Shown: positions 1 to 64,000 of the stretch, piece by piece
Numbering within the stretch: position 1 is the stretch's first letter
Layout of the letters: each line of letters opens with the position of its first letter
Origin: Methylococcales symbiont of Hymedesmia sp. n. MRB-2018
GTDB taxonomy: Bacteria > Pseudomonadota > Gammaproteobacteria > Methylococcales > Methylomonadaceae
Direction of reading: 5' to 3'
Assembly: GCA_003666385.1 (NCBI GenBank)
Contig: QPIN01000058.1
Span: forward strand, 1,488-65,487
Length of the DNA stretch: 64,000 bases
Notes under the pieces: model-generated
What the model was told of the DNA's origin: nothing
Seen by the model: only the letters and a program-made list of their open reading frames with translations
Databases searched by the model: none
Translations under genes and position numbers: made by a program

Positions 1-1615
<1,615 letters not shown>

Positions 1616-1949
1616 AGATATTTGTTGGGATAATGGTTGTATAGACATTTTCTTAAGCTCCGTAATTTAATAATGGGGGATCAACCCACAAGGGCAACAC
1701 TTTTATTTAAAAAATGGTCTTTGCCAGTCACTTCGCAAAAACCCCAAAAAGGGGATTATACCCTAAACATTTCCTAGGTCTATTATTCATTAATTTGTGG
1801 CTATGATATGAGGGGATGGGGGCAAGCACAAGGGATTGCCCCTACGATTAATAAACTGGGAATAGATACTCAAATAAAAATATACTATTAAAAACGTACG
1901 GGCGACCCTCGTGGTCGTTCTGAATAATGGGGGGGGAATAAAGATGATA

Positions 1950-3467
1950 TTATCTTTGTTTTTTAAGGTACTGATGAATAGCTTCTGCTGCACCACGACC
2001 TTCATTGATTGCCCAAACTACAAGAGATTGGCCGCGGCGGCAGTCACCAGCGGCGAAAACACCTTCAACACTGGTTGAAAATTCGCCATAATTAGCCTGG
2101 ATATTGCTACGACCATCACGATCTAAGTTCATCATTTCAAGTGCTGTTTGTTCAGGCCCAAGAAAGCCCATAGAAAGGGTAATTAAATCGGCTTTCCATT
2201 CTTTTTCACTGCCCTCAATTTCAGTCATTTGGAAACGACCGCTGTCATCTTTTTTCCATGCTACATTAACCGTTTTGATTCCTGCTAGATTGCCATTGCC
2301 ATCGCTGATAAATTCTTTACTGAGGATGCAATATTGGCGAGGGTCTTTACCATCGCGCTGAGTTGCCTCTTGGTGACCGTAATCGACCCGAAAAACTTTA
2401 GGCCATTGAGGCCAGGGGTTATCGGCAGCTCTCTCAACAGGAGGCTCGGGTAATAATTCAAAATTAACTAAAGATTTACAGCCATGTCTTAACGAGGTGC
2501 CAATACAATCTGTTCCGGTATCACCGCCACCAATAACAATGACATTTTTGTCTTTGGCACTGATATACAAACCATCTGTATGTTTGCTATCTAATAAGCT
2601 TTTAGTGTTTTTAGTGAGAAATTCCATAGCAAAGTGAATGCCATTCAGGTCACGTCCTGCAATCGGTAAATCACGCGGTTGTGTTGCACCCGTTGCCCAT
2701 AAGACCGCATTAAACTGACTTATTAGATCATTAGGATCAATATAGTGTGTCTTATGATTGGCATTTTGCATGATGGTATTAACATGACCAGCAGGAAAAC
2801 ATTCAGCTTTACCAATATGGGTATTGGTGCGAAATTCTACACCTTCACTACGCAATTGCTGAACACGGCGATCTATCACCCGTTTTTCCAGTTTCATATT
2901 GGGAATACCGTACATTAGCAAGCCACCAATACGATCAGCACGTTCATAAACTGTGATTTTATGTCCTAGGCGACGTAATTGTTGAGCAGCAGCAAGGCCA
3001 GCAGGGCCAGAACCAATAATCGCTACGGATTGACCTGTTTCATTAACAGGAGGTTTTGCTTTTACCCAGTTTTCTGCAAAACCACGATCAATGATTGTGT
3101 TTTCAATATTTTTGATAGTGACTGGAGGTTCTGTCAGCCCAAGCACACAAGAACCTTCACAAGGTGCAGGGCAGACACGCCCAGTAAATTCAGGAAAATT
3201 ATTGGTTTTGTGTAGACGATCCAGTGCATCACGCCAGCGACCACGATAAACCAGATCATTCCATTCAGGAATCAGGTTATCAACGGGGCAACCTGTACTT
3301 GACTGGCAAAAGGGTACGCCACAATCCATACATCGAGCGCCCTGTGTATGTAGGTGTTCATCTACAGGAGCGGTATATATTTCTGCATAATCATTAAGAC
3401 GTAACATAGGGTCACGATAGGGTATCGTTTCACGTTGGTATTCTTTGAATCCTGTAGGCTTACCCAT
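1950..3467 (-). CDS. gltD: Glutamate synthase (NADPH) small subunit
   Basis: 505-aa ORF. It has N-terminal Fe-S cysteine clusters ([18 protein letters not shown]), a Rossmann motif [12 protein letters not shown] and a second GGGDTGTDC. It overlaps gltB by 8 nt. Confidence 0.93.
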
Positions 3468-6400
3468 CGGTCATTGCTCCAGGTACAGTTAGTTCTTGTT
3501 CTTCATCGTGTTTTACTCGTTCAGCTAAAACACGTTTGTAGTCAGTCGGCATCACTTTAACGAATTGAGCCAAGACAGTATCCCAATTATCTAAAACTTG
3601 TTGAGCTACAGTCGAATCCGTGTGTTTTTGGTGTAGTTTTATTAAACCATAGAGTTCGTCAATATCGTGTTCCTGATCGACCTTTTCCAGATCAACCATA
3701 CCCATATTACAGTTTTGGGCAAAGAGTTCGTCTTTATCCCAAATATAGGAGATGCCACCACTCATGCCAGCAGCAAAGTTTCGTCCTGTTGTACCGAGGA
3801 CTACAACGCGACCCCCTGTCATATATTCACAGGCATGATCACCTACGCCTTCAACGACAGTATTAGCCCCTGAGTTACGAACGCAGAAACGTTCAGCAGC
3901 ATGACCACGGAAGAAGGCCTGTCCTGATGTTGCACCATACAGCACTACGTTACCGACAATCATATTATCTTCGGCTTTGAAACTACTGACTTTAGGTGGA
4001 TAGACTGCAATATTACCGCCTGAAAGTCCTTTACCTACATAATCATTGGCATCACCTTCAATTTCCATGGATATACCTTTGGCAAGAAAAGCACCGAAGC
4101 TTTGTCCAGCAGAGCCACTGAATTTAATATTGATGGTATTTTCTGGCAACATGGAGTTACCCCATTTTTTAACCAGTGTATGACTGAGAATAGTTCCCAC
4201 TGTACGATCTGTATTAATGATGGGTAATTCAAAGTTTACTTTGTTGCCATTTTCCAGTGCGTCTTTGGATAATTCAATGAGCTTATTATCAATCACCTTA
4301 TCTAAGCCGTGATCTTGTTCTCTGGTTTTGTAGACCTCTACCTTATCATGAGGCTTAGGAGCAACGGCCAGGAGTGATGTTAAATCTAGGCCATCTGACT
4401 TCCAGTGTTCAATGGCTTTATTGGTTTCCAGAATATCGGTACGTCCAACCATTTCATTGACAGTGCGGAAACCTAGTTTAGCCATAATGCCACGGGCTTC
4501 TTCAGCAACCATGATCAGATAATTAACAACATATTCTGGGTCGCCACTAAATTTCTTACGTAACTCTTTATCTTGTGTGGCAATACCGACAGGACAAGTA
4601 TTAAGATGACATTTGCGCATCATAATGCAACCCAGAGAAATTAAGGGGGCAGTACTAAAACCAAATTCTTCAGCACCTAATAAAGCGGCAATCACCACAT
4701 CTCGCCCAGTTTTTAAACCACCATCAGTTTGCAGGGTGACACGTGAACGCAAATCATTCATCACTAGCGTTTGATGTGTTTCAGCAATGCCTAATTCCCA
4801 AGGTAAACCAGCATGTTTAATACTGGTCAAAGGCGATGCACCAGTGCCGCCACCATCACCTGAAATTAGAATATGATCAGCATGGGCTTTAGCAACACCT
4901 GATGCGATAGTTCCAACACCCACTTCAGAAACCAGTTTCACACTAATACGTGCTGAGGGGTTTGAGTTTTTAAGATCGGAAATTAGCTGTGCCAAATCTT
5001 CAATCGAATAAATATCATGATGGGGAGGAGGGCTAATCAAGCCAACGCCAGGTGTTGAATGACGTAAGCTAGCGATATAGCTGTCCACTTTGGTTCCTGG
5101 TAATTCACCACCTTCACCTGGCTTGGCACCTTGAGATATTTTAATTTGCAATTCATCAGCATTAGCTAAATACCAAATGGTGACACCAAAACGACCAGAT
5201 GCAATTTGTTTAATGGCAGAACGCTTACTATCACCATTTTCCATAGGTGTGAAGCGAGCAACATCTTCTCCGCCTTCACCAGTATTGCTTTTACCACCAA
5301 GACGATTCATAGCAATGGCTAACGATTCATGCGCTTCAGCTGAAATAGAGCCAAAACTCATTGCCCCTGTGCAGAAGCGTTTAACGATTTCAGCAGCTGA
5401 TTCAACTTCTTCTAGTGGAACGCTAGCTAAGTTTTCATTAAAAGTTAATAAACCTTTAAATGAACAGCGGGTTTTAGCATCATTATTCATGTGATCAGCA
5501 AATTGCTGATAAGTCTCTTGGCTATTAGTACGCGTAGCTGTTTGAATATCGGAGATGGCTTGTGGATCCCACATATGGCGTTCGCCACCAGCACGCCAGT
5601 GATATTCGCCATTATTAGGCAATAATTCATTTTTAATATTTTGTTCTTCAGGAAAGCCAATTTCATGTCTGCGCATTGATTCGGTCGCGAGCACATCAAA
5701 ATTAACGCCTTGAATACGGCTGGCAGTCCCCGTAAAACAGCGGTCTATCACTTCGTCTTTTATCCCTACGGCTTCAAATATTTGTGCGCCTTTGTAACTT
5801 TGCAAGGTGGAAATTCCCATTTTTGCCATGACTTTCAGCATGCCTTTGGCCACGGCTTTGCGATAGCCAGCAACAATAGCATTATCATCGGTCATATCAG
5901 CTTCCATCAGGCCGTCACGACGAGCTTGGCATAAGGATTCAAAGGCTAAATAAGGATTGATAGCATCTGCTCCAAAGCCTATTAACAGACAATGGTGATG
6001 AACTTCTCTGGCTTCTCCGGTTTCTACAACGATCCCGATTTGGGTACGTTTGAACTGACTGACTAAATGGTGATGAACGGCACCTGTGATCAATAACGCA
6101 GGTAGGGCGATGCGGTCGTTACTTATTTTACGGTCAGACAGTACAACCAGTTGAAAACCATTGGCTATGGCTTGTTCTGCTTCATTACAAACTCTGTCCA
6201 ATGCATAAGACAAGCCTGCTTTGCCTTCAGACTTAGGCCAGGTAATGTCAATAGTTTGTGTTTTCCAGCCGCGATGATCCATGTATTTGATCGCTGCTAA
6301 TTGTTCATTAGACAGGATTGGGTGCTCGATTAATAAACGATGACAATGCTCGGGGCTGGTACTGAGTAGATTAGCTTCTGGACCAATATAACATTCCAAA

Positions 6401-8043
6401 GACATGATGATCTCTTCGCGGATTGAATCAATGGATGGATTAGTGACTTGCGCGAATAACTGTTTGAAATAATCATAAAGCATGCGGGGCTGGTCGGATA
6501 GACAGGCCAATGCAGAGTCGTTACCCATGGAACCCAGTGGGTCACGTTTTTCGCGAAGCATCGGTAATAGCATGAATTGCATAGTTTCAGTGGTAAATCC
6601 AAAAGCTTGCATGCGCGATAATAAAGTCTCAGGATCAAAACCATGAGCTTCTTTATTAGGATGTAATTCACTTAACTTAATGCGTTGGTCTCTTAGCCAA
6701 TCAGCATAAGGACGTTGCTTGGAAAAGTTGCTTTTTAATTCTTCATCAGGAATTAAAACGCCTTTTTCAAAATCGACCAAGAACATACGACCTGGCTTTA
6801 GACGGCCTTTAAATTTTACCTTTTCTGGTTCGATAGCTACAACACCAACTTCAGAAGCCATAATAACATGGTCGTCATGGGTTAAATAATAACGACTGGG
6901 GCGTAGACCGTTACGATCAAGTACCGCACCAATATATTTGCCATCAGAAAATACAATCGAAGCAGGGCCATCCCAAGGCTCCATCATGGCTGAATTAAAT
7001 TCATAGAAAGCACGCTTATCTGCTGGCATGGTTTCATGGTTTTGCCAAGCTTCTGGCACCATCATCATCACCGCTTCTGGTAATGAACGTCCAGACATTA
7101 ACAGAAATTCCAAAACGTTATCAAAAGTACCTGAGTCAGAACATTCTGGCTCAACGACAGGAAATATTTTGCTTAAATCATCACCAAATAATTCGCTTTT
7201 AGCAACACCTTCACGTGCCTTCATCCAGTTTTTATTGCCACGCATGGTGTTGATTTCACCATTGTGACTCATAAAACGATTCGGCTGCGCACGATCCCAA
7301 GAGGGAAATGTATTAGTGCTAAAGCGTGAATGTACCATCGCTAGGTGCGATGTAAAATCAGGGTCTGTTAAGTCGGGATAGTAAGGAACCACTTGTCTAG
7401 GCATCAGTTGCCCTTTATAAATGATAACTTTGCTGGACAGACTACAGATATAAAACATTTTGCATTGCTGCAAAGTTTTGTCACCACGCAAAGCATGTGA
7501 TGCTTGTTTGCGGATTAAATATAGCTGTCTTTCGAAGGCTTCACTATCAAGACCGTCAGCAGTTTCAATAAAAAGTTGTTCTATAACAGGTTCGGTAGCA
7601 CGAGCAGATGGACCAATATCAGCGGCATCAGCAGCTACTGGTACACTACGCCAGCCAATTAATTTTTGCCCTTGCGCACTAATGAATTGTTCAACTATTT
7701 TTTTACATTGGGTGCGTTCTTCATCAAGTTGCGGTAGAAACACCAAGCCGGCTGAAAATTTTCCAGATTCTGGTAACTCAATGCCAAACTCTGTTTTCGC
7801 AATCTTGTTTAAAAATTCTAAGGGTAATGCTGTCATGATTCCAGCACCATCTCCGGTGTTTTCTTCACACCCACAGGCACCACGATGTGTCATCGCTTCT
7901 AATGCAGTTGCTGCATCTTGGATGATTTTATGTGAGCGTTGGCCTTTGATATGGGCAATAAAGCCAACACCGCAGCTATCTTTTTCGTTAGCTGGGTCAT
8001 AAAGCCCTTGTTTACGAGGTATTTCATGTGTCTGTTTCAACAT
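3460..8043 (-). CDS. gltB: Glutamate synthase large subunit
   Basis: 1527-aa ORF. It has the Ntn amidotransferase start ([13 protein letters not shown]), a central FMN/3Fe-4S domain and a C-terminal GXGXG beta-helix domain. The length and order are typical of GltB. Confidence 0.96.
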
Positions 8044-8162
8044 TCTTATACACCTTATGGCTTAGCAAGGTTTATTGGTTTGCTTTGGATAGCAAACATT
8101 TAAAATGGCTTGGCTGGACTGAATTGTAACCAGAAAAAAGAAGTGACTGTCTAAGGCAATTC

Positions 8163-8281
8163 GTAACAAATGACCCACCTGTCTTGTGGGTTTTTATCCA
8201 TCTTAGGTGCTACAACTTAGGTCACATAGCCCCTTCGCCGCACTTTAAAGATGAATAAAAATTAGGTGGTTTATTTATTAC
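8163..8281 (+). mobile_element. MITE-like element, family 3, copy A (119 bp)
   Basis: Terminal inverted repeats are gtaacaaatgacccacc (8163-8179) and ggtggtttatttattac (8265-8281). The interior closely matches 51017-51158, including cccac..gtggg+T-run and ttatccatctt/aagatgaataa. Confidence 0.7.
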
Positions 8282-8576
8282 GCATCATCTAAGTGCAATA
8301 GAGGAAATTTGATTTTTAAAGTGATTTCCTGATTATTTTCTATTTGTACAGTTTCTAGGAACTACTGAACCAAGAGTAATCACTTGATGTGAGCTTTGTA
8401 GCTATCCCCTATTTATTTTTTGATTAAATACCGTCAGAAAAACGCCAAGTTTTCCATGCATTACATTAATATTTAGCCAGCGGATTATACAAAAATCAAT
8501 TTTATAAAGCAAGATTGTTGCAAAAATACAGGGGGGTTGTTATTGTCAGCCGTTACAAATTAAGTAGCTGTGATTT

Positions 8577-9794
8577 ATGAATAAAGAATTTGATATTGCC
8601 ATTATTGGTGGAGGAATGGTAGGTGCAACGGTAGGTTGTTGCTTAGGCGGCAGTGAGTTAAAGGTGGCCGTTATTGAGCAAATGATTCCTCATAGCTTTG
8701 CCCTTGACCAGCCTCATGATCTTCGCGTTTCTGCTTTGAGTATCGCCTCACAAACTATTTTGCAACAGATCTGTGCTTGGAAAGGTGTGTTAAATCGTCG
8801 CTGTTGTCCTTTTAAGCGTATGCGAGTCTGGGAAACAGCGGGGGATACTGAATTTAACTGTAAAGATATCAATCGCAATGAATTAGGTTTTATTGTTGAA
8901 AATAGAATTATTCAATTGGCATTATTAGATAGATTAGCCGAGTTGGATAATATTGAGTTAATGGCTCCAGCAACTATTAAAAAGATTGATTATGATGGCA
9001 TGCAGCCATCCGTTATAGAGCTGGCTGATGGTAGTAAAATAACTGCAAAAGTTATTGTGGCTGCTGATGGTGGGGATTCCAGAGTTAGGCAATTAGTTAA
9101 TATAGGTGTTACTGGTTGGGATTATAAACAACATGCCATGGTTATTTCTATTGAAACAGATTATGAGCAACAAGATATTACCTGGCAACGATTCGTACCT
9201 AGTGGACCGCAAGCTTTTTTACCGTTATCAGGAAATTGTGGTTCATTAGTTTGGTATAACTCTGTAGAGGCAATCAAACGATTTAAAAGTCTCTCTAATA
9301 AGGCTTTGATAGCAGAGCTTAGTGCCGCTTTTCCTGATTGTTTAGGCACAATTAAACAAGTTTTAGCTGTTGCCAGTTTCCCGTTAAAACGCCAGCATGC
9401 CCAACAATATGTAAAGACAGGTGTAGCATTGGTCGGTGATGCCGCGCATATGATTAATCCTCTGGCAGGACAGGGTGTTAATATCGGCCTGCTAGATGCT
9501 GCGGCTTTAGCGGAAGTACTCGTTGATGCTTATGTAAAAGGCGAGGATGTTGCTGATATAGGTGTTTTGAATCGTTATGAAAAAATGCGTAGAAATAAAA
9601 ACCTAAGAATGATGACCGTCATGGATACTTTTTACCGTGTTTTTAGCAATGACATACTACCATTAAAGTTTATAAGAAACTTAGGCTTAGGGATGGTCGA
9701 ACGGGTTTTTCCTGCAAAAAACAAAGTGATGCGGATGGCGACAGGACTTAATGGGGAATTACCCAAATTGGCGCGAGGGGAATCTATTCTGTAG
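8577..9794 (+). CDS. UbiH/UbiF/UbiI(VisC)/COQ6-family FAD-dependent ubiquinone biosynthesis hydroxylase
   Basis: 405-aa ORF with FAD motifs IAIIGGGMVGA and GDAAHMINPLAGQGVNIGLLDA. Confidence 0.85.
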   Translation: MNKEFDIAIIGGGMVGATVGCCLGGSELKVAVIEQMIPHSFALDQPHDLRVSALSIASQTILQQICAWKGVLNRRCCPFKRMRVWETAGDTEFNCKDINRNELGFIVENRIIQLALLDRLAELDNIELMAPATIKKIDYDGMQPSVIELADGSKITAKVIVAADGGDSRVRQLVNIGVTGWDYKQHAMVISIETDYEQQDITWQRFVPSGPQAFLPLSGNCGSLVWYNSVEAIKRFKSLSNKALIAELSAAFPDCLGTIKQVLAVASFPLKRQHAQQYVKTGVALVGDAAHMINPLAGQGVNIGLLDAAALAEVLVDAYVKGEDVADIGVLNRYEKMRRNKNLRMMTVMDTFYRVFSNDILPLKFIRNLGLGMVERVFPAKNKVMRMATGLNGELPKLARGESIL

Positions 9795-9948
9795 GCTGAG
9801 TTCATCGCTTAGAATTTCAATGTTAGATATAAACCAAGGGGGCGTTTAACCCTAAGGTAAGGGTAAATCTTGCGGAGCTATTTATCTGTTTTGGAATAGG
9901 GGAATTGTCTGATGCTACAGAATTTACCCATTCCATTCTTCATAGCCT

Positions 9949-12606
9949 CTATTTATTTTCTTGATTTTGTAGGGCTAACAGTAATTGAGTTTGGATAGTT
10001 TCAAGTATATTCTCGTCCAAAATCGGGCGTAGCTGTGTATCAGTTACATAAAACATATCTTCTGCTCTACTGCCGATAGTGGCAATTTTTGCGTTATGTA
10101 ATACCAATTCTAAGTCGTTAAATACTTGACCTATTATGGCTAGCAAACCTGCATGATCTGTTGTTATTAACTCTATCATGGTGTATCTACTTAACGGATC
10201 TTTGTGGAAGTAAACTTTGCTGGCAATAGGAAAATGTTTGGCTTGTCTCGATTCTCTGTGAATATTAGGTTGCTCATTAACCTTTAAATTGAGCAGGTTG
10301 AGTTGCAGAGTTTTACATATACGGATTTCTCGGTCTAAATCGTTAATGGATTCCCCTGTTTGTTCCAGTACTTGGAAGCTGTTGAGTACACATTGTTCGG
10401 TTTCTGATAAAGGGATGGTGATTATGCGTGCATCAAGAATAGTTAAACCTAGTTGATCCAGTGTGTTTGCGCTGATTGAAAAAATATTGTTTTCATTATT
10501 GGCATAAACAAAAACTTCCACGCTACCTCTTTGGTTTTGAGGGCGTAAAAGTACTAATGGCAACTCACTTTTAGGTGTAGAAGCAATGGCTATGGTGTGC
10601 CAGGCAATTTCATCTGCTGAATAACGTAAAAAATAATCATCACTGATTCTTTTCCAGGTATTGTTAATAGTGGCTTCAGAAATTCCCAGCCCTATTAACT
10701 CATCTTTTGCTTCCTGCTTGTTTTCATAAAGTCGTTCTGACCTAGCAATCGGGTTTTGCAGTCCTCTATGTAGTGCACTATGCGTATGGCTGTATAGCTC
10801 TAATAATAATGAATTTTTCCATGAATTCCATAAACTGGGGTTGGTGCCTCGAATGTCGGCTACGGTAAATAAATAAAGATGATTCAAATATTCAATGTTA
10901 CCGACTTGTAAAGCAAACTTATGGACAACATCGGGGTCGTTTATGTCTTTCTTTTGTGCTGTCGTGGACATGATTAAGTGATTACGAACCATCCAAGCAA
11001 TTAATTTACTATCGCTTTTTGATAAACCATGTTGTTTGCAAAAATTACGGGCAATTTCTTCACCCAAAATAGAATGATCGCCTCCTAAGCCTTTAGCAAT
11101 ATCGTGGAACAAAGCAGCAAAATATAATATTTCTGGTTTACGAATACGTAAAAAAACACTGTTACAAAAAGGCAATTCATCTTGGTGTTTTTCTATAGAC
11201 AGACGACGCAAATTTCTTAAAACAAACAGTGTATGCGCATCAACAGTGTAGATATGAAATAAGTCATATTGCATGCGGGCAACAATATTAGCAAAACTAG
11301 GTAAATAAGCTGCTAACACACCGTATCGATTCATTTGCCTTAACTGGTGTGTAAGACCTCTTGGTGATTTAAAAATAGCTATAAATAACTTGTTAGCCTT
11401 GCTATCGTTGCGAAAAGAATCATCGATTAGATGTAGGTTTTTCCTGATTAAGCGGATGGTAGATGCTCTAACACCTACCAGAGATGGGTTTAGTTGTAAT
11501 ACTAGAAAAATCTCAAGGAGCGCAAGAGGAGATTTTTCAAAGGTATCAAGATCTTTAACTTCAATGTATTTGTTAACGGAAACAAAATGTTTGCTAACGG
11601 GGTAAAGCTGCTTAACCAGTGAGGTATCAAAGAAATTTTCTTTAAACAGTTGTAATAACATTTCATTCATGCGTTCTAATTCCATGACTGTTTTAAAGTA
11701 ATGTTGCATGAATTGTTCTACATCAGGCTCGTTATTCTCATTGGTAAAACCAAATTGTTGAGCTAGGTCACGTTGATGGTTAAATAGAAGCCTATCTTCA
11801 CAGCGCTGGGTGAGCGTATGTAGAGCGAAACGTATTGCCCATAAAATATTTCTGGCGGCTTTTAGTTGATTGAATTCAGCCTCGGAAAGAAGATCATATT
11901 CAATGAGCTCGTTTAGCGAAGATGTTTTATAGTGATGTTTGAATACCCAAGCGATATTTTGTAAATCTCTTAAACCGCCGGGCCCTTCTTTTATATTAGG
12001 CTCAAGGTTATAAGCTGTATCGTGGTGTTTTGCATAACGTGTCTCTTGTTCCTGCATTTTTGCAGAAAAAAAGTCTTTTGATGACCACAATTCTTTTCGA
12101 TTGATTTGTTTGTTGAGGTCTGAAAACAAAACGGGGCTGCCAGTGATCAATCTAAATTCAAGCAAATTGGTCATGATAGTTTGATCTTCTGATGCTTGTT
12201 GCAGACATTCGGCAATAGTCCGAACACTTTGACCGGGTTTAAGACCTATATCCCAAAGATAATTACTAAAATCAGACAAATCGTTCTGGAAATCTTGGAT
12301 ATCAGAGTCTTTAAGCAATATGAGAACATCTATATCAGAATTTGGAAAAAGTTCATTACGACCATATCCACCCGTAGCAATTAGACATAAATGCTGTGCT
12401 TGAGCTTTAAGAAAATGATGCCAGCAATGGATTAAAATTTCATCAATAAAAGCTGATTTTTCAAGTAGTAGGGTATCTACAGCCTGTTGTGGGTTAAATT
12501 TTTTAGTAAGCTCTTCATTTTTATTGTGGATGATTTCTTTAAGTAGGTTAAAGCTATTATCTTGAGAAAGAAGGTTTTTACTGATTAAGCTTGTATTGAT
12601 GCTCAC
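9949..12606 (-). CDS. glnD: Bifunctional [protein-PII] uridylyltransferase/uridylyl-removing enzyme
   Basis: 885-aa ORF with a nucleotidyltransferase motif (ATGGYGRNELFPNSDIDVLIL), an HD domain (LFHDIAKG) and two C-terminal ACT-like domains. It overlaps map by 4 nt, as in the conserved map-glnD neighbourhood. Confidence 0.93.
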   Translation of the reverse strand: MSINTSLISKNLLSQDNSFNLLKEIIHNKNEELTKKFNPQQAVDTLLLEKSAFIDEILIHCWHHFLKAQAQHLCLIATGGYGRNELFPNSDIDVLILLKDSDIQDFQNDLSDFSNYLWDIGLKPGQSVRTIAECLQQASEDQTIMTNLLEFRLITGSPVLFSDLNKQINRKELWSSKDFFSAKMQEQETRYAKHHDTAYNLEPNIKEGPGGLRDLQNIAWVFKHHYKTSSLNELIEYDLLSEAEFNQLKAARNILWAIRFALHTLTQRCEDRLLFNHQRDLAQQFGFTNENNEPDVEQFMQHYFKTVMELERMNEMLLQLFKENFFDTSLVKQLYPVSKHFVSVNKYIEVKDLDTFEKSPLALLEIFLVLQLNPSLVGVRASTIRLIRKNLHLIDDSFRNDSKANKLFIAIFKSPRGLTHQLRQMNRYGVLAAYLPSFANIVARMQYDLFHIYTVDAHTLFVLRNLRRLSIEKHQDELPFCNSVFLRIRKPEILYFAALFHDIAKGLGGDHSILGEEIARNFCKQHGLSKSDSKLIAWMVRNHLIMSTTAQKKDINDPDVVHKFALQVGNIEYLNHLYLFTVADIRGTNPSLWNSWKNSLLLELYSHTHSALHRGLQNPIARSERLYENKQEAKDELIGLGISEATINNTWKRISDDYFLRYSADEIAWHTIAIASTPKSELPLVLLRPQNQRGSVEVFVYANNENNIFSISANTLDQLGLTILDARIITIPLSETEQCVLNSFQVLEQTGESINDLDREIRICKTLQLNLLNLKVNEQPNIHRESRQAKHFPIASKVYFHKDPLSRYTMIELITTDHAGLLAIIGQVFNDLELVLHNAKIATIGSRAEDMFYVTDTQLRPILDENILETIQTQLLLALQNQENK

Positions 12607-13367
12607 AATTCTTCCTGGCGAAAGGTTAATACTTCATGGCCTGTTGGAGTGACCAAGATAGTGTGTTCCCATTGAGCAGAAAGGCTGCGGTCTTTGGTTA
12701 CTGCTGTCCAGCCATCTTTTTGTACTTTCATGTGTCGCTTGCCAAGATTAAGCATAGGTTCTATGGTGATGATCATGCCCGCTTCAAGCACTTCACCTTT
12801 TCCCGCTTTGCCAAAATGCATGACGTGAGGGTCTTCGTGAAAATTTTTGCCTATTCCATGCCCACAAAACTCACGAACTATAGAATAGCGGTTGGATTCT
12901 GCATGTTTTTGAATAGCATGGCCAATGTCACCCAAAGTGGCACTAGGTTTAACCTGTTCTATACCTAGATATAATGATTCTTGAGTAACCTTCATCAGCC
13001 GTTGAGCAAATTGACTAACGGTGCCTACGGCGAACATTTTGCTGGTATCCCCGTGATATTCATCTTTGATAACTGTAATATCAATATTGACAATATCTCC
13101 TTTTTTTAGTCGTTTTTCATTGGGGATGCCGTGACAAATAGTTTGGTTTACCGAGGTGCAGATAGATTTGGGGAAGCCTCGATAATTAAGAGGGGCAGGA
13201 ATAGCTTGTTGTTCTTTAACAATGTAGTCGTGGCATAATTTATCTAATTCATTAGTCGTAACACCAGGAATAACATGTGGCTCAATCATTTCTAAAACTT
13301 CAGATGCTAACTTCCCAGCAATGCGCATTTTATTTATTTCTGATTCGTTCTTAATGGTAATACTCAT
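12603..13367 (-). CDS. map: Type I methionine aminopeptidase
   Basis: 254-aa ORF matching the MetAP-I pattern (ICHGIP, DIVNIDITV, GHGIG, ITIEP, QWEHT). Confidence 0.95.
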   Translation of the reverse strand: MSITIKNESEINKMRIAGKLASEVLEMIEPHVIPGVTTNELDKLCHDYIVKEQQAIPAPLNYRGFPKSICTSVNQTICHGIPNEKRLKKGDIVNIDITVIKDEYHGDTSKMFAVGTVSQFAQRLMKVTQESLYLGIEQVKPSATLGDIGHAIQKHAESNRYSIVREFCGHGIGKNFHEDPHVMHFGKAGKGEVLEAGMIITIEPMLNLGKRHMKVQKDGWTAVTKDRSLSAQWEHTILVTPTGHEVLTFRQEEL

Positions 13368-13396
13368 AGGGCAGTAAGATATTAGAGGGTTGATGT

Positions 13397-13425
13397 TATA
13401 CCATTTTCAAGAATAAACGGTATTA
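13397..13425. repeat. REP-like 29-nt palindromic unit, copy R1
   Basis: tataccattttcaagaataaacggtatta. This is near-identical to 34981-35009 and is the reverse complement of the units at 36549-36573 and 37397-37424. Confidence 0.7.
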
Positions 13426-13460
13426 CATGATATATCAATTTAAAGTAAAGGTAATCAGTG

Positions 13461-13495
13461 CTTTTTTTATCCGTCCAGAGTTATGCTGAGTTCTC
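13461..13495. repeat. Solo terminal repeat of MITE family 2
   Basis: ctttttttatccgtccagagttatgctgagttctc matches the right end of the full element at 15850-15884. Confidence 0.65.
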
Positions 13496-13572
13496 AATAT
13501 TGATTGGGCTGTTAAAAGTTTTTTTAAAAAGTTGTGATTAGAAAAGAGTGTATTTAATGGCAAGGAATTAGC

Positions 13573-14667
13573 TTATGAATCGTCTGTAGATTCAGCTAAT
13601 ATTTTCAAACGCTGAAGTGATTGAGAGTATTGTGCAAAATCACCTGTCCGAATAGTTGCATGAGCCAATTTTCTTCCTTTTCTTGGTGCTTTGTCATAAA
13701 GATGGATGTGGGTATGAGGTATTCCCAAAATACGTTCAGTTAACGGTAATCCTCCTATGAAATTAACCATAGCGGTATGTTCACGAGCTTCAGTTGAACC
13801 CAATGGCAAGTCAGTAATAGCACGCAAATGATTTTCAAATTGACTGGTCTCTGCACCTTCAATAGTCCAATGGCCAGAATTGTGTACGCGAGGTGCAAAT
13901 TCGTTGGCAAATAGCTTGCCATTAACATCAAATAATTCCAGGGCAATAATACCCACATAATCTAAGGCAGTTAATATGCGTACTACATAGTCTTCTGCCT
14001 GACGTTGTAAACCATCATTTTTACAACATTCTGAAACTCTTAAAATACCTTGACTATGTATATTTTCAGAGACGGGATAAAAGACAATTTCACCGCTTGC
14101 TCGTTTTGCAGCAATAATAGATATTTCTCTTTGAAAGGGGACAAAGCTTTCGACAATTGAAGCAACGCCTTGCATTGCATCCCATGCCTCAGCTAATTGA
14201 TCGGATGACTTTAAGACAACTTGACCTTTACCATCGTAGCCCATTCTGCGACTTTTTAAAATAGCAGGATACGCAATGTGTGTCATTGCTTGTTGCAAAT
14301 CTTCTAAGCTGGCAATAGTGGCAAAATTAGCTGTAGGAATATTGAGTTGATGGAAGAAGTTTTTTTCTTGCAGACGATCTTGAGCAATACTTAAAGCGTT
14401 AGGTGCTGGATATACTTGGGTATGTTGAGATAGAAAACGGGTTGCTTCAGCCGACACATTTTCAAATTCATAGGTGATTACATCAGCCTCTTCAGCAAGT
14501 TTAGCTAATAAGGTTGGGTCATCGTATTGACCTTGAAGATGTTTACCTAGTCCAGTTGCGCCAGCCTCTTTACTTGGGTCAAGAATGATAAATTCTAAAC
14601 CTAATGAGTAGCCAGACAAAGCAAGCATACGGGCGAGCTGTCCTCCTCCCAAAATTCCGATTTTCAT
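13573..14667 (-). CDS. purK: 5-(carboxyamino)imidazole ribonucleotide synthase
   Basis: 364-aa ATP-grasp ORF starting [15 protein letters not shown]. It overlaps purE by 4 nt. Confidence 0.93.
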
Positions 14668-15161
14668 TGATTTATCATTCGAGGGTCAGGGTTGGCAGAT
14701 ACTGTGTCCGTTTGTTTTTGTCGATAGTCGTTAAGCACGACACGATATTCAGGGTGTTTGTTGCTTACTATTGAAACCGCCAATAATGCTGCATTGATTG
14801 CTCCTGCACGACCTATGGCTAATGTACCAACTGGGATGCCGGCTGGCATTTGTACGATAGATAATAAGGAGTCCATTCCATTAAGTGCTTTTGATTGTAC
14901 AGGGACACCTAATACCGGAAGCACTGTTTTAGCGGCGGTCATGCCTGGTAAGTGGGCCGCTCCACCTGCTCCTGCAATGATAACTTCAAGCCCTTTTGTT
15001 TCAGCTGTTTCGGCATATTGAAATAATTTGTCAGGCGTTCTGTGGGCAGAAATGACTTTTACTTCATGTGGAATGTTGAGTTGTTTAAGTGTGTCAGCGG
15101 CATGTATCATAGTATCCCAATCAGATGTTGAGCCCATGATAATGCCAATCAATGCTGTCAT
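14664..15161 (-). CDS. purE: 5-(carboxyamino)imidazole ribonucleotide mutase
   Basis: 165-aa ORF with [11 protein letters not shown] and [10 protein letters not shown] motifs. Confidence 0.95.
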
Positions 15162-15300
15162 GTATTTCCCCTAAAATTGATTTTAACCATTGGAAACTAG
15201 CGCTTATCAATATGTCTTTAAATTTAAAGGGGCGATTATCTCATAAACTGAGATAGATATAGTCAGGAAAAGTGACTGTCATTTCAAAGAAAAATGGAAT

Positions 15301-15473
15301 GTAACTACTCAGCTTACCCTCTATTTTGTCCAATAGCCGCGTTGAAAGTGCGCATTTACACCTCTGTAAACTCCGCGCTTTCGCCTTGTTCTTGAACGCC
15401 TTGATCTTGAACGCCTTGATCTTGAACAGAACAGAGGGCAATCTAAGCGTTATGGAGTACGCTGAGTAGTTAC
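15301..15473 (+). mobile_element. MITE-like element, family 1, copy 1 (173 bp, three internal 15-nt units)
   Basis: The ends gtaactactcagcttaccctct ... agagggcaatctaagc..gctgagtagttac form terminal inverted repeats. The shared core is ccaatagccgcgttgaaagtgcgcatttacacct..gtaaactccgcgctttcgcc. The tandem unit cttgaacgccttgat occurs 3 times here and 2 times or fewer in the other copies. Confidence 0.8.
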
Positions 15474-15743
15474 CAATGGAATAAAGATTGTTATTAACGG
15501 GAACAGGGATAAAACTAGACAGAAAGATGTTTGTTATTTGCTGTCTGGCTGGATTAAGATATGTTTAGAATGGGATTTCAAATCGCACACCACCAGTAAA
15601 ATTGTGATTGCCGACATCCCGTTCTTCTTGTTAAACCCCCTCATAGACGAGCATAAACGGTTTTATCTCAACCTCAATTGAGCCACCATTTCAATCTAGG
15701 TGAAATAAAAATTCTGTACAAACAGGACGCTATAAATTATCTT

Positions 15744-15884
15744 GAGACCTCAGCATAACTCTGGCGATGAGAAAAAAGTGATAGAATTTTTCAGGTTTTA
15801 GTCAAAATACAAGTGTAATAGTGAGCTATTGTGCGTTATTTTGACTGACCTTTTTTATCCGTTTATGAGTTATGCTGAGTTCTC
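15744..15884. mobile_element. MITE-like element, family 2, full copy (141 bp)
   Basis: It has TIRs of about 35 nt: gagacctcagcataactctggcgatgagaaaaaag (15744-15778) and cttttttatccgtttatgagttatgctgagttctc (15850-15884). The right tip overlaps the stop codon (15883-15885) of the USP gene. Confidence 0.75.
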
Positions 15885-16752
15885 ATCTTAATAACAGAAG
15901 CGGTTTATTGGCATTAACCAGCATTTTATGGGTAAAGCTGCCTAGCAACATATCATGAATACGGATATGGCTAAAAGCACCCATTATAGTTAAATCAATA
16001 TCATACTGTTGCTGATAGGCACAGAGTTCCTGAACGACGTTACCCTTTAATTGTGATGAAGTTAAATCGAGACCATCAACTGGTTTAAGTGTGTTAACGG
16101 CTTGTTCTAATAATTTTGATGCTGTTTTTTCATCGTTGTTAACACAGACTAGATGGCAACTCATATTTCTGAAAAGAGGGCTGGCAGCTATCATTTTAAT
16201 GACTTTATTAGCGACTTTACTACCATCATAGGCAATCATAAAGCGTTTAGGCGTTTTAAAAGCACTATTGATGACCAAAATAGGGAGGTGCAGAGAACGA
16301 ATGATAGATTCTAATTTTGCCCCTATCTGATGCGGCTGATCCGCATGAACATGCCCTCTTAATCCCAGAACCAGCACTCGAATATCTTCTTCCAGTGTAA
16401 TCAGTGATTCTATTAAATCACCATGTCGCTGTGTACAAATTGGTGCATTGATGCCGCTTTGTTGTATGCGTTGTTTGGCAGCTTCGAGCATTAGCTTTCC
16501 TTGCTGTAGCTTGAGTTTGCTTTGTTGTTGTTCAAGCAGGGTAATTTCTTCTTGTAAATGCGCTTGACTGCCTAAACCAATGTTGCCTGATAAATCTGAA
16601 GTCATTGATGACTCCTGATGATGATTTATAGTGTGTAGTAGTTGTACAGATGCGAGTGTTTTATTTGAAACCCAAGCGGCATAGTCACAGACTGATTCTG
16701 TGAGAATAGAGCCATCAATGCAGGCAACGACTTTTTTTGTCATAGTGTTCAT
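15883..16752 (-). CDS. Tandem-domain universal stress protein (UspA family)
   Basis: 289-aa ORF with two USP-like halves (KKVVACIDGS..., RFMIAYDGS...LTIMGAFSH). It overlaps the upstream SulP gene by 1 nt, and this pairing is common. Confidence 0.8.
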   Translation of the reverse strand: MNTMTKKVVACIDGSILTESVCDYAAWVSNKTLASVQLLHTINHHQESSMTSDLSGNIGLGSQAHLQEEITLLEQQQSKLKLQQGKLMLEAAKQRIQQSGINAPICTQRHGDLIESLITLEEDIRVLVLGLRGHVHADQPHQIGAKLESIIRSLHLPILVINSAFKTPKRFMIAYDGSKVANKVIKMIAASPLFRNMSCHLVCVNNDEKTASKLLEQAVNTLKPVDGLDLTSSQLKGNVVQELCAYQQQYDIDLTIMGAFSHIRIHDMLLGSFTHKMLVNANKPLLLLR

Positions 16753-18245
16753 TAGTGCCCTCCCATTACTTTTTCAATTTCTTCAGGATCATCATGTATT
16801 CCAAACCGGTCAATAATAGTAGAACTGGCTTGGTTTAAGCCGATTAGTCTAACTTCTGCACCTTCTCTACGAAATTTTATAACGACTTTATCCAGAGCGG
16901 AAACAGCGGATATATCCCAAAAGTGGGCGTGTGTTAAATCAATAATAATATTGTCGATGACCTCTTTAAAATCAAATTCAGCCACAAACCGATCTGCAGA
17001 ATTGAAGAAAACCTGACCATGAACATCATAAATTCGGGTTTCTGTGGCGTTATTTAATGCAGAGCTAACATACATAAAGTGGCTGATTTTATTAGCAAAG
17101 AACAATGATGCCAGTAGTACGCCGACAAATACACCTAATGCTAAATTATGAGTCCATACAACAACAACAACGGTCACAGCCATAATAATATTAGCGGACA
17201 AAGGATGTTGTTTTAAATTGATAATAGATTCCCAGCTAAAAGTACCAATAGAGACCATAATCATGACCGCAACTAATGCAGCCATAGGGATTTGTTTAAT
17301 CCATTCATCTAAAAACACCACCATAATCAATAAAAAACAGCCCGCTACCATCGTTGATAAACGACCTCGTCCGCCTGATTTAACATTGATGATTGATTGT
17401 CCAATCATTGCACAGCCAGCCATGCCACCCAATAATCCTGCGCCAATATTTGCAATACCCTGACCTTTACATTCTCTGTTTTTATCGCTACTAGTATCTG
17501 TTAAGTCATCAACAATGGTAGCAGTCATTAATGATTCTAATAGTCCAACAACGGCTAAAGGAACTGAATAGGGTAAAATAATCAGTAATGTTTCTAGCGT
17601 TAATGGCACTTCAGGCCAAAGAAAAATAGGTAAGGTGTCTGGTAATTCTCCCATATCACCGACGCTTCGAATGTCTAGTTTTAGATACATAGACACGCCT
17701 GTTAAGGCAATGATACAAATCAGCGGGGAGGGTAATATTTTTCCTATGAATGGAATGTAAGGGAACAAATAAATAAAACCTAAACCTGCTGCGGTCATAG
17801 CATAAACATGCCATGTTACATTGGTGAGTTCAGGGAGTTGAGCCATAAAAATCAATATTGCCAAGGCATTAACAAAACCCGTGACAACAGAACGAGAGAT
17901 GAAGCTCATAAGGCTACCTAATTTTAAATAGCCAGAAACAATTTGTAATACACCCGTCAATAGAGTGGCTGCTAATAAATACGGTAAGCCATGGTCTTTA
18001 ACCAAGGTTACCATTAACAAGGCCATAGCACCTGTTGCGGCAGAGATCATGCCAGGTCGGCCGCCAATGAGAGAGGTAATAAAGGCAATACAAAAAGAGG
18101 CGTATAAGCCAACTTTGGGGTCTACACCAGCAATAATAGAGAAGGCAATAGCTTCAGGAATGAGGGCTAGAGCAACAACAGTTCCAGCAAGTACATCACC
18201 TCGGACGTTACCTAGCCAGTCTTGTTTTTTGGATAATAACAGCAT
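16752..18245 (-). CDS. SulP-family inorganic anion transporter with a C-terminal STAS domain
   Basis: 497-aa polytopic ORF with the [25 protein letters not shown] motif and a STAS-like tail ([15 protein letters not shown]...). Confidence 0.9.
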
Positions 18246-18591
18246 GTTTTTTATTTAAGTAGTTTAGTATAGATTAGGTTGCCGTATAATACTGTATTAT
18301 TATATATATTTCAAATACTTACTTATTGTTTCTGTTTAGGCGAAAGTAATGATTATCACCTTAATAGTTGTTCCTATATGGAGATGAACAACATTTATAT
18401 TTGATAGCGATATTCTAAAGCAAAATCTACTTTATAAACTACGAACCCTGTATATTGCTTAAATGGACATTTTACAAATGCGTTTTCATTTGTTTGAACC
18501 CTTGAAAAAAGTTTTAATGAATTCAGACATTCATTTTTTCAAGTACCTTGTATAAAATATAGCAGACTTTATAATCGAACAAATATACACA

Positions 18592-19620
18592 ATGGATAAA
18601 TTAACGCTGACTCAACCTGATGACTGGCATTTACATGTAAGAAATGGTTCGGTTCTTAAAACAGTCATTGCCCATACTGCTAATCAGTTTGCCCGAGCAA
18701 TTATTATGCCCAATTTAAAACCTCCGATTACCAAAGTTAATGAGGCCTTAAATTACCGTTCAGAAATTCTTCAAGCACTTCCAGTGGGGACAAGTTTTAA
18801 TCCTTTGATGACTTTATATTTAACAGCCAAGACAACTGTTAATGAGGTAAAGAAAGTAGCCAACTCAGAATATGTTCATGCTTTCAAACTATATCCAGCT
18901 GGAGCCACTACTAATTCAGATGCTGGTGTTAATGAACTTAAATCTATCTATCCTATACTGGAAGCAATGCAACAAGTGGATGTTCCGTTATTGATTCATG
19001 GCGAAGTCAGCGATAATGCATGTGATATTTTTGATCGTGAAAAAGTATTTATAGAATCCAGCCTAGCTAATATTGTTAAAACATTTCCCAAACTACGCAT
19101 TGTGGTTGAACATGTTACAACAAAAGAAGCTGTAGATTTTGTGCTTTCAGCGTCAGATAAAGTGGCTGCCACCATTACACCTCAACATCTAATGTTTAAC
19201 CGCAATGCAATTCTTGCTGGTGGAATCCGCCCCCATCATTACTGTTTACCGATTATAAAACGCGAACACCATCGCTTAGCACTAATTAAAGCGGCTATCA
19301 GTGGAAATCCCAAATTTTTTCTAGGGACAGACAGTGCTCCGCATTTAACCAGCGCCAAAGAAAACAGTTGCGGTTGTGCGGGGTGTTATAGTGCTTATGC
19401 TGCACTAGAACTTTATGCTGAAGTCTTTGAAAAAGAAAATGCTTTAGATAAGCTGGAAGGCTTTGCCAGCTTTTTTGGTGCCGATTTTTATCAATTGCCT
19501 AGAAACAAAAAAACAGTGACTTTGCAAAGACAAGCATGGACTGTTCCTGCTAGTTACCCTATTGATAATGAAACCATTACCCCTTTAAAGGCCAATGAAA
19601 ATTTATCTTGGAAGTTATAG
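18592..19620 (+). CDS. pyrC: Dihydroorotase (class II, PyrC type)
   Basis: 342-aa ORF. The N-terminal PDDWHLHVRNG matches the E. coli PyrC metal-binding motif. Confidence 0.93.
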   Translation: MDKLTLTQPDDWHLHVRNGSVLKTVIAHTANQFARAIIMPNLKPPITKVNEALNYRSEILQALPVGTSFNPLMTLYLTAKTTVNEVKKVANSEYVHAFKLYPAGATTNSDAGVNELKSIYPILEAMQQVDVPLLIHGEVSDNACDIFDREKVFIESSLANIVKTFPKLRIVVEHVTTKEAVDFVLSASDKVAATITPQHLMFNRNAILAGGIRPHHYCLPIIKREHHRLALIKAAISGNPKFFLGTDSAPHLTSAKENSCGCAGCYSAYAALELYAEVFEKENALDKLEGFASFFGADFYQLPRNKKTVTLQRQAWTVPASYPIDNETITPLKANENLSWKL

Positions 19621-19659
19621 ACTAAAATGAGGAAACCTATCAAGCTTAGAAGACATTAT

Positions 19660-19819
19660 GTAACGGGAGTCAGCTTGCCCTCTATTTTGTTCCAATAGCC
19701 GCGTTGAAAGTGCGCATTTACACCTGTAAACTCCGCGCTTTCGCCTTGATCTTGAACGCCTTGATCTTGAACAGAACAGGGGGCAATCTAAGCAGTTACG
19801 GAGTACGCCGAGTAGTTAC
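19660..19819 (+). mobile_element. MITE-like element, family 1, copy 2 (160 bp)
   Basis: It has the same core and ends as 15301-15473, with two 15-nt units. It starts 40 nt after the pyrC stop. Confidence 0.8.
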
Positions 19820-20064
19820 AATTAAATTAAGGTAACTTCTCAATAAGCAGAATATGATTGCTGAAATGCCTTTTATATTAGAGACTCTAAAATAATGACT
19901 GAAGTCATTATTCTGCTTGATTTAGCGGCATAATAGGGTGACAAACGGTCATAAACGCCTTGAAATCCATCTAATACCATTTTCATAACCTTACACAAAT
20001 AGAGTGATGTCTTGTACAATATCGGCAGTTTTATCATTAACTATTAGAAATAGAGAAAATCACA

Positions 20065-21111
20065 TTGAGCCAACAAAATCAAGAAGGTTTAGATTACAAA
20101 AGTGCTGGCGTTGATATAGAGGCGGGTAATAATCTGGTTGAGCGTATTAAACCTATTGCTGCCAGGACTCGACGGCCTGGTGTAATGGCTGGTTTAGGTG
20201 GTTTTGGTGCATTATTTGAATTACCATTAGATAGCTATAAAAACCCCATAATGGTTTCAGCAACCGATGGGGTGGGGACTAAATTAAAACTCGCTGTTGA
20301 ACTGGGTATTCATAATACTATTGGTATAGACCTAGTTGCCATGTGTGCTAATGACATTATCGTTTTAGGCGCAGAAGCTCTGTTTTTTCTTGATTATTAT
20401 GCAACAGGAAAACTAGAAGTTGATATTGCTGCATCGGTTGTAGAAGGAATTGGAAAAGGCTGTGAATTAGCAGGTGCTGCTTTAGTCGGTGGAGAAACTG
20501 CGGAAATGCCAGGCATGTATTCAGAAGGAGATTATGATCTTGCTGGATTTTGTGTGGGTATTGTAGAGAAAGAGCAGATTATAGATGGCAGTCAAGTTAA
20601 AGTGGGCGATAAATTGATTGGTATCGCTTCATCAGGGCCACATGCTAACGGCTATTCATTGATACGCAAGGTAATAGAAAAAGATCAATCCTCCTTGTCA
20701 GAATTGATCAATGAAATGCCATTAGGTAAAGCATTACTTGAACCGACAAAAATCTACGTTAAACCCTTACTGGAACTGTTAAAAACAGTCCCAGTACATG
20801 CTATGGCTCATATAACGGGGGGCGGTTTAACAGAAAATTTACCCAGAGTCTTGGCTGAAGGTCTTAATGCAAAAATTGACTTATCCAGCTGGCAGTTCCC
20901 TGAAATCTTTAAATGGCTACAGGCACGCGGTAATATTTCTCAAGCCGATATGTTAACCACGTTTAATTGTGGAATAGGTATGATTGTTTGTGTAGATGCT
21001 AATGATGAAGCTGAAACAAAAAAGACATTAACGGCACAGGGCGAAACTGTTTTTTCTGTTGGAAAAATCATCAGTACTCCTGGCACAGCAAAAGTAGTTT
21101 ATAAGTCTTAG
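20065..21111 (+). CDS. purM: Phosphoribosylformylglycinamidine cyclo-ligase (AIR synthetase)
   Basis: 348-aa ORF with a TTG start and motifs [19 protein letters not shown] and DGVGTKL. Confidence 0.94.
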
Positions 21112-21170
21112 CCCTTAGAACCTGTTCAAAATATACTCCACCACTTATGCTTGGGCGGCACTCAAAATCC

Positions 21171-21534
21171 TCATTTACTTGGTGTAAACTCTAGTTTCTG
21201 TACTCCATCCGCACACAACTGGCAGCGGTCAATAACATGGCAGAATGCCGTCATGTCCACAGGCATGAATTTTTCCTTGATGGTGTGATTTATAAGAGAA
21301 CTCGTTTTTTCATCAATATACAAGGCATTCATATCAGCACGCAAAGCTATTTTTTTAGTGCTATCTCCTGAATATAAACTGGCAACAGCCCCCCGTTATT
21401 CCAAGACTTTGATGGTTTTCAAGACCAAAGCTTATCAATTTTTCAACAATCAATGCGGCTGTTTGGGTTTGTTCAAATGCTGTTTCTGTATATTGATGAA
21501 ATGTTTATCGCCATAAACACATTTCATCATACAT
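21171..21534 (-). pseudogene. Decayed N-terminal fragment of an M20D amidohydrolase (hippurate-hydrolase / N-acyl-amino-acid amidohydrolase type)
   Basis: The minus strand reads ...TETAFEQTQTAALIVEKLISFGLENHQSLGITG. In a second frame it reads GAVASLYSGDSTKKIALRADMNALYIDE, and in a third frame IHACGHDG. These are conserved M20D blocks split by at least 2 frameshifts and stops. No intact ORF is present. Confidence 0.6.
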
Positions 21535-21631
21535 AAATTCAATTTCTTTAATAATAGATATAAATAGTTTATATATTAATAACTTAGTTATTATCCCTAA
21601 TAAAAAATAAAGAAAACACAAATAAATACTT

Positions 21632-21646
21632 GTTCTCTTTCTGTTC
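21632..21646 (+). promoter_or_regulatory. GTTC-N7-GTTC direct repeat; candidate LexA operator overlapping a possible promoter (-10 TATAGT at 21651-21656)
   Basis: GTTCtctttctGTTC lies about 40 nt upstream of the lexA ATG. No CTGT-N8-ACAG box is visible in 21540-21683. Confidence 0.35.
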
Positions 21647-21683
21647 TTGATATAGTATTAACAAAAACGGATGGAGAACAGAC

Positions 21684-22322
21684 ATGAATAATATCTATCA
21701 TTTAACCAGAAAACAGCAACAGCTTTTAGATTTTATTATAGAGAATCAAGACCGGTTTCCACAGCCACCCACATTAGATGAATTATGCTTTGCCATGGGT
21801 CTGAAATCCAGAGGCTCATTACATAAACATATCCAAGAACTCATTAATGCGGGCTATATAGAAGCACTTAATCGAAAGCAGCGAGGGGTTCGTCTAACGG
21901 CACAATACCTAGAACAAAATGTATCTTTAGCTGAACCTGAACAACAAGGGACACCCTTTGTTGGTGCCATAGCCGCTGGTACACCCATTGAAGCTTTAGA
22001 AAACATTTGTTACATGAATGTGCCTGACGAAATCAAAACAGATAAGCCTTGCTATATTCTTCAAGTTAAAGGTGATTCTATGATTGATGACGGTATATTT
22101 GAGGGTGACTGGGTTATTATTGAGCAACAAAGTCACGCTAGAAATGGACAAATCGTCGTTGCTTTAATTGATAAAACAGATGCAACTTTAAAATATATTG
22201 AACAATATCCGCATGAAACCGTTTTAGTTCCTGCCAATAAAAACATGAGTCCTATGCGATTTCATCCTCAACAAGTTGAAATACAAGGTGTATTAGTAGG
22301 CCAAATGAGAAGTTATAAATAA
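21684..22322 (+). CDS. lexA: LexA repressor (S24 peptidase)
   Basis: 212-aa ORF with an N-terminal winged-helix domain (LTRKQQQLLDFI...PPTLDELCFAMGLKS...), an Ala-Gly cleavage site (AIAAGTPIEA), the catalytic Ser in KGDSM and a Lys in ATLKY. Confidence 0.9.
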   Translation: MNNIYHLTRKQQQLLDFIIENQDRFPQPPTLDELCFAMGLKSRGSLHKHIQELINAGYIEALNRKQRGVRLTAQYLEQNVSLAEPEQQGTPFVGAIAAGTPIEALENICYMNVPDEIKTDKPCYILQVKGDSMIDDGIFEGDWVIIEQQSHARNGQIVVALIDKTDATLKYIEQYPHETVLVPANKNMSPMRFHPQQVEIQGVLVGQMRSYK

Positions 22323-22352
22323 TGTAATTATTCAATAAATCGAGGAATTATC

Positions 22353-22505
22353 ATGATCACACCTATCCATATGCAAGACCAAATCAACAACAGAATTGAA
22401 GAGTTAATGAATGAAAAACCCCATTACGATTGGGATGAGATTTTTCAAAATGCCACCACATTCTCCTTGCTTGTTATCTTTATGACGCTAGGATTGATTT
22501 GGTAA
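22353..22505 (+). CDS. 50-aa small protein with a C-terminal transmembrane helix (unannotated, below the ORF-track size cutoff)
   Basis: The ATG is preceded by cgaGGAattatc and lies 31 nt after the lexA stop. The translation is MITPIHMQDQINNRIEELMNEKPHYDWDEIFQNATTFSLLVIFMTLGLIW. Confidence 0.4.
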   Translation: MITPIHMQDQINNRIEELMNEKPHYDWDEIFQNATTFSLLVIFMTLGLIW

Positions 22506-22535
22506 ATTATTTTATTAAGCCTATTAGGTGAAAAA

Positions 22536-22808
22536 ATGTATTTAAAACTGATAAGAAATGACCAGCAACTAAACGAAGCCTTTGAAAGAATCAAGCTACT
22601 TTGGAATACTAAATGCGATACAGCAGAAAGTGATGAATTAGATGTTTTATCCTTACTCATTGAAAAATACGAGGAAGAACATTTTACAATATCAGCTTCA
22701 GAGGCCGTTGAAGCAATAAAATTTTTAATGGAAAAAAATAATTTACGACAAAAAGACCTGACACCTTTTATTGATGATTTAGAAAATCTCTCTGCCATTG
22801 TTCACTAA
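22536..22808 (+). CDS. HigA-like antitoxin / COG5499-type regulator, apparently C-terminally truncated (most of the HTH is missing)
   Basis: The 90-aa translation ...NEAFERIKLLWNTKCDTAESDELDVLSLLIEKYEEEHFTISASEAVEAIKFLMEKNNLRQKDLTPFI... matches the N-terminal and linker pattern of HigA-family antitoxins. It then diverges and stops. No HigB-like toxin ORF is adjacent. Confidence 0.5.
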   Translation: MYLKLIRNDQQLNEAFERIKLLWNTKCDTAESDELDVLSLLIEKYEEEHFTISASEAVEAIKFLMEKNNLRQKDLTPFIDDLENLSAIVH

Positions 22809-22949
22809 GTGCCTAGGCACTTAAAATATTTCCAGTGGACTCTACCCATGTTGGTAAACAATTCATAGCTATCTATTAAATTGGATAAACCAGAGGAAAA
22901 GCTGAAAATTATTATTCCCACACATAAAGTATGGGAATAATAAGTAAAA

Positions 22950-23678
22950 TTATAAAATATCTAAAACCAGAAATAGAATGACGGTTAATCCGATGCCGCA
23001 GTGAATAACACCTTTTACACTCGCATAAGGTGCTAAAAAACCACCTTCAGGAATCTGTTTATTTAAAACTTTTATTGCCAGACATTTTTTCACTAGATCT
23101 AAATGCTTAATAGCGGGGTATGCACCGTTGTATTGTAGAACGACAATAATTAAAACAGCCACTAAAAATGCAAAAAAACTAAAGCTATGGGGATAATGAG
23201 ACGATGCTCCCATAAAAAACAACATGGGAATTGAAAATAAAGTATTGGTTCTTGATGCTAAACCAGCAGTGGCAAGAGCACCAGCCGCTTCGGGTATCGC
23301 TTTACCACCACCAGCTACCCGAGTAGCGGAAGCAATCACAATTTGTTGGCTAGGCCAGATGATTAACCAGACATTCAAAAACATAAATATACCGAGTAAT
23401 GCACCTACATAAATATCCACGGACATACTACCACCGCGAAGAGCAAAAATTCCAAGACCTGTTACTAAGGTAAACATAGCTCCCCAGCGGAACCACCATA
23501 AAGCACGAGGTACTAATTTTTGTATAGCATCTGATTTTGATGCCCCATCAGCTTCTTTAAAATACTCTGTCTGCACAAAATTAAAATAGTACAGCAAACC
23601 AATCCAAGCAACACCTGCCATGAAATGCCCCCACCTCAGTAGCATTTCAAACCCCAACGACGTTGTAAATAAATCCAT
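22950..23678 (-). CDS. Polytopic membrane protein resembling the membrane domain of the urate hydroxylase PuuD / COG3748 family (no cytochrome c domain)
   Basis: 242-aa ORF. The N-terminal motif RWGHFMAGVAWIGLLYYFNFVQ is recalled from PuuD-family proteins. The assignment is from memory only. Confidence 0.45.
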   Translation of the reverse strand: MDLFTTSLGFEMLLRWGHFMAGVAWIGLLYYFNFVQTEYFKEADGASKSDAIQKLVPRALWWFRWGAMFTLVTGLGIFALRGGSMSVDIYVGALLGIFMFLNVWLIIWPSQQIVIASATRVAGGGKAIPEAAGALATAGLASRTNTLFSIPMLFFMGASSHYPHSFSFFAFLVAVLIIVVLQYNGAYPAIKHLDLVKKCLAIKVLNKQIPEGGFLAPYASVKGVIHCGIGLTVILFLVLDIL

Positions 23679-23728
23679 AGCAACCCTCTTTGTTATAATT
23701 ATTGTTGAACCGCATTAAACCGCATTAT

Positions 23729-23998
23729 CTATATTGCAGTCAAGAAATATACCCACAGAAATAGTGTGTCTGTCAAATATTTTTTTAGGGTATCATCTCT
23801 TATTGCTGTTTTTAGAATGGATAGATCGCCGTTTATAGCCCTGTCCAATATTAAATGGTCTCTGTTTTTCCATTTTGAAACGGTCTTTTCATTTATTGCA
23901 AAGCGTTTAGATAGAGCTGCATTAGTGAGACTAGATTGTTGTATAATTTCTCTTGAATGCAGATTAGTTTTTGCATTCGTGTGATAGCCTTGGGACAT
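23729..23998 (-). pseudogene. IS481-family transposase N-terminal (HTH) remnant
   Basis: MSQGYHTNAKTNLHSREIIQQSSLTNAALSKRFAINEKTVSKWKNRD matches the typical IS481 N-terminus. The remainder is unrelated, and no DDE domain follows. Confidence 0.6.
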
Positions 23999-24114
23999 AT
24001 TAATTCCTTTGTAGTGAAAGTTTAATATCCTGAATTCAAGTTATAAGTGCATATCCCATCATTTTTTAACATCTACGCCTGTCAGCTCTTTAAAAGCCTC
24101 ATAGGGTATTTGAT

Positions 24115-24861
<747 letters not shown>

Positions 24862-24902
24862 TTACTGCTGAAAACGCAAGATTTTAACATAGAAGCCAGT
24901 GT

Positions 24903-25454
24903 TTAGTTACGCTGAAACAAATAATAAGCCACCTGCCCTGCTTTTTTATTTTTTAAGCAATGCCAGTTTTCAGGCATATCATCCAAAACCAGCCGACTCT
25001 CCACTTCAATATAAATTTTTGCCTGAACTGTTAACCAGCCCTTATCTTCCAGCCAATGACAAGTTTGTTGGGCTAATCCTTGGGTGAAAGGAGGATCAAG
25101 AAAAACGAGGTTGAACGGACTGGCATCAGCTACCAAAAATTTAAATACATCTGATTTAACAATGTTAACTTGCTGAGCCGAAAGTTTATCTATATTCTGT
25201 TTAATCAAGCGGCAAGCATTGGCGTTTTCTTCAACCATGGTCACAGAATCTGCATCTCTGGATGCGGCCTCAAACCCCAAAGCACCACTACCGGCAAATA
25301 AATCCAGGCACTGACTCCTTGCTACGTCTTGCTGTAGCCAATTAAATAATGTTTCTCTTGTTCTCGCAGGTGTCGGTCTTAAACCTAGTGATTCTTCAAA
25401 TGCTAATTGTCTGCTACGCCACTTACCAGCAATGATTCTCAGTTTACTTTCCAT
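24903..25454 (-). CDS. rsmD: 16S rRNA (guanine966-N2)-methyltransferase
   Basis: 183-aa ORF with LRIIAGKWRSR, the SAM motif LDLFAGSGALGFEA and DPPF. Confidence 0.87.
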   Translation of the reverse strand: MESKLRIIAGKWRSRQLAFEESLGLRPTPARTRETLFNWLQQDVARSQCLDLFAGSGALGFEAASRDADSVTMVEENANACRLIKQNIDKLSAQQVNIVKSDVFKFLVADASPFNLVFLDPPFTQGLAQQTCHWLEDKGWLTVQAKIYIEVESRLVLDDMPENWHCLKNKKAGQVAYYLFQRN

Positions 25455-25595
25455 TTAGCATCCCTAATTTCTACCTAGGATTTTTTTCATATTGAAGGCG
25501 CATAAATTATGCTTGGGCGCTTACGATATACACCAAGGGGTGTGTTTTATACTATTTTCAAAAATAAATGGGTGCTATATCGCCTCATTTATTTT

Positions 25596-27053
25596 TTATA
25601 GTGAACCCCATATATCATCCACTCTTTTTACTACATCTTTAGACATAGACATCGGTTTCCCCCATTCTCTATCCGTTTCACCTGGCCATTTATTAGTGGC
25701 ATCAAAACCCACTTTAGAACCTAAGCCAGAAACAGGTGAGGCAAAATCCAGATAGTCGATGGGTGTGTTTTCTAAAATAGTCAAATCGCGTGCTGGATCC
25801 ATGCGTGTAGTAATAGCCCAGATAACATCTTGCCAGTTTCTGACATTAACATCTTCATCGACCACGATGACAAATTTGGTATACATGAATTGGCGTAGAT
25901 AAGACCAGGTGCCTAACATGACTCGTTTAGCGTGACCAGCATATTGTTTTTTCATACTGATCACTGCCATGCGATAGGAACAACCTTCGGGTGGGAGATA
26001 AAAATCAATAATTTCTGGAAATTGCTTTTGCAAAATAGGGATAAACACTTCATTTAATGCCACCCCTAAAATAGCAGGCTCATCAGGGGGTCTGCCTGTA
26101 TAGGTACTGTGATATATGGGATTTTGTCTTTGTGTAATGCGTTCTATAGTAAATACAGGGAATTTATCCACTTCATTATAATAACCAGTATGGTCACCGA
26201 AAGGACCTTCTACTGCCATTTCATCAGGGTAGATAAAGCCTTCTAAGACGATTTCCGCATTGGCAGGTACTTGTAAATCATTAATCAGGCAATTGGCGAC
26301 TTCTGTTTTACTACCACGCAATAGACCAGCAAAGGCATATTCAGACAATGAATCTGGAATTGGGGTTACTGCTGCCAAAATAGTAGCTGGGTCTGCACCT
26401 AAGGCAACTGAAACAGGAAAAGGTTCGCCATGGTGTTGCTCTTGCCATTCTCTGAAATCCAGTGCTCCACCTCGATGTGCTAACCAACGCATAATGACTT
26501 TGTTTTTTGCAATTACCTGTTGACGATAAATACCCAGGTTTTGTCGGTCTTTATTAGGCCCTTGGGTGATGACCAAAGGCCATGTAATTAAAGGAGCTGC
26601 ATCACCTGGCCAGCAAGTTTGAATGGGATAAATACTTAAATCAATGTCATCGCCTTGCAAAATTACTTCTTGACAGGCTGGGTTTTTGATAACTTTAGGT
26701 GCCATATTCAATACTTTTTTGAATATCTGTACTTTTTCCAATGCGTCTTTCATACCTTTAGGCGGTTCAGGTTCTTTTAAGTAGGCCAGTAATTCACCAA
26801 TACCTCGTAATTCAGTCACCGAATCCACCCCCATCCCCGTAGCAACACGTTTAGGAGTACCAAAAAGATTGGCTAAAAGAGGAATGTTTGAGCCTTTAGG
26901 GTTTTCAAATAATAAAGCAGGGCCTTCTTCTTTTAAAGTACGATCACATATTTCAGTCATTTCCAGATAAGGGTCTATTTCAACGCTTATACGTTTAAGT
27001 TCACCTTGTTTTTCCAGCTGTTCTATAAAGTCTCGCAGGTCTTTATATTTCAT
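25596..27053 (-). CDS. ubiD: 4-hydroxy-3-polyprenylbenzoate decarboxylase
   Basis: 485-aa ORF starting [22 protein letters not shown], typical of UbiD. It overlaps prlC by 4 nt. Confidence 0.93.
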
Positions 27054-29089
27054 GTGGCAATACCCGTGTGTCTGAGTAGAGCATCAATTTCAGGTTCGCG
27101 TCCTCGGAAATCAACAAAGAGTTGCATGGCATCCTGACTACCGCCTTTTTCTAAAATTGAATGTAAAAAAGCTTTGCCGACAGTTTGGTTAAAAATACCT
27201 TTTTCTTCAAATAAGGAAAAAGCATCACTAGAAAGCACTTCTGCCCATTTGTAACTATAGTAACCAGCACCATAACCACCGGCAAAAATATGGGCAAAAC
27301 TGTGAGCAAAACGATTAAATTCGGGAGGCTGGACAACAGCTACCTGTTCTCTGATCTGATTTAAGGTTTTATAAACTTGCCCACCTTTTTTTGGGTCATA
27401 TTGTTGATGTATTCTAAAGTCAAACAAACTAAATTCAAGTTGCCTAACCATTAGCATTCCTGCTTGGAAGTTTTTTGCGTCCATCATTTTTTGAAATAAA
27501 TCATCAGGGAGTGCTTCACCCGTTTGATAATGACCAGAAATTAAAGTTAAGGCTTCTTTTTCCCAGCACCAGTTTTCCATAAATTGACTGGGTAGTTCCA
27601 CCGCATCCCATTCCACACCGTTAATGCCAGAAACACCTAAATGATCGACTTGGGTTAGTATATGTTGTAAACCGTGACCAAATTCATGGAACAAGGTAAG
27701 GACTTCATCATGTGTTAACAAGGCGGGATCATTACCAGCAGGCGGGGTAAAATTACAGCTTAAATATGCGACAGGTGTTTGAATATTTCCAGCAGACTTG
27801 TGACGACCTACGCAATCATCCATCCATGCTCCGCCGCGCTTTTTATCGCGGGCATATAAATCCAGAAAAAACTGACCACGCAATTGATTGTTTTCATCAT
27901 CTATTTGAAAAAATCGTACATCAGGATGCCAGCTATCAAAGTCAGTAATTTCAGTAATATTTAAACCATAAAGCCTTTCTACGACAGAGAATAAACCAGG
28001 GATGACAGATGTTACAGGAAAATATTCTTTTACTTGTTGCTGTGATAATTGATAAAAGTGCTGCCTCATTTTCTCTGAGAAATAAGCAATATCCCAAGCT
28101 TGAAGATTATGAATGCCGTATTGCTCTTTGGCAAAGGATTTAAGTTCTGCGAGGTCTTTACGTGCATGTCGCCAGGATTTATCAGCTAGGTTTTCTAAAA
28201 AGCCAGTAACATCTTCTGCTTTTTCAGCCATTTTTGTAAACAAAGATAATTCAGCATAATTGTTAAAGCCCAGTAATGTCGCCTTCTCATGCCTTAAAGC
28301 CAGGATTTGTTCCATCACTTGACTGTTATCCCATTGACCCTTGCCAGGCCCTTGGTCAGATGCTCGGGTTGAAAAGGCGGTATAAAGTTCTTTACGCAAT
28401 TCACGGTTATCAGCATAAGTCATAATCGCTAGATAAGAGGGGGTTTGTAGCGTGATTAACCAGCCATTCTGATTCTGACTTTTAGCAGTTTGTTTGGCTA
28501 AAGCTAATGCATCGTCTGGTAAACCTGCAAGCAGATCTTGGTCGGCGATCAGCTTACGCCAAGCGGTGGTAGCATCCAGCAAATTTTCATCATACTTACT
28601 GGATAAGGCAGATAATTGCTGATTAATTTGTTTATAACGCAATTGTTTTTCAGCTGATAAATCAATACCCGATAGACGAAAATCTCTTAAAGCATTATTG
28701 ATAATTTTTTGTTGGGATATTTCTAAAGTTGCATATTGATCACTCTCCAGAATCGTTTGATACGCTTTAAACAACTTCTGATTCTGTCCCATTTCAGTTG
28801 AATATTCACTCAGTTTGGGTAAACAGGCATTATGGGCATCTCTAAGTGCATCCGTATTGACGACTGCATTCATATGACTAATAGGAGACCACGCTTTATT
28901 TAATTTATCTTCAATTAATTCAATCGGTTCTATTAAATTTTCCCAGCTGTAATGTTGGCTGGCTTGCAGATGCTGTACTATGGTTTGACGTGCTTCAGCT
29001 AATAATGTGTCTATAGCCGTTTCAATATGTTCTGCTTTTATTTTGGAAAATTGCGGTAAAGTGGTGTTTTCAAGCAAGGGGTTATTCAT
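27050..29089 (-). CDS. prlC: Oligopeptidase A (M3 family)
   Basis: 679-aa ORF with the zinc motif [11 protein letters not shown]. Confidence 0.92.
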
Positions 29090-29132
29090 GTTTTAACGAA
29101 AATTAGTTTAAATAAAAAGGGGTGAATTCGAC

Positions 29133-29300
29133 TCATAAACGCACCACTACCAATTGACGAGAATCCACGCTCGTCATCTCTAAAAACAGCTGATAAGGTG
29201 TTTTAAATCCCAGACATTTTCTCGGTCTGGAATTTAACTTATTCACTGCTATTTTAACATCGCTTGAATTCACATCATAAGTGCAACACTCGTTAGTCGG
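29133..29300 (-). pseudogene. IS30-family transposase C-terminal remnant
   Basis: The minus strand reads ...DVKIAVNKLNSRPRKCLGFKTPYQLFLEM...*. LN.RPRK.LGFKTP is the hallmark IS30 C-terminus. A TGA closes the frame upstream. Confidence 0.6.
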
Positions 29301-29352
29301 TCAAAAGGGTATATTAACCCTTCTTAAATCCGACAAGAAAAAGGAGTGAAAA

Positions 29353-29430
29353 ATAAAAGCATATACCCATTTGACCGAAGCACAAAGACACCCTATTTAT
29401 CTTGGGTTGAATTCGCCTTTACTTATTGCG
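29353..29430 (+). pseudogene. IS30-family transposase N-terminal remnant in the opposite orientation, with its start codon decayed to ATA
   Basis: AAGGAG-tgaaaa-ATA AAA GCA TAT ACC CAT TTG ACC GAA GCA CAA AGA... gives (M)KAYTHLTEAQRHPIYLGL, the IS30 N-terminal pattern. It overlaps the 3' end of the TPR lipoprotein gene. Confidence 0.5.
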
Positions 29431-30312
29431 CGTTAGCTTACTATTATTTTTCACTTCATCTAAAATATTGGCAATTCGTTTAAGCTTCCAATCATTTTTT
29501 AGATATTCATACACAAGTTGAGAGCGGAGAAAATACTCTTGTGCCTTATTCCATTGTTGCTTAGATCTGTAATATTGACCTAATTCAAATAAAGTTCCAG
29601 CAATACCCACTCGTGATATTTGTTCTTTATATAAAAAAAGTGCTTGCTGCATTTTTAATTCAGCTTCATCTTCAACGCCTTGCTGTAATAACAAACGCGC
29701 TTGAAAACGCAATAAACGAGCGTTTCCATCCATATTTTTATTGGTCATTTTTTTCAGGGCATGTGCATATCGCCGCGTCCACAAAAACGCATTTTGATTA
29801 TTCAAAAAAGCAATTTTAGTTTGATTGGCAATAGCCGCTAATTGAATCTCATTCGGCTTTGACATCACTTGTTTACCGATAAACTCAGGTAATATTTTTT
29901 GTAATAACTGTTCAGCCTCTATCAACTCATGTTTTTGTAATGCTATCTCACTAAAAAGTAGTGATATGCGTGAATTATAGCTTTTTAATAAGTCTTTTTT
30001 TGCAAGTGCTTTTGCGGCTAATAAGTACGCCTTGCTTTTGCTGGTCTCTTGCATAGCCAGTGTCACTTCTGCCAAATTAATATAACTTAACAAACTGCCT
30101 TCTTGATTATCTATCCCTTGATAAAGGCGTAAAGCTTTTGTAAAAAGATGTTCTGCTTTATTCCATTCTGCATTATTATAAGCATACACAGCATCATTGT
30201 TGTATTCTTTAATATCAGCAATTACCATGGGTTTTCTGACAGTATTACTACTACAGGCAGCAAGCAATAAACAACTCGGTAGAAAAAATAAAAACAAGCA
30301 AACTCTATTCAT
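29419..30312 (-). CDS. TPR-repeat lipoprotein
   Basis: 297-aa ORF with a lipobox (LLLAAC|SS) and TPR-like repeats throughout. It overlaps the upstream MCE gene by 8 nt. Confidence 0.75.
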   Translation of the reverse strand: MNRVCLFLFFLPSCLLLAACSSNTVRKPMVIADIKEYNNDAVYAYNNAEWNKAEHLFTKALRLYQGIDNQEGSLLSYINLAEVTLAMQETSKSKAYLLAAKALAKKDLLKSYNSRISLLFSEIALQKHELIEAEQLLQKILPEFIGKQVMSKPNEIQLAAIANQTKIAFLNNQNAFLWTRRYAHALKKMTNKNMDGNARLLRFQARLLLQQGVEDEAELKMQQALFLYKEQISRVGIAGTLFELGQYYRSKQQWNKAQEYFLRSQLVYEYLKNDWKLKRIANILDEVKNNSKLTRNK

Positions 30313-31318
30313 GATTTGAATGCGCGGGTATTAAAACGGGTTGTGCTGTTTTATTATTTGACAAGGGCCATGTATTTTGAACACTATCGAGCAAATTATC
30401 TGTTTTAGCCAATGCACGTTTTATCTCTATCGTTGTTCCTGGTATTTCCTTTAATTCACTATTAACCAAGGTTAAGGCTTTATTTGCCTGAGCAATTATT
30501 TCATGTAGTTCTTTTACTAGGTCTGGAATACTTGTTGAAGCATTTCGCATATCATTAACAAAATAAGTTGCATCATTTACAATAGGTTCTATCTGAACCA
30601 GTCTTTGTTTTGCGACAGCTATAATACCCTCTGCTTCACTCAATATTTTAGCCCCCGATTCTACAACTACTTTTAAATCTTCTTCCACTTTCTGGTCAAA
30701 AACGGCTGCGCCTATGGTGCCGCGTCCACTTGCAATTTTCTCAATGATTGCATGAACATTGCCCAAAGTTTGTTCTAATTTTGGCAAAAGAGTATCAACT
30801 TTTCCTAATAGTTTTTTACTATCCGTTACCTGGATAAGATTAGCAAGACTGAGCAACAAGTCATTTAGAGATGCTGTTTCATTAACAGGAATGGTTGCTC
30901 CCTCTGCTAGAATGGGTGCGTCAACAGAATCAGACCTTATTTCTATTAATGCATTACCAATACTGGTTAAGCGATTAACAATGGCTCTTGCCCCTTCTCT
31001 AATTAATGTTCGGTGCTTTTGATAAATATCAATAGTCACCTGAATTTTGCCATTCTGATATAAATTCAATTTCGAGACTCTTCCAATCTCTGCCCCTAAT
31101 GTTTTAACAATAGTTCCTTCTCCTAGACCTTCACTGCTATCAACATTCAAATAAAAAGTAACTCGATTTTCAAACAAATGCTGATTTTTTACACTGACAA
31201 CAATAAAAAATAAAAATATTACAAAACCAAAAAATATAAAAAAACCAACGATTCTTTCACGAAAAGTATAGGTGGTCTGATGTATATATTGCTCTTCATT
31301 GTTAAAACCAGTACTCAT
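30305..31318 (-). CDS. MlaD/MCE-domain protein with a long C-terminal helical extension
   Basis: 337-aa ORF with an N-terminal TM anchor, an MCE domain (VTFYLNVDSSEGLGEGTIVKTLGAEIGRVSKL...) and a coiled-coil-like tail of about 190 aa. Confidence 0.82.
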   Translation of the reverse strand: MSTGFNNEEQYIHQTTYTFRERIVGFFIFFGFVIFLFFIVVSVKNQHLFENRVTFYLNVDSSEGLGEGTIVKTLGAEIGRVSKLNLYQNGKIQVTIDIYQKHRTLIREGARAIVNRLTSIGNALIEIRSDSVDAPILAEGATIPVNETASLNDLLLSLANLIQVTDSKKLLGKVDTLLPKLEQTLGNVHAIIEKIASGRGTIGAAVFDQKVEEDLKVVVESGAKILSEAEGIIAVAKQRLVQIEPIVNDATYFVNDMRNASTSIPDLVKELHEIIAQANKALTLVNSELKEIPGTTIEIKRALAKTDNLLDSVQNTWPLSNNKTAQPVLIPAHSNHE

Positions 31319-31333
31319 AAAACTATTCTCTCC

Positions 31334-32083
31334 TTATAAAATACTTACTAATTCCTGCACGATAGCATCTTCTGACTGAAGAAAAGATTTCCAGCCATTA
31401 AAATTAATCATTTTATGTTCTGCAATAAAAATAATCTGATCTGCATGGTTTTCTATAAAATGGGGATATTGAAGTCCGCCAATCATGCACACCGCTCTAT
31501 TGCGTTTATAATCACCCAATAATTCCCACATTCTTTCACGTTCTTTCGCGCCTAGATTATTTAGGGGCACTTCTAGTATCAGTAATGCAGGGTCAAGAAT
31601 CAAGGCACGTGCCAACGCAAGCTGTGCCTGTTGAAAGCTATCCAGTTGAGAAGGAAGTGCAGTAAACTCAAACTGGCAATTCATTTCAGTGAGTAATTTT
31701 TTTGCTTTATCAATGATTTCTTCAAATGGTTTGTGGGTATGATAAAGTGCAGGCAACATGACGTTCATTAACCCATGTAGTGCAGAATGTAGAGGTGCAT
31801 TGCCAGAAAAATAGCCTATTCGACAACGAAATTTCCTCCATTGCAGCTCATTCAATTCAGCTACTTCTTGCCCAAATATTGTTACCTTACCTGAAATGGG
31901 TCTTGAAATTCCTGCCAACATCCATAAATAGGCTCTTAATTGTGGACGAGAAAAGCCAACCAAACAAGATAACTGGGAAGCAGATAACACACAATCTAAA
32001 GCTGGAAACGATAATGAACTTCCTTTTGCACTAGGAATTGCCTCGCTGGACACAACGGTTTCTATACTCGACACTTCTGTCAT
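31334..32083 (-). CDS. MlaF-like ABC ATPase homologue with degenerate catalytic motifs (predicted pseudo-ATPase)
   Basis: 249-aa ORF that is collinear with MlaF. Walker A is GFSRPQLR instead of GxSGxGKT/S. The signature is LDSFQ instead of LSGGQ/M. Walker B is LLILEVP instead of hhhhDEP. No H-loop His is present. It overlaps mlaE by 4 nt. Confidence 0.7.
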   Translation of the reverse strand: MTEVSSIETVVSSEAIPSAKGSSLSFPALDCVLSASQLSCLVGFSRPQLRAYLWMLAGISRPISGKVTIFGQEVAELNELQWRKFRCRIGYFSGNAPLHSALHGLMNVMLPALYHTHKPFEEIIDKAKKLLTEMNCQFEFTALPSQLDSFQQAQLALARALILDPALLILEVPLNNLGAKERERMWELLGDYKRNRAVCMIGGLQYPHFIENHADQIIFIAEHKMINFNGWKSFLQSEDAIVQELVSIL

Positions 32084-32862
32084 AATGAAAATACTATAAA
32101 ATAGCCATCAACTATAAGTAGACAAACCAAACATCTGACCACTGCTTTTTGCATCTGCTCTGAAACTAATGTCGAAGACTTTCCCACTAAAAGTCCATGA
32201 AAGCATGCAATAGTTCCAATGATCAATCCAAAAACTACATTTTTCACAAAAAACCTTAAAACGCCATTAAAACTTATCATGCCCAATAATTCTGTTAATG
32301 ATTTTTGTGCGGAAAAATCATAAAGAAAAGCACTAAAAAAAACGCTACAAATAATCATTACGGCTGTAAAGTAAAATGCTAAACAAATTTGACTAACAAC
32401 CATACTGAGTATTCTCGGAACAACAAAATAATCATCTACATTGATTCCCATGTATTCCAAGGGTTCTATTTCCCCTCCCGCTCGTGTAGTACCTAAATCA
32501 ACGACAATCGCAGAACATGAACGCCCAACCAGAATAAACCCAGTAGTCAATGGTCCCATTTCGCTAAGAACTAGACGTGCCAGAATCTCAATAAGATCAT
32601 TATTCCCTGTCAATGACTGAATAATATAAATTAATTGTGAAGTTACCCCTATTCCTACAAAAAAAGCCAATAACGAAATAATAGCAATTGCATTAATGCC
32701 TATTAAAATAAGCTGTTCTAACACGATAAAATACACAGCACGATTCAAAACATTACGATGAGGTTGCCAAACAGCCAATGTTTGAGTCAAGAAGCAGGTC
32801 AAATCAATCATATAAAAAACAAGGCTTATACAGTGCCTACCTAACCACGCAAAAAAATTCAT
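32080..32862 (-). CDS. MlaE-like ABC transporter permease
   Basis: 260-aa polytopic ORF. Its size, position and pattern are typical of MlaE/YrbE permeases. Confidence 0.8.
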   Translation of the reverse strand: MNFFAWLGRHCISLVFYMIDLTCFLTQTLAVWQPHRNVLNRAVYFIVLEQLILIGINAIAIISLLAFFVGIGVTSQLIYIIQSLTGNNDLIEILARLVLSEMGPLTTGFILVGRSCSAIVVDLGTTRAGGEIEPLEYMGINVDDYFVVPRILSMVVSQICLAFYFTAVMIICSVFFSAFLYDFSAQKSLTELLGMISFNGVLRFFVKNVVFGLIIGTIACFHGLLVGKSSTLVSEQMQKAVVRCLVCLLIVDGYFIVFSL

Positions 32863-32912
32863 TGTCTGATCTCTGGTTCAGAATATATTAAACTGGCATC
32901 GTGAAAAACATA

Positions 32913-34952
32913 TTATCCTATTAACACTGGAATAATAGATACTAATAACAATGTACTTCCCATTGTCACCATAGGCAATAATATTTTTTCATGTCGATAC
33001 CAAAAATTGCCACCTTCCAGAGCCGCTTTTGCAGCCTCTTCATACCCTATCATTTGCCGAGTCAATAAATGGTTAAGAGCGACAGGCGGGGTCAAATATC
33101 CTAATTCAAAAGAAACTAGGGCAATCATCCAAAAGTGTACGGGATTAATACCATTAGTATAGGCAATTTGAGCAAGTGTACCTGTGACCAGTACAACGGC
33201 ACCAAATGGATCCATAATCATACCTATACCCACTAAAACAACAACTAGAAAACTTAATGTTAACCAGACAGATGAAAATGTATTAGGAATGTCATTTAAC
33301 AATCCCGAACGCTCAATGACACCTCCCATCACAAAAGAAAGAGCCATCAGCATTAATAAAGCACCAATATGGACACTGGCCTCAGATGAGGCCATTCTTA
33401 TGCTATGTTCAAAAATCAGGCTTTTTCTTTCTGCTTTGTTTTTCTGTATTGCCGAATGAATACACGACTCATAAACTATTAAACATAAAATAATAATCGG
33501 CAATATAATCGGTGCAGAAAATTCATCCATAGACACCTTTAAACAATAGTCATAAGCAAAAACTATCAAAAACACAATAGAGATATAAGGTAACAATGGA
33601 AGCAATGCCTGTATAAAAGGTTTAAAAGCCTCTTTGACTGATGCTACTCGTATCTTTTCGCATTTAGTCAACAATACAAAAAAAAGAAAAACGACAATAG
33701 TGGTCATAAAAGTTTTCAAGCCCCAGTCAAAAAGCTGGTCAGTCACCACTTCTTTATTCAATGCCGCTATCAATACAACCAATAGGCAAGGTCGTAATAC
33801 CACACCCGCACTACCTGTCATTGCAGTGGCAGCTAATGCCATTTGTCGCCTAGCACCAGCATTAATCAATTGCTCATAAACAATGCTTCCCATGGCAATA
33901 ATAATAATACCTGATGCACCTGTATACGCTGTGGGTAATGCCATGACAATAATGGCCACAACAGCTAATAACTCAGGCGATAGTCGCCAAGGTATAAAGA
34001 CATTGAACACCAATTCACCTAATTGGGTTCGTTTCAACAACATACCCACCCAAATATACAAGCCTATATTAAGAAACAATCCTGCCTGATCAATCAATAA
34101 GCTAAAAAATATGGCTAAGCCTGCCCAATGCTCTTCCATTAGGAAAAAATAATTTGCAGCAAAGCCAGCCATAAAAACATAAAGGGGAATAGACAGCAAT
34201 GCATGATAAAAACTGCCCTCTTGTTTAAACTGCTTTTTCGGATTAAATAACTGGTATAGATTAATGATGACTAATGACGAAAACCCAACAATTAATAATA
34301 AATAGACTTCTGCGTGTTCAATGATTGTGGCAGATTGGTAAATACTTTTGCTATAAAACCAGGCTGATAATAATAAACAACCATTGGCAAAACATTGTGC
34401 CAGTGTAGAAACAAGATGATCATAAGTTGTAATAACAGGCTTAAAAGCAATATGCTGTTGCTTCACCGTGCATGTTATTGCACAAATAAATAGCATTAAC
34501 AGTAAAATCATACGTTGCATTTTAAATGCATACACACTAAAAAAAGCAGTGCTGGTTTCCAATGTACGAAAAATAATTACTGGTGTTGTGATTCTGCGCT
34601 GATTTTGTTTGGCTAGCTTATGCTTGCCACTACAAATTTTCCGATTTTCTTGTAATGATTCCCTGGCCGCATCTTGATCAAAAGGTTCACTTTCAAACAG
34701 GGCTTCCAATTCATCTTGGTTAGCTGCTTGTGCTTCCAGCTTAGTTAATTGGCTTTCAATATCTGCATTAGGGTTACAAGCAGGTGTAGGAATATCTGCT
34801 CTTAGCAAAAAGTAATCCTGCCAAAAATATTCCCCCAGATGTAATAAACGGGTATGAAATTGCCCAGCATTACCAGCAATAACGACAGCCAATAAGAGAA
34901 TAAAAACAGGCAATGAGGAAGCCCATTCTTGCAAACTTCTAATCCTTAGCAT
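32913..34952 (-). CDS. TRAP-type transporter fused (DctQ-like + DctM-like) large permease with an N-terminal coiled-coil insert
   Basis: 679-aa ORF. DctM-type blocks are LPTAYTGASGIIIIAMGSIVYE, TGSAGVVLRP and GMIMDPFGAVVLVTGTLAQIAY..GINPVHFWMIALVSFELGYLTPPVALN. Confidence 0.75.
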   Translation of the reverse strand: MLRIRSLQEWASSLPVFILLLAVVIAGNAGQFHTRLLHLGEYFWQDYFLLRADIPTPACNPNADIESQLTKLEAQAANQDELEALFESEPFDQDAARESLQENRKICSGKHKLAKQNQRRITTPVIIFRTLETSTAFFSVYAFKMQRMILLLMLFICAITCTVKQQHIAFKPVITTYDHLVSTLAQCFANGCLLLSAWFYSKSIYQSATIIEHAEVYLLLIVGFSSLVIINLYQLFNPKKQFKQEGSFYHALLSIPLYVFMAGFAANYFFLMEEHWAGLAIFFSLLIDQAGLFLNIGLYIWVGMLLKRTQLGELVFNVFIPWRLSPELLAVVAIIVMALPTAYTGASGIIIIAMGSIVYEQLINAGARRQMALAATAMTGSAGVVLRPCLLVVLIAALNKEVVTDQLFDWGLKTFMTTIVVFLFFVLLTKCEKIRVASVKEAFKPFIQALLPLLPYISIVFLIVFAYDYCLKVSMDEFSAPIILPIIILCLIVYESCIHSAIQKNKAERKSLIFEHSIRMASSEASVHIGALLMLMALSFVMGGVIERSGLLNDIPNTFSSVWLTLSFLVVVLVGIGMIMDPFGAVVLVTGTLAQIAYTNGINPVHFWMIALVSFELGYLTPPVALNHLLTRQMIGYEEAAKAALEGGNFWYRHEKILLPMVTMGSTLLLVSIIPVLIG

Positions 34953-34980
34953 TTTTTCATTGTTGTTTAAATTTCCAGCT

Positions 34981-35009
34981 TATACCATTTTCAAGAATTA
35001 ATGGTATTA
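34981..35009. repeat. REP-like 29-nt palindromic unit, copy R2
   Basis: tataccattttcaagaattaatggtatta, located between the binding-protein gene and the TRAP permease gene. Confidence 0.7.
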
Positions 35010-35079
35010 AAACGGGTTTTTAGGAAAAACACCCTGCGTGAGGATACGGTAATTATTGATAACTCCATTTTGATTCAGC

Positions 35080-36093
35080 TTATTCTTTATCTGTAGCCGT
35101 ACATTCAGACTGCTGTGGCTCTTTTTTGCATCTCAGCATTCGCATCAATTTCAGCATTTTTCCATTATAAATACCTTCATCTCTTAAACGCATTCTTGAT
35201 TGCCTAAAAACCTCTCGGTAATCTGGTTTATCAGATTCAGGAATAGCAACCCAGTACTTTTCTGGAATAGTACTTTCATATTTTTTGACCGATTCCATGC
35301 CTACATCAAACCTGCTTAAAACATATTCTCGTGACTGTTGCCCATAATTTTCTGGAAACTCTGTTTTACGAATCAACATTTGCATAGTCAATTGTGCTAA
35401 AGAAAAATCAATAACACCGCCATTTGGCTCAAGCCCTTTATATAATTCCATTGCTTCATACACAATGGCAGGACCAAAAGCTACATCAACAGAACCATTA
35501 TTAAATTTACTATACATAGTTGCAATTGAACTGCCTACTGCCGAGCCACCAATAAAAGACACCATCTCCTGTTGTGCAGGGTCAGAATCCAAAATAGCAA
35601 TTCGTTTACCTGCTAATTCACCCACCGTGTCTATGCTGCGATCATTAACAAACATATAAGCCGTGCCTGCCGGACTAATCCCTACCACCTCATAAGGATC
35701 ACTCAGCATTAATTTTGCAGCTTTTTTTGAGCTCACAGTAGTTATCACCGATTTTAAATGTTGGTATGTTGGTAAAGCGCCAATCGCATCCAAACTGCCG
35801 CTAAATGAATTAAATTGTCTGGCTCTAATGCCCGTAAAAATCACCGCATCACACAAAGCTGATTTAAAATCTTCTGCTGCTACACGCTCATTAGTATAGG
35901 GTTTCAGCTCTAGCTCTACACCCCAATTTAATGCCGCTATTTTATAGTCTTTCATATAGGAAAAAACAGGGCCGTTTGCACCCAACAGGTCAAACACACA
36001 CATTTTTTTAGCTACCGCTAAAGCCGTATGACTTGATAGCATTAACAGTAGAGCTGTAAATAGCTTTGTTACTAATCTCTTATATCTATTCAT
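35080..36093 (-). CDS. Periplasmic solute-binding protein (TRAP-associated type; family tentative)
   Basis: 337-aa ORF with a signal peptide (LLLMLSSHTALA|VA). Its size and alternating pattern resemble periplasmic binding proteins, and it lies directly upstream of the TRAP permease. Confidence 0.55.
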   Translation of the reverse strand: MNRYKRLVTKLFTALLLMLSSHTALAVAKKMCVFDLLGANGPVFSYMKDYKIAALNWGVELELKPYTNERVAAEDFKSALCDAVIFTGIRARQFNSFSGSLDAIGALPTYQHLKSVITTVSSKKAAKLMLSDPYEVVGISPAGTAYMFVNDRSIDTVGELAGKRIAILDSDPAQQEMVSFIGGSAVGSSIATMYSKFNNGSVDVAFGPAIVYEAMELYKGLEPNGGVIDFSLAQLTMQMLIRKTEFPENYGQQSREYVLSRFDVGMESVKKYESTIPEKYWVAIPESDKPDYREVFRQSRMRLRDEGIYNGKMLKLMRMLRCKKEPQQSECTATDKE

Positions 36094-36548
36094 CAGTCAT
36101 TACCTTAATTTTTATTGTGAATAAAAAAATAATAGCCCAAGATTACTAAAATTGACCTTATTTATATTTCATGCCTATCAATACCCAAACCAAATGCTCT
36201 AAAGCCCTCCCATGCTGTGGAGGGTTGTCGGTCTACCACATCATTTTTTAATAGAAGTCCTATTCCAAATAAAAAATGGTTTTAACGGTTACTTTAATCA
36301 TACAAGGGTTGGGTGGGAGATTCTAAATAAACGACTCTTATTTTTTATTTTCCCCTCACCCAACCCCTTTCCTTTGGAGAGGGCTTTAAGCTCTCGCTTT
36401 GTTTGGCATTGTCCATAAGCCATGAAAACCTGTAATTATAATGTTTATACTATATTTGCTATAAATCCATAAAAAATATAAAGCTTATCAATAAGTAAGC
36501 TTAGATTTTTTATAAACGCACAATGCACAAAAATAGGCACTACATCAC

Positions 36549-36573
36549 ACCATTTATTTTTGAAAATGGTATA
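36549..36573. repeat. REP-like palindromic unit, copy R3 (opposite orientation)
   Basis: accatttatttttgaaaatggtata is approximately the reverse complement of R2. Confidence 0.6.
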
Positions 36574-36611
36574 AAATGAATCATTACAAACTTATAAGCA
36601 CCTAGGCATAA

Positions 36612-36827
36612 TTAGCACTGGAAAAAGCACAGGTCTATCCCAGTTTAGATGTCGCTACTGGACAATTGATTGGTTTTTCAGACAATACAAGATTTTCGTC
36701 AGGACTTCATTTGCATTTTGCTGCGCAACTCAATAGTGGTATGAAATTAGATTCTGTTGTTTTCAAATTTACCACTTCTGATGGCTTTGTTAATACGCCC
36801 AGTCAAGGTGATTGCTTGAAAAATTAG
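36612..36827 (+). pseudogene. Possible C-terminal remnant of an M23-type peptidase
   Basis: The frame is open with no start: ...QLIGFSDNTRFSSGLHLHFAAQLNSGMKLDSVVF... The GxxxxxxxxGxHLHF pattern is reminiscent of M23 peptidases. The resemblance is weak. Confidence 0.25.
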
Positions 36828-36875
36828 AGTTGTTTATCGGTATGCTACCGATAAATTTATTATGAGTTAATAGCT

Positions 36876-37370
36876 ATGAAATTATCAATTATTGTTGCAA
36901 TGGCGAGTAATCGAGCTATTGGTTTAAACAATAAAATGCCCTGGCATTTATCTGCGGATCTAAAAAAATTTAAAGCGATTACTATGGGCTCTCCTGTTTT
37001 AATGGGTAGAAAAACCTATGAGTCTATTGGCAGGCCATTACCAGGACGGACTAATATCATTATTAGTCGTAATCCAGACTATCAAGTTGAGAGTTGTTTG
37101 GTTTTTAATACGGTCGATAAAGCTATTGAAGCTTGTCAGCAGTATGACGAAATTTTTGTCATTGGTGGCGCGACTTTGTATCAGCTTATGTTACCTAAAG
37201 CTGATCTTCTTTATCTCACACAAATTAATAAAAGGTTTGAAGCGGATACTTGTTTTCCTGATTTTAATAAAAAAGAATGGAATGAAATAGCCAGAGAAGA
37301 GATAGAAGGGGATGAAAGTGTTGATTTTAGTTACAGTTTTATAACACTTGAAAGAAACAGTGCTGCCTAA
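36876..37370 (+). CDS. folA: Dihydrofolate reductase
   Basis: 164-aa ORF with IVAMASNRAIGLNNKMPWHL, MGRKTYESIG and VIGGATLY. Confidence 0.94.
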   Translation: MKLSIIVAMASNRAIGLNNKMPWHLSADLKKFKAITMGSPVLMGRKTYESIGRPLPGRTNIIISRNPDYQVESCLVFNTVDKAIEACQQYDEIFVIGGATLYQLMLPKADLLYLTQINKRFEADTCFPDFNKKEWNEIAREEIEGDESVDFSYSFITLERNSAA

Positions 37371-37390
37371 TTGCTGATAGATTAGACATG

Positions 37391-37429
37391 TTAATTAATA
37401 CCATTTATTCTTGGAAATGGTATTAATTA
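37391..37429. terminator. REP-like unit R4, extended to a 15-16-bp stem hairpin between the convergent folA and pqqC genes (likely a bidirectional terminator)
   Basis: ttaattaataccattt-attcttgg-aaatggtattaatta. The core is shared with R1-R3. Confidence 0.55.
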
Positions 37430-37449
37430 TACTTGGGTGCTTATGTCTT

Positions 37450-38172
37450 TTACTGCACATTAAAGTACGGTGGCATATGGTTAACATAAGCCATATATAT
37501 AGCATCTGCCATTGACCATAAAACATCGAGTTTAAACTGTAGAATTTCAACCATACGCTCTTGCTGTTGCCGTGTTTTGTACCAATCTAGGGTAATTTCC
37601 AAGCCATGTTCTACATCTCGTCTTGCTTCTGATAAGCGTTTACGAAAATAAGTATAGCCGTCCTGATCAATCCAGGGATATAACTCAGGCCAGTTGTCTA
37701 GTCGTTGCTTATGGATTTTGGGCGCAAACATTTCTGTTAAAGATGAGCTTGCTGCCTCATGCCATTCAGCTCTTCTGGCAAAATTAACATAGCTATCGAC
37801 AGCAAAGCGTACCGCAGGTAATACATGTTCTAGTGATACTATTTCTTCACGGCTTAAACCTACCGCTATGCCTAATTGTATCCAAGCTTCAATACCGCCT
37901 GGTTCATCGGGGCTACCATCATGATCAATAATGCGCCGTGTCCAGAGCGAGCGAGTTACTCGGTCAGGACAGTTGGCTAAAATATTGGCATCTTTGATTG
38001 GAATCATTAACTGGTAGTAAAAACGGTTAGCTACCCAACCTTGTAATTGTTGCTGATTTAGCTCTCCTGCATTCATCATGGTATGTATGGGATGATGAAT
38101 ATGATAAAACCGTTCCATGCCACGTAATTGCACTTCAAATTCTTCGCGAGTCCAGGGTGTTTGTTTTGTCAT
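37450..38172 (-). CDS. pqqC: Pyrroloquinoline-quinone synthase
   Basis: 240-aa ORF matching the PqqC pattern ([28 protein letters not shown]). Confidence 0.93.
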
Positions 38173-38174
38173 GG

Positions 38175-39101
38175 TTACAGTTCAATATTCATGTTGTCGA
38201 ATGATACTTCTATATCATGTTGCTTCAGTATGTCACTTTCTTTTGAATTTTCATTCAGAATAGGATTTGTGTTATTAATATGGATTAAAATTTTGCGTGG
38301 TTTCTCTAAGGTATCTAAAAATTCAATCATGCCGTCTTCACCTGACTGGGGGATATGACCAATTTCTCTGGCTAATAATGGACGACCTACAGAAGCAAGT
38401 TCGTCATCTGTCCAAAACGTACCATCCACTAATACACAATCCGCTTCGCCCATGGCTTTTTCTACATGAGGTTCTATCACGCCTAAGCCAGGAGCATAAA
38501 AAATGCTTTTACCCGTTGAAACCTGGCGAATGATCATACCGATATTATCGCCTTCATGCGGATCATTTCTGTGTGGTGAGTATGGTGGTGCTTTGCTTTT
38601 AAGGGGTAATGCAGTGAACTCAAGATCATCAATATTAGCGATAGTAAAAGATTCACCATCTAAAGGGATGGGGTGATCAATTACACCGCAAAAATGTTGT
38701 AAAATATTAAAAATTGGAAAACCCGTACTTAAATCTTGCTTGACCATGTCAGTGCAATAAATAGTCAACGGATCACCTTCTCGCAAAATAAGAAGCCCCG
38801 TTGCATGATCAATTTGGGAATCAATCATAACTATGGCTTCAATACCTGTGCCACGTACTTTGTTTTTAGGATGAATTTCTGGGAAATTTTCTAATTGTGC
38901 ACGTACATCAGGTGAGGCATTAAAAAGCACCCAGTGTTCACCATCCGAAGAAACAGCAATAGACGATTGATTTCGTGTGCTGGCTTTAATAGAACCCGAT
39001 CTTACCGCTTTGCAATTGGGACAACTGCAATTCCATTGTGGAAAACCACCGCCTGCGCCTGAACCCAAAACTCTTATTTGCATAGATTTTTTTGCCATCA
39101 A
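38175..39101 (-). CDS. pqqB: PQQ biosynthesis protein B (metallo-beta-lactamase fold)
   Basis: 308-aa ORF with [21 protein letters not shown] at the N-terminus, typical of PqqB. Confidence 0.93.
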
Positions 39102-39186
39102 ATCAGGATTAAGGTGAGTAGTGATACGGTATTAAGACAATTAGTCATAATTTTATTAAATTCTATACTGGACAAAAGTATCAGGC

Positions 39187-39216
39187 AAAAAAAGGGGCTC
39201 AAAGAGCCCCTTTTTT
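39187..39216 (-). terminator. GC-rich hairpin with flanking A/T runs between pqqA and pqqB (attenuator or partial terminator)
   Basis: aaaaaaa-GGGGCTC-aaa-GAGCCCC-tttttt. It is followed by a T-run on either strand. Confidence 0.7.
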
Positions 39217-39235
39217 AATTTATAAACGTTTGTTA

Positions 39236-39310
39236 TTAACGGTTATAAATGTACATTGTGACTTCAAAACCAAAACGTAAGTCGTTGTATGCTGGTGTTT
39301 CCCATTTCAT
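39236..39310 (-). CDS. pqqA: PQQ precursor peptide PqqA (24 aa)
   Basis: The minus-strand translation is MKWETPAYNDLRFGFEVTMYIYNR* with the conserved E-x3-Y (EVTMY) cross-link motif. The RBS is ctGGAGaataact. It is too small for the ORF track. Confidence 0.92.
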   Translation of the reverse strand: MKWETPAYNDLRFGFEVTMYIYNR

Positions 39311-39590
39311 AGTTATTCTCCAGAGTTTTTATTATCTTGCTAGCTTGATCAAGTAAGCTGACGGTGAGTATACGATGAACCTTTTTTTTTCGCAACTGAT
39401 AAAAACGTTATTAGCCATTTAAGTTTAGTTCTATAAATTCATGGTGGGCATCTATGGGTTTAAAATGTCCGATAATTCCCTCATTTACAGGGAAGTAGTG
39501 TGGCTTCTCAACAATCAAGGGCAATTTAACGCAGGCTAGAGAAGCATTCTGATGTCAATAGGGTAAGGAGAATAGTTCGCTGCTTACTTT

Positions 39591-39746
39591 GTAACTACTC
39601 CGCTTACCCTCTATTTTATCCAATAGCCGCGTTGAAAGTGCGCATTTACACCTGTAAACTCCGTGCTTTCGCCTTGCTCTTGAACGCCTTGATCTTGAAC
39701 AGAACAGAGGGCAATCTAAGCAGTTACGGAGTACGCTGAGTAGTTG
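39591..39746 (+). mobile_element. MITE-like element, family 1, copy 3 (156 bp)
   Basis: It has the same core and TIRs as the other family 1 copies. It ends 10 nt from the cysH stop codon. Confidence 0.8.
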
Positions 39747-39756
39747 TCAAGTTACC

Positions 39757-40479
39757 TTACTTTTTTATATTTTCCGCGTGTAAACCACATTCTTTTTTAT
39801 TCCCTGACTCCCACCACCAGCGTCCAACACGCTCATGTTGGTTAGGTAATACCGCCCGAGTGCAGGGTTCACAACCTATGCTGATAAAACCTTTTTTATG
39901 TAATTTATTATAAGGGACTTGATAGGCTTCAATGTAATCCCAGACTTGGGCTGAATTCCAGTTAAGTAGTGGATTAAATTTAATTAATTGTTTTTCATTA
40001 CTAGAAAAAACAGTATCAATTTGTACTGCTGGAATATCTTGTCGAGTATCCATGCTTTGGTCTTTACGTTGACCTGTGATCCATGCATCAAGTTGTGAAA
40101 GTTTTTTTCTAAGTGGCTCTACTTTGCGGATGCCGCAACATTCTTGATGGCTATCTTGGTAAAAACTGAATAATCCTTTTTCTTTTACAAAAGGGTCTAA
40201 TACTTTTCTGTTTGCAGTAAGAAGTTCGATGTCTATTTGGTAATGGCTTCTTGTTTTTTCAATAAATTGATATGTTTCAGGATGTAAGCGACCCGTATCT
40301 AAAGAGAATACTTTGATATCTTTTTTGATATTGAGAGCCATGTCTATGAGCACTACATCTTCAGCACCACTGAATGAAATCGCAATATTGTCAAAGTTTT
40401 CTAACGCAGCTTTTAAAATACTGAGAGGGTTTTTATTTTGCAGATCAGTTTGTGCAGATTGAATGTCAAATGAGTTCAT
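39757..40479 (-). CDS. cysH: Assimilatory adenylyl-/phosphoadenylyl-sulfate reductase (thioredoxin-dependent; Fe-S type suggests APS reductase)
   Basis: 240-aa ORF with CCGIRKVEPL, GCEPCT and C-terminal ECGLH. The CC...CxxC cysteines are characteristic of [4Fe-4S] APS reductases. Confidence 0.88.
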   Translation of the reverse strand: MNSFDIQSAQTDLQNKNPLSILKAALENFDNIAISFSGAEDVVLIDMALNIKKDIKVFSLDTGRLHPETYQFIEKTRSHYQIDIELLTANRKVLDPFVKEKGLFSFYQDSHQECCGIRKVEPLRKKLSQLDAWITGQRKDQSMDTRQDIPAVQIDTVFSSNEKQLIKFNPLLNWNSAQVWDYIEAYQVPYNKLHKKGFISIGCEPCTRAVLPNQHERVGRWWWESGNKKECGLHAENIKK

Positions 40480-42146
40480 TGTGATGCTTTTAGGTTTATA
40501 GATGCAGGTTTTATTAAATAGGTTCTAGGTTTGCCTTCCTTGCTACTTTGTGAAAAATAATTTGCTAGAAAATTGTCAAAGGAAAGGCTATCGTTATTTT
40601 CAATTTCTTTTTGTTTGTTATGAGAGTTAATAGCCATCTCATTAAATTGTTGGACAATGCTTGCGTTTAACTTTTCTTCACTGAAATGTTGTTTATTCAG
40701 TGCCGAGATATCTAATCCAAACCGTCCAAAAGGCTGATTTTGTAGATGCATGCCATTGAGTATTTTTGCTGAAGGTGTTAGATCAGAATTTTTAACAATC
40801 GCATGTTGTTTCTTTAAGGCGGTACTATATGGTTTTGTAGTGTCGTGATTATCTAAAGCTTTACAGATTGGTTGCATGGATTGAAGAATTTCATTTGCCC
40901 AAGTTTGTAGTGATATTTGTTGACCATTTTTGTTGATTTTTAGCCCTGGCTTTCTGCCTTCATGGGCTACGCTGAGTTGATTTGTATTATTAATCTGATA
41001 TTCGTGTCCAGCATATTGAGGGCTATCTTGTAATAGACAGTTGAGTAGAAAGGCTTCTAGGAAACGTGATTTGTTTTCGTCAATACCTATGGGGTTAAAT
41101 AGGTCTAAATCCAGAGAACGAATTTCAATGTATCTTACTCCGCGTAATTTAAGGGCGAGCGTGGGTTTTTCTCCCGATCTGGCAATTTGTTTGGGGCGGA
41201 TAGTACTATAGTATTCGTTTTCAATTTGCAAGATATTGGGATTTAGTTGTTTGTAATTTCCATTGTTCTTAACGCCAATTTTTTCATAGTCAGCATAGGG
41301 TGTTTCAATGGCATCATTAAGACTGTCAACATAGCCATTTAAAAAATTGTAATCAATTTTAAGGTCGGCTTGGTTTTTACTTTTATAGCCAATATCACTC
41401 ATGCGTAATGATGTTGCATAAGGGTGGTAAAGTGTATTTTCATCATATTCATCAAATTCAGCCATTAAATGAGGTCGACTTTTAAAAAAGCTTTTACAGA
41501 TAGCGGGTGATGCACCAAATAAATACAGGAGTAACCAGCCTTGACGCTGGAAATTTCTGGTCAGATTAAAATAAGACTCGGAGATAAAATCTTTTAAATT
41601 ATTCTTCGACTGACTATGTGTCTGTAACACGGGCCAAAGTGCTTCGGGGACAGAGTAGTTAAAATGTATGCCTGCAATGGCTTGCATGGTTCTACCGTAT
41701 CTATGCCATAAACCTTGCCTGTATACATGTTTCATCTTGCCAATATTTGAACAGCCATATTTGGCAATAGGTATGCTTTCATCGCCATTAATTCCACAAG
41801 GCATACTGGCTGAGAGCAATAACTCATCATCCAGATGGTCATAAACGTATTGATGAATATTATGCATAAACTCTAAAGTTTGAGTAATATCCGCAAAGGG
41901 TGGGGTAATAAATTCAAGCAACGCTTCGGAATAATCCGTTGTTATATGTGGGTGAGTCAGTGCTGAACCAAGAGCAAAAGGATGTTTTGTTTGCGAGATA
42001 ATGCCTTCTTTTGAAATTCGAAGACTTTCTTTTTCTATGCCTTTCAGTCCACCAACTAACAAATGCTGTTGCTTGGTGTTCAATAGATAGTCGAGTTTTG
42101 GAGAACGGTGTCTATTCAAACTGCTCATAAAATGGATGTCAGGCAA
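40476..42146 (-). CDS. gshA: Glutamate--cysteine ligase (proteobacterial GshA type) with a C-terminal extension of about 40 aa
   Basis: 556-aa ORF matching the GshA pattern (GLKGIEKESLR, HPHITTDYSEALLEFITPP, MSDIGY). It overlaps cysH by 4 nt. Confidence 0.9.
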   Translation of the reverse strand: MPDIHFMSSLNRHRSPKLDYLLNTKQQHLLVGGLKGIEKESLRISKEGIISQTKHPFALGSALTHPHITTDYSEALLEFITPPFADITQTLEFMHNIHQYVYDHLDDELLLSASMPCGINGDESIPIAKYGCSNIGKMKHVYRQGLWHRYGRTMQAIAGIHFNYSVPEALWPVLQTHSQSKNNLKDFISESYFNLTRNFQRQGWLLLYLFGASPAICKSFFKSRPHLMAEFDEYDENTLYHPYATSLRMSDIGYKSKNQADLKIDYNFLNGYVDSLNDAIETPYADYEKIGVKNNGNYKQLNPNILQIENEYYSTIRPKQIARSGEKPTLALKLRGVRYIEIRSLDLDLFNPIGIDENKSRFLEAFLLNCLLQDSPQYAGHEYQINNTNQLSVAHEGRKPGLKINKNGQQISLQTWANEILQSMQPICKALDNHDTTKPYSTALKKQHAIVKNSDLTPSAKILNGMHLQNQPFGRFGLDISALNKQHFSEEKLNASIVQQFNEMAINSHNKQKEIENNDSLSFDNFLANYFSQSSKEGKPRTYLIKPASINLKASQ

Positions 42147-42202
42147 ACGGATCTTGATATAATTGCCCTATTATAAAGACTTATTGATAATTGGAGTAGT
42201 CT

Positions 42203-44347
42203 ATCAATACAGAGCAAGGCTCACATATCGGTCAAAAGGCAGAAAATATTCTTAAATCTGTTTTTGGCTATGATAGTTTTAGAGGGCAACAACAGGATAT
42301 TATCGAAGGGCTTATTTTAGGGCAGGACGCATTAGTCCTGATGCCTACAGGTGGTGGAAAATCCTTATGCTATCAAATTCCAGCACTGAGTCGGCAGGGT
42401 GTAGGTGTTGTTATTTCACCTTTAATTGCTTTAATGCAGGATCAAGTCAGTGCATTACATTTATTAGGTGTTAAAGCGGCTTTTCTGAATTCAACATTAT
42501 CTGTGGATGAAGTACGAAATGTTGAGCAGCAATTAGCTAAAGGTGAGTTGGATTTGCTCTATATTGCTCCTGAGCGCCTAACAACGGCATGGACTTTATC
42601 ATTATTTGAGCGAATTAATATTGCTTTATTTGCTATTGATGAGGCGCACTGTGTTTCTCAGTGGGGACATGATTTCAGAGTCGATTATTTGCAATTATCA
42701 CTTCTACATAAAAAATTTCCAACGATTCCTCGAATCGCCCTAACAGCAACAGCCGATGAAAAAACCCGAGAAGAAATTATTAAACGACTGGCTTTAGATA
42801 AAGCGCAGTCATTCATCAGTGGCTTTGATCGACCGAATATTCGTTATCGGATTGTTCAAAAACAAAATGCAAAACAGCAATTGTTGCATTTTATAAGAGC
42901 TGAGCATTCAGGTGACGCAGGCATAGTTTATTGTTTATCAAGAAAAAAGGTTGAGTCAACGGCGAAATGGTTGGCTGAAAAAGGTATCAAGGCATTGCCT
43001 TATCACGCACGCTTGGATCAGCAGATTAAAAAAAATAATCAACATCGTTTTTTAATGGAAGAAGGTGTGGTTATCGTGGCTACTATTGCTTTTGGAATGG
43101 GGATAGACAAGCCTAATGTGCGGTTTGTGGCGCATTTAGACCTTCCTAAAAGTATAGAGGGGTATTATCAAGAAACGGGTCGTGCAGGGCGAGATGGTGA
43201 ACCAGCAAATGCCTGGATGGCGTATGGTTTACAAGATGTCATTACTTTAAGGCAAATGCTGGAAAGTTCTAACGCAGATGAAATGCATAAACGTGTAGAG
43301 CTTCATAAGTTGGAGTCCATGTTGGCCTTGTGTGAATTAGTGAGCTGTCGAAGACAGGCTTTATTAGCTTATTTTGGGGATGAGTTGAGGGATAGCTGTG
43401 GAAATTGTGATGCCTGTTTAGAGCCAGTAGAAACTTGGGATGGGACGATAGCGGCTCAACAAGCTTTGTCTTGCATTTATCGTACAGAACAGCGGTTTGG
43501 TGTGCATTATTTAATTGATGTATTACTCGGTAAGTCTAACGAAAGAATAAAAAATTTTGGTCATGACAAACAATCTACCTTTGGCGTTGGTAAGGGCTTA
43601 GAAAAAAAACAATGGCGTTCAGTATTCAGACAATTGGTGGCAAAAGGTTTAGTAGAAGTTGATTTTGAAGCTTACGGTGCATTTAAATTAACTAAGCAAT
43701 GTCGTCCTGTTTTACGGGGAGAACAAGTGCTTATGTTGCGGAAGGATGTGGTGGCAGAGAAAATTTCTGTTAAAAAATCGACTCGAAAAAGGAGCTTCAA
43801 TGAGCAGAATAATATCTTATGGGAAGCATTACGATCTAAACGTCTAGAAATTGCAGATCAGCAAGATGTTCCTCCTTTTGTTGTTTTTCATGATGCGACG
43901 TTAATGGCTATGATGGATGAAAAGCCAGAAAACCTACAGCAAATGAGTTATATATCGGGTGTAGGCGAGAAAAAACTTGATCTCTATGGCGAAGAGTTTC
44001 TAAAGGTTTTACAGCAGTTTTCCGCCATGGAAATGAGTGATACTGTGGCAGAAACAGTAGAGTTATTTAAGCAAGAGTACAGTGTTGAGAGTATTGCAAA
44101 GCAGAGGAAATTAAAAGAAGAGACTGTTTACACGCATTTATCACAAGCACTAGAGGAAGGTGTGGTTCAATTAAATGAAGTTGTCGATTTAACGGAGCAA
44201 GAAATTCAAATAATAGAAGATGCGATTATCAAATTGCCAGAAGAGCAGAGGAATACATTAAAGCCATTATTTGATTTTTTTGATGAATTGTATAGTTATA
44301 GTGAATTGCGTTGCGTAAGAGCCAATTTTTTGCATAAAACGGGCTAG
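42203..44347 (+). CDS. recQ: ATP-dependent DNA helicase RecQ. Conserved sequence begins at an in-frame ATC at 42203; the first ATG is at 42341.
   Basis: It has helicase motifs ([17 protein letters not shown]), RQC Zn-Cys residues, an HRDC domain and a C-terminal HTH-like tail. The 46 codons upstream of the first ATG encode motif 0 ([22 protein letters not shown]) but contain no ATG, GTG or TTG after the in-frame TAG at 42197. Confidence 0.88.
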
Positions 44348-44532
44348 GACTTTGTAGTTTTACTCCGTCAAATAATTTAATATTTATAGGCTGTGGATTG
44401 TTGAGCATATTTCAGCAATCCTGAAGCAAAAGAGAAATTAAATATTAGTAACCCAGCATTCACCTAAAAATGTTGGGATAGAGACAGACAGGGCGTACCC
44501 TGTCTCTACTGTCTTTATGGTAAATTAACTAA

Positions 44533-44660
44533 TTCAGCTGCTTTCCAGTCCAGTAGCCGCGTTAAAAGTACTCATTTACACCTATAAACTCTGCACTTTC
44601 GCCTTGCTCTTGAACAAAATAGAGCAATCTAAGCAGTTACGGAGTACGCTGAGTAGTTAC
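44533..44660 (+). mobile_element. MITE-like element, family 1, copy 4 (degenerate 5' end, single 15-nt unit)
   Basis: ...cagtagccgcgttaaaagtactcatttacacctataaactctgcactttcgccttgctcttgaac...gcaatctaagcagttacggagtacgctgagtagttac. It ends 10 nt from the stop of the HvfA-like gene. Confidence 0.7.
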
Positions 44661-44670
44661 AAATATTATT

Positions 44671-45006
44671 TCATTGCTGTGCCACATTTCCCTTCTTTGC
44701 TTTTACCAGATTTGTTTTTGTTGGCATGGGCTTATTTCCTGCGCAATTTCCTTCTGCTGTTTTTTCTTCAGAGCCTTTCATCATAGCACCACCACAAAGA
44801 CCTTCGCCACATGCACCATCTTTCATTTTACCACTAGCTTTTTTATCTGATTTAGCGAGTTGCATATAACCATCAGATAATTCGGATAAAGTAAATGGGC
44901 TTTCTTTGAAATCCATGGTTGTTTTTGCATTAACGGCAGAAGAAGATAAGCTCGATAAAATAGTACTACTTATAGCTAATGCAAGTGGTTTATTGAATGT
45001 TGACAT
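44671..45006 (-). CDS. HvfA-like secreted Cys/Gly-rich protein; candidate oxazolone/thioamide RiPP metallophore precursor
   Basis: The likely start is the ATG at 45006; the track ORF starts at an upstream TTG at 45063. It has a signal peptide MSTFNKPLALAISSTILSSLSSSAVNA|K, then ESPFTLSELSDGYMQLA and the core KMKDGACGEGLCGGAMM...AEGNCAGNK. This resembles the NPF..EL..GY + EGKCGEGKCG architecture. Confidence 0.6.
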   Translation of the reverse strand: MSTFNKPLALAISSTILSSLSSSAVNAKTTMDFKESPFTLSELSDGYMQLAKSDKKASGKMKDGACGEGLCGGAMMKGSEEKTAEGNCAGNKPMPTKTNLVKAKKGNVAQQ

Positions 45007-45096
45007 GTTTATTTTACTTAGAAAGAAATGGAGGTTGAATGTGTTGTAAATATTTGTAGCCAAAAGTTTCGCAAGGTGAATATATCTTTATTGAAC

Positions 45097-45131
45097 GAGA
45101 CCTCAGCATAACTCATGAACGGATAATTAAG
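45097..45131. repeat. Solo terminal repeat of MITE family 2
   Basis: gagacctcagcataactcatgaacggataattaag matches the left TIR at 15744-15778. Confidence 0.6.
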
Positions 45132-45356
45132 AAATCTTGAAAACTAGGTTAATATCAAGATTCTAAACTGTTTTCAAAATATTGAAAAATTAAGTAATCT
45201 CAATGTATTGGTATATCTTTTCCAGCTTACAGAAAAAGATAGACTAACGCGAGTTTTGTTCAACGAGGGGTGTGCTAAATATAAAGGACACAGGTAACAA
45301 ATATGTTGAAAGTTAAGGGGGGGTAAGTGTTTGAGGAGGGTAATTATGATAGGAAA

Positions 45357-45393
45357 TAAAAAAGGTCTTTCATCTTAAAGATGAAAGACCTTT
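45357..45393 (-). terminator. Rho-independent terminator of the 60-aa gene
   Basis: It has a perfect 16-bp stem: aaaggtctttcatctt-a-aagatgaaagaccttt. On the minus strand it is followed by a T-run (ttttttattt). Confidence 0.75.
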
Positions 45394-45405
45394 AAACAAT
45401 AAAAC

Positions 45406-45588
45406 TTATTCAGTCATGATGTTTTGGTATCTAGTTACACCTTGAAGTGCAGTAGCATTTTCTTCAAGAGTTGTGTTACTACGCTCCCAATGCTCAGTTT
45501 CACGATCTTTTAAAACTAAGATTAAAGAGATAGATACGATAGCAACGCCAGCTACGATTTTGTTATAGTTACTTGATTCTTCAGCCAT
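45406..45588 (-). CDS. Small single-pass membrane protein, unknown function
   Basis: 60-aa ORF with a strong RBS (ttGAGGAcctaaaATG) and one TM helix (IVAGVAIVSISLILVL). A strong terminator lies immediately downstream. Confidence 0.6.
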   Translation of the reverse strand: MAEESSNYNKIVAGVAIVSISLILVLKDRETEHWERSNTTLEENATALQGVTRYQNIMTE

Positions 45589-46006
45589 TTTAGGTCCTCA
45601 ATATATTTATTAATAAATTATTTTTATATTCCCTTTAGATCAGGGAAGCAATTTAATGCTTAATTAAATTGCATGTCGAGTGAATAATTATTTTTGTTCG
45701 ACAGGCGTATTTTAAACATAACTTGAGCTAAGCTGTCAAAACTATTATGTATTATTTGGTTTGACGGGTGTTTTGTTTTGCAGCATTTTTTGTAGATTGT
45801 TTCGATTTTATTCTATCATGTTGGTCATGTAGAAATTGATGGGGATTGAAAAATCATATATTAAACAATGGATTGTGTTTTTGTATGGGATTGGTTTGCT
45901 TGCTTTAATAAGTGGAAAATAATTTTTAATGGTTAGGGGGCGGGAAATTGTTATACAGTTACTATTTGCACAAATAATTAAAACAATAAGAAAGTAAGGG
46001 TGAAAT

Positions 46007-46867
46007 GTGCGATTTTTAAAAATAAAAGTATTTTATTTATGTTGCTTGTGTATTCAACTCAATGGTTGTGGTCTTTTTATTTCAAATGCAAGCCAAGAGT
46101 TTGGTGAAAATTTATCTCAAGCTCTATTGAATCATAATGACCCCGAAACGGTAGCTAGTGCAATACCAGCTTACTTATTACTATTGGAGGCAATGATAAT
46201 TTCTGAACCAGAGAGTGAGTCGTTATTAACATCAGTTTCAGTCATGTACGGAGTATATATTGGTTTTTTACATGATGAGCCATCCCGCACAAAGGTATTA
46301 AGTGAAAAGTCTTTAGTACGTGCCTTACGCTCTGTCTGTATTCATAATCCGCTTTTTTGTCAGTTGAACGAACTGCAATACGATCAGTTTTTAGAAAAAA
46401 TCAGGTTAACAAGTGCTGATGATTTGGGCGCACTTTATACGCTGGGAACAGCGTGGGCATTATGGATTCAAAATAATAAAGCCGATTGGAATGCGATAGC
46501 TCAATTGGCACAAGTTAAGGCTATTATGCTTCGAATTACGGAATTAGATAGTACCTATAAAAATGGCAATGCGTATGCATACTTAGGTGTTTTGGAGACT
46601 ATTTTACCCCCTGCTTTAGGGGGTAACCCAGAGAAAGGGAAAAAGTATTTTGAAGCGGCACTAGAAATTTCTAAAGAAAGAAACTTAATGGTAAAGGTTA
46701 TTTTTGCAGAACAATATGCACGGATGATGTTTGATCGTGAATTACATGATAGTCTGCTTAATTCAGTCATCAATGCTGGATTGGAAGAACCTAGGCTAAC
46801 CTTATTAAACACATTGGCAAAAATACAGGCAAAAGATTTGCTGATTTCTGCTGATGAATATTTTTAA
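46007..46867 (+). CDS. TatT-family TPR lipoprotein (T-component of TPR-protein-associated TRAP transporters)
   Basis: 286-aa ORF with a GTG start and a lipobox-like QLNGC. The N-terminal pattern NHNDPETVASAIPAYLLLLEAMI and the helical-repeat body are recalled from the TatT family. Confidence 0.6.
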   Translation: MRFLKIKVFYLCCLCIQLNGCGLFISNASQEFGENLSQALLNHNDPETVASAIPAYLLLLEAMIISEPESESLLTSVSVMYGVYIGFLHDEPSRTKVLSEKSLVRALRSVCIHNPLFCQLNELQYDQFLEKIRLTSADDLGALYTLGTAWALWIQNNKADWNAIAQLAQVKAIMLRITELDSTYKNGNAYAYLGVLETILPPALGGNPEKGKKYFEAALEISKERNLMVKVIFAEQYARMMFDRELHDSLLNSVINAGLEEPRLTLLNTLAKIQAKDLLISADEYF

Positions 46868-46914
46868 GTTTTAGTTTTTAAATATTCATAGACTACTACG
46901 ACAATAAAATTAAA

Positions 46915-47937
46915 ATGATAAAACAGATAGCGGGAATACTTACAATATTTATCTTGAGTTATGGTCTAGTTCAAGCACTGACTTTTAAAATTGCAACATT
47001 ATCAACGGATGGCTCAGTCTGGATGGAAAAAATGCGTGCAGGTGCTAAGGAAATCAATGAGAAGACAGATAAACGTGTGAACTTTAAGTTTTATCCTGGT
47101 GGAGTGATGGGCGGCGATAAAAATGTGCTAAGAAAAATAAAGTTTGGTCAGTTGCACGGGGCGGCAATGCCAAACTCTGGAGTGGCAGGGGTTTATCCTG
47201 ATATTCAGTTATATAACTTGATCGTTAAATTTCAGACCTTGAGTGAGATTGATTATGTTCGCGAAAAAATGGACGCGCAGCTGCTTGTTGGGCTTGAGGA
47301 GAAAGGCTTAGTTGCTTTTGGGTTTTCTGAAATAGGTTTGGCTTACACCATGTCAACACAGCCTGTGCATAATATTACTGATTTGCAACAGCAAAAATCA
47401 TGGGCACCAGATAGTAATAAAATTGCTATTCAGGCGTATAAGGCACTTTCAATTTCACCTATACCTTTGCCGTTGAGAGATGTGTTAATGGGTTTGCAAA
47501 CTGGGATGATCAACTCTGTTGCTGGAACCCCTACAGGTGCGATTGCTCTGCAATGGCATACAAAAATAAAATATGTGACGGATTCTCCTTTATCTTATAT
47601 TTTTGGTGTTTTTTTTCTGGATAAAAAAGACTTTAATAAAATTTCGGATAAGGATCAGCAGATTGTAAGAGCAGTGATGGCGAAGACTATAAAAGCAGTC
47701 GACCAGCAAAGTCGACAGGACAATATCAATGCCGTTTTAGCACTCAAAAAGGTAGGTGTGGAGTTTTTAGCTGTAGAAGATGCTACTGCGAGTGAATTGA
47801 AGCGTATGATGGAATTAGCAAATCAGGATATTATATCGAAGAGTGGCTTGTCTATGAGTTTAGTGGAATTGTTGGATCAGCACTTAGCTACTTTTCGTTC
47901 TAAAGCTGAAAAAATAAATGTTAGTGGTTCTAACTGA
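46915..47937 (+). CDS. DctP-family TRAP transporter substrate-binding protein (TatP-like)
   Basis: 340-aa ORF with a signal peptide and the DctP pattern FKIATLSTDGSVWMEKM...VNFKFYPGGVMGGDKNVLRKIKFGQLHGA. Confidence 0.8.
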   Translation: MIKQIAGILTIFILSYGLVQALTFKIATLSTDGSVWMEKMRAGAKEINEKTDKRVNFKFYPGGVMGGDKNVLRKIKFGQLHGAAMPNSGVAGVYPDIQLYNLIVKFQTLSEIDYVREKMDAQLLVGLEEKGLVAFGFSEIGLAYTMSTQPVHNITDLQQQKSWAPDSNKIAIQAYKALSISPIPLPLRDVLMGLQTGMINSVAGTPTGAIALQWHTKIKYVTDSPLSYIFGVFFLDKKDFNKISDKDQQIVRAVMAKTIKAVDQQSRQDNINAVLALKKVGVEFLAVEDATASELKRMMELANQDIISKSGLSMSLVELLDQHLATFRSKAEKINVSGSN

Positions 47938-47939
47938 CA

Positions 47940-48704
47940 ATGATTATTGTTATATCACCTTCAAAAACATTGGATTTTTCTGTCAATTCTTTTCATGACC
48001 ATACGTATCCTAGGCAGCTAAATAATAGTCAGGAATTAATTAATACAGTAAAGCAATTTACGGTTGAAGAATTGACATCATTAATGAAAATTAGTGAGAA
48101 ATTGAGTCAGTTAAACTGGCAAAGATATCGTGATTTTCAGCAGCCTTTTACATTAAGAAATGCAAAGCAGGCATTATTAGCTTTCAAGGGTGATGTCTAT
48201 GGAGGTATAGATGTTGAAAATTACACGGCGAATGATTTTGCTTTTGCTCAAAGTCATTTAAGAATTTTGTCGGGTTTGTACGGTTGTTTACGACCTCTGG
48301 ATTTAATTCAGCCATACCGTTTAGAGATGGGAACTAAGTTACCAAACGATAAGGGAAAAAACCTATATGAATATTGGGGTGAGAAGGTTACTGCGTTAAT
48401 TGATCTGGATCTGGAAAATGACGAAAACCCTTTATTAATTAATTTGGCTTCCAATGAATATTATAAAGTCATTAAGCCCAAGCTGTTAAATGCTCAAGTG
48501 TTGACTCTAAATTTCAAAGAAAATAAAGCAGGAGTCTATAAAACAATTGGAATTCATGCTAAGCGTGCCAGAGGTTTAATGACCCACTTTATAATTATAA
48601 AGCGTTTAACAAAAGCGTCTCAGCTGAAAACGTTTAATGATGCTGACTATGTTTTTAATGATACTTTGTCATCAGAAAAAGAATGGGTCTTTAGTCGAGG
48701 TTAA
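47940..48704 (+). CDS. yaaA: Peroxide stress protein YaaA (DUF328)
   Basis: 254-aa ORF. MIIVISPSKTLDF parallels E. coli YaaA MLILISPAKTLDY. Confidence 0.9.
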   Translation: MIIVISPSKTLDFSVNSFHDHTYPRQLNNSQELINTVKQFTVEELTSLMKISEKLSQLNWQRYRDFQQPFTLRNAKQALLAFKGDVYGGIDVENYTANDFAFAQSHLRILSGLYGCLRPLDLIQPYRLEMGTKLPNDKGKNLYEYWGEKVTALIDLDLENDENPLLINLASNEYYKVIKPKLLNAQVLTLNFKENKAGVYKTIGIHAKRARGLMTHFIIIKRLTKASQLKTFNDADYVFNDTLSSEKEWVFSRG

Positions 48705-48733
48705 TAACGGCACAGAAGTATAAGTCATTATAT

Positions 48734-48844
48734 GATTGGGCATTTGATGAAGACCACTCAACCAGTCGCATGGGCTTTGACCCTGAAAATATGACTCGCC
48801 TCAGAACGAATTACCCCTGCTTTTTATTATTTGAGACCATTTAA
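48734..48844 (+). pseudogene. ISAs1-family transposase C-terminal remnant
   Basis: DWAFDEDHSTSRMGFDPENMTRLR... resembles the conserved LDV.F.ED.SR.R.G..P.N....R block at the end of ISAs1 transposases. The fragment is 36 codons with no start. Confidence 0.45.
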
Positions 48845-48942
48845 TTTTTTTCTGTCTCAAAAATCTCTGTTTATGGGTGGGAGCTAGTTAGATTCACATA
48901 ATTTTTCTAAACAAAGAGAAGTGTTAACAGAGTGGAGCAAGC

Positions 48943-49353
48943 TCATTTATGACTTTCCCTGTAGCTGGCGTTAGCACTAGCTGTTTCCCATAAAACAACC
49001 TGATCAACATTTAAACCTTCCTGTTTTAAATGTTGATATATCATTTTACTAAGAACTTCCGCCGTAGGGTGTTCGTCAATAGCCATGAACCGTTCATTTT
49101 GTGCTTTTAGAGCCAGAATAATAGGATCATCTTTATGAACTATAAAATTATGATCCAAGTGCTGATTAATGTATAACTCAGCATGATTTTTGATATCAGA
49201 AAAATCGTAAACCATGCTTTGTTCGTTAAGATGTTCTTGCGTGATTGAAATAGAGGCTTTGACACTATGTCCGTGTAGATTTCTACATTTCCCTGAGTGG
49301 TTCATCAGCCGATGACCATAGCAGAAATAAACTTCTTTAGTAATTGTGTGCAT
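48943..49353 (-). CDS. queD: 6-carboxy-5,6,7,8-tetrahydropterin synthase (QueD / PTPS family)
   Basis: 136-aa ORF with CYGHRL...CRNLHGHS zinc-site motifs. Confidence 0.85.
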   Translation of the reverse strand: MHTITKEVYFCYGHRLMNHSGKCRNLHGHSVKASISITQEHLNEQSMVYDFSDIKNHAELYINQHLDHNFIVHKDDPIILALKAQNERFMAIDEHPTAEVLSKMIYQHLKQEGLNVDQVVLWETASANASYRESHK

Positions 49354-49485
49354 AGAGTTAAATGTTTAGATAATGAATGACCTGTCGGTATTGAATAGAG
49401 AAGTTCATTGTACTAAGCGTGTGCTAAAAGGATCCCTATCAGCTTTCAGTTAATTAAGGTGTCTTAATTCTTAAAGATACAATTA

Positions 49486-49779
49486 TTATTTGAGGCTTTT
49501 AATGCTTGCCGCAACTTCAAAAGAACCATCTTCTTGTGAAATACTTCGTACGACTTCAATGAAGGCGGTCATAGGTGGTGTGACCGAGTTTTTTGGAAGT
49601 ACTTTAATTTCCATTGCTAAACCTGCATCGTAAGAGCGTTCGGTGATAAAAGACACGCCTGCACCACTCAAAGAGGTGCAGCGTCCTGTTTTTATGTCTA
49701 CAGAATCGGCCATTTTGTATGTAACTTCACAATTAACATTTCTCCGAATATAGTCACGTTTTTCATCATATTCCAGCAT
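49486..49779 (-). CDS. PilZ domain protein (putative c-di-GMP receptor)
   Basis: 97-aa ORF with RDYIRR and TSLSGAG, which fit the RxxxR and D/NxSxxG motifs. Confidence 0.7.
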   Translation of the reverse strand: MLEYDEKRDYIRRNVNCEVTYKMADSVDIKTGRCTSLSGAGVSFITERSYDAGLAMEIKVLPKNSVTPPMTAFIEVVRSISQEDGSFEVAASIKSLK

Positions 49780-49995
49780 GTGTATTTCCTCATTAAATTT
49801 AGAAAGTTGGTGACAGTGACAGAATTGGTTTAAAAATGAAGTGTACTATAAAAAGTATAAAAAATATTGATGATTTATCTGTGTATGGTTGAATTGATGT
49901 TTGATCGTGAGGTTCCATTGTTATATAACTGACTAAGTCATATTTTTTGTGTAGAATTTGACGGTTTTAAGGGGCTAATAGCATCAATTTAGGTA

Positions 49996-51027
49996 ATGAA
50001 GATGAGTAAAGAAATTGTTCTTACAGGTATTACAACAACTGGCACTCCCCATTTAGGTAATTACGCAGGTGCTATTCGCCCAGCAATAGAAGCAAGTAAA
50101 GATGAAAGTTCGAAGCCTTTCTATTTTTTGGCCGATTACCATGCGCTAATTAAGTGTCAGGAGCCAGAAAGAGTACGGCAAGCCAGTTTAGAAATTGCAG
50201 CAACGTGGCTAGCACTTGGCTTGGATACTTCAAACGCTGTTTTTTATCGACAATCGGATGTGCCGGAAATACCAGAGCTAAGTTGGATGCTGTCTTGCGT
50301 GACAGCAAAAGGTTTGATGAATAGAGCGCATGCCTATAAGGCATCAGTGGCTGAGAATGAGGAAGCGGGCGGAAATGATCCTGATAAGGGGATTAATATG
50401 GGGTTATTTAGTTATCCAGTATTGATGGCCGCAGATATGTTGATGTTTAACGCAAACAAAGTACCTGTAGGTAAGGATCAGATTCAGCATATAGAAATGG
50501 CGCGAGATATTGCTTCACGATTTAATCATATATATGGAGAACATTTCGCGATTCCCGAAGCGGTCGTGGATGATAATTCAGCGACTATTTTAGGGCTGGA
50601 TGGAAGAAAAATGAGCAAGAGCTATAACAACACAATTCCATTATTTGAAACTGAGAAAAAGTTTAGAAAATTAATCAATAAAATTAAGACCAATTCTTTG
50701 GAGCCTGGTGAACCAAAAGAAACAAAAGGATGTACATTATTTGGAATTTACAAAGCATTTGCAACGGAAAAGGAAATTATTGAGATTAAGCAGCGTTATG
50801 CAGATGGTATTGCTTGGGGTGAAATGAAAAAAGTATTATTTGAAAAAATAAATGAAGAAATTGCACCAGCAAGAGATCGATATATGGCTTTAATGGAAGC
50901 ACCAGAGCATATAGAAGAGCAGTTACAAGAGGGAGCTATGAAAGCACGACAAATTAGTGTGCCGTTTATGCGAGAAATACGAAAAGCAGTGGGCATCTCT
51001 CGTATTAAGGCATTTCGCAACAAATAA
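49996..51027 (+). CDS. trpS: Tryptophan--tRNA ligase
   Basis: 343-aa ORF with a HIGH-like TPHLGNY and KMSKS. Confidence 0.93.
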
Positions 51028-51158
51028 CCCACCCGTCTGGTGGGTCTTTTTATCCATCTTGGGCATTGTAACTTCGGTCACATAGCCTGCTATGCTCCCC
51101 TCGTTGCACCTTAAAGATGAATAAAAATCCTGCGCAATCTGGGGTGTTTGTTTGTTGC
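51017..51158 (+). mobile_element. MITE-like element, family 3, copy B (142 bp). It overlaps the last 3 sense codons and the stop codon of trpS and carries a terminator-like hairpin.
   Basis: TIRs are gcaacaaataacccaccc (51017-51034) and ggggtgtttgtttgttgc (51141-51158). The internal ACCCACC-cgtct-GGTGGGT-cttttt hairpin sits right after the trpS TAA. Confidence 0.7.
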
Positions 51159-51216
51159 ACGTTACCTAAGTAAATAATTGTTTTTATGGGTAGTATTTAA
51201 TGATAATCAGGTTTAA

Positions 51217-53997
51217 ATGGAAATAAATAATTATATTCCAGGGCAACGTTGGGTAAGTAATACAGAATCAGAATTAGGTTTAGGGTTGATTCTTGATGTG
51301 AACAATAGTCGCGTTACGGTATTGTATTTAGCAACAGGAGATAAGCGGGTATATGCAAAAGATAACGCTCCTTTGGCACGTGTACTTTTTGCGGCAGGTG
51401 ATATAGTCGAATCAACTGACAATAGAAAAATACAGGTTCGAGAACTTGTTGAGGTGGATGGTTTGATTGCTTATGTTGGGAGTGATGAGAGCGGTCGGGA
51501 ATGTTATTTGAAAGAGTTAGACTTAAATCATCACATTCAATTTAATAAACCTCAAGATAGATTGTTTACTGGGCAGATAGACCCATCGTCCTGGTTTGCA
51601 TTAAGGTATGAAACTTGGAAAAGACAGTTTAAATATCAAAAATCAAAAGTAAAAGGTTTGCTGGGAGCGAGGGCCTCTTTAATTGAGCATCAATTATACA
51701 TAGCTCACGAAGTTGCTGATCGGTTTGAGCCGCGCATTATGTTGTCTGATGAGGTTGGTTTGGGGAAAACCATAGAGGCAGGGTTGATCCTTCAATATCG
51801 ACTAATTAATGGCCTGAGTCAACGGCAATTAATTATTGTCCCAGAAAGCTTGTTGCATCAATGGTTGCTAGAAATGCGGAGGCGATTTAATTTACAGTTT
51901 AGTATTTTTGATGAGCGAAGGTGCTTGTCCATTGAAGAATCAAATCCTTTTGATACTGAGCAATTGGTTTTGTGCTCACAAGACTTCTTCTCTGCCTACC
52001 CTCATCGTCAGCAACAGGCCTTGCTGGCCGGCTGGGATATTGTAGTTGTGGATGAAGCTCATCATCTGCAATGGAGTGAGCGGATCCCCAGTGATGATTA
52101 CTTGTTTGTTGAGCAGTTAGCATTAACATGTGCAGGGCTCATTCTTTTAACAGCGACACCCGAGCAATTGGGGGAAAAAAGTCATTTTGCACGCTTGAGA
52201 TTGTTAGACCCCGACCGTTTTTATACCTTTGATCAGTTTTTGCGTGAAAAATTAATTTTCGAGCCAGTAGCAAATGCTGCCAATTTTTTGTTGTCAGGAA
52301 GAGAGATAGAGACAAAAGAGCTAGAAATTTTAAAAAATTTACTTAAGCAAGATAATGTTAAGGCGTTACTTGATAAGGTGAATGACCAGGTTGATGCTGA
52401 GAAAGCAAGAAACGAGTTGGTTCGGTTATTATTGGATCATCATGGGACAGGCCGTGTTTTATTTAGAAATTCCAGGAAAACAGTACAAGGTTTCCCTCAA
52501 AGAAATAGTATTGCCTATCCACTCAATAGTACTGAGTCGTGTAAGCAGGAAGATGGGGTTTATTATAACTGGTTATTAGTAAAGTTAGCTGAATTGCAAA
52601 AGGAGCAAGAAAAGGCAATATTGATTTGCAAGCGAGCCGAAATGGTTATTGAGTTAGAAAAAAACTTGAGAAGGCAAAAAGGTATTGCTTCGGCAGTATT
52701 TCATGAAGGGATGAGTATTGTTGAAAGAGATAGAGCCGCAGCCTATTTTTCTGATGAGGAAAGTACAGTGCCTCTCCTAATTTGCTCGGAAATTGGTAGT
52801 GAGGGAAGAAATTTTCAATTTGTACATCATTTGATTTTATATGACTTACCCGAAAATCCTGATCTGTTGCAACAAAGGATAGGAAGATTGGATCGTATTG
52901 GACAAAAAAATATAATTCAGATACATATACCTTATATATTGAATACAGATCAGCATTTTCTGTTTCGCTGGTATGAGGAAGGGCTTAATGCCTTTCAAAT
53001 AAATAGCTTGGTCGCTTCACAGGTAGCTATCGTATTAAAAAACCAGTTTGAAGAGTTGTTAAATAGTCGGGAAGATAAGCGGATTGATCAGTTTATGCTC
53101 GCAACACAAAAAATACACAAAAAACTAAAGACTGATATACATAGAGGTCGGGATCAATTACTAGAGCTAAATTCTTGTCGAAAAGATCTGGCGAAAGAAT
53201 TGGTTCGTCAGATAAGAGATATCGAGAGTAATGATTTTCTTTGGGACTATATGGAATTGGTGTTCGATTGTTATGGAGTAGAGGTTGAGCAGCACTCTAA
53301 GGATTGTTATATTTTAAGGCAAGGAGTTGAGTTAAGAATGGAGGGTTTTCCGTGTTTGCCAGAAGATGGTGTGACTGTAACAACAAATCGAGGAAGGGCA
53401 TTAGAAAGAGAGGATTTTCAATTTATTACTCAAGAGCATCCTATGGTTATGTCGGTAATGGAGTTAGTGCAGTCAAGTGAGGTAGGCAATGCTGTGTTGA
53501 GTGTTGTTCGTCATCCGAAATTGAGTGCGGGGCAGTTTTTACTTGAATTAATATTTGTTGTCGAATGTAGTGCGCCTGAGAGCTTAAGAGTTAACAGCTA
53601 TTTACCTCATGTGCCTATAAGGATATTGATCAATCAAAATGTTGAAAATATATCAGAGCAGATTTCTCACCAAGAGATGGTTGAAACAAATGATCGAATT
53701 GAAAAAGAAAAGATAATAAATTTTATCGGTAGTCAAAAGAATCATTTGTTAGACATGATTAAAAAGGCTGAAAATGATGCGAGTCAACAAATGCAACAGA
53801 TAGTTAATGCAAGTAAAGAAGAAATGCAACTTGACTTGGGTGCAGAGATAAAAAGGCTTGAGCGACTAAAAAAAATAAATCCTAGTATAAAAAACGAAGA
53901 AATAGAGCAGTTAAAGGACAGGGTTTGTATGTCAACTCAGAAAATCAAAAAAGCACAGTTAAAATTAGATGCGCTTAGGTTTATTATAACGGCTTAA
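51217..53997 (+). CDS. rapA: RNA polymerase-associated SNF2 ATPase RapA (HepA)
   Basis: 926-aa ORF. The N-terminus GQRWVSNTESELGLG parallels E. coli RapA GQRWISDTESELGLG. It also has DEVGLGKTIEAG and DEAHH motifs. Confidence 0.94.
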   Translation: MEINNYIPGQRWVSNTESELGLGLILDVNNSRVTVLYLATGDKRVYAKDNAPLARVLFAAGDIVESTDNRKIQVRELVEVDGLIAYVGSDESGRECYLKELDLNHHIQFNKPQDRLFTGQIDPSSWFALRYETWKRQFKYQKSKVKGLLGARASLIEHQLYIAHEVADRFEPRIMLSDEVGLGKTIEAGLILQYRLINGLSQRQLIIVPESLLHQWLLEMRRRFNLQFSIFDERRCLSIEESNPFDTEQLVLCSQDFFSAYPHRQQQALLAGWDIVVVDEAHHLQWSERIPSDDYLFVEQLALTCAGLILLTATPEQLGEKSHFARLRLLDPDRFYTFDQFLREKLIFEPVANAANFLLSGREIETKELEILKNLLKQDNVKALLDKVNDQVDAEKARNELVRLLLDHHGTGRVLFRNSRKTVQGFPQRNSIAYPLNSTESCKQEDGVYYNWLLVKLAELQKEQEKAILICKRAEMVIELEKNLRRQKGIASAVFHEGMSIVERDRAAAYFSDEESTVPLLICSEIGSEGRNFQFVHHLILYDLPENPDLLQQRIGRLDRIGQKNIIQIHIPYILNTDQHFLFRWYEEGLNAFQINSLVASQVAIVLKNQFEELLNSREDKRIDQFMLATQKIHKKLKTDIHRGRDQLLELNSCRKDLAKELVRQIRDIESNDFLWDYMELVFDCYGVEVEQHSKDCYILRQGVELRMEGFPCLPEDGVTVTTNRGRALEREDFQFITQEHPMVMSVMELVQSSEVGNAVLSVVRHPKLSAGQFLLELIFVVECSAPESLRVNSYLPHVPIRILINQNVENISEQISHQEMVETNDRIEKEKIINFIGSQKNHLLDMIKKAENDASQQMQQIVNASKEEMQLDLGAEIKRLERLKKINPSIKNEEIEQLKDRVCMSTQKIKKAQLKLDALRFIITA

Positions 53998-54013
53998 AAG
54001 CAGGCGACTAGGA

Positions 54014-54049
54014 CACATCAAGATTATTTATTAAAGTAATCTTGATGTG
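54014..54049. terminator. Perfect 13-bp stem hairpin between convergent genes (likely a bidirectional terminator)
   Basis: cacatcaagatta-tttattaaag-taatcttgatgtg. Confidence 0.5.
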
Positions 54050-54070
54050 CTTATTGGATGAAAATTGACC

Positions 54071-54502
54071 TTATATGTCATCTAGACCAGATATACCAAT
54101 AATAGACCAATTGTCACTAATATTGATGCCGCTGGTATCATTGCCTTCAGAGTATTTTATTTTGCAAACATATCTTCTGGTAAAAACAGGTGCATCTGAG
54201 GGTTGTATTTCTACATCAGCATTTAATACGTATTGATGCGCACCTAAGCCAAAAGCATTAACGAATGTCTCTTGAAATATAAGAGTGTGATCGGAAAGAA
54301 GTTCGTTAGCAATGTAATTATTGCACTGGTCAAATGCCCCCATTGTCATGATATTAGATGATGAAAGATCATTTTTCTCATCGCCAGTATCTTCCAGAAA
54401 AAGATCTGAAGCAACAATATCATAAACAACAGGCATAACTACCTTAGATTGAAAGGCAAAAAGAGCAACAGCAAAGAGTATAACTAAAAAGAATTTTTTC
54501 AT
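54071..54502 (-). CDS. Secreted hypothetical protein
   Basis: 143-aa ORF with a signal peptide MKKFFLVILFAVALFAFQ. No family was recognised. It is divergent from pmoC. Confidence 0.55.
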   Translation of the reverse strand: MKKFFLVILFAVALFAFQSKVVMPVVYDIVASDLFLEDTGDEKNDLSSSNIMTMGAFDQCNNYIANELLSDHTLIFQETFVNAFGLGAHQYVLNADVEIQPSDAPVFTRRYVCKIKYSEGNDTSGINISDNWSIIGISGLDDI

Positions 54503-54742
54503 AAAATAAGTATGAGGGATTAATTGTCATTGTGTAGCCATTCTAACAAAAAAAATAAAATTAAAGAAGAGTGGTTAGATATAAAACTTATCTTGGTAAT
54601 TTCTATTAAGCTACTGATTTATTAGGGAAGTCCTTACAATGGTAAAAGAGTGAATGTTTATTGGTCTTGAGGGCTTGTTTTGCTGAATGCTAAAGAGCGA
54701 AAGGAGGTGTAATCAATTAAAGTAAAAAAAGATGTAATTATC

Positions 54743-54771
54743 TTGACATCAATTAAAGAGCTAAGTAGACT
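54743..54771 (+). promoter_or_regulatory. Candidate sigma70 promoter of pmoCAB
   Basis: TTGACA (54743-54748), a 17-nt spacer, then TAGACT (54766-54771), about 120 nt upstream of the pmoC ATG. Confidence 0.4.
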
Positions 54772-54892
54772 CACTGATACCGTTTAGGAAGATATGGTTG
54801 TATCTATTTAAATTTATAGATTAATAAAAAAGGGATTAAACTTGAAAATTCTCGGTTTGAAAACTGGGGAATAATTTTATTAGGAGGTAGAA

Positions 54893-55645
54893 ATGGCTGC
54901 TACAACTGAATCAGTGAAAGCTGATGCCGCGGAAGCACCGCTATTAAATAGAAGAAATATAGTATTAGGTATGTTGCTATATTTCGTATTCTATTCTTGG
55001 GTACGTTGGTACGAAGGTGTATATGGATGGTCAGCTGGTCTGGATTCATTCGCACCCGAGTTCGAAACATACTGGATGAACTTTTTGTACATTGAGTTAG
55101 TTCTTGAAGTGATTGTTGCTTCAGCTCTTTGGGGTTACATTTGGAAAACTCGTGATCGTAAAGTAATGTCTATTACTCCACGTGAAGAGTTAAGAAGACA
55201 TTTTACTCACTGGACATGGTTAGTAATGTATGGTTGGGCTATCTACTGGGGAGCTTCATATTTCACGGAGCAAGATGGTACATGGCATCAAACAATTATT
55301 CGCGACACGGATTTTACTCCAAGTCATGTGATTGAGTTCTACTTGTCATACCCAATTTACATCATCACTGGTGTATCTGCATTCTTATATGCTAAAACAA
55401 GACTACCTACTTATCAAGAAGGTTTACATCTACAATATATGGTAGCTGTAATTGGTCCTTTCATGATTCTTCCAAATGTTGGATTGAATGAGTGGGGCCA
55501 CACTTTCTGGTTTATGGAAGAGTTGTTTGTTGCTCCATTACATTACGGTTTCGTATTCTTCGGTTGGGCTGCTCTTGGCGCAATGGGTGTTATGAATACT
55601 GAAGTAATGGCAATTGGTAAGTTAATCAAAAAAGACTTAGTGTAG
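54893..55645 (+). CDS. pmoC: Particulate methane monooxygenase subunit C
   Basis: 250-aa polytopic ORF with the RBS taGGAGGtagaa. The sequence is typical PmoC (...WYEGVYGWSAGLDSFAPEFETYWMNF...) and it is first in the pmoCAB order. Confidence 0.95.
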   Translation: MAATTESVKADAAEAPLLNRRNIVLGMLLYFVFYSWVRWYEGVYGWSAGLDSFAPEFETYWMNFLYIELVLEVIVASALWGYIWKTRDRKVMSITPREELRRHFTHWTWLVMYGWAIYWGASYFTEQDGTWHQTIIRDTDFTPSHVIEFYLSYPIYIITGVSAFLYAKTRLPTYQEGLHLQYMVAVIGPFMILPNVGLNEWGHTFWFMEELFVAPLHYGFVFFGWAALGAMGVMNTEVMAIGKLIKKDLV

Positions 55646-55683
55646 TTTCATTAAGTTATTAAAAATAAGTACTATCTCCTAAG

Positions 55684-55710
55684 TTTGTCCTGCACTAATT
55701 GCAGGACAAA
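55684..55710 (+). promoter_or_regulatory. Intercistronic stem-loop between pmoC and pmoA (11-bp perfect stem, no U-run)
   Basis: tttgtcctgca-ctaat-tgcaggacaaa. Confidence 0.6.
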
Positions 55711-55764
55711 CAAAGGAAGACAGTAATATAAAAAATATAATTTTAATTTTTAGGAGGTAAGCTA

Positions 55765-56514
55765 ATGAGCGCATCTCAATCAGCTGTACGATCACGTGCT
55801 GAAGCCGTAGCGGTTTCACGTACATTCGACTGGATGATTCTTTTTGTATTGTTCACTGCCGTTTTAGGCGGTTATCACATTCACTTTATGTTGACTGGTG
55901 GAGACTGGGATTTCTGGTCTGACTGGAAAGATAGACGTTTATGGGTAACTGTAGTGCCTATCGTTGCAATTACATTCCCTGCTGCTGTTCAAGCATGCTT
56001 GTGGTGGAGATACCGTTTGCCAATCGGTGCAACACTTTGTGTTTTGGCTCTATTGTTAGGTGAGTGGATCAACAGATATATGAACTTCTGGGGATGGACA
56101 TATTTCCCAATTAACATCTGTTTCCCTTCTCAATTGATTCCTGGAGCTATTATTCTTGACGTTGTCTTAATGTTGAGTGGCTCTATGACTCTAACTGCCG
56201 TTGCTGGTGGTTTAGGTTGGGGCTTAATTTTCTACCCAAGTAACTGGCCTGTAATCGCGCCTTTACATCAACCTGTTGAATACAACGGTATGATGTTCAC
56301 ATTGGCTGATTTGTCTGGTTACCACTATGTACGTACAGGTACTCCTGAGTACATTAGAATGGTAGAAAAAGGCACACTTAGAACTTTCGGTAAAGATGTG
56401 GCACCAGTATCTGCTTTCTTCTCTGGCTTCGTATCAGTAATTATTTACTTCTTGTGGCATTTCTTCGGTAAATGGTTCGCTGGAACTGGTTTTATCGCTG
56501 ATGACGCTTCTTGA
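55765..56514 (+). CDS. pmoA: Particulate methane monooxygenase subunit A
   Basis: 249-aa ORF. HIHFMLTGGDWDFWSDWKDRRLWVTV and NRYMNFWGWTYFP are classic type I PmoA blocks. Confidence 0.97.
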   Translation: MSASQSAVRSRAEAVAVSRTFDWMILFVLFTAVLGGYHIHFMLTGGDWDFWSDWKDRRLWVTVVPIVAITFPAAVQACLWWRYRLPIGATLCVLALLLGEWINRYMNFWGWTYFPINICFPSQLIPGAIILDVVLMLSGSMTLTAVAGGLGWGLIFYPSNWPVIAPLHQPVEYNGMMFTLADLSGYHYVRTGTPEYIRMVEKGTLRTFGKDVAPVSAFFSGFVSVIIYFLWHFFGKWFAGTGFIADDAS

Positions 56515-56543
56515 TAGAAGTTAATTAAATAAGCAATCGAAAG

Positions 56544-56564
56544 CTGATAACTTATGGTTATCAG
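56544..56564 (+). promoter_or_regulatory. Intercistronic stem-loop between pmoA and pmoB (8-bp stem)
   Basis: ctgataac-ttatg-gttatcag. Confidence 0.5.
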
Positions 56565-56606
56565 ACAAACTTAACTCTAGTTTCTCTAGAAATAGAGGAG
56601 GATTAT

Positions 56607-57851
56607 ATGAAAATAATAAAAGACAAGGTTGCAAGTCTGTCCTTTGTCGCACTGCTGATGGCACTTACAGCAGCGATGTTTTACGCTCCAACAGCTTCAG
56701 CTCATGGTGAGAAATCACAGGCTGCGTTCATGCGTATGCGTACTATTCACTGGTACGATTTGAACTGGTCAAAAGATGAAGTGGCTGTTAATGAGACAGT
56801 AACAATTTCAGGTAAATTCCACGTTTTCAGTGGTTGGCCTGAGTCAGTAGATGAGCCAGATGTTTCTTTCTTGAACATCGGTATTCCAGGACCAGTATTT
56901 ATTCGTGCAGGTTCTTGGATTGGCGGTCAATTAGTTCCACGTTCAGTAGCATTGTCTCTGGGTGAAACTTATGACTTCAAAGTATTGTTAAAAGCTCGTC
57001 GTCCAGGTGACTGGCATGTTCATACTATGATGAACGTACAAGGCGGGGGTCCAATTATTGGCCCAGGTAAATGGGTAACTATTACTGGTTCAATGAGTCA
57101 ATTTGTTAACCCAATCGTTACATTGACTGGTAAAACTCTTGATTTGGAAACTTATAACATTGGTAACATCTATTTCTGGCATGCTGTATGGTATGCGGTT
57201 GGTGTAGCTTGGATGTGGTATTGGGCTAAAGGTCCTATATTCATTCCACGTCAACTTGCAGTTGCAAGTGGCAAAGCAAATACATTGATCTCTGCTGGTG
57301 ATAAAAAAGTAGGTATTGCTTTCTTGGTTGGTACTATCGTTGCAAATGCTGTACTTATGGGTACAACAAACGAAGCTTACCCAGTAACAACACCTCTTCA
57401 AGCGGGTACAATGCGTGGCATTATCCCTCTTGAATTGCCAGTGCCAAGTGTAAGCGTAGTTGTAGATGATGCAACATATCGTGTGCCTGGTCGTGCAATG
57501 CAAATGTCTTTGACCATCACTAACAATGGTGATTCATCTGTTCGTTTAGGTGAGTTCATGACAGCTTCAGTACGTTTCTTGGAGCCAAATGTTCTAGAAG
57601 ACGAAACAGGTTATCCTGATGACTTGTTAGCTGAAGAAGGTTTAACTGTAAGTGATAACAGCCCTCTTGCTCCAGGTGAGACAAGAAGTGTTAGCGTTAC
57701 AGCTTCTGATGCTGCATGGGAAGTATACCGTTTAGCTGACTTGATCTATGATCCAGACAGTCGTTTTGCTGGCTTGCTATTCTTCTTTGATGAAGCTGGC
57801 AACCGTCAAATGGTAATGGTAGACGCACCATTAATCCCATCTTTCATCTAA
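56607..57851 (+). CDS. pmoB: Particulate methane monooxygenase subunit B
   Basis: 414-aa ORF with a signal peptide followed by HGEKSQAAFMRMRTIHWYDL, which contains the N-terminal His copper ligand. Confidence 0.96.
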   Translation: MKIIKDKVASLSFVALLMALTAAMFYAPTASAHGEKSQAAFMRMRTIHWYDLNWSKDEVAVNETVTISGKFHVFSGWPESVDEPDVSFLNIGIPGPVFIRAGSWIGGQLVPRSVALSLGETYDFKVLLKARRPGDWHVHTMMNVQGGGPIIGPGKWVTITGSMSQFVNPIVTLTGKTLDLETYNIGNIYFWHAVWYAVGVAWMWYWAKGPIFIPRQLAVASGKANTLISAGDKKVGIAFLVGTIVANAVLMGTTNEAYPVTTPLQAGTMRGIIPLELPVPSVSVVVDDATYRVPGRAMQMSLTITNNGDSSVRLGEFMTASVRFLEPNVLEDETGYPDDLLAEEGLTVSDNSPLAPGETRSVSVTASDAAWEVYRLADLIYDPDSRFAGLLFFFDEAGNRQMVMVDAPLIPSFI

Positions 57852-57894
57852 TGGGAAAATTCTAAAAATTATTTTTTAGAATAGGGATAAAGAA

Positions 57895-57929
57895 CCCCTG
57901 TCACCTCTAAGGTGACAGGGGTTTTTTTT
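57895..57929 (+). terminator. Rho-independent terminator of pmoCAB
   Basis: CCCCTGTCACC-tctaa-GGTGACAGGGG followed by TTTTTTTT. Confidence 0.85.
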
Positions 57930-58139
57930 AAAACCTAATAAAGTAAAATTAGAGAATAAGATAAAAGTTTATAAGGTATGAAGAAGGGAGTATGTGTTCA
58001 AAAGGTATGAAAATAATGGGGAGGGCTGTTTCGTAGAAAGTCTTGTTCTGTTTTAAATTAAGAAATTGATGTCAAAATGAAGAGTGATTGTAGAAAATTA
58101 CAATGAGTAAGCTATGGTCTAGTAAAGTAGATGGATACA

Positions 58140-58685
58140 TTAGATTGAAAGTGAATTATTTAAAATAGCCTGAAGTTTAGTAAGTCCAAGTTTTCTTGTA
58201 AGGCGGATGTTATTATTTGGAATTAATTCTGGGTGAGGATAATTAATAAGAGCTTTAGTGATACTGGCTTCACGAATTAAATGTAGCATTGGATAAGGAG
58301 ATCTGTTAGTAAAACTTGCTGGATCATTATGAACTTCGTTATCAAAGCGATAATGGGGATGAAAACTAGCTAATTGATAGGTACCATCATAATTATGAGT
58401 CATTAATAACTCTTCAGAAACAAAAAGGAAATCAAGAAAACTATCAAATTGTTGAAATAAATTAGGGAATATAAGGAAAGTAGTTTCAATTTGACTGGAA
58501 TTATCTAAACGTTCACATTCAGAAAATAGATTCAAAAGACAGTTGTCTACTGATGTACAGTTATTGACTGAAAAATAAATAGAATTATTAATAAAACTTT
58601 TGTAGGCGAAAGGACAGATATTAAAGTCGATAACAAAAGAACTGATCCAGTGTTTTGTTTGCGAAATTACTTTAGTAGTAGACAT
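58140..58685 (-). CDS. DUF1415 domain protein
   Basis: 181-aa ORF. The N-terminal W..SFVIDFNICPFA pattern is recalled from the DUF1415 family. Confidence 0.5.
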   Translation of the reverse strand: MSTTKVISQTKHWISSFVIDFNICPFAYKSFINNSIYFSVNNCTSVDNCLLNLFSECERLDNSSQIETTFLIFPNLFQQFDSFLDFLFVSEELLMTHNYDGTYQLASFHPHYRFDNEVHNDPASFTNRSPYPMLHLIREASITKALINYPHPELIPNNNIRLTRKLGLTKLQAILNNSLSI

Positions 58686-58841
58686 GTTAAAAGAATAAGT
58701 ATTGACGTAGTAAAATCAAGGCAAGCATAAATAGATTAATTAAGATAAAATTTGGAGTTAGTTGGTTTTCGTCCATAAACTATAAGCTATTGAAAAGCAT
58801 ATAAAAAGCTATTGATACAGGGTGAGTTTTTTTGATTGCCT

Positions 58842-58893
58842 AAGTATTATATAATTCTAAGCAATTGATTTAATATAGAATTATATAATACTT
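58842..58893. repeat. Perfect 18-bp inverted repeat with a 16-nt spacer
   Basis: aagtattatataattcta-agcaattgatttaata-tagaattatataatactt, lying about 55 nt upstream of the transposase remnant. Confidence 0.85.
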
Positions 58894-58949
58894 GGGGTAA
58901 AAGGATGAGAATAAAACGACTGTTGTAAACAACTCTATTCGAATATTAT

Positions 58950-59117
58950 ATTGAACACGAAATTGAAACTGAACTGAGAAATATTTCCATGCTATTAGAT
59001 CACCAACTAGAAATACTTGACTGGGTAGAAAAGGATATTCAGACGATCAATTTAACAGATGAAAGCGGGCGGAAAAGTTTGTCGGTTGAATACGTTTTAC
59101 CTTGTGCAACCCTCTAG
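58950..59117 (+). pseudogene. N-terminal remnant of a DUF772-type (ISNCY/IS5-like) transposase
   Basis: IEHEIETELRNISMLLDHQLEILDWVEKDIQTINLTDESGRKSLSVEYVLPCATL* matches the ...LL.....IL..V..DL.....GR.G.S.E.VLRCA.L pattern. The fragment is 55 codons and then stops. Confidence 0.45.
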
Positions 59118-59155
59118 GTAGGTTATTTGTTGCGAGAGAATACTTATATGTATAA

Positions 59156-59836
<681 letters not shown>

Positions 59837-59906
59837 GATGTGATCTAAAAAATTTAGAAATAAAATTCATGAGTGTATAACAGTAAAGGTAATTGAGGAA
59901 GGACAG

Positions 59907-60929
59907 GTGTTGAAAACATATGATATTGCTGTAGTAGGTGCAACAGGTGCGGTTGGTGAGGCAATTTTTTCGATTTTACAAGAGCGAAAATTTCCAGTTG
60001 GAAAAATATATGCGTTGGCAAGCAGTCGATCTGTTGGTAAGCGGATTAAATTTAATAGCAGTTCAATATCAGTTGAAGAATTAAAAAACTTTGATTTTTC
60101 GAAGGTTTCGATTGGGCTGTTTTCAGCGGGAGCATCTATTTCAAGAGAGTATGCACCAAAAGCGGCAGCTGCTGGCTGTATAGTGATAGATAACACTTCA
60201 GAATTTCGTTACGAAGATGATATTCCATTAGTTGTACCTGAAGTGAATCCAGAAAAAATTGCAGAATTTAAAGCAAGAGGAATAATTGCAAACCCGAATT
60301 GTTCAACAATTCAGATGTTAGTTGCTTTAAAACCGATTTATGATGCAGTAGGGATTGAGAGAATAAATGTATGTACTTATCAAGCAGTTTCTGGAACAGG
60401 AAAGAAAGCTATTGAGGAAGTAGTTTCACAAACAGCAAAACTTTTAAATGGAAAGCCAATTTGCCCCGAGGTGTATCCAAAACAGATTGCGTTTAATGTG
60501 CTACCTCAAATCGATGTGTTTATGGATAATGGGTATACCAAAGAGGAAATGAAAATAGTTTGGGAAACAAGAAAAATATTTTCTGACCAAGATATTATGG
60601 TTAACCCAACAGCAGTAAGGGTACCTGTCTTTTATGGTCATTCTGAAGCGATACATATAGAAACTAGAGATAAAATAGAGGTAGAAACAGTTCATGATCT
60701 ATTAAAAAAAGCACCAGGTGTTACTTTATTGGATGAGCATATTGATGGAGGTTATCCAACAGCAGTAACCGAATCATCAGGAAATGATGATGTTTTTGTT
60801 GGGCGAGTTAGGGAAGATATTTCTCACCCAAAAGGTATCGATTTGTGGGTTGTCAGTGATAATGTACGTAAAGGTGCGGCTTTAAATAGCGTACAAATTG
60901 CAGAAGAGTTGGTAACAAAATACATCTAG
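59907..60929 (+). CDS. asd: Aspartate-semialdehyde dehydrogenase
   Basis: 340-aa ORF with a GTG start, VVGATGAVG and the NPNCSTIQ active-site Cys. Confidence 0.95.
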   Translation: MLKTYDIAVVGATGAVGEAIFSILQERKFPVGKIYALASSRSVGKRIKFNSSSISVEELKNFDFSKVSIGLFSAGASISREYAPKAAAAGCIVIDNTSEFRYEDDIPLVVPEVNPEKIAEFKARGIIANPNCSTIQMLVALKPIYDAVGIERINVCTYQAVSGTGKKAIEEVVSQTAKLLNGKPICPEVYPKQIAFNVLPQIDVFMDNGYTKEEMKIVWETRKIFSDQDIMVNPTAVRVPVFYGHSEAIHIETRDKIEVETVHDLLKKAPGVTLLDEHIDGGYPTAVTESSGNDDVFVGRVREDISHPKGIDLWVVSDNVRKGAALNSVQIAEELVTKYI

Positions 60930-60970
60930 TCTAAGCTAGTGAATATATATGATAGCTCTAGGTAGCCACG

Positions 60971-63421
60971 GTGGTAAAAAAATTAAAAGGGAGCGTGGTG
61001 GGCAATTTAACTAAAGGTATAGTAGCTATTTTTATTTTGGCTCCAGCTAGTGCATATTCATTAGGAATAGGCGATATTAAATTGCATTCAGCGCTGAATC
61101 AAAATCTTAACGCTGAAATTGCTTTATTTGTTTCGGCAGGTGAAGATGTCTCTGATATCAATGTTAGGCTAGCTTCTCCAGATAAATTTGATGAGGCAGG
61201 AGTCCCTTGGAACTATTTCCTGTTAAAAATTAAATTTGATTTCGTTACAAAAGCTGATGGATCGATCATTGTGAAGTTAAGTTCAAATGAGGCTTTACGA
61301 GAACCGTTTTTAGATTTTTTGTTAGAAGTAAGCTGGGCAAAAGGGAGTTTATATCGTGAGTTTACTGTACTTGTCGATCCGCCTGTTGCATATACACAGC
61401 CGATAATTCCAGTAATAAAAAAAGCAGTTATAGAATCAAAAGCTGAAGAAGCAATATCAGTCTCTGAAACGCAGAAAACTGTTGTAGAAATTACAAAACC
61501 AATTATTCAATATGGACCGACTATTGCTACTGATACTTTATGGAAGGTTGCTGAAGAATCAAATTCATATAGTGATGTTTCAATAAAACAAATGATGTTA
61601 GCTATATATGAGGCAAATCCAAAGGCATTTTATAAAAAAAATGTAAATGCACTAATGGCGGATAAAACGTTAGATATTCCAAGAAAAGAAATTATTTTAA
61701 GCTTATCGCAAAAAGAAGCATTAACTGAATTTAAGAAGCAGGATAATGCTTGGAATGGAATTGTTGTTGAAACAGCTAAAAAAGATTCTGTGGAGGTTGA
61801 AATTAGTAATCAATTAGAGTTAGAAGCACCCATTCAAGAAGAAGTAAAAGAAGTTGTTGTAACAGCATTAGAAGCTCAGAACGAGAGTACTGTAGAAGCA
61901 TCACCAGTAAAAAATGAAGAGATTTTAGTAGCTGTTAAATCTACAGATGAAAGTATAGCTTTAATAACTAGATTAGAAAAACTTGAAAAAGACTTGGTTG
62001 TAATGCAAAAAATGTTAGCGATGAAAGATGAGCAATTTGCTGCATTACAGGGTCAGGGAAAAACTCAAATTGCTCAAATAGTTAAAATTGAAAAAGAAAA
62101 AAAGAATGATGAAAGAGTAGCCTCTCAAGCCAAGACAAAAGTGGATAAAGCAAAGGCAGTTGTTAAAAGTGTTGGAAAAAAAACAAAGAAAGAAAAACGT
62201 AAAGGTGTAATAAAACCAGTCACCCAGCCTGATACGGATTTTTTTGCAGAATCAATATTCAAAGTTATATTGGGAATAGCGGTACTGATTCTAGGAGGCT
62301 TGAGCTGGTTGTGGTCTCGTAAAAGAAAAGTAGAAATAGAAACGGATACTAAAAGTATATTTGTAACGGCAAGCGAAACGAATATATCAGATTCAAAAGA
62401 TGTTTCTCCTGTATCTGTTTTGGATGGTATTTCGTCGTATGATGTTGGAGCAGTGGGTGAGAGTTCATTTTTAAGTGAATTTACATCAAGTGATTTTGAT
62501 GCTTTTGATACTGAACAAAATGAAGTAGATCCAGTGTTAGAAGCTGATGTGTATTTGACTTATGATCGTTATCAGCAGGCTGAAGATTTAATGCGTCAGG
62601 CAATTATTGACCAGCCTGAGAGGGATGAGTGTAAATTAAAGCTTTTAGAAATATTTTACGCAAATGAAAATAAAAGTGGTTTTGAAGAATATGCAACTGA
62701 ATTAGTGAATTCAGGAAAGCATAATGAGCAGGGGTTTTGGAGTAAAGTTGTCGAAATGGGGAGAGAAATAGCTCCTGATTGTTCATTGTTTACTGACCAA
62801 TTAGATGGTTCAGCAAATTTTGAAACAACTAAAAAGGATGAAGAAGCAGAATCTGTGACAAATAAAGGAGGTATTGCTACCCCTGTTTCCAATAATGATA
62901 TAGATGACGACAGTGTGGCAGAAGCAGTAGATTTCGATTTGTCAGTTTTTGATGAAAGTGGTTCTGATGAAAAGATAGATGAATATACTATTGTGAGTGA
63001 CCTTGACTTGTCTGTATTTGATGTGGAAGATTTGGATGTTGAAATAAGTACAGATGAAGGGTCAGAGTCGGTTGGTTTTGATTTCTCGTTGGATAATGGT
63101 TCACCTGATCTTGAGTCAAAAAAGTCTACTGACTCAGCAACAACTCTCGATGATATTGAGAGCTTTGATTTTGATGCAGATGCAGAGGAAATAGTTGAGA
63201 CTGAAGTTGTCCCCTCTTCATCTGATGCGCTAGATACTTTAGATATGGGGGTATCAGATTTAACTGATATGGATGAGCTAGAAACAAAAATAGATTTAGC
63301 AAAAGCTTATATAGATATGGGTGATGTAGATGCTGCCAAAGGGATAGCTGATGAAGTGATGGATAAAGGCAGTGATGAGCAAAAGGCAGTTGTCCAAGCA
63401 ATTATCGACCAATTAAAATAA
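60971..63421 (+). CDS. fimV: FimV/HubP-family polar organiser protein
   Basis: 816-aa ORF. It has the N-terminal FimV motif (LGIGDIKLHSALNQNLNAEIAL), a LysM-like segment, a TM helix, a highly acidic repeat region and the conserved C-terminal DLAKAYIDMGDVDAAKGIADEV motif. Confidence 0.85.
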   Translation: MVKKLKGSVVGNLTKGIVAIFILAPASAYSLGIGDIKLHSALNQNLNAEIALFVSAGEDVSDINVRLASPDKFDEAGVPWNYFLLKIKFDFVTKADGSIIVKLSSNEALREPFLDFLLEVSWAKGSLYREFTVLVDPPVAYTQPIIPVIKKAVIESKAEEAISVSETQKTVVEITKPIIQYGPTIATDTLWKVAEESNSYSDVSIKQMMLAIYEANPKAFYKKNVNALMADKTLDIPRKEIILSLSQKEALTEFKKQDNAWNGIVVETAKKDSVEVEISNQLELEAPIQEEVKEVVVTALEAQNESTVEASPVKNEEILVAVKSTDESIALITRLEKLEKDLVVMQKMLAMKDEQFAALQGQGKTQIAQIVKIEKEKKNDERVASQAKTKVDKAKAVVKSVGKKTKKEKRKGVIKPVTQPDTDFFAESIFKVILGIAVLILGGLSWLWSRKRKVEIETDTKSIFVTASETNISDSKDVSPVSVLDGISSYDVGAVGESSFLSEFTSSDFDAFDTEQNEVDPVLEADVYLTYDRYQQAEDLMRQAIIDQPERDECKLKLLEIFYANENKSGFEEYATELVNSGKHNEQGFWSKVVEMGREIAPDCSLFTDQLDGSANFETTKKDEEAESVTNKGGIATPVSNNDIDDDSVAEAVDFDLSVFDESGSDEKIDEYTIVSDLDLSVFDVEDLDVEISTDEGSESVGFDFSLDNGSPDLESKKSTDSATTLDDIESFDFDADAEEIVETEVVPSSSDALDTLDMGVSDLTDMDELETKIDLAKAYIDMGDVDAAKGIADEVMDKGSDEQKAVVQAIIDQLK

Positions 63422-63463
63422 CACAAAGAGTTAATCTGAGTTCACGGTTAACTTTTAATAGTT

Positions 63464-64000
63464 TTACTTGAGTTTGTTTTCTAGTATTTTATTTACTTCC
63501 TTAGGGCTGGCTTTACCTTGGCTGGCCTTCATTGTTTGACCTACAAAAAACCCAAAGACTTTATCTTTACCGCTTAAATACTGCTCAACCTGTTTAGGGT
63601 TGTCGGCGATTATTTTATCAATAAGTGTTTCAATTTCTTTACTGTCAGTGATTTGTTTTAAGCCCTGTTTTTCAATTATTTCATCTGCAGTTGCATCATT
63701 ATTCCATAGTTCTTCAAAAACCTGTTTAGCAATTTTTCCTGAAATGGTCTGGTCTGCAATGCGCTTTATTAAACCTGCTAAATGTTCATAATTAACAGGT
63801 GATTCATTGATTTCTAATCCAGCTTTATTCAAAGCACCAAGGAAAGTTCCACTAACCCAGTTGGAACAAAGTTTAGCATCACATTCGGATGTTTTGACTA
63901 CGGCCTCATAATAATCTGCTAGTTGACGAGAGGATGTCAGTGTTGTGGAGATTTCTTCATCTTGCTGGTACTGATCTTGAAAGCGAAGTTTTTTTGCACT
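63464..64000 (-). CDS. gatB: Asp-tRNA(Asn)/Glu-tRNA(Gln) amidotransferase subunit B (C-terminal part; continues beyond the window)
   Basis: It has the GatB/YqeY C-terminal domain (ISGKIAKQVFEELW...VGQTMKASQGKASPKEVNKIL). The frame stays open upstream of the listed Met to position 64000. Confidence 0.9.
   Translation of the reverse strand, partial: SAKKLRFQDQYQQDEEISTTLTSSRQLADYYEAVVKTSECDAKLCSNWVSGTFLGALNKAGLEINESPVNYEHLAGLIKRIADQTISGKIAKQVFEELWNNDATADEIIEKQGLKQITDSKEIETLIDKIIADNPKQVEQYLSGKDKVFGFFVGQTMKASQGKASPKEVNKILENKLK

Follow-up and report, generated by a model that had tools for sequence, protein, structure and literature searches.

The closest described relatives of the six-gene cluster analysed here are envelope transporters of two kinds. 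On the lipid-trafficking side stand MlaFEDB of Escherichia coli, Pseudomonas aeruginosa and Acinetobacter baumannii (6XBD, 7CH8, 6Z5U), Mce1 of Mycobacterium smegmatis (8FED/8FEF) and PqiABC-type systems; PqiC is the outer-membrane lipoprotein partner in PqiABC, to which the TPR lipoprotein of our cluster may be analogous. On the TRAP side, the TPAT system of Treponema pallidum (TatT/TatP/TatQM, Tp0956-0958) joins a transporter with a fused membrane component to an extra periplasmic lipoprotein, TatT (PMC11713862, PMC10942540), and fatty-acid-binding TatT proteins belong to the same comparison. AdeT1 and AdeT2 of A. baumannii have been discussed as efflux-related or membrane-fusion proteins (PMC7687900), and the AdeT family has been characterized elsewhere as uncharacterised DctP-like TRAP binding proteins (PMC11467057). 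BstABC of the methanotroph Methylococcus capsulatus (PMC10942540) likewise concerns envelope lipid trafficking, assembles components of transporter families that are not related to one another and has a helical-repeat lipoprotein among them, but its RND pump, PhnD-like binding protein and TatT-family protein match none of our six proteins in profile searches.

The cluster lies in a window of 64,000 nucleotides (the whole stretch of DNA analysed), and it sets an ordinary-looking ion-driven nutrient importer beside a lipid-transport-like MCE system with a dead but conserved ATP motor in a methane-eating sponge symbiont (Table 1). The organism is a methanotroph: NCBI records named 'Methylococcales symbiont of Hymedesmia sp.' match its ATPase and MCE proteins with 100% identity. 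We consider it probable (roughly 0.6) that the six genes fall into two envelope-transport modules that can be separated, module 1 (35080-36093 and 32913-34952) and module 2 (29419-32862), which are neighbours mainly by descent in Methylomonadaceae-type clades of marine Methylococcales and do not form one machine.

Table 1. Features of the locus, in positions of the window
Feature	Position	Strand	Length	Remark
AdeT-type (DctP-like) TRAP binding protein (SBP) gene	35080-36093	-	337 aa	PF19582
TRAP permease gene	32913-34952	-	679 aa	DctM domain
MlaE-family permease gene	32080-32862	-	260 aa	Pfam MlaE
MlaF-like pseudo-ATPase gene	31334-32083	-	249 aa	ABC_tran, motifs replaced
MCE protein gene	30305-31318	-	337 aa	Pfam MlaD
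TPR lipoprotein gene	29419-30312	-	297 aa	TPR_12
TRAP/mlaE intergenic spacer	32863-32912	-	50 nt	no terminator-like site
SBP/permease intergenic region	34953-35079	-		contains AU-rich hairpin
Divergent-allele segment	~30980-32925	-	~1.9 kb	approximate coordinates
Upstream intergenic region	36094-36875	n/a		synteny end; TRAP lipoprotein gene absent

The six minus-strand genes reported in a first-pass annotation of this DNA match the ORF list exactly, and Pfam/NCBIfam profile searches bear out all six family assignments. The SBP and TRAP permease genes lie 127 nt apart and the TRAP permease and mlaE genes 50 nt apart; mlaE overlaps the pseudo-ATPase gene by 4 nt, 15 nt separate the latter from the MCE gene, and the MCE and TPR lipoprotein genes overlap by 8 nt, the last four junctions as annotated. 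A terminator at the hairpin 34981-35009 or in the TRAP/mlaE gap, which would have suggested independent operons, received no support from a terminator scan, which detected neither the hairpin nor any candidate site in the 50-nt gap. The hairpin, an 8-bp AU-rich stem without a U tail in an intergenic region whose fold is not more stable than that of shuffles (z = -0.63), is not convincing as a terminator. Because TRAP-Mla adjacency is far above chance and tightly spaced in several genomes, co-transcription of the two sets of genes is likely in the window.

The SBP of module 1 belongs to the same family as AdeT1/AdeT2 (Pfam AdeT1_2, PF19582; E = 1.2e-87). Its matches to DctP (0.002) and NCBIfam TRAP_S1 (2e-10) both lie under their cut-offs, and its best PDB sequence matches are DctP subunits (E = 0.002-0.01). 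Unlike the efflux reading of AdeT1/AdeT2, the window SBP is paired with a DctM permease, a pairing of AdeT-type protein and permease that was found in essentially every locus examined. The permease had been annotated as a fused DctQM protein, and its TRAP relationship is clear from residues 292-643, which match Pfam DctM at 2e-13 and 50.4 bits (cut-off 23.8). The DctQ half of that description fared less well: the N-terminal part is a membrane region of ~270 aa with a Cys-containing loop of ~80 aa, and its DctQ-like character is weakly suggested by matches of E = 2.7 in the window permease and of 1.5e-5 in a homologue (P0014; 25.3 bits, under the cut-off of 28.3). An exhaustive search at E<=1e-30 recovered permease homologues in 132 clusters (50% identity), the strongest of them mostly full-length (670-780 aa). 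The family has its own dedicated Cys-rich lipoprotein, whose gene precedes that of the SBP in 65 retrieved loci, and the usual order elsewhere, lipoprotein-SBP-permease, resembles tatT-tatP-tatQM. In a departure from TPAT, this lipoprotein has zero Pfam and zero PDB matches. A tblastn search finds no copy anywhere in the window, whose locus has lost this third TRAP gene. Module 1 would operate by a DctP-like binding protein handing a solute to the DctM-containing permease, with an ion gradient as driver.

The most unusual element of the cluster is the MlaF-like subunit of module 2. It matches ABC_tran at only 3.4e-6, and in HMMER alignments its Walker A reads GFSRPQLRA where LolD/YtrE have GSSGSGKST, its signature LDSFQ where they have LSGGQ and its Walker B LEVP where they have ADEP. 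The degenerate ATPase noted in the first-pass annotation is confirmed: the lysine of Walker A, the glutamine of the Q-loop, the signature motif, the catalytic glutamate, and D-loop and H-loop residues have all been lost. The replacements are common to 120 homologues (116 of 120 carry K->L, all 120 the Q-loop change Q->G and 102 the catalytic change E->V, with D-loop D->G also conserved), including that of the free-living Methyloprofundus sedimenti. The window copy is among the most divergent, deviating at 10 of 98 conserved columns where the median is 3, Walker B D->E among them, and having the fourth-lowest median identity of the 120 sequences. The dN/dS of the pseudo-ATPase gene is 0.06-0.17 across seven ortholog pairs, similar to neighbouring genes, and 0.12 for the window paired with the symbiont of the sponge Iophon. 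Its AF2 model (pLDDT 88) finds E. coli MlaF as the best Foldseek match (6XBD_I, TM 0.87), followed by MceG (8FED_H, 0.86). The protein is catalytically dead yet conserved under purifying selection, and it keeps the NBD fold. Motif replacement in 120 homologues together with dN/dS near 0.1 points to a Methylococcales-restricted MCE system unable to hydrolyse ATP via its own NBD, of which we found no description in the literature searched. The pseudo-ATPase would serve as a structural, non-catalytic scaffold, and a partner ATPase encoded elsewhere may serve the module.

The remaining members of module 2 depart from MlaFEDB in other ways. The MlaE-like permease matches Pfam MlaE at 5.2e-44 and is not the canonical MlaE equivalog, since it scores 108.9 bits against NCBIfam TIGR00056 (cut-off 212). 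The cluster shares with MlaFEDB an MlaE-family permease, an NBD that superposes on MlaF, an anchored MCE protein and overlapping or closely spaced ORFs in the order permease-NBD-MCE, but its MlaE falls under NCBIfam family cut-offs, its NBD lacks the catalytic motifs and, at 249 aa, the C-terminal extension of MlaF, its MCE protein bears a long helical tail, its fourth gene encodes a TPR lipoprotein, and it has no MlaB, MlaC or MlaA gene. The MCE protein matches Pfam MlaD/MCE at residues 53-128 (8.5e-12), and its AF2 model comprises a transmembrane helix (19-44), an MCE barrel (52-147, pLDDT 70-85) and a C-terminal extension of ~165 residues in helices (151-315) that have low pLDDT as a monomer. 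Foldseek ranks the M. smegmatis Mce1 subunits 8FED/8FEF first (>300 columns, E = 2e-14) and MlaD next, and PF28544 (Helical_needle) is precomputed for many homologues. The model suggests a membrane-anchored, single-MCE, needle-type protein of Mce1-like topology, and because the Mce1 subunits are its best full-length structural matches, a periplasm-spanning needle is suggested over a soluble shuttle. The transmembrane helix, single MCE domain and long C-terminal helices are shared with Mce1 and PqiABC-type systems; unlike Mce1, which has six MCE genes and the active ATPase MceG, the window has one MCE gene (presumably yielding a homohexamer), a dead ATPase and a TPR protein as lipoprotein partner.

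The TPR lipoprotein matches TPR_12 (1.6e-7). Cys20 of its lipobox is invariant, Asp never occupies the +2 position, and the protein probably resides in the outer membrane. Its proposed role as a TatT-like T-component finds no support. Every one of the 18 homologues in the alignment matches TPR families, and neither they nor the window protein match TatT (PF16811); a PDB search with the window sequence alone gave seven matches at E<=10, none of them TatT, and TatT and BstC are both absent from the best 60 of 99 PDB matches of an 18-sequence profile, which are generic TPR proteins. The gene directly follows the MCE gene in 64/64 loci with a contig reaching that position, and among loci whose contig covers the position it was never seen with TRAP genes alone, which have the different lipoprotein described above. 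The gene is thus a constant member of the Mla-like unit, always in fourth place. Within that unit, the MlaE-like permease would form a dimer, the MCE tails would probably assemble into a periplasm-spanning hexameric needle like those of Mce1 and PqiB, and the TPR lipoprotein would dock or cap the needle. Such an assembly would move or bridge a hydrophobic molecule between both membranes with no ATP hydrolysis by its own NBD.

TRAP-Mla adjacency extends beyond this genome, as expected under the earlier idea of a joint system: it recurs in 16 species genomes of marine Methylococcales, and among 43 informative contigs found through the pseudo-ATPase the two are linked in 28 and unlinked in 15. 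The Mla unit lies downstream of the TRAP permease, is nested between the TRAP lipoprotein and SBP genes (L026/L038/L135/L137) or is divergent from the TRAP genes (L025), with spacing of 3-50 nt in several genomes. The order MlaE-pseudo-ATPase-MCE-TPR is identical in every locus where the contig permits, and this four-gene unit stands alone in ~15 loci of varied context, including M. sedimenti, which has the unit though a species-representative scan gave zero TRAP loci, and two multi-megabase contigs of other assemblies. On a complete 4.94-Mb Methyloprofundus chromosome, the unit and the TRAP genes are ~280 kb apart. Within the flanks examined (<=10 kb per side), at least seven Methylococcales species have the TRAP pair without Mla genes, and so do the informative loci of Oleiphilaceae, Ketobacter and Pseudomonadales; no module 2 genes were found there in any non-Methylococcales TRAP locus, ~20 of which have ~10 kb of flank on both sides. 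Module 2 is restricted to Methylococcales, and genomes that carry it belong, where checkable, to the order that also has module 1. Most linked loci have a common downstream housekeeping synteny (prolyl aminopeptidase, ubiX), indicating one inherited arrangement and not many independent assemblies. In marine methanotrophs, then, the two modules often lie side by side, yet each can occur apart from the other.

Comparison with the corresponding locus of the sister symbiont, from Iophon (L001), separates them further. At ~32925, nucleotide identity drops from 0.95-0.98 to 0.58-0.80, and dS is 0.13-0.17 on the TRAP side and 1.8-2.1 on the Mla side. Amino acid identity is 97% for the SBP, 95% for the TRAP permease, 78% for MlaE and 62% for the pseudo-ATPase. 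Nearly all substitutions in the MCE protein fall in residues 1-113 (~70% identity, read by eye), with few in residues 114-337 (~97%, likewise by eye). Across their whole genomes, the two symbionts have an ANI of 93.6% (PMC6474228). Relative to the Iophon symbiont, the segment that runs from mlaE through the pseudo-ATPase gene to the end of the 5' third of the MCE gene is a divergent allele, and its left edge is at or adjoining the TRAP/mlaE spacer. The Mla inner-membrane core has been exchanged for an allele 20-40% divergent while the TRAP genes remained unchanged.

This exchange bears directly on the hybrid envelope machine proposed in the first-pass annotation, in which all six proteins would form one complex, the TRAP ion gradient would replace the ATPase and the TPR lipoprotein would act as T-component. 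The recurrent adjacency on which that proposal drew is real, and a shared strand, a short gap free of terminators and a dead but conserved ATPase would suit it. However, a strongly divergent MlaE, pseudo-ATPase and MCE N-terminus beside nearly identical TRAP proteins is hard to square with co-adapted interfaces, each half is conserved when unlinked, even at opposite ends of a 280-kb interval, and the lipoprotein dedicated to the TRAP family is a different one. Since the modules are separable, an obligatory single machine is very unlikely. Least probable of all is that the Mla-like unit is eroding in a host-restricted symbiont and has no current function: the divergence of the window pseudo-ATPase might be read in this way, but its replacements are shared with free-living M. 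sedimenti, its dN/dS is that of its neighbours, its model is confident, and the four ORFs are intact with their overlaps conserved.

A looser, pathway-level partnership is possible, if rather unlikely, and it addresses a counterpoint to neighbourhood by descent, namely an adjacency far commoner than chance. Physically separate, co-regulated modules would act one after the other on a common hydrophobic cargo, moved across the periplasm by the MCE needle and TPR lipoprotein and across the inner membrane by the AdeT-type SBP and TRAP permease, or in reverse. Co-regulation would account for the retained adjacency, and selection for co-regulation would be expected to keep the modules close through rearrangement, as they are in three configurations, one with the Mla unit inside the TRAP operon. 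The tight gaps and an MCE module left by its dead ATPase with no obvious energy source also fit, as do the tie between lipoprotein-partnered TRAP systems and fatty-acid binding (PMC11713862) and the occurrence of this TRAP family otherwise mainly in hydrocarbon-degrading lineages (Oleiphilaceae, Ketobacter). Against it, most lineages have the TRAP family without the Mla unit, about one-third of informative loci have the unit unlinked, M. sedimenti has it with no TRAP locus in the scan, the Mla core was swapped alone, most linked loci trace to one inherited synteny block, and there is no reported ligand for any AdeT-family binding protein. We therefore favour two modules whose adjacency is mainly inherited.

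In the intergenic region preceding the SBP gene, the alignment with the Iophon-symbiont locus ends at window position ~36134. A palindromic repeat element at ~36292-36447 occurs in four places in that locus and in one in the window.

The six minus-strand genes of the cluster lie exactly where the first-pass annotation placed them, and Pfam and NCBIfam searches of all six products matched a known family in each case, as listed in the table. From the binding protein (SBP) gene to the TPR gene, the first two junctions are gaps of 127 and 50 nt, the third an overlap of 4 nt, the fourth a gap of 15 nt and the last an overlap of 8 nt. A terminator scan found no terminator-like site in the 50-nt gap between the TRAP permease gene and mlaE, and no convincing terminator at either internal gap. 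A hairpin between the two TRAP genes, previously raised as a possible operon separator, proved to be an AU-rich 8-bp stem with no U tail, in an intergenic region that folds no better than shuffled sequence. Across positions 29000-37000, a search for riboswitches and regulatory RNAs gave chance-level matches only. Records of the Methylococcales symbiont of the sponge Hymedesmia include proteins 100% identical to the pseudo-ATPase and the MCE protein.

Features of the cluster, its surroundings and comparison loci (L-numbers denote loci fetched from other genomes; L001 is from the Iophon sponge symbiont)
Feature	Coordinates	Strand	Match or basis
TPR lipoprotein gene	29419-30312	-	TPR_12, 1.6e-7
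MCE protein gene	30305-31318	-	MlaD PF02470, 8.5e-12
Pseudo-ATPase gene	31334-32083	-	ABC_tran, weak, 3.4e-6 (Pfam)
mlaE	32080-32862	-	PF02405, 5.2e-44; under NCBIfam MlaE cut-offs
TRAP permease gene (679 aa)	32913-34952	-	DctM PF06808, 2e-13, residues 292-643
SBP gene	35080-36093	-	AdeT1_2 PF19582, 1.2e-87
Divergent-allele segment (mlaE, pseudo-ATPase gene, first ~113 MCE codons)	~30980-32925 (approximate)	-	comparison with L001
Hairpin	34981-35009		AU-rich 8-bp stem
Palindromic element	36292-36447		synteny breakpoint upstream of SBP gene
ubiD-like gene, downstream	25596-27053		reading of translation
Oligopeptidase A-like gene, downstream	27050-29089		reading of translation
folA-, pqqC- and pqqB-like genes, upstream	within 36876-39101		reading of translations
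Orphan lipoprotein genes (examples)	L023:4897-5970; L040:3852-4922; L001:6007-7029		directly upstream of SBP gene
Nested Mla-like arrangement	L026:2868-12010		whole unit + DUF3095 gene
Porin-like protein gene (321 aa)	L001:3237-4202		no Pfam match

The suspected degeneracy of the MlaF-like ATPase is borne out in full, with all catalytic motifs replaced and the replacements kept across 120 homologues. In alignment with LolD and YtrE, Walker A changes from GSSGSGKST to GFSRPQLRA, the signature from LSGGQ to LDSFQ and Walker B from ADEP to LEVP. Among the homologues, the Walker A Lys is Leu in 116 of 120, the Q-loop Gln is Gly in every one and the catalytic Glu is Val in 102, while the D-loop Asp is Gly and the H-loop region, CMIGGLQ, lacks His. 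The intact Walker A and B motifs, signature, Q-loop and H-loop of an MlaF ATPase are thus missing from a protein that retains the nucleotide-binding domain (NBD) fold: its AlphaFold2 (AF2) model (pLDDT 88) superposes best on Escherichia coli MlaF (6XBD_I, TM 0.87), with mycobacterial MceG a close second; by sequence, though, LolD-type ATPases rank higher. Values of dN/dS for seven ortholog pairs range from 0.06 to 0.17, a range common to MlaE, the MCE protein and the TRAP genes; those of the TPR lipoprotein gene are 0.18-0.27. The pseudo-ATPase family is small and seen only in Methylococcales (189 database matches, with 138 for the MCE protein). The sole distant match (L162), considered as an intermediate relative, turned out to be a normal, active ATPase of the LolD type whose genomic context is unrelated.

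The AF2 model of the MCE protein has a transmembrane helix at residues 19-44, an MCE barrel at 52-147 (pLDDT 70-85) and helices at 151-315, the latter with pLDDT <50 as a monomer. Subunits of Mycobacterium smegmatis Mce1 are the top, full-length Foldseek matches (306-332 columns), followed by MlaD cores (TM 0.75-0.85 over the MCE core, target-normalised), and PF28544 is precomputed on homologues. The Mce1- and PqiB-like needle transporters likewise join an MCE domain to a long C-terminal helical region, and a periplasm-spanning needle-type assembly would be the natural reading of the model, its oligomer and geometry being as we infer them. With the Mla system the unit shares MlaE and an MlaD-type MCE protein, but intact MlaF, MlaB, MlaC and MlaA were not found in the window; none of the six proteins matched MlaB (STAS), the MlaC shuttle or the MlaA lipoprotein in Pfam or NCBIfam, and the 64-kb window holds no further Mla-like gene.

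The 679-aa protein is TRAP-related, as first proposed, with a DctM domain scoring 50.4 bits against a Pfam cut-off of 23.8; TIGR00786 matches at 8.9e-16, under the NCBIfam subfamily cut-off. The M part of the supposed DctQM fusion therefore stands, whereas the Q-like N-terminal 270 residues are weakly supported: the first 290 aa match DctQ (PF04290) at E=2.7, and a homologue (P0014) reaches 25.3 bits, under the cut-off of 28.3. Apart from its AdeT1_2 match, the SBP has weak DctP and TRAP_S1 matches in Pfam and NCBIfam and matches DctP subunits in the PDB at E=0.002; AdeT1/2 proteins are classed as uncharacterised DctP-like TRAP binding proteins (PMC11467057). SBP and permease genes are paired in nearly all loci of the permease-scan set. 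Directly upstream of the SBP gene, 65 fetched loci from Methylococcales, Oleiphilaceae, Ketobacter and other Pseudomonadales encode a lipoprotein of 340-357 aa with a lipobox and four invariant Cys, duplicated along with the SBP where a locus has two. This orphan lipoprotein has no match in Pfam (E<=1), NCBIfam or, by profile search, the PDB, and looks like a fourth, non-TatT component of the AdeT-type TRAP family; its gene was not found anywhere in the 64-kb window, and synteny with the sister symbiont (L001) stops just upstream of the SBP gene. Outside Methylococcales, the permease family is found almost only in Oleiphilaceae, Oleiphilus, Ketobacter/Ketobacteraceae and related Pseudomonadales (L035-L080, genome scan), lineages described as hydrocarbon-degrading and marine, with several loci in some genomes (for example three each in MAAL01 and NORP220). 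The conserved neighbours there, namely the orphan lipoprotein, an MgtE_N-like protein and chemotaxis genes, yielded no substrate hint.

The neighbourhood of the TRAP and Mla-like genes was surveyed from both sides. A permease-based alignment scan of one genome per species returned 80 loci, in which relatives of all six proteins were located. Within Methylococcales, 13 species have Mla-like genes immediately downstream of the permease gene, at gaps of 3-1775 nt, two have them upstream in the same orientation, and one has them upstream and divergent; in at least seven species whose flanks are ample, the flanks examined contain no Mla-like gene. No Mla unit occurs in the loci from Oleiphilaceae, Ketobacter/Ketobacteraceae, other Pseudomonadales and Oceanospirillaceae, about 20 of which extend ~10 kb on both sides. 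The converse survey, which combined a protein search with four genome look-ups and a metagenome scan based on the pseudo-ATPase, found the TRAP permease adjoining the Mla unit in 28 informative loci and not in 15. Unlinked units, including those of Methyloprofundus sedimenti and two multi-megabase contigs, place the four genes in a different context each time; a 4.94-Mb Methyloprofundus chromosome carries both modules, separated by about 280 kb, and in M. sedimenti the pattern-based scan of one genome per species returned no TRAP permease. Given linked and unlinked loci in both surveys, the adjacency whose conservation the first-pass annotation proposed to test is recurrent across Methylococcales but not obligatory either way, as each half is also found alone. 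Prolyl aminopeptidase and ubiX genes lie downstream in most linked loci, though not in the window, and this shared synteny suggests that much of the recurrence reflects one inherited arrangement. Counting against pure inertia are four loci (L026, L038, L135 and L137) in which the Mla unit is nested between the orphan lipoprotein and SBP genes, and one further locus with a divergent arrangement. The nested segment of L026, like those of the other three, comprises the whole Mla-like unit and a DUF3095 gene.

The TPR lipoprotein belongs with the Mla unit. The gene order MlaE, pseudo-ATPase, MCE, TPR is invariant wherever the contig allows, and in 64 loci the TPR gene was seen to follow the MCE gene. 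Every stand-alone Mla unit has this TPR gene, and no TRAP locus of the permease scan without Mla genes does. All aligned homologues keep the lipobox Cys and none has Asp at +2, and the protein probably resides in the outer membrane. Its proposed resemblance to TatT, the T-component of TPR-protein-associated TRAP transporters, is unsupported, since the gene is inherited with the Mla unit and the TRAP loci carry a different lipoprotein. Sequence comparison likewise points away from a TatT-like protein: PF16811 matches neither the window protein nor any of 18 homologues, the seven PDB matches to the single sequence at E<=10 include no TatT or BstC, and the best 60 of 99 matches to an 18-sequence profile are kinesin-light-chain-type or other generic TPR proteins, again with no TatT or BstC. 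About 2% of TRAP systems have a T-component of the TatT type, which binds fatty acids or sterols (PMC11713862, PMC10942540). The methanotroph system BstABC uses a TatT-type protein (PMC10942540), but none of the Bst families was matched among the six proteins of the cluster.

Comparison with the Iophon symbiont exposes a boundary between the two gene sets. The SBP and permease genes are 95-97% identical in DNA (dS 0.13-0.17), but at about position 32925 identity falls to 58-80% (dS 1.8-2.1) and stays there through mlaE and the pseudo-ATPase gene. Read by eye against the Iophon MCE protein (P0391), MCE residues 1-113 hold nearly all substitutions (roughly 70% identity), while residues 114-337 hold few (roughly 97%). 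Since the average nucleotide identity of the two sponge symbionts is 93.6% (PMC6474228), the dS contrast indicates that the TRAP genes are typical of the genome and that a ~1.9-kb segment was replaced by a divergent allele. The TRAP proteins, this shows, tolerate a neighbouring Mla core that differs by 20-40%. In MlaFEDB, the permease, the NBD and the membrane-proximal part of the MCE protein contact one another, and a block replacement of MlaE, the pseudo-NBD and the membrane-proximal MCE third fits a co-adapted complex.

We favour, at a probability of roughly 60% for the reading as a whole, two autonomous modules that would be neighbours largely by descent in one clade. The SBP and permease would form a predicted AdeT-type TRAP importer, at this locus without its usual lipoprotein. 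The other four genes would encode an MCE system restricted to Methylococcales, its NBD non-catalytic and its TPR lipoprotein probably in the outer membrane, and this system is predicted to carry a hydrophobic molecule as a bridge or conduit that does not depend on ATP.

The hybrid envelope machine first envisaged draws on family assignments, a degenerate ATPase and a recurrent adjacency that all stand; yet the modules are separable, down to their wide spacing on a single Methyloprofundus chromosome, and the TPR protein has no TatT match in Pfam or among the PDB matches listed, which leaves a single physical TRAP–Mla machine decidedly unlikely. A looser partnership at the level of a pathway, for which the tight spacing and the rearranged but still adjacent configurations speak, is possible, if doubtful. 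In a more specific and rather improbable form, the MCE unit would be an ATP-independent trans-envelope conduit in series with, or energised through, the neighbouring AdeT-type TRAP in marine methanotrophs; if true, this would be an undescribed functional coupling between an MCE bridge and a secondary transporter. As for the Mla unit being a decaying remnant, the pseudo-ATPase of the window is among the most divergent of its family, deviating at 10 of 98 columns conserved at >=90% (for example P44F, D171E and F174L) and sharing at best 65% identity with any other member. Its ORF is intact, with a dN/dS of 0.12 against the Iophon symbiont, and the dN/dS values together with motif conservation in a free-living species rule against decay, making a remnant very unlikely.

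Under the two-module reading, the cluster is best filed as built of known kinds, and what is worth following is the conserved dead-ATPase MCE unit and its recurrent link to an orphan-lipoprotein TRAP family. MCE and Mla systems are regarded as ATP-driven lipid transporters, and an MlaF-like subunit that lacks all catalytic motifs but is kept by strong purifying selection in a four-gene unit of invariant order bears on whether some MCE bridges are passive or borrow energy elsewhere. The question touches on the current debate over 'bridges versus shuttles' in lipid trafficking. Only methanotrophs, whose internal membranes are elaborate and whose lipids are unusual, carry the family, and Methyloprofundus sedimenti, a cultivable carrier of the Mla unit, makes the question testable. 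The recurrent, non-obligatory neighbourhood with an uncharacterised TRAP family also gives a concrete hypothesis on hydrophobic-substrate handling, and cautions that a tight same-strand cluster in one genome need not be a single machine. The literature searched contained no description of a TRAP–Mla combination, a degenerate MlaF, an MCE system whose NBD is fully degenerate, or AdeT in connection with TRAP or alkanes, which is not proof of novelty.

Several observations concern the surroundings of the cluster. Its flanks, with the ubiD-like and oligopeptidase A-like genes on one side and the folA-, pqqC- and pqqB-like genes on the other, are unlike those of every other fetched locus. At the synteny breakpoint lies a palindromic GGGTTGGGTGGGAG...CCCCTCACCCAACCCC element, present as one copy in the window and four partial copies in L001, which may be a repeat of the REP or MITE kind in these symbionts. 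Besides a signal peptide, the porin-like protein of L001 has a coiled segment rich in Ala and Gln and a C-terminal part resembling a beta-barrel porin, and its relatives recur upstream of the TRAP genes in nine Methylococcales loci.

Follow-up and report, generated by a model that had tools for sequence, protein, structure and literature searches.

The Methylococcales symbiont of Hymedesmia sp. encodes, next to an MlaE-family permease, an ABC nucleotide-binding-domain (NBD) homologue in which every catalytic motif has been replaced. The gene lies at 31334..32083 of the window (the whole 64-kb stretch of DNA that was analysed) and is referred to here as NBD*, for a non-catalytic ABC nucleotide-binding-domain homologue. 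The reading favoured here, held with slightly better than even confidence, is that NBD* serves as the dedicated non-catalytic partner of an MlaE-type permease. The two would belong to a four-gene MCE system that is distinct, spans the envelope and is probably passive. This reading is built on the fold of the protein, the replacement of its motifs, purifying selection, four-gene synteny, loss of the ABC signature across the clade and conservation of the predicted docking groove. The genes concerned are as follows.

29419..30312, minus strand: TPR lipoprotein, 297 aa (Pfam TPR_12; lipobox LAAC, Cys20, +2 Ser)
30305..31318, minus strand: long MlaD/MCE protein, 337 aa (Pfam MlaD 45.6 bits, residues 53-128)
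31334..32083, minus strand: NBD*, 249-aa ABC nucleotide-binding-domain-like protein with every catalytic motif replaced
32080..32862, minus strand: MlaE-family permease, 260 aa (Pfam MlaE 150.8 bits; tblastn match with E. coli MlaE)
32913..34952, minus strand: divergent DctM-like (TRAP large-permease-like) membrane protein, 679 aa (Pfam DctM 50.4 bits, residues 292-643)
35080..36093, minus strand: AdeT1_2-family periplasmic solute-binding protein (SBP), 337 aa (Pfam AdeT1_2 294.7 bits)

The NBD* gene and its catalytic motifs

The NBD* ORF is a real gene and not a chance ORF. It has an ATG start, is full length and free of frameshifts, and its start shares four nucleotides (ATGA) with the stop of the MlaE-family ORF, an overlap that had been reported in a preliminary description of this DNA and was seen again on re-checking the ORFs. 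More than 120 full-length homologues were found, and a deposited protein of 'Methylococcales symbiont of Hymedesmia sp.' is 100% identical to NBD*.

The motifs, originally picked out by eye, were re-read from the DNA and their register was examined by phmmer against PDB NBDs, by hmmalign with E. coli MlaF, by hhalign of the clade profile against E. coli MlaF, LolD and LptB, and by an ungapped count from Walker B. The segments are placed as follows.

31931..31957, minus strand: Walker A equivalent GFSRPQLRA, residues 43-51 (re-translated DNA and alignment register)
31739..31804, minus strand: Q-loop position (G94) and post-Q-loop helical segment PL.S....NV.LPALYH, residues 97-115 (re-translated DNA)
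31631..31645, minus strand: ABC-signature equivalent LDSFQ, residues 147-151 (re-translated DNA and alignment)
31565..31585, minus strand: Walker B equivalent LLILEVP, residues 167-173 (re-translated DNA and alignment)
31466..31489, minus strand: H-loop-equivalent segment CMIGGLQY, residues 199-206 (re-translated DNA and alignment)

The alignments bear out the reading made by eye; every catalytic motif is altered, and the earlier designation of NBD* as a predicted pseudo-ATPase is retained. At Walker A, the GPSGIGKTT of MlaF lies opposite GFSRPQLRA, with Leu49 in place of the Lys and Arg50 in place of the Thr, so that G-x(4)-G-K-[ST] is not matched, as had been noted from the missing GK[ST]. 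The consensus of this segment is G-P-H-R-x-Q-L-R-A in the strict family, which comprises 120 orthologues of 245-259 aa in which the altered motifs are kept as conserved residues; R46 is found in 119/120 of them, Q48 in 117/120 and R50 in 119/120. The Q-loop Gln is replaced by Gly94, which is invariant across the strict family. LDSFQ, correctly read in the preliminary description in place of LSGGQ/M, lies opposite the LSGGM of MlaF and does not match LSGGQ, the family consensus being L-N-S-F-Q. At Walker B, the FDEPF of MlaF is aligned with LEVPL, the Asp becoming Glu171 and the catalytic Glu becoming Val172. The proposed loss of the whole Asp-Glu pair stands for the catalytic Glu but, across the family, not for the Asp, which is kept in 118/120 orthologues and is replaced by Glu only in NBD* of the symbiont and one other sequence.

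The switch His position, 34 residues beyond Walker B without a gap, is occupied by Gln205 in the profile-based and ungapped registers, in agreement with the original observation that an H-loop His is missing. Gln205 is invariant in the strict family, where the H-loop segment is the most conserved of the motif segments. One MAFFT run with MlaF and LptB placed H213 at this position. That alignment needed an 8-residue gap and disagrees with the hmmalign, hhalign and ungapped registers; H213 is Tyr in 31/120 orthologues, and it was rejected as the H-loop His.

Fold and sequence affinity

NBD* belongs to the ABC NBD fold superfamily (PF00005), as judged from a Pfam match above the cut-off and from its predicted fold. 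Pfam ABC_tran scores 28.1 bits on NBD* (cut-off 25), compared with 106.9 on E. coli MlaF and 124.9 on LptB. The AlphaFold (AF2) model has a pLDDT of 89, and in Foldseek its top TM-score, 0.89 with an rmsd of 2.1 Å, is to E. coli MlaF in the MlaFEDB complex (6xbd_I). Structural matches to PDB NBDs at E <= 1e-3 number 1202, with top TM-scores of 0.86-0.89. The P-loop is predicted by the model to be shortened to 2 residues, with a helix beginning at R46.

By structure (TM-score) MlaF is the closest protein, while sequence comparisons give a mixed MlaF/LolD picture. The best NCBIfam matches are LolD, YbbA, DevA and FtsE at 55-65 bits, with MlaF outside the top 25; phmmer against the PDB gives 56-65 bits for YtrE/LolD versus 36-42 bits for MlaF, and hhalign scores are 190.9 for MlaF versus 191.9 for LolD. 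NBD* is probably not an orthologue of MlaF, and the module is not an Mla system proper: the genes are ordered E-F-D, MlaB/STAS, MlaC and the C-terminal extension of MlaF are missing, and the scores do not favour MlaF.

Orthologues and selection

Over 120 orthologues at 53-67% identity come from marine Methylococcales, and the same altered motifs are found in 31 species-level genomes, including those of the free-living Methyloprofundus and Methylomarinum. Within the strict family, entropy is 0.72 at Walker A, 0.70 at the signature and 0.23 at the H-loop, versus 1.04-1.18 overall; R46, Q48, R50, D171, Q205 and Y206 are strongly conserved residues of the former ATP site.

NBD* is under purifying selection, at a level like that of the neighbouring MlaD. 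dN/dS values (NG86, unsaturated pairs) are 0.06-0.25 for NBD*, 0.02-0.15 for MlaE, 0.05-0.18 for MlaD and 0.14-0.54 for the TPR protein. The protein of the window departs from the family at 5 of the 75 columns conserved at 95% or more (P44F, D171E, F174L, L210I and S221A), where family members have a median of 1 such departure and at most 7. With a mean identity of 57%, it also lies somewhat further from the family than most members, which average 58-66%. The preliminary description had taken the gene to be maintained and not decaying, and had pointed to orthologues and dN/dS as the means of checking; with the ORF intact, dN/dS low and the motif replacements conserved in more than 120 orthologues, this view is upheld.

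The four-gene module

The order MlaE-NBD*-MlaD-TPR is found in all Methylococcales loci with enough sequence, with NBD* as the fixed second gene, and MlaE lies directly upstream of NBD* at every locus looked at. The stop and start codons of the module genes overlap or abut; the TPR lipoprotein ORF, for instance, overlaps the MlaD stop by 8 nt. The same four-gene order occurs in 5/6 contexts of relatives at 25-35% identity, including Aliidiomarina taiwanensis, the sixth locus being disrupted. Complete genomes in which the module is present include GCA_002072955.1, NZ_OZ252594.1 and GCA_041320545.1. Retention of this order down to ~25-35% identity supports the earlier proposal that NBD* is the cognate NBD of the adjacent MlaE and MlaD.

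No STAS domain was found on MlaE by Pfam. MlaD consists of a TM helix at the N-terminus, a single MCE domain and, towards the C-terminus, ~165 aa predicted to be helical (needle-like); throughout the module this long MlaD is about 300-345 aa with a helical C-terminus. Single-sequence AF2 modelling places helices at residues 151-316 with low confidence (pLDDT ~50-78; 52 for the model), and Pfam Helical_needle gives faint or weak matches on MlaD orthologues. The TPR lipoprotein is a predicted outer-membrane partner, because of the +2 rule (+2 Ser). Its lipobox is present in all orthologues but one and in all five distant-clade partners, and Pfam reports no PqiC-type domain on it.

The operons and the 64-kb window contain no other ABC NBD. 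When the window was searched by tblastn with E. coli MlaF, LptB, MlaD, MlaC and MlaB, only the MlaE ORF was matched, at a sensitivity at which NBD* and the long MlaD are themselves too divergent for detection; MlaB and MlaC thus gave no tblastn match in the 64 kb. A promoter and terminator scan gave no signal above shuffled expectation.

The wider clade

The broad clade was sampled as 69 representative relatives at E <= 1e-30. It is discrete, with members scoring at least 227 bits and the next proteins at most 153 bits. Five catalytic motif residues were scored, the Walker B Asp being left aside. The canonical signature is found in 0/69, the Q-loop Gln in 4/69, GK[ST] in 20/69, the catalytic Glu in 24/69 and the His in 20/69, and 30/69 members keep none of the five. 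In twelve representatives Walker A is accompanied by both the Walker B Asp-Glu and the His, so that ATP binding or slow hydrolysis may persist in some members.

Across the broad clade the motif positions show above-average variability, and the most conserved segment is the groove that follows the Q-loop (entropy 1.41 bits, versus 2.47 for the whole protein), in which N107, Y114 and H115 are invariant. From general knowledge of ABC-transporter structure, we take this segment to be the docking groove for the coupling helix of MlaE; the NBD* segment at N107, Y114 and H115 is accordingly a predicted permease-docking groove.

The four-gene module is also present, at 25-35% identity, in other Gammaproteobacteria such as Aliidiomarina, although the genome-wide locus search used the strict-family alignment and the taxonomy of the distant clade rests on few named proteins. 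In the literature no described MCE system with a dead NBD was found, an absence that is not proof of novelty. The four-gene system with a dead NBD is probably widespread and previously undescribed, and probably works without an ATP motor of its own.

TRAP-like neighbours

The DctM-like gene sits 50 nt upstream of mlaE. Its product scores above the cut-off for Pfam DctM and gives a weak match in the PDB to DctMQ (9pym). The AdeT1_2-family SBP is the partner of the DctM-like gene. It scores below the cut-offs for DctP (17.9 bits) and NCBIfam TRAP_S1 (40.5 bits), with a weak match to PDB DctP 4p1e (E = 0.002), and a DctQ part was not identified beside the pair.

The DctM-like/SBP gene pair accompanies the module at 18/23 informative Methylococcales loci. 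The linkage can be rearranged: the pair is downstream in L035 and L036 and divergent in L038, and inserts of 1.7 kb are found in L026 and L042. At all six distant-clade loci, five with the module and the sixth disrupted, TRAP genes are absent. The preliminary description had suggested the adjacent TRAP module as an energy source; linkage in Methylococcales gives this weak support, but since the pair is absent from the wider clade, it is not a general energy source.

Comparison with known systems

The closest described architecture is that of Brucella abortus MpcEFDA, a Mla-Pqi chimeric system (PMC12436622), and the module is nearer to Mpc than to Mla. The two share the order permease (MlaE-like), NBD, MCE protein and lipoprotein, and both are without MlaC, MlaA or a separate MlaB. 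MpcD is 331 aa in length, compared with 337 aa for MlaD here, and each combines a single MCE domain with a C-terminus that is helical or predicted to be so; that of MpcD has been proposed to form a periplasm-spanning needle, whereas a needle here is suggested by a low-confidence model and faint Pfam matches. The systems differ in that MpcF is described as a conventional MlaF-like ABC ATPase in a well-conserved transporter, while NBD* is without any catalytic motif. MpcE has an N-terminal STAS domain, unlike MlaE here, and the MpcA lipoprotein is PqiC-like, not TPR. Finally, Mpc is alphaproteobacterial, and the NBD* clade is seen in Gammaproteobacteria.

E. coli MlaF (6xbd) and NBD* have the same fold and are aligned end to end by profile over 232 columns; in both MlaFEDB and the module, the NBD is paired with an MlaE permease and an MCE-domain protein. 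The post-Q-loop segment of MlaF, DNVAYPLREH, resembles MNVMLPALYH of NBD*. NBD* is nevertheless without the Walker A Lys, the Q-loop Gln, LSGGQ, the catalytic Glu and the H-loop His of MlaF, and it ends ~20 residues earlier, lacking the C-terminal 'handshake' extension. The gene order is E-F-D-TPR, compared with F-E-D-C-B in E. coli, there is no MlaB, MlaC or MlaA with the module, and MlaD at 337 aa is longer than the short Mla-type of ~180 aa.

The module would resemble PqiABC and LetAB in having an envelope-spanning MCE tunnel, an outer-membrane lipoprotein partner (PqiC) and no dedicated ATPase relied on for transport. Its inner-membrane part is an ABC-type MlaE with a dead NBD instead of PqiA or LetA, its MCE domains are single instead of 3 or 7, and its lipoprotein is TPR instead of PqiC-like. 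In mycobacteria, Mce1 and Mce4 likewise combine YrbE permeases, which are MlaE-like, with MCE proteins that carry a long helical needle, and their ATPase MceG (8fed) is structurally near NBD* (TM 0.86) and needed for stability of the Mce complex (PMC9947336). Unlike NBD*, MceG is a canonical, active and shared ATPase encoded apart from the operons; the Mce1/Mce4 MCE ring is a heterohexamer of six paralogues, and there is no TPR lipoprotein.

Selection also maintains non-consensus residues at the Walker, signature or H-loop motifs of CFTR, SUR and heterodimers of the PatAB/TM287-288 type, where the degenerate site regulates. These always keep one consensus hydrolytic site. From the single NBD gene and single permease gene of the module an NBD* homodimer is expected, and degeneracy would extend to both of its composite sites.

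Proposed role and alternatives

In the favoured reading, NBD* has kept the NBD fold and the predicted permease-docking groove but has been stripped of the P-loop Lys/Thr, the Q-loop Gln, LSGGQ, the catalytic Glu and the switch His, and with these residues lost it would not deliver a canonical ATP-sandwich power stroke. We infer that NBD* neither binds nor hydrolyses ATP, because MlaF K47R and MceG D188N/E189Q are inactive. The K47R substitution leaves MlaF with neither ATPase activity nor the ability to complement (PMC5016091). When Walker B is mutated in MceG, transport is lost and Mce complexes are no longer stabilised (PMC9947336); therefore the stabilising role of an NBD is not always independent of catalysis. 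The selected role of NBD* is most likely structural or regulatory: it would help the MlaE dimer at the foot of a conduit to assemble, keep that dimer stable or gate it. The C-terminal helices of MlaD probably form a periplasm-spanning needle, as in the E-F-D-lipoprotein layout of Brucella MpcEFDA with its needle-type MpcD of 331 aa (PMC12436622), and the TPR lipoprotein, as predicted partner at the outer membrane, would complete the complex. A lipid or other hydrophobic substrate may then cross the MCE tunnel driven by the substrate gradient itself; passive bidirectional phospholipid exchange is reported for PqiABC, an MCE conduit lacking an ATPase (bioRxiv 10.64898/2026.09.15.751761).

A decaying or strain-specific remnant of mlaF in a genome-reducing symbiont is effectively refuted. 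The departures at 5/75 conserved columns and the below-typical mean family identity of 57% would fit decay, but the deviating substitutions are mostly conservative, the ORF is full length and free of frameshifts, dN/dS is 0.06-0.25, and the altered motifs are common to 120 orthologues and 31 species-level genomes, free-living ones included. An unorthodox active ATPase with non-canonical catalytic residues is highly improbable: the Arg, Gln and Asp that the strict family conserves where the active site used to be could be read in this way, yet these positions are unconserved clade-wide, the model predicts no P-loop anion hole, a Mg-coordinating Ser/Thr, general base and trans-site signature are missing, and one substitution at such positions inactivates bona fide MlaF or MceG. 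It is rather unlikely, though less so, that NBD* is a ligand-sensing regulator, in which the former ATP site binds another small molecule (an anionic metabolite or second messenger) or unhydrolysed nucleotide and gates the MlaE/MCE conduit. In the strict family the former motif segments are more conserved than the protein average, with polar R46, Q48, R50, D171 and Q205 invariant or near-invariant, and the conservation of these residues and Y206 would be explained by a ligand or contact site of new function no less readily than by structure alone. In some clade members GK[ST], Asp and His persist where the signature and catalytic Glu are missing, so that binding without hydrolysis is conceivable, and degenerate sites of the CFTR/SUR type regulate and do not power. 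Against this, the former ATP positions are among the most variable across the broad clade, so no shared ligand site is conserved, the P-loop is predicted to have collapsed into a helix, and the sequence points to no ligand.

Energy might also come from a partner. In marine Methylococcales, the AdeT-type SBP and DctM-like permease could form a hybrid with the module, supplying ion-gradient energy or handling the same substrate in series. This is unlikely, despite the linkage at 18/23 informative loci, rearranged layouts among them, gaps between genes down to 10-50 nt, the absence of a terminator-like site between the DctM-like gene and mlaE, and an adjacency that survives a recombination breakpoint between two sponge symbionts. 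The degenerate-NBD module occurs without TRAP genes at L002, L003, L028, L031 and L040 and without them at every distant-clade locus looked at; L028 and L042 are 97% identical in NBD*, yet differ in linkage; AdeT/DctM-type pairs elsewhere are an independent transporter family (Pfam AdeT1_2 is named after Acinetobacter proteins); there is no evidence of fusion, co-variation or interaction; and no mechanism is known for powering an MlaE dimer from a TRAP elevator. Also distinctly unlikely is energy in trans, with a canonical MlaF/MceG-like ATPase from elsewhere replacing NBD* or forming a heterodimer with it, such that one site would be consensus-like or fully active. A canonical mla operon is present in most Gammaproteobacteria, and the docking groove of NBD* is like that of MlaF. 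A shared orphan ATPase is documented for Mce1 and Mce4, and one MceG serves several Mce permeases in mycobacteria (PMC9947336). On the other hand, NBD* is translationally coupled 1:1 to one MlaE, with a symmetric homodimer expected; in a heterodimer NBD* would contribute its dead Walker A to one composite site and its dead signature to the other; selection keeps NBD* at the level of MlaD; and a canonical NBD is absent from the 64-kb window and, as an operon member, from within 8-10 kb at any locus. To extend the favoured reading further, the whole clade could be an ABC-derived MCE conduit without ATP hydrolysis, an evolutionary intermediate between the ATP-driven Mla/Mce/Mpc and the ATPase-less Pqi/Let systems, and TRAP-coupled in marine methanotrophs, where ion-gradient permease and tunnel would act as one machine for uptake or export of hydrophobic substrates; this is a speculation to which we attach little probability.

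Implications

MCE lipid-transport systems are at present divided into those powered by an ABC ATPase (Mla, Mce, TGD and Mpc) and those without an ATPase (Pqi and Let). In the NBD* clade, an ABC permease is retained with an NBD-shaped subunit that is under purifying selection but has discarded the catalytic machinery, which touches on the question of how direction and energy are set in envelope lipid trafficking. If confirmed, this would be a natural 'ATPase-dead' MlaE complex with which to separate the structural from the energetic roles of an NBD, and one of the rare ABC systems expected to have two degenerate nucleotide sites. The names that automated annotation gives to NBD* genes, 'ATP-binding cassette domain-containing protein' or 'MlaF' for example, would then be misleading. 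Culturable hosts, Aliidiomarina and Methyloprofundus sedimenti, make the system testable.

Gene organisation

The open reading frame under study encodes a homologue of ABC nucleotide-binding domains (NBDs) with altered catalytic motifs, and lies in a run of six genes sharing one orientation in the window.

Genes of the cluster (window coordinates)
35080-36093, minus strand: AdeT1_2-type periplasmic binding protein (Pfam 294.7 bits)
32913-34952, minus strand: divergent DctM-like permease, 679 aa
32080-32862, minus strand: MlaE-family permease (Pfam 150.8 bits)
31334-32083, minus strand: NBD homologue, 249 aa, ATG start
30305-31318, minus strand: MCE/MlaD protein, 337 aa
29419-30312, minus strand: TPR protein with lipobox LAAC

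The MlaE stop and the NBD homologue start overlap by 4 nt (ATGA), and the MlaD stop and TPR start by 8 nt. In a protein search the NBD homologue matched, at 100%, a hypothetical protein of ‘Methylococcales symbiont of Hymedesmia sp. n. MRB-2018’, a sponge symbiont that oxidises methane (PMC6474228). No canonical ABC NBD was detected across the 64-kb window, nor within the operon at any locus examined. The order MlaE-NBD-MlaD(333-345 aa)-TPR, referred to below as the module, recurs in every Methylococcales locus with sufficient sequence.

Catalytic motifs and fold

A preliminary description had claimed an MlaF-like protein with every catalytic motif degenerate. The motif strings it quoted are exactly those encoded by the DNA, as re-translation of the window showed, and the alterations hold in proper alignment. 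The register was confirmed in four independent ways: phmmer alignments against NBDs of known structure, among them YtrE and LolD; hmmalign with E. coli MlaF and LptB; hhalign comparison of a clade profile with E. coli MlaF, LolD and LptB; and an ungapped residue count starting at Walker B.

Catalytic motifs of E. coli MlaF and the NBD homologue
Walker A: GPSGIGKTT in MlaF, GFSRPQLRA in the homologue (Lys to Leu49, Thr to Arg50)
Q-loop: Gln in MlaF, Gly94 in the homologue
Signature: LSGGM in MlaF, LDSFQ in the homologue
Walker B: FDEPF in MlaF, LEVPL in the homologue (Asp to Glu171, catalytic Glu to Val172)
H-loop: His in MlaF, Gln205 in the homologue

Judged by catalytic-motif criteria, the protein thus has none of the motifs. 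Its Pfam ABC_tran score, 28.1 bits, barely exceeds the cut-off of 25, compared with 106.9 for E. coli MlaF and 124.9 for LptB. The supposed loss of the Walker B Asp-Glu pair holds for the window copy, but the Asp is retained in 118 of 120 orthologues; Glu171 of the window copy is therefore lineage-specific. One MAFFT run, which opened an 8-residue gap, offered H213 as the H-loop His. This was rejected because the profile-based and ungapped registers do not bear it out and a quarter of orthologues have Tyr at this position.

The protein is a member of the ABC NBD fold superfamily. An AlphaFold2 model built from 61 family sequences (mean pLDDT 89, pTM 0.86) confidently predicts this fold, and its top structural match is MlaF in the E. 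coli MlaFEDB cryo-EM structure (query-normalised TM-score 0.89, rmsd 2.1 Å), closely followed by MetN, ArtP, MceG, MacB, YbbA and LolD. In the model, a strand (38-43) is separated by only two loop residues from a helix (46-56), which suggests that the phosphate-binding loop is shortened as well as mutated.

A maintained gene

The view that the gene is not decaying is borne out by its many homologues, its conserved altered motifs and its low dN/dS. Among the matches listed from a search of 5.8 billion proteins there were 120 homologues of 243-259 aa and 53-67% identity, nearly all from Methylococcales. GTDB species genomes were also scanned, and 31 of them carry the family, among them Methylomarinum, Methyloprofundus, ‘Methylomonas’ MAGs, and Bathymodiolus and Iophon symbionts. 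In this strict family of close Methylococcales orthologues the altered motifs are themselves conserved (consensus G-P-H-R-x-Q-L-R-A, G94, L-N-S-F-Q, LLFLD-V and CMIGGLQY), with segment entropies of 0.23-0.72 bits against 1.04-1.18 for the whole protein.

Many pairs are dS-saturated in the Nei-Gojobori analysis; unsaturated pairs gave the values for the NBD homologue.

dN/dS of the module genes
NBD homologue: 0.15-0.20 at dS 0.09-0.5; 0.06-0.08 at dS about 1.2-1.4
MlaE: 0.02-0.15
MlaD: 0.05-0.18
TPR protein: 0.14-0.54

At 75 columns at least 95% conserved, the window copy departs five times (P44F, D171E, F174L, L210I, S221A), where family members depart a median of once and at most seven times. 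The pattern points to mildly faster evolution of the gene in this symbiont rather than to decay. Decay is an unlikely explanation of the altered motifs.

The wider clade

When the family profile was searched against 1.84 billion representative proteins, the strict family amounted to one full-length representative (370 bits), below which NBD-like proteins of about 250 aa tailed off continuously from 220 to 100 bits. The canonical signature is missing from all 69 single-domain representatives (E <= 1e-30); the Q-loop Gln is retained in four, GK[ST] in 20, the catalytic Glu in 24 and the H-loop His in 20, and 30 lack all five features. A profile of distant members gives at least 227 bits for the clade and at most 153 bits for ordinary ABC ATPases, which sets the two apart. 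In a sub-group of four distant proteins (P0188, P0296, P0272 and P0279) both GK[ST] and the Asp of Walker B are kept, in three of them also the H-loop His, and all four lack the catalytic Glu, Q-loop Gln and signature; they may bind nucleotide without hydrolysing it, which points to stepwise motif loss over the clade.

Six genomic contexts of distant members, each 25-35% identical to the window protein, were examined, few named sequences underlying the taxonomic breadth of the distant clade. Five of them, including Aliidiomarina taiwanensis, have the operon MlaE-NBD-MlaD(303-343 aa)-TPR with overlapping or abutting genes and without TRAP genes, and all five TPR partners carry a lipobox. In the sixth (locus L057), defence-type genes interrupt the module: at 5169-7547 Mrr takes the place of MlaD and TPR behind the MlaE-NBD pair, and GmrSD and AAA_15-type genes flank the pair upstream. 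The operon there appears to have been disrupted by a defence island.

Conservation across the broad clade is the inverse of that in a working ATPase. Entropy is 2.78 bits in Walker A, 2.52 in the signature and 3.04 in the D-loop, against a protein average of 2.47, and is lowest (1.41 bits) in post-Q-loop residues 97-115. N107, Y114 and H115 in this segment are invariant among 76 distant members. Elsewhere in the protein, R159 and P165 are likewise invariant. From established ABC-transporter structures, we take residues 97-115 to line the groove that accepts the permease coupling helix. The E. coli MlaF counterpart contains the related DNVAYPLREH. Immediately after the Q-loop position (window 31739-31795) stands the clade hallmark N-[VIL]-x-[LMF]-P-A-x-Y-H, which could serve as a search signature for the clade.

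Linkage to TRAP-like genes

An AdeT-type binding protein and a DctM-like permease are linked to the module in 18 of 23 informative, non-redundant Methylococcales loci. In L035 and L036 the pair lies on the downstream side of the TPR gene, in L038 it is upstream in divergent orientation, and in L026 and L042 about 1.7 kb separate it from the module; linkage thus outlasts rearrangement. Within 8-10 kb, no such pair occurs in L002 (Methyloprofundus sedimenti), L003, L028, L031 and L040. The NBD homologues of L028 and L042 are 97% identical (dS 0.09), yet the two genes, 1.7 kb upstream in L042, are lacking within 8 kb in L028; the association is therefore evolutionarily labile.

Judged from sequence, the TRAP-like genes of the window are very divergent and their TRAP status is putative. 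The DctM match of the permease is confined to residues 292-643 (50 bits), with a long charged insert at about residues 60-125, and the DctP match of the AdeT1_2-type protein is below threshold. Between the Hymedesmia and Iophon symbionts (L006/L013), the binding proteins are 97% and the DctM-like proteins 95% identical (dS 0.13-0.17), while the products directly downstream are 78% (MlaE) and 65% (NBD homologue) identical (dS about 1.8-2.1). The sharp break, in the DctM-like/mlaE spacer at about 32863-32912, implies that one module was replaced by recombination with adjacency retained. At L008/L025 (1749-4991), the region upstream of the pair holds an extra AdeT1_2 paralogue together with two ORFs of about 315 aa that lack annotation, which suggests an expanded binding-protein cluster.

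Relation to known systems and proposed function

The NBD homologue is not demonstrably an MlaF orthologue. It lacks the C-terminal extension of E. coli MlaF; MlaB, MlaC and MlaA are absent from the module, and the gene order differs from Mla. Despite MlaF being the top structural match, sequence scores to LolD, YbbA and FtsE-type NBDs equal or exceed that to MlaF, and database names for the family are generic (‘ATP-binding cassette domain-containing protein’, ‘MlaF’). Apart from its NBD, the module resembles the Brucella ‘Mla-Pqi chimeric’ complex MpcEFDA, in which a permease and an NBD are accompanied by a 331-aa MCE protein carrying a helical needle and by an outer-membrane lipoprotein (PMC12436622), although the lipoprotein here is a TPR protein rather than PqiC-like. 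The C-terminal ~165 residues of MlaD are predicted to be helical in a low-confidence model, and its orthologues give faint or weak Pfam Helical_needle matches; both the needle and the placement of the lipoprotein in the outer membrane are predictions. The module would be an Mpc-like MCE/ABC system with a predicted pseudo-ATPase. No published MCE or Mla-type system that combines a degenerate NBD with a TPR lipoprotein turned up in full-text literature searches.

The K47R substitution leaves MlaF without ATPase activity and unable to complement (PMC5016091), and MceG D188N and E189Q abolish transport (PMC9947336). Since single substitutions at matching positions inactivate these proteins, the NBD homologue is read as non-catalytic, and an active ATPase of unorthodox type is unlikely. 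Proteins of the CFTR, SUR and PatAB type retain one consensus site. In contrast, the module has a single gene for the NBD and a single one for the permease, so that each composite site of the 2:2 complex expected with MlaE would be degenerate. Supply of a canonical ATPase in trans, as with MceG, is a less probable alternative. A re-purposed ligand site has some room, given the strong conservation of R46, Q48, R50, D171 and Q205 in the Methylococcales family, but these residues are not conserved clade-wide, which argues against a common ligand. The earlier suggestion that the TRAP module works with the MCE module as its energy source finds support in linkage that is persistent, though labile, within Methylococcales, and is weakened by the lack of TRAP genes in most of the wider clade.

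The NBD homologue is under selection and always co-encoded and translationally coupled with the MlaE permease; the surface predicted to dock the permease is conserved, and the ATP site is dismantled. Together these features argue that it most likely serves a distinct MCE system as a subunit without catalytic function, in a structural or regulatory role. PqiABC, an MCE conduit without an ATPase, is reported to carry out passive, bidirectional phospholipid exchange (bioRxiv 10.64898/2026.09.15.751761), and by analogy it is plausible that the system described here would act as a gradient-driven conduit.
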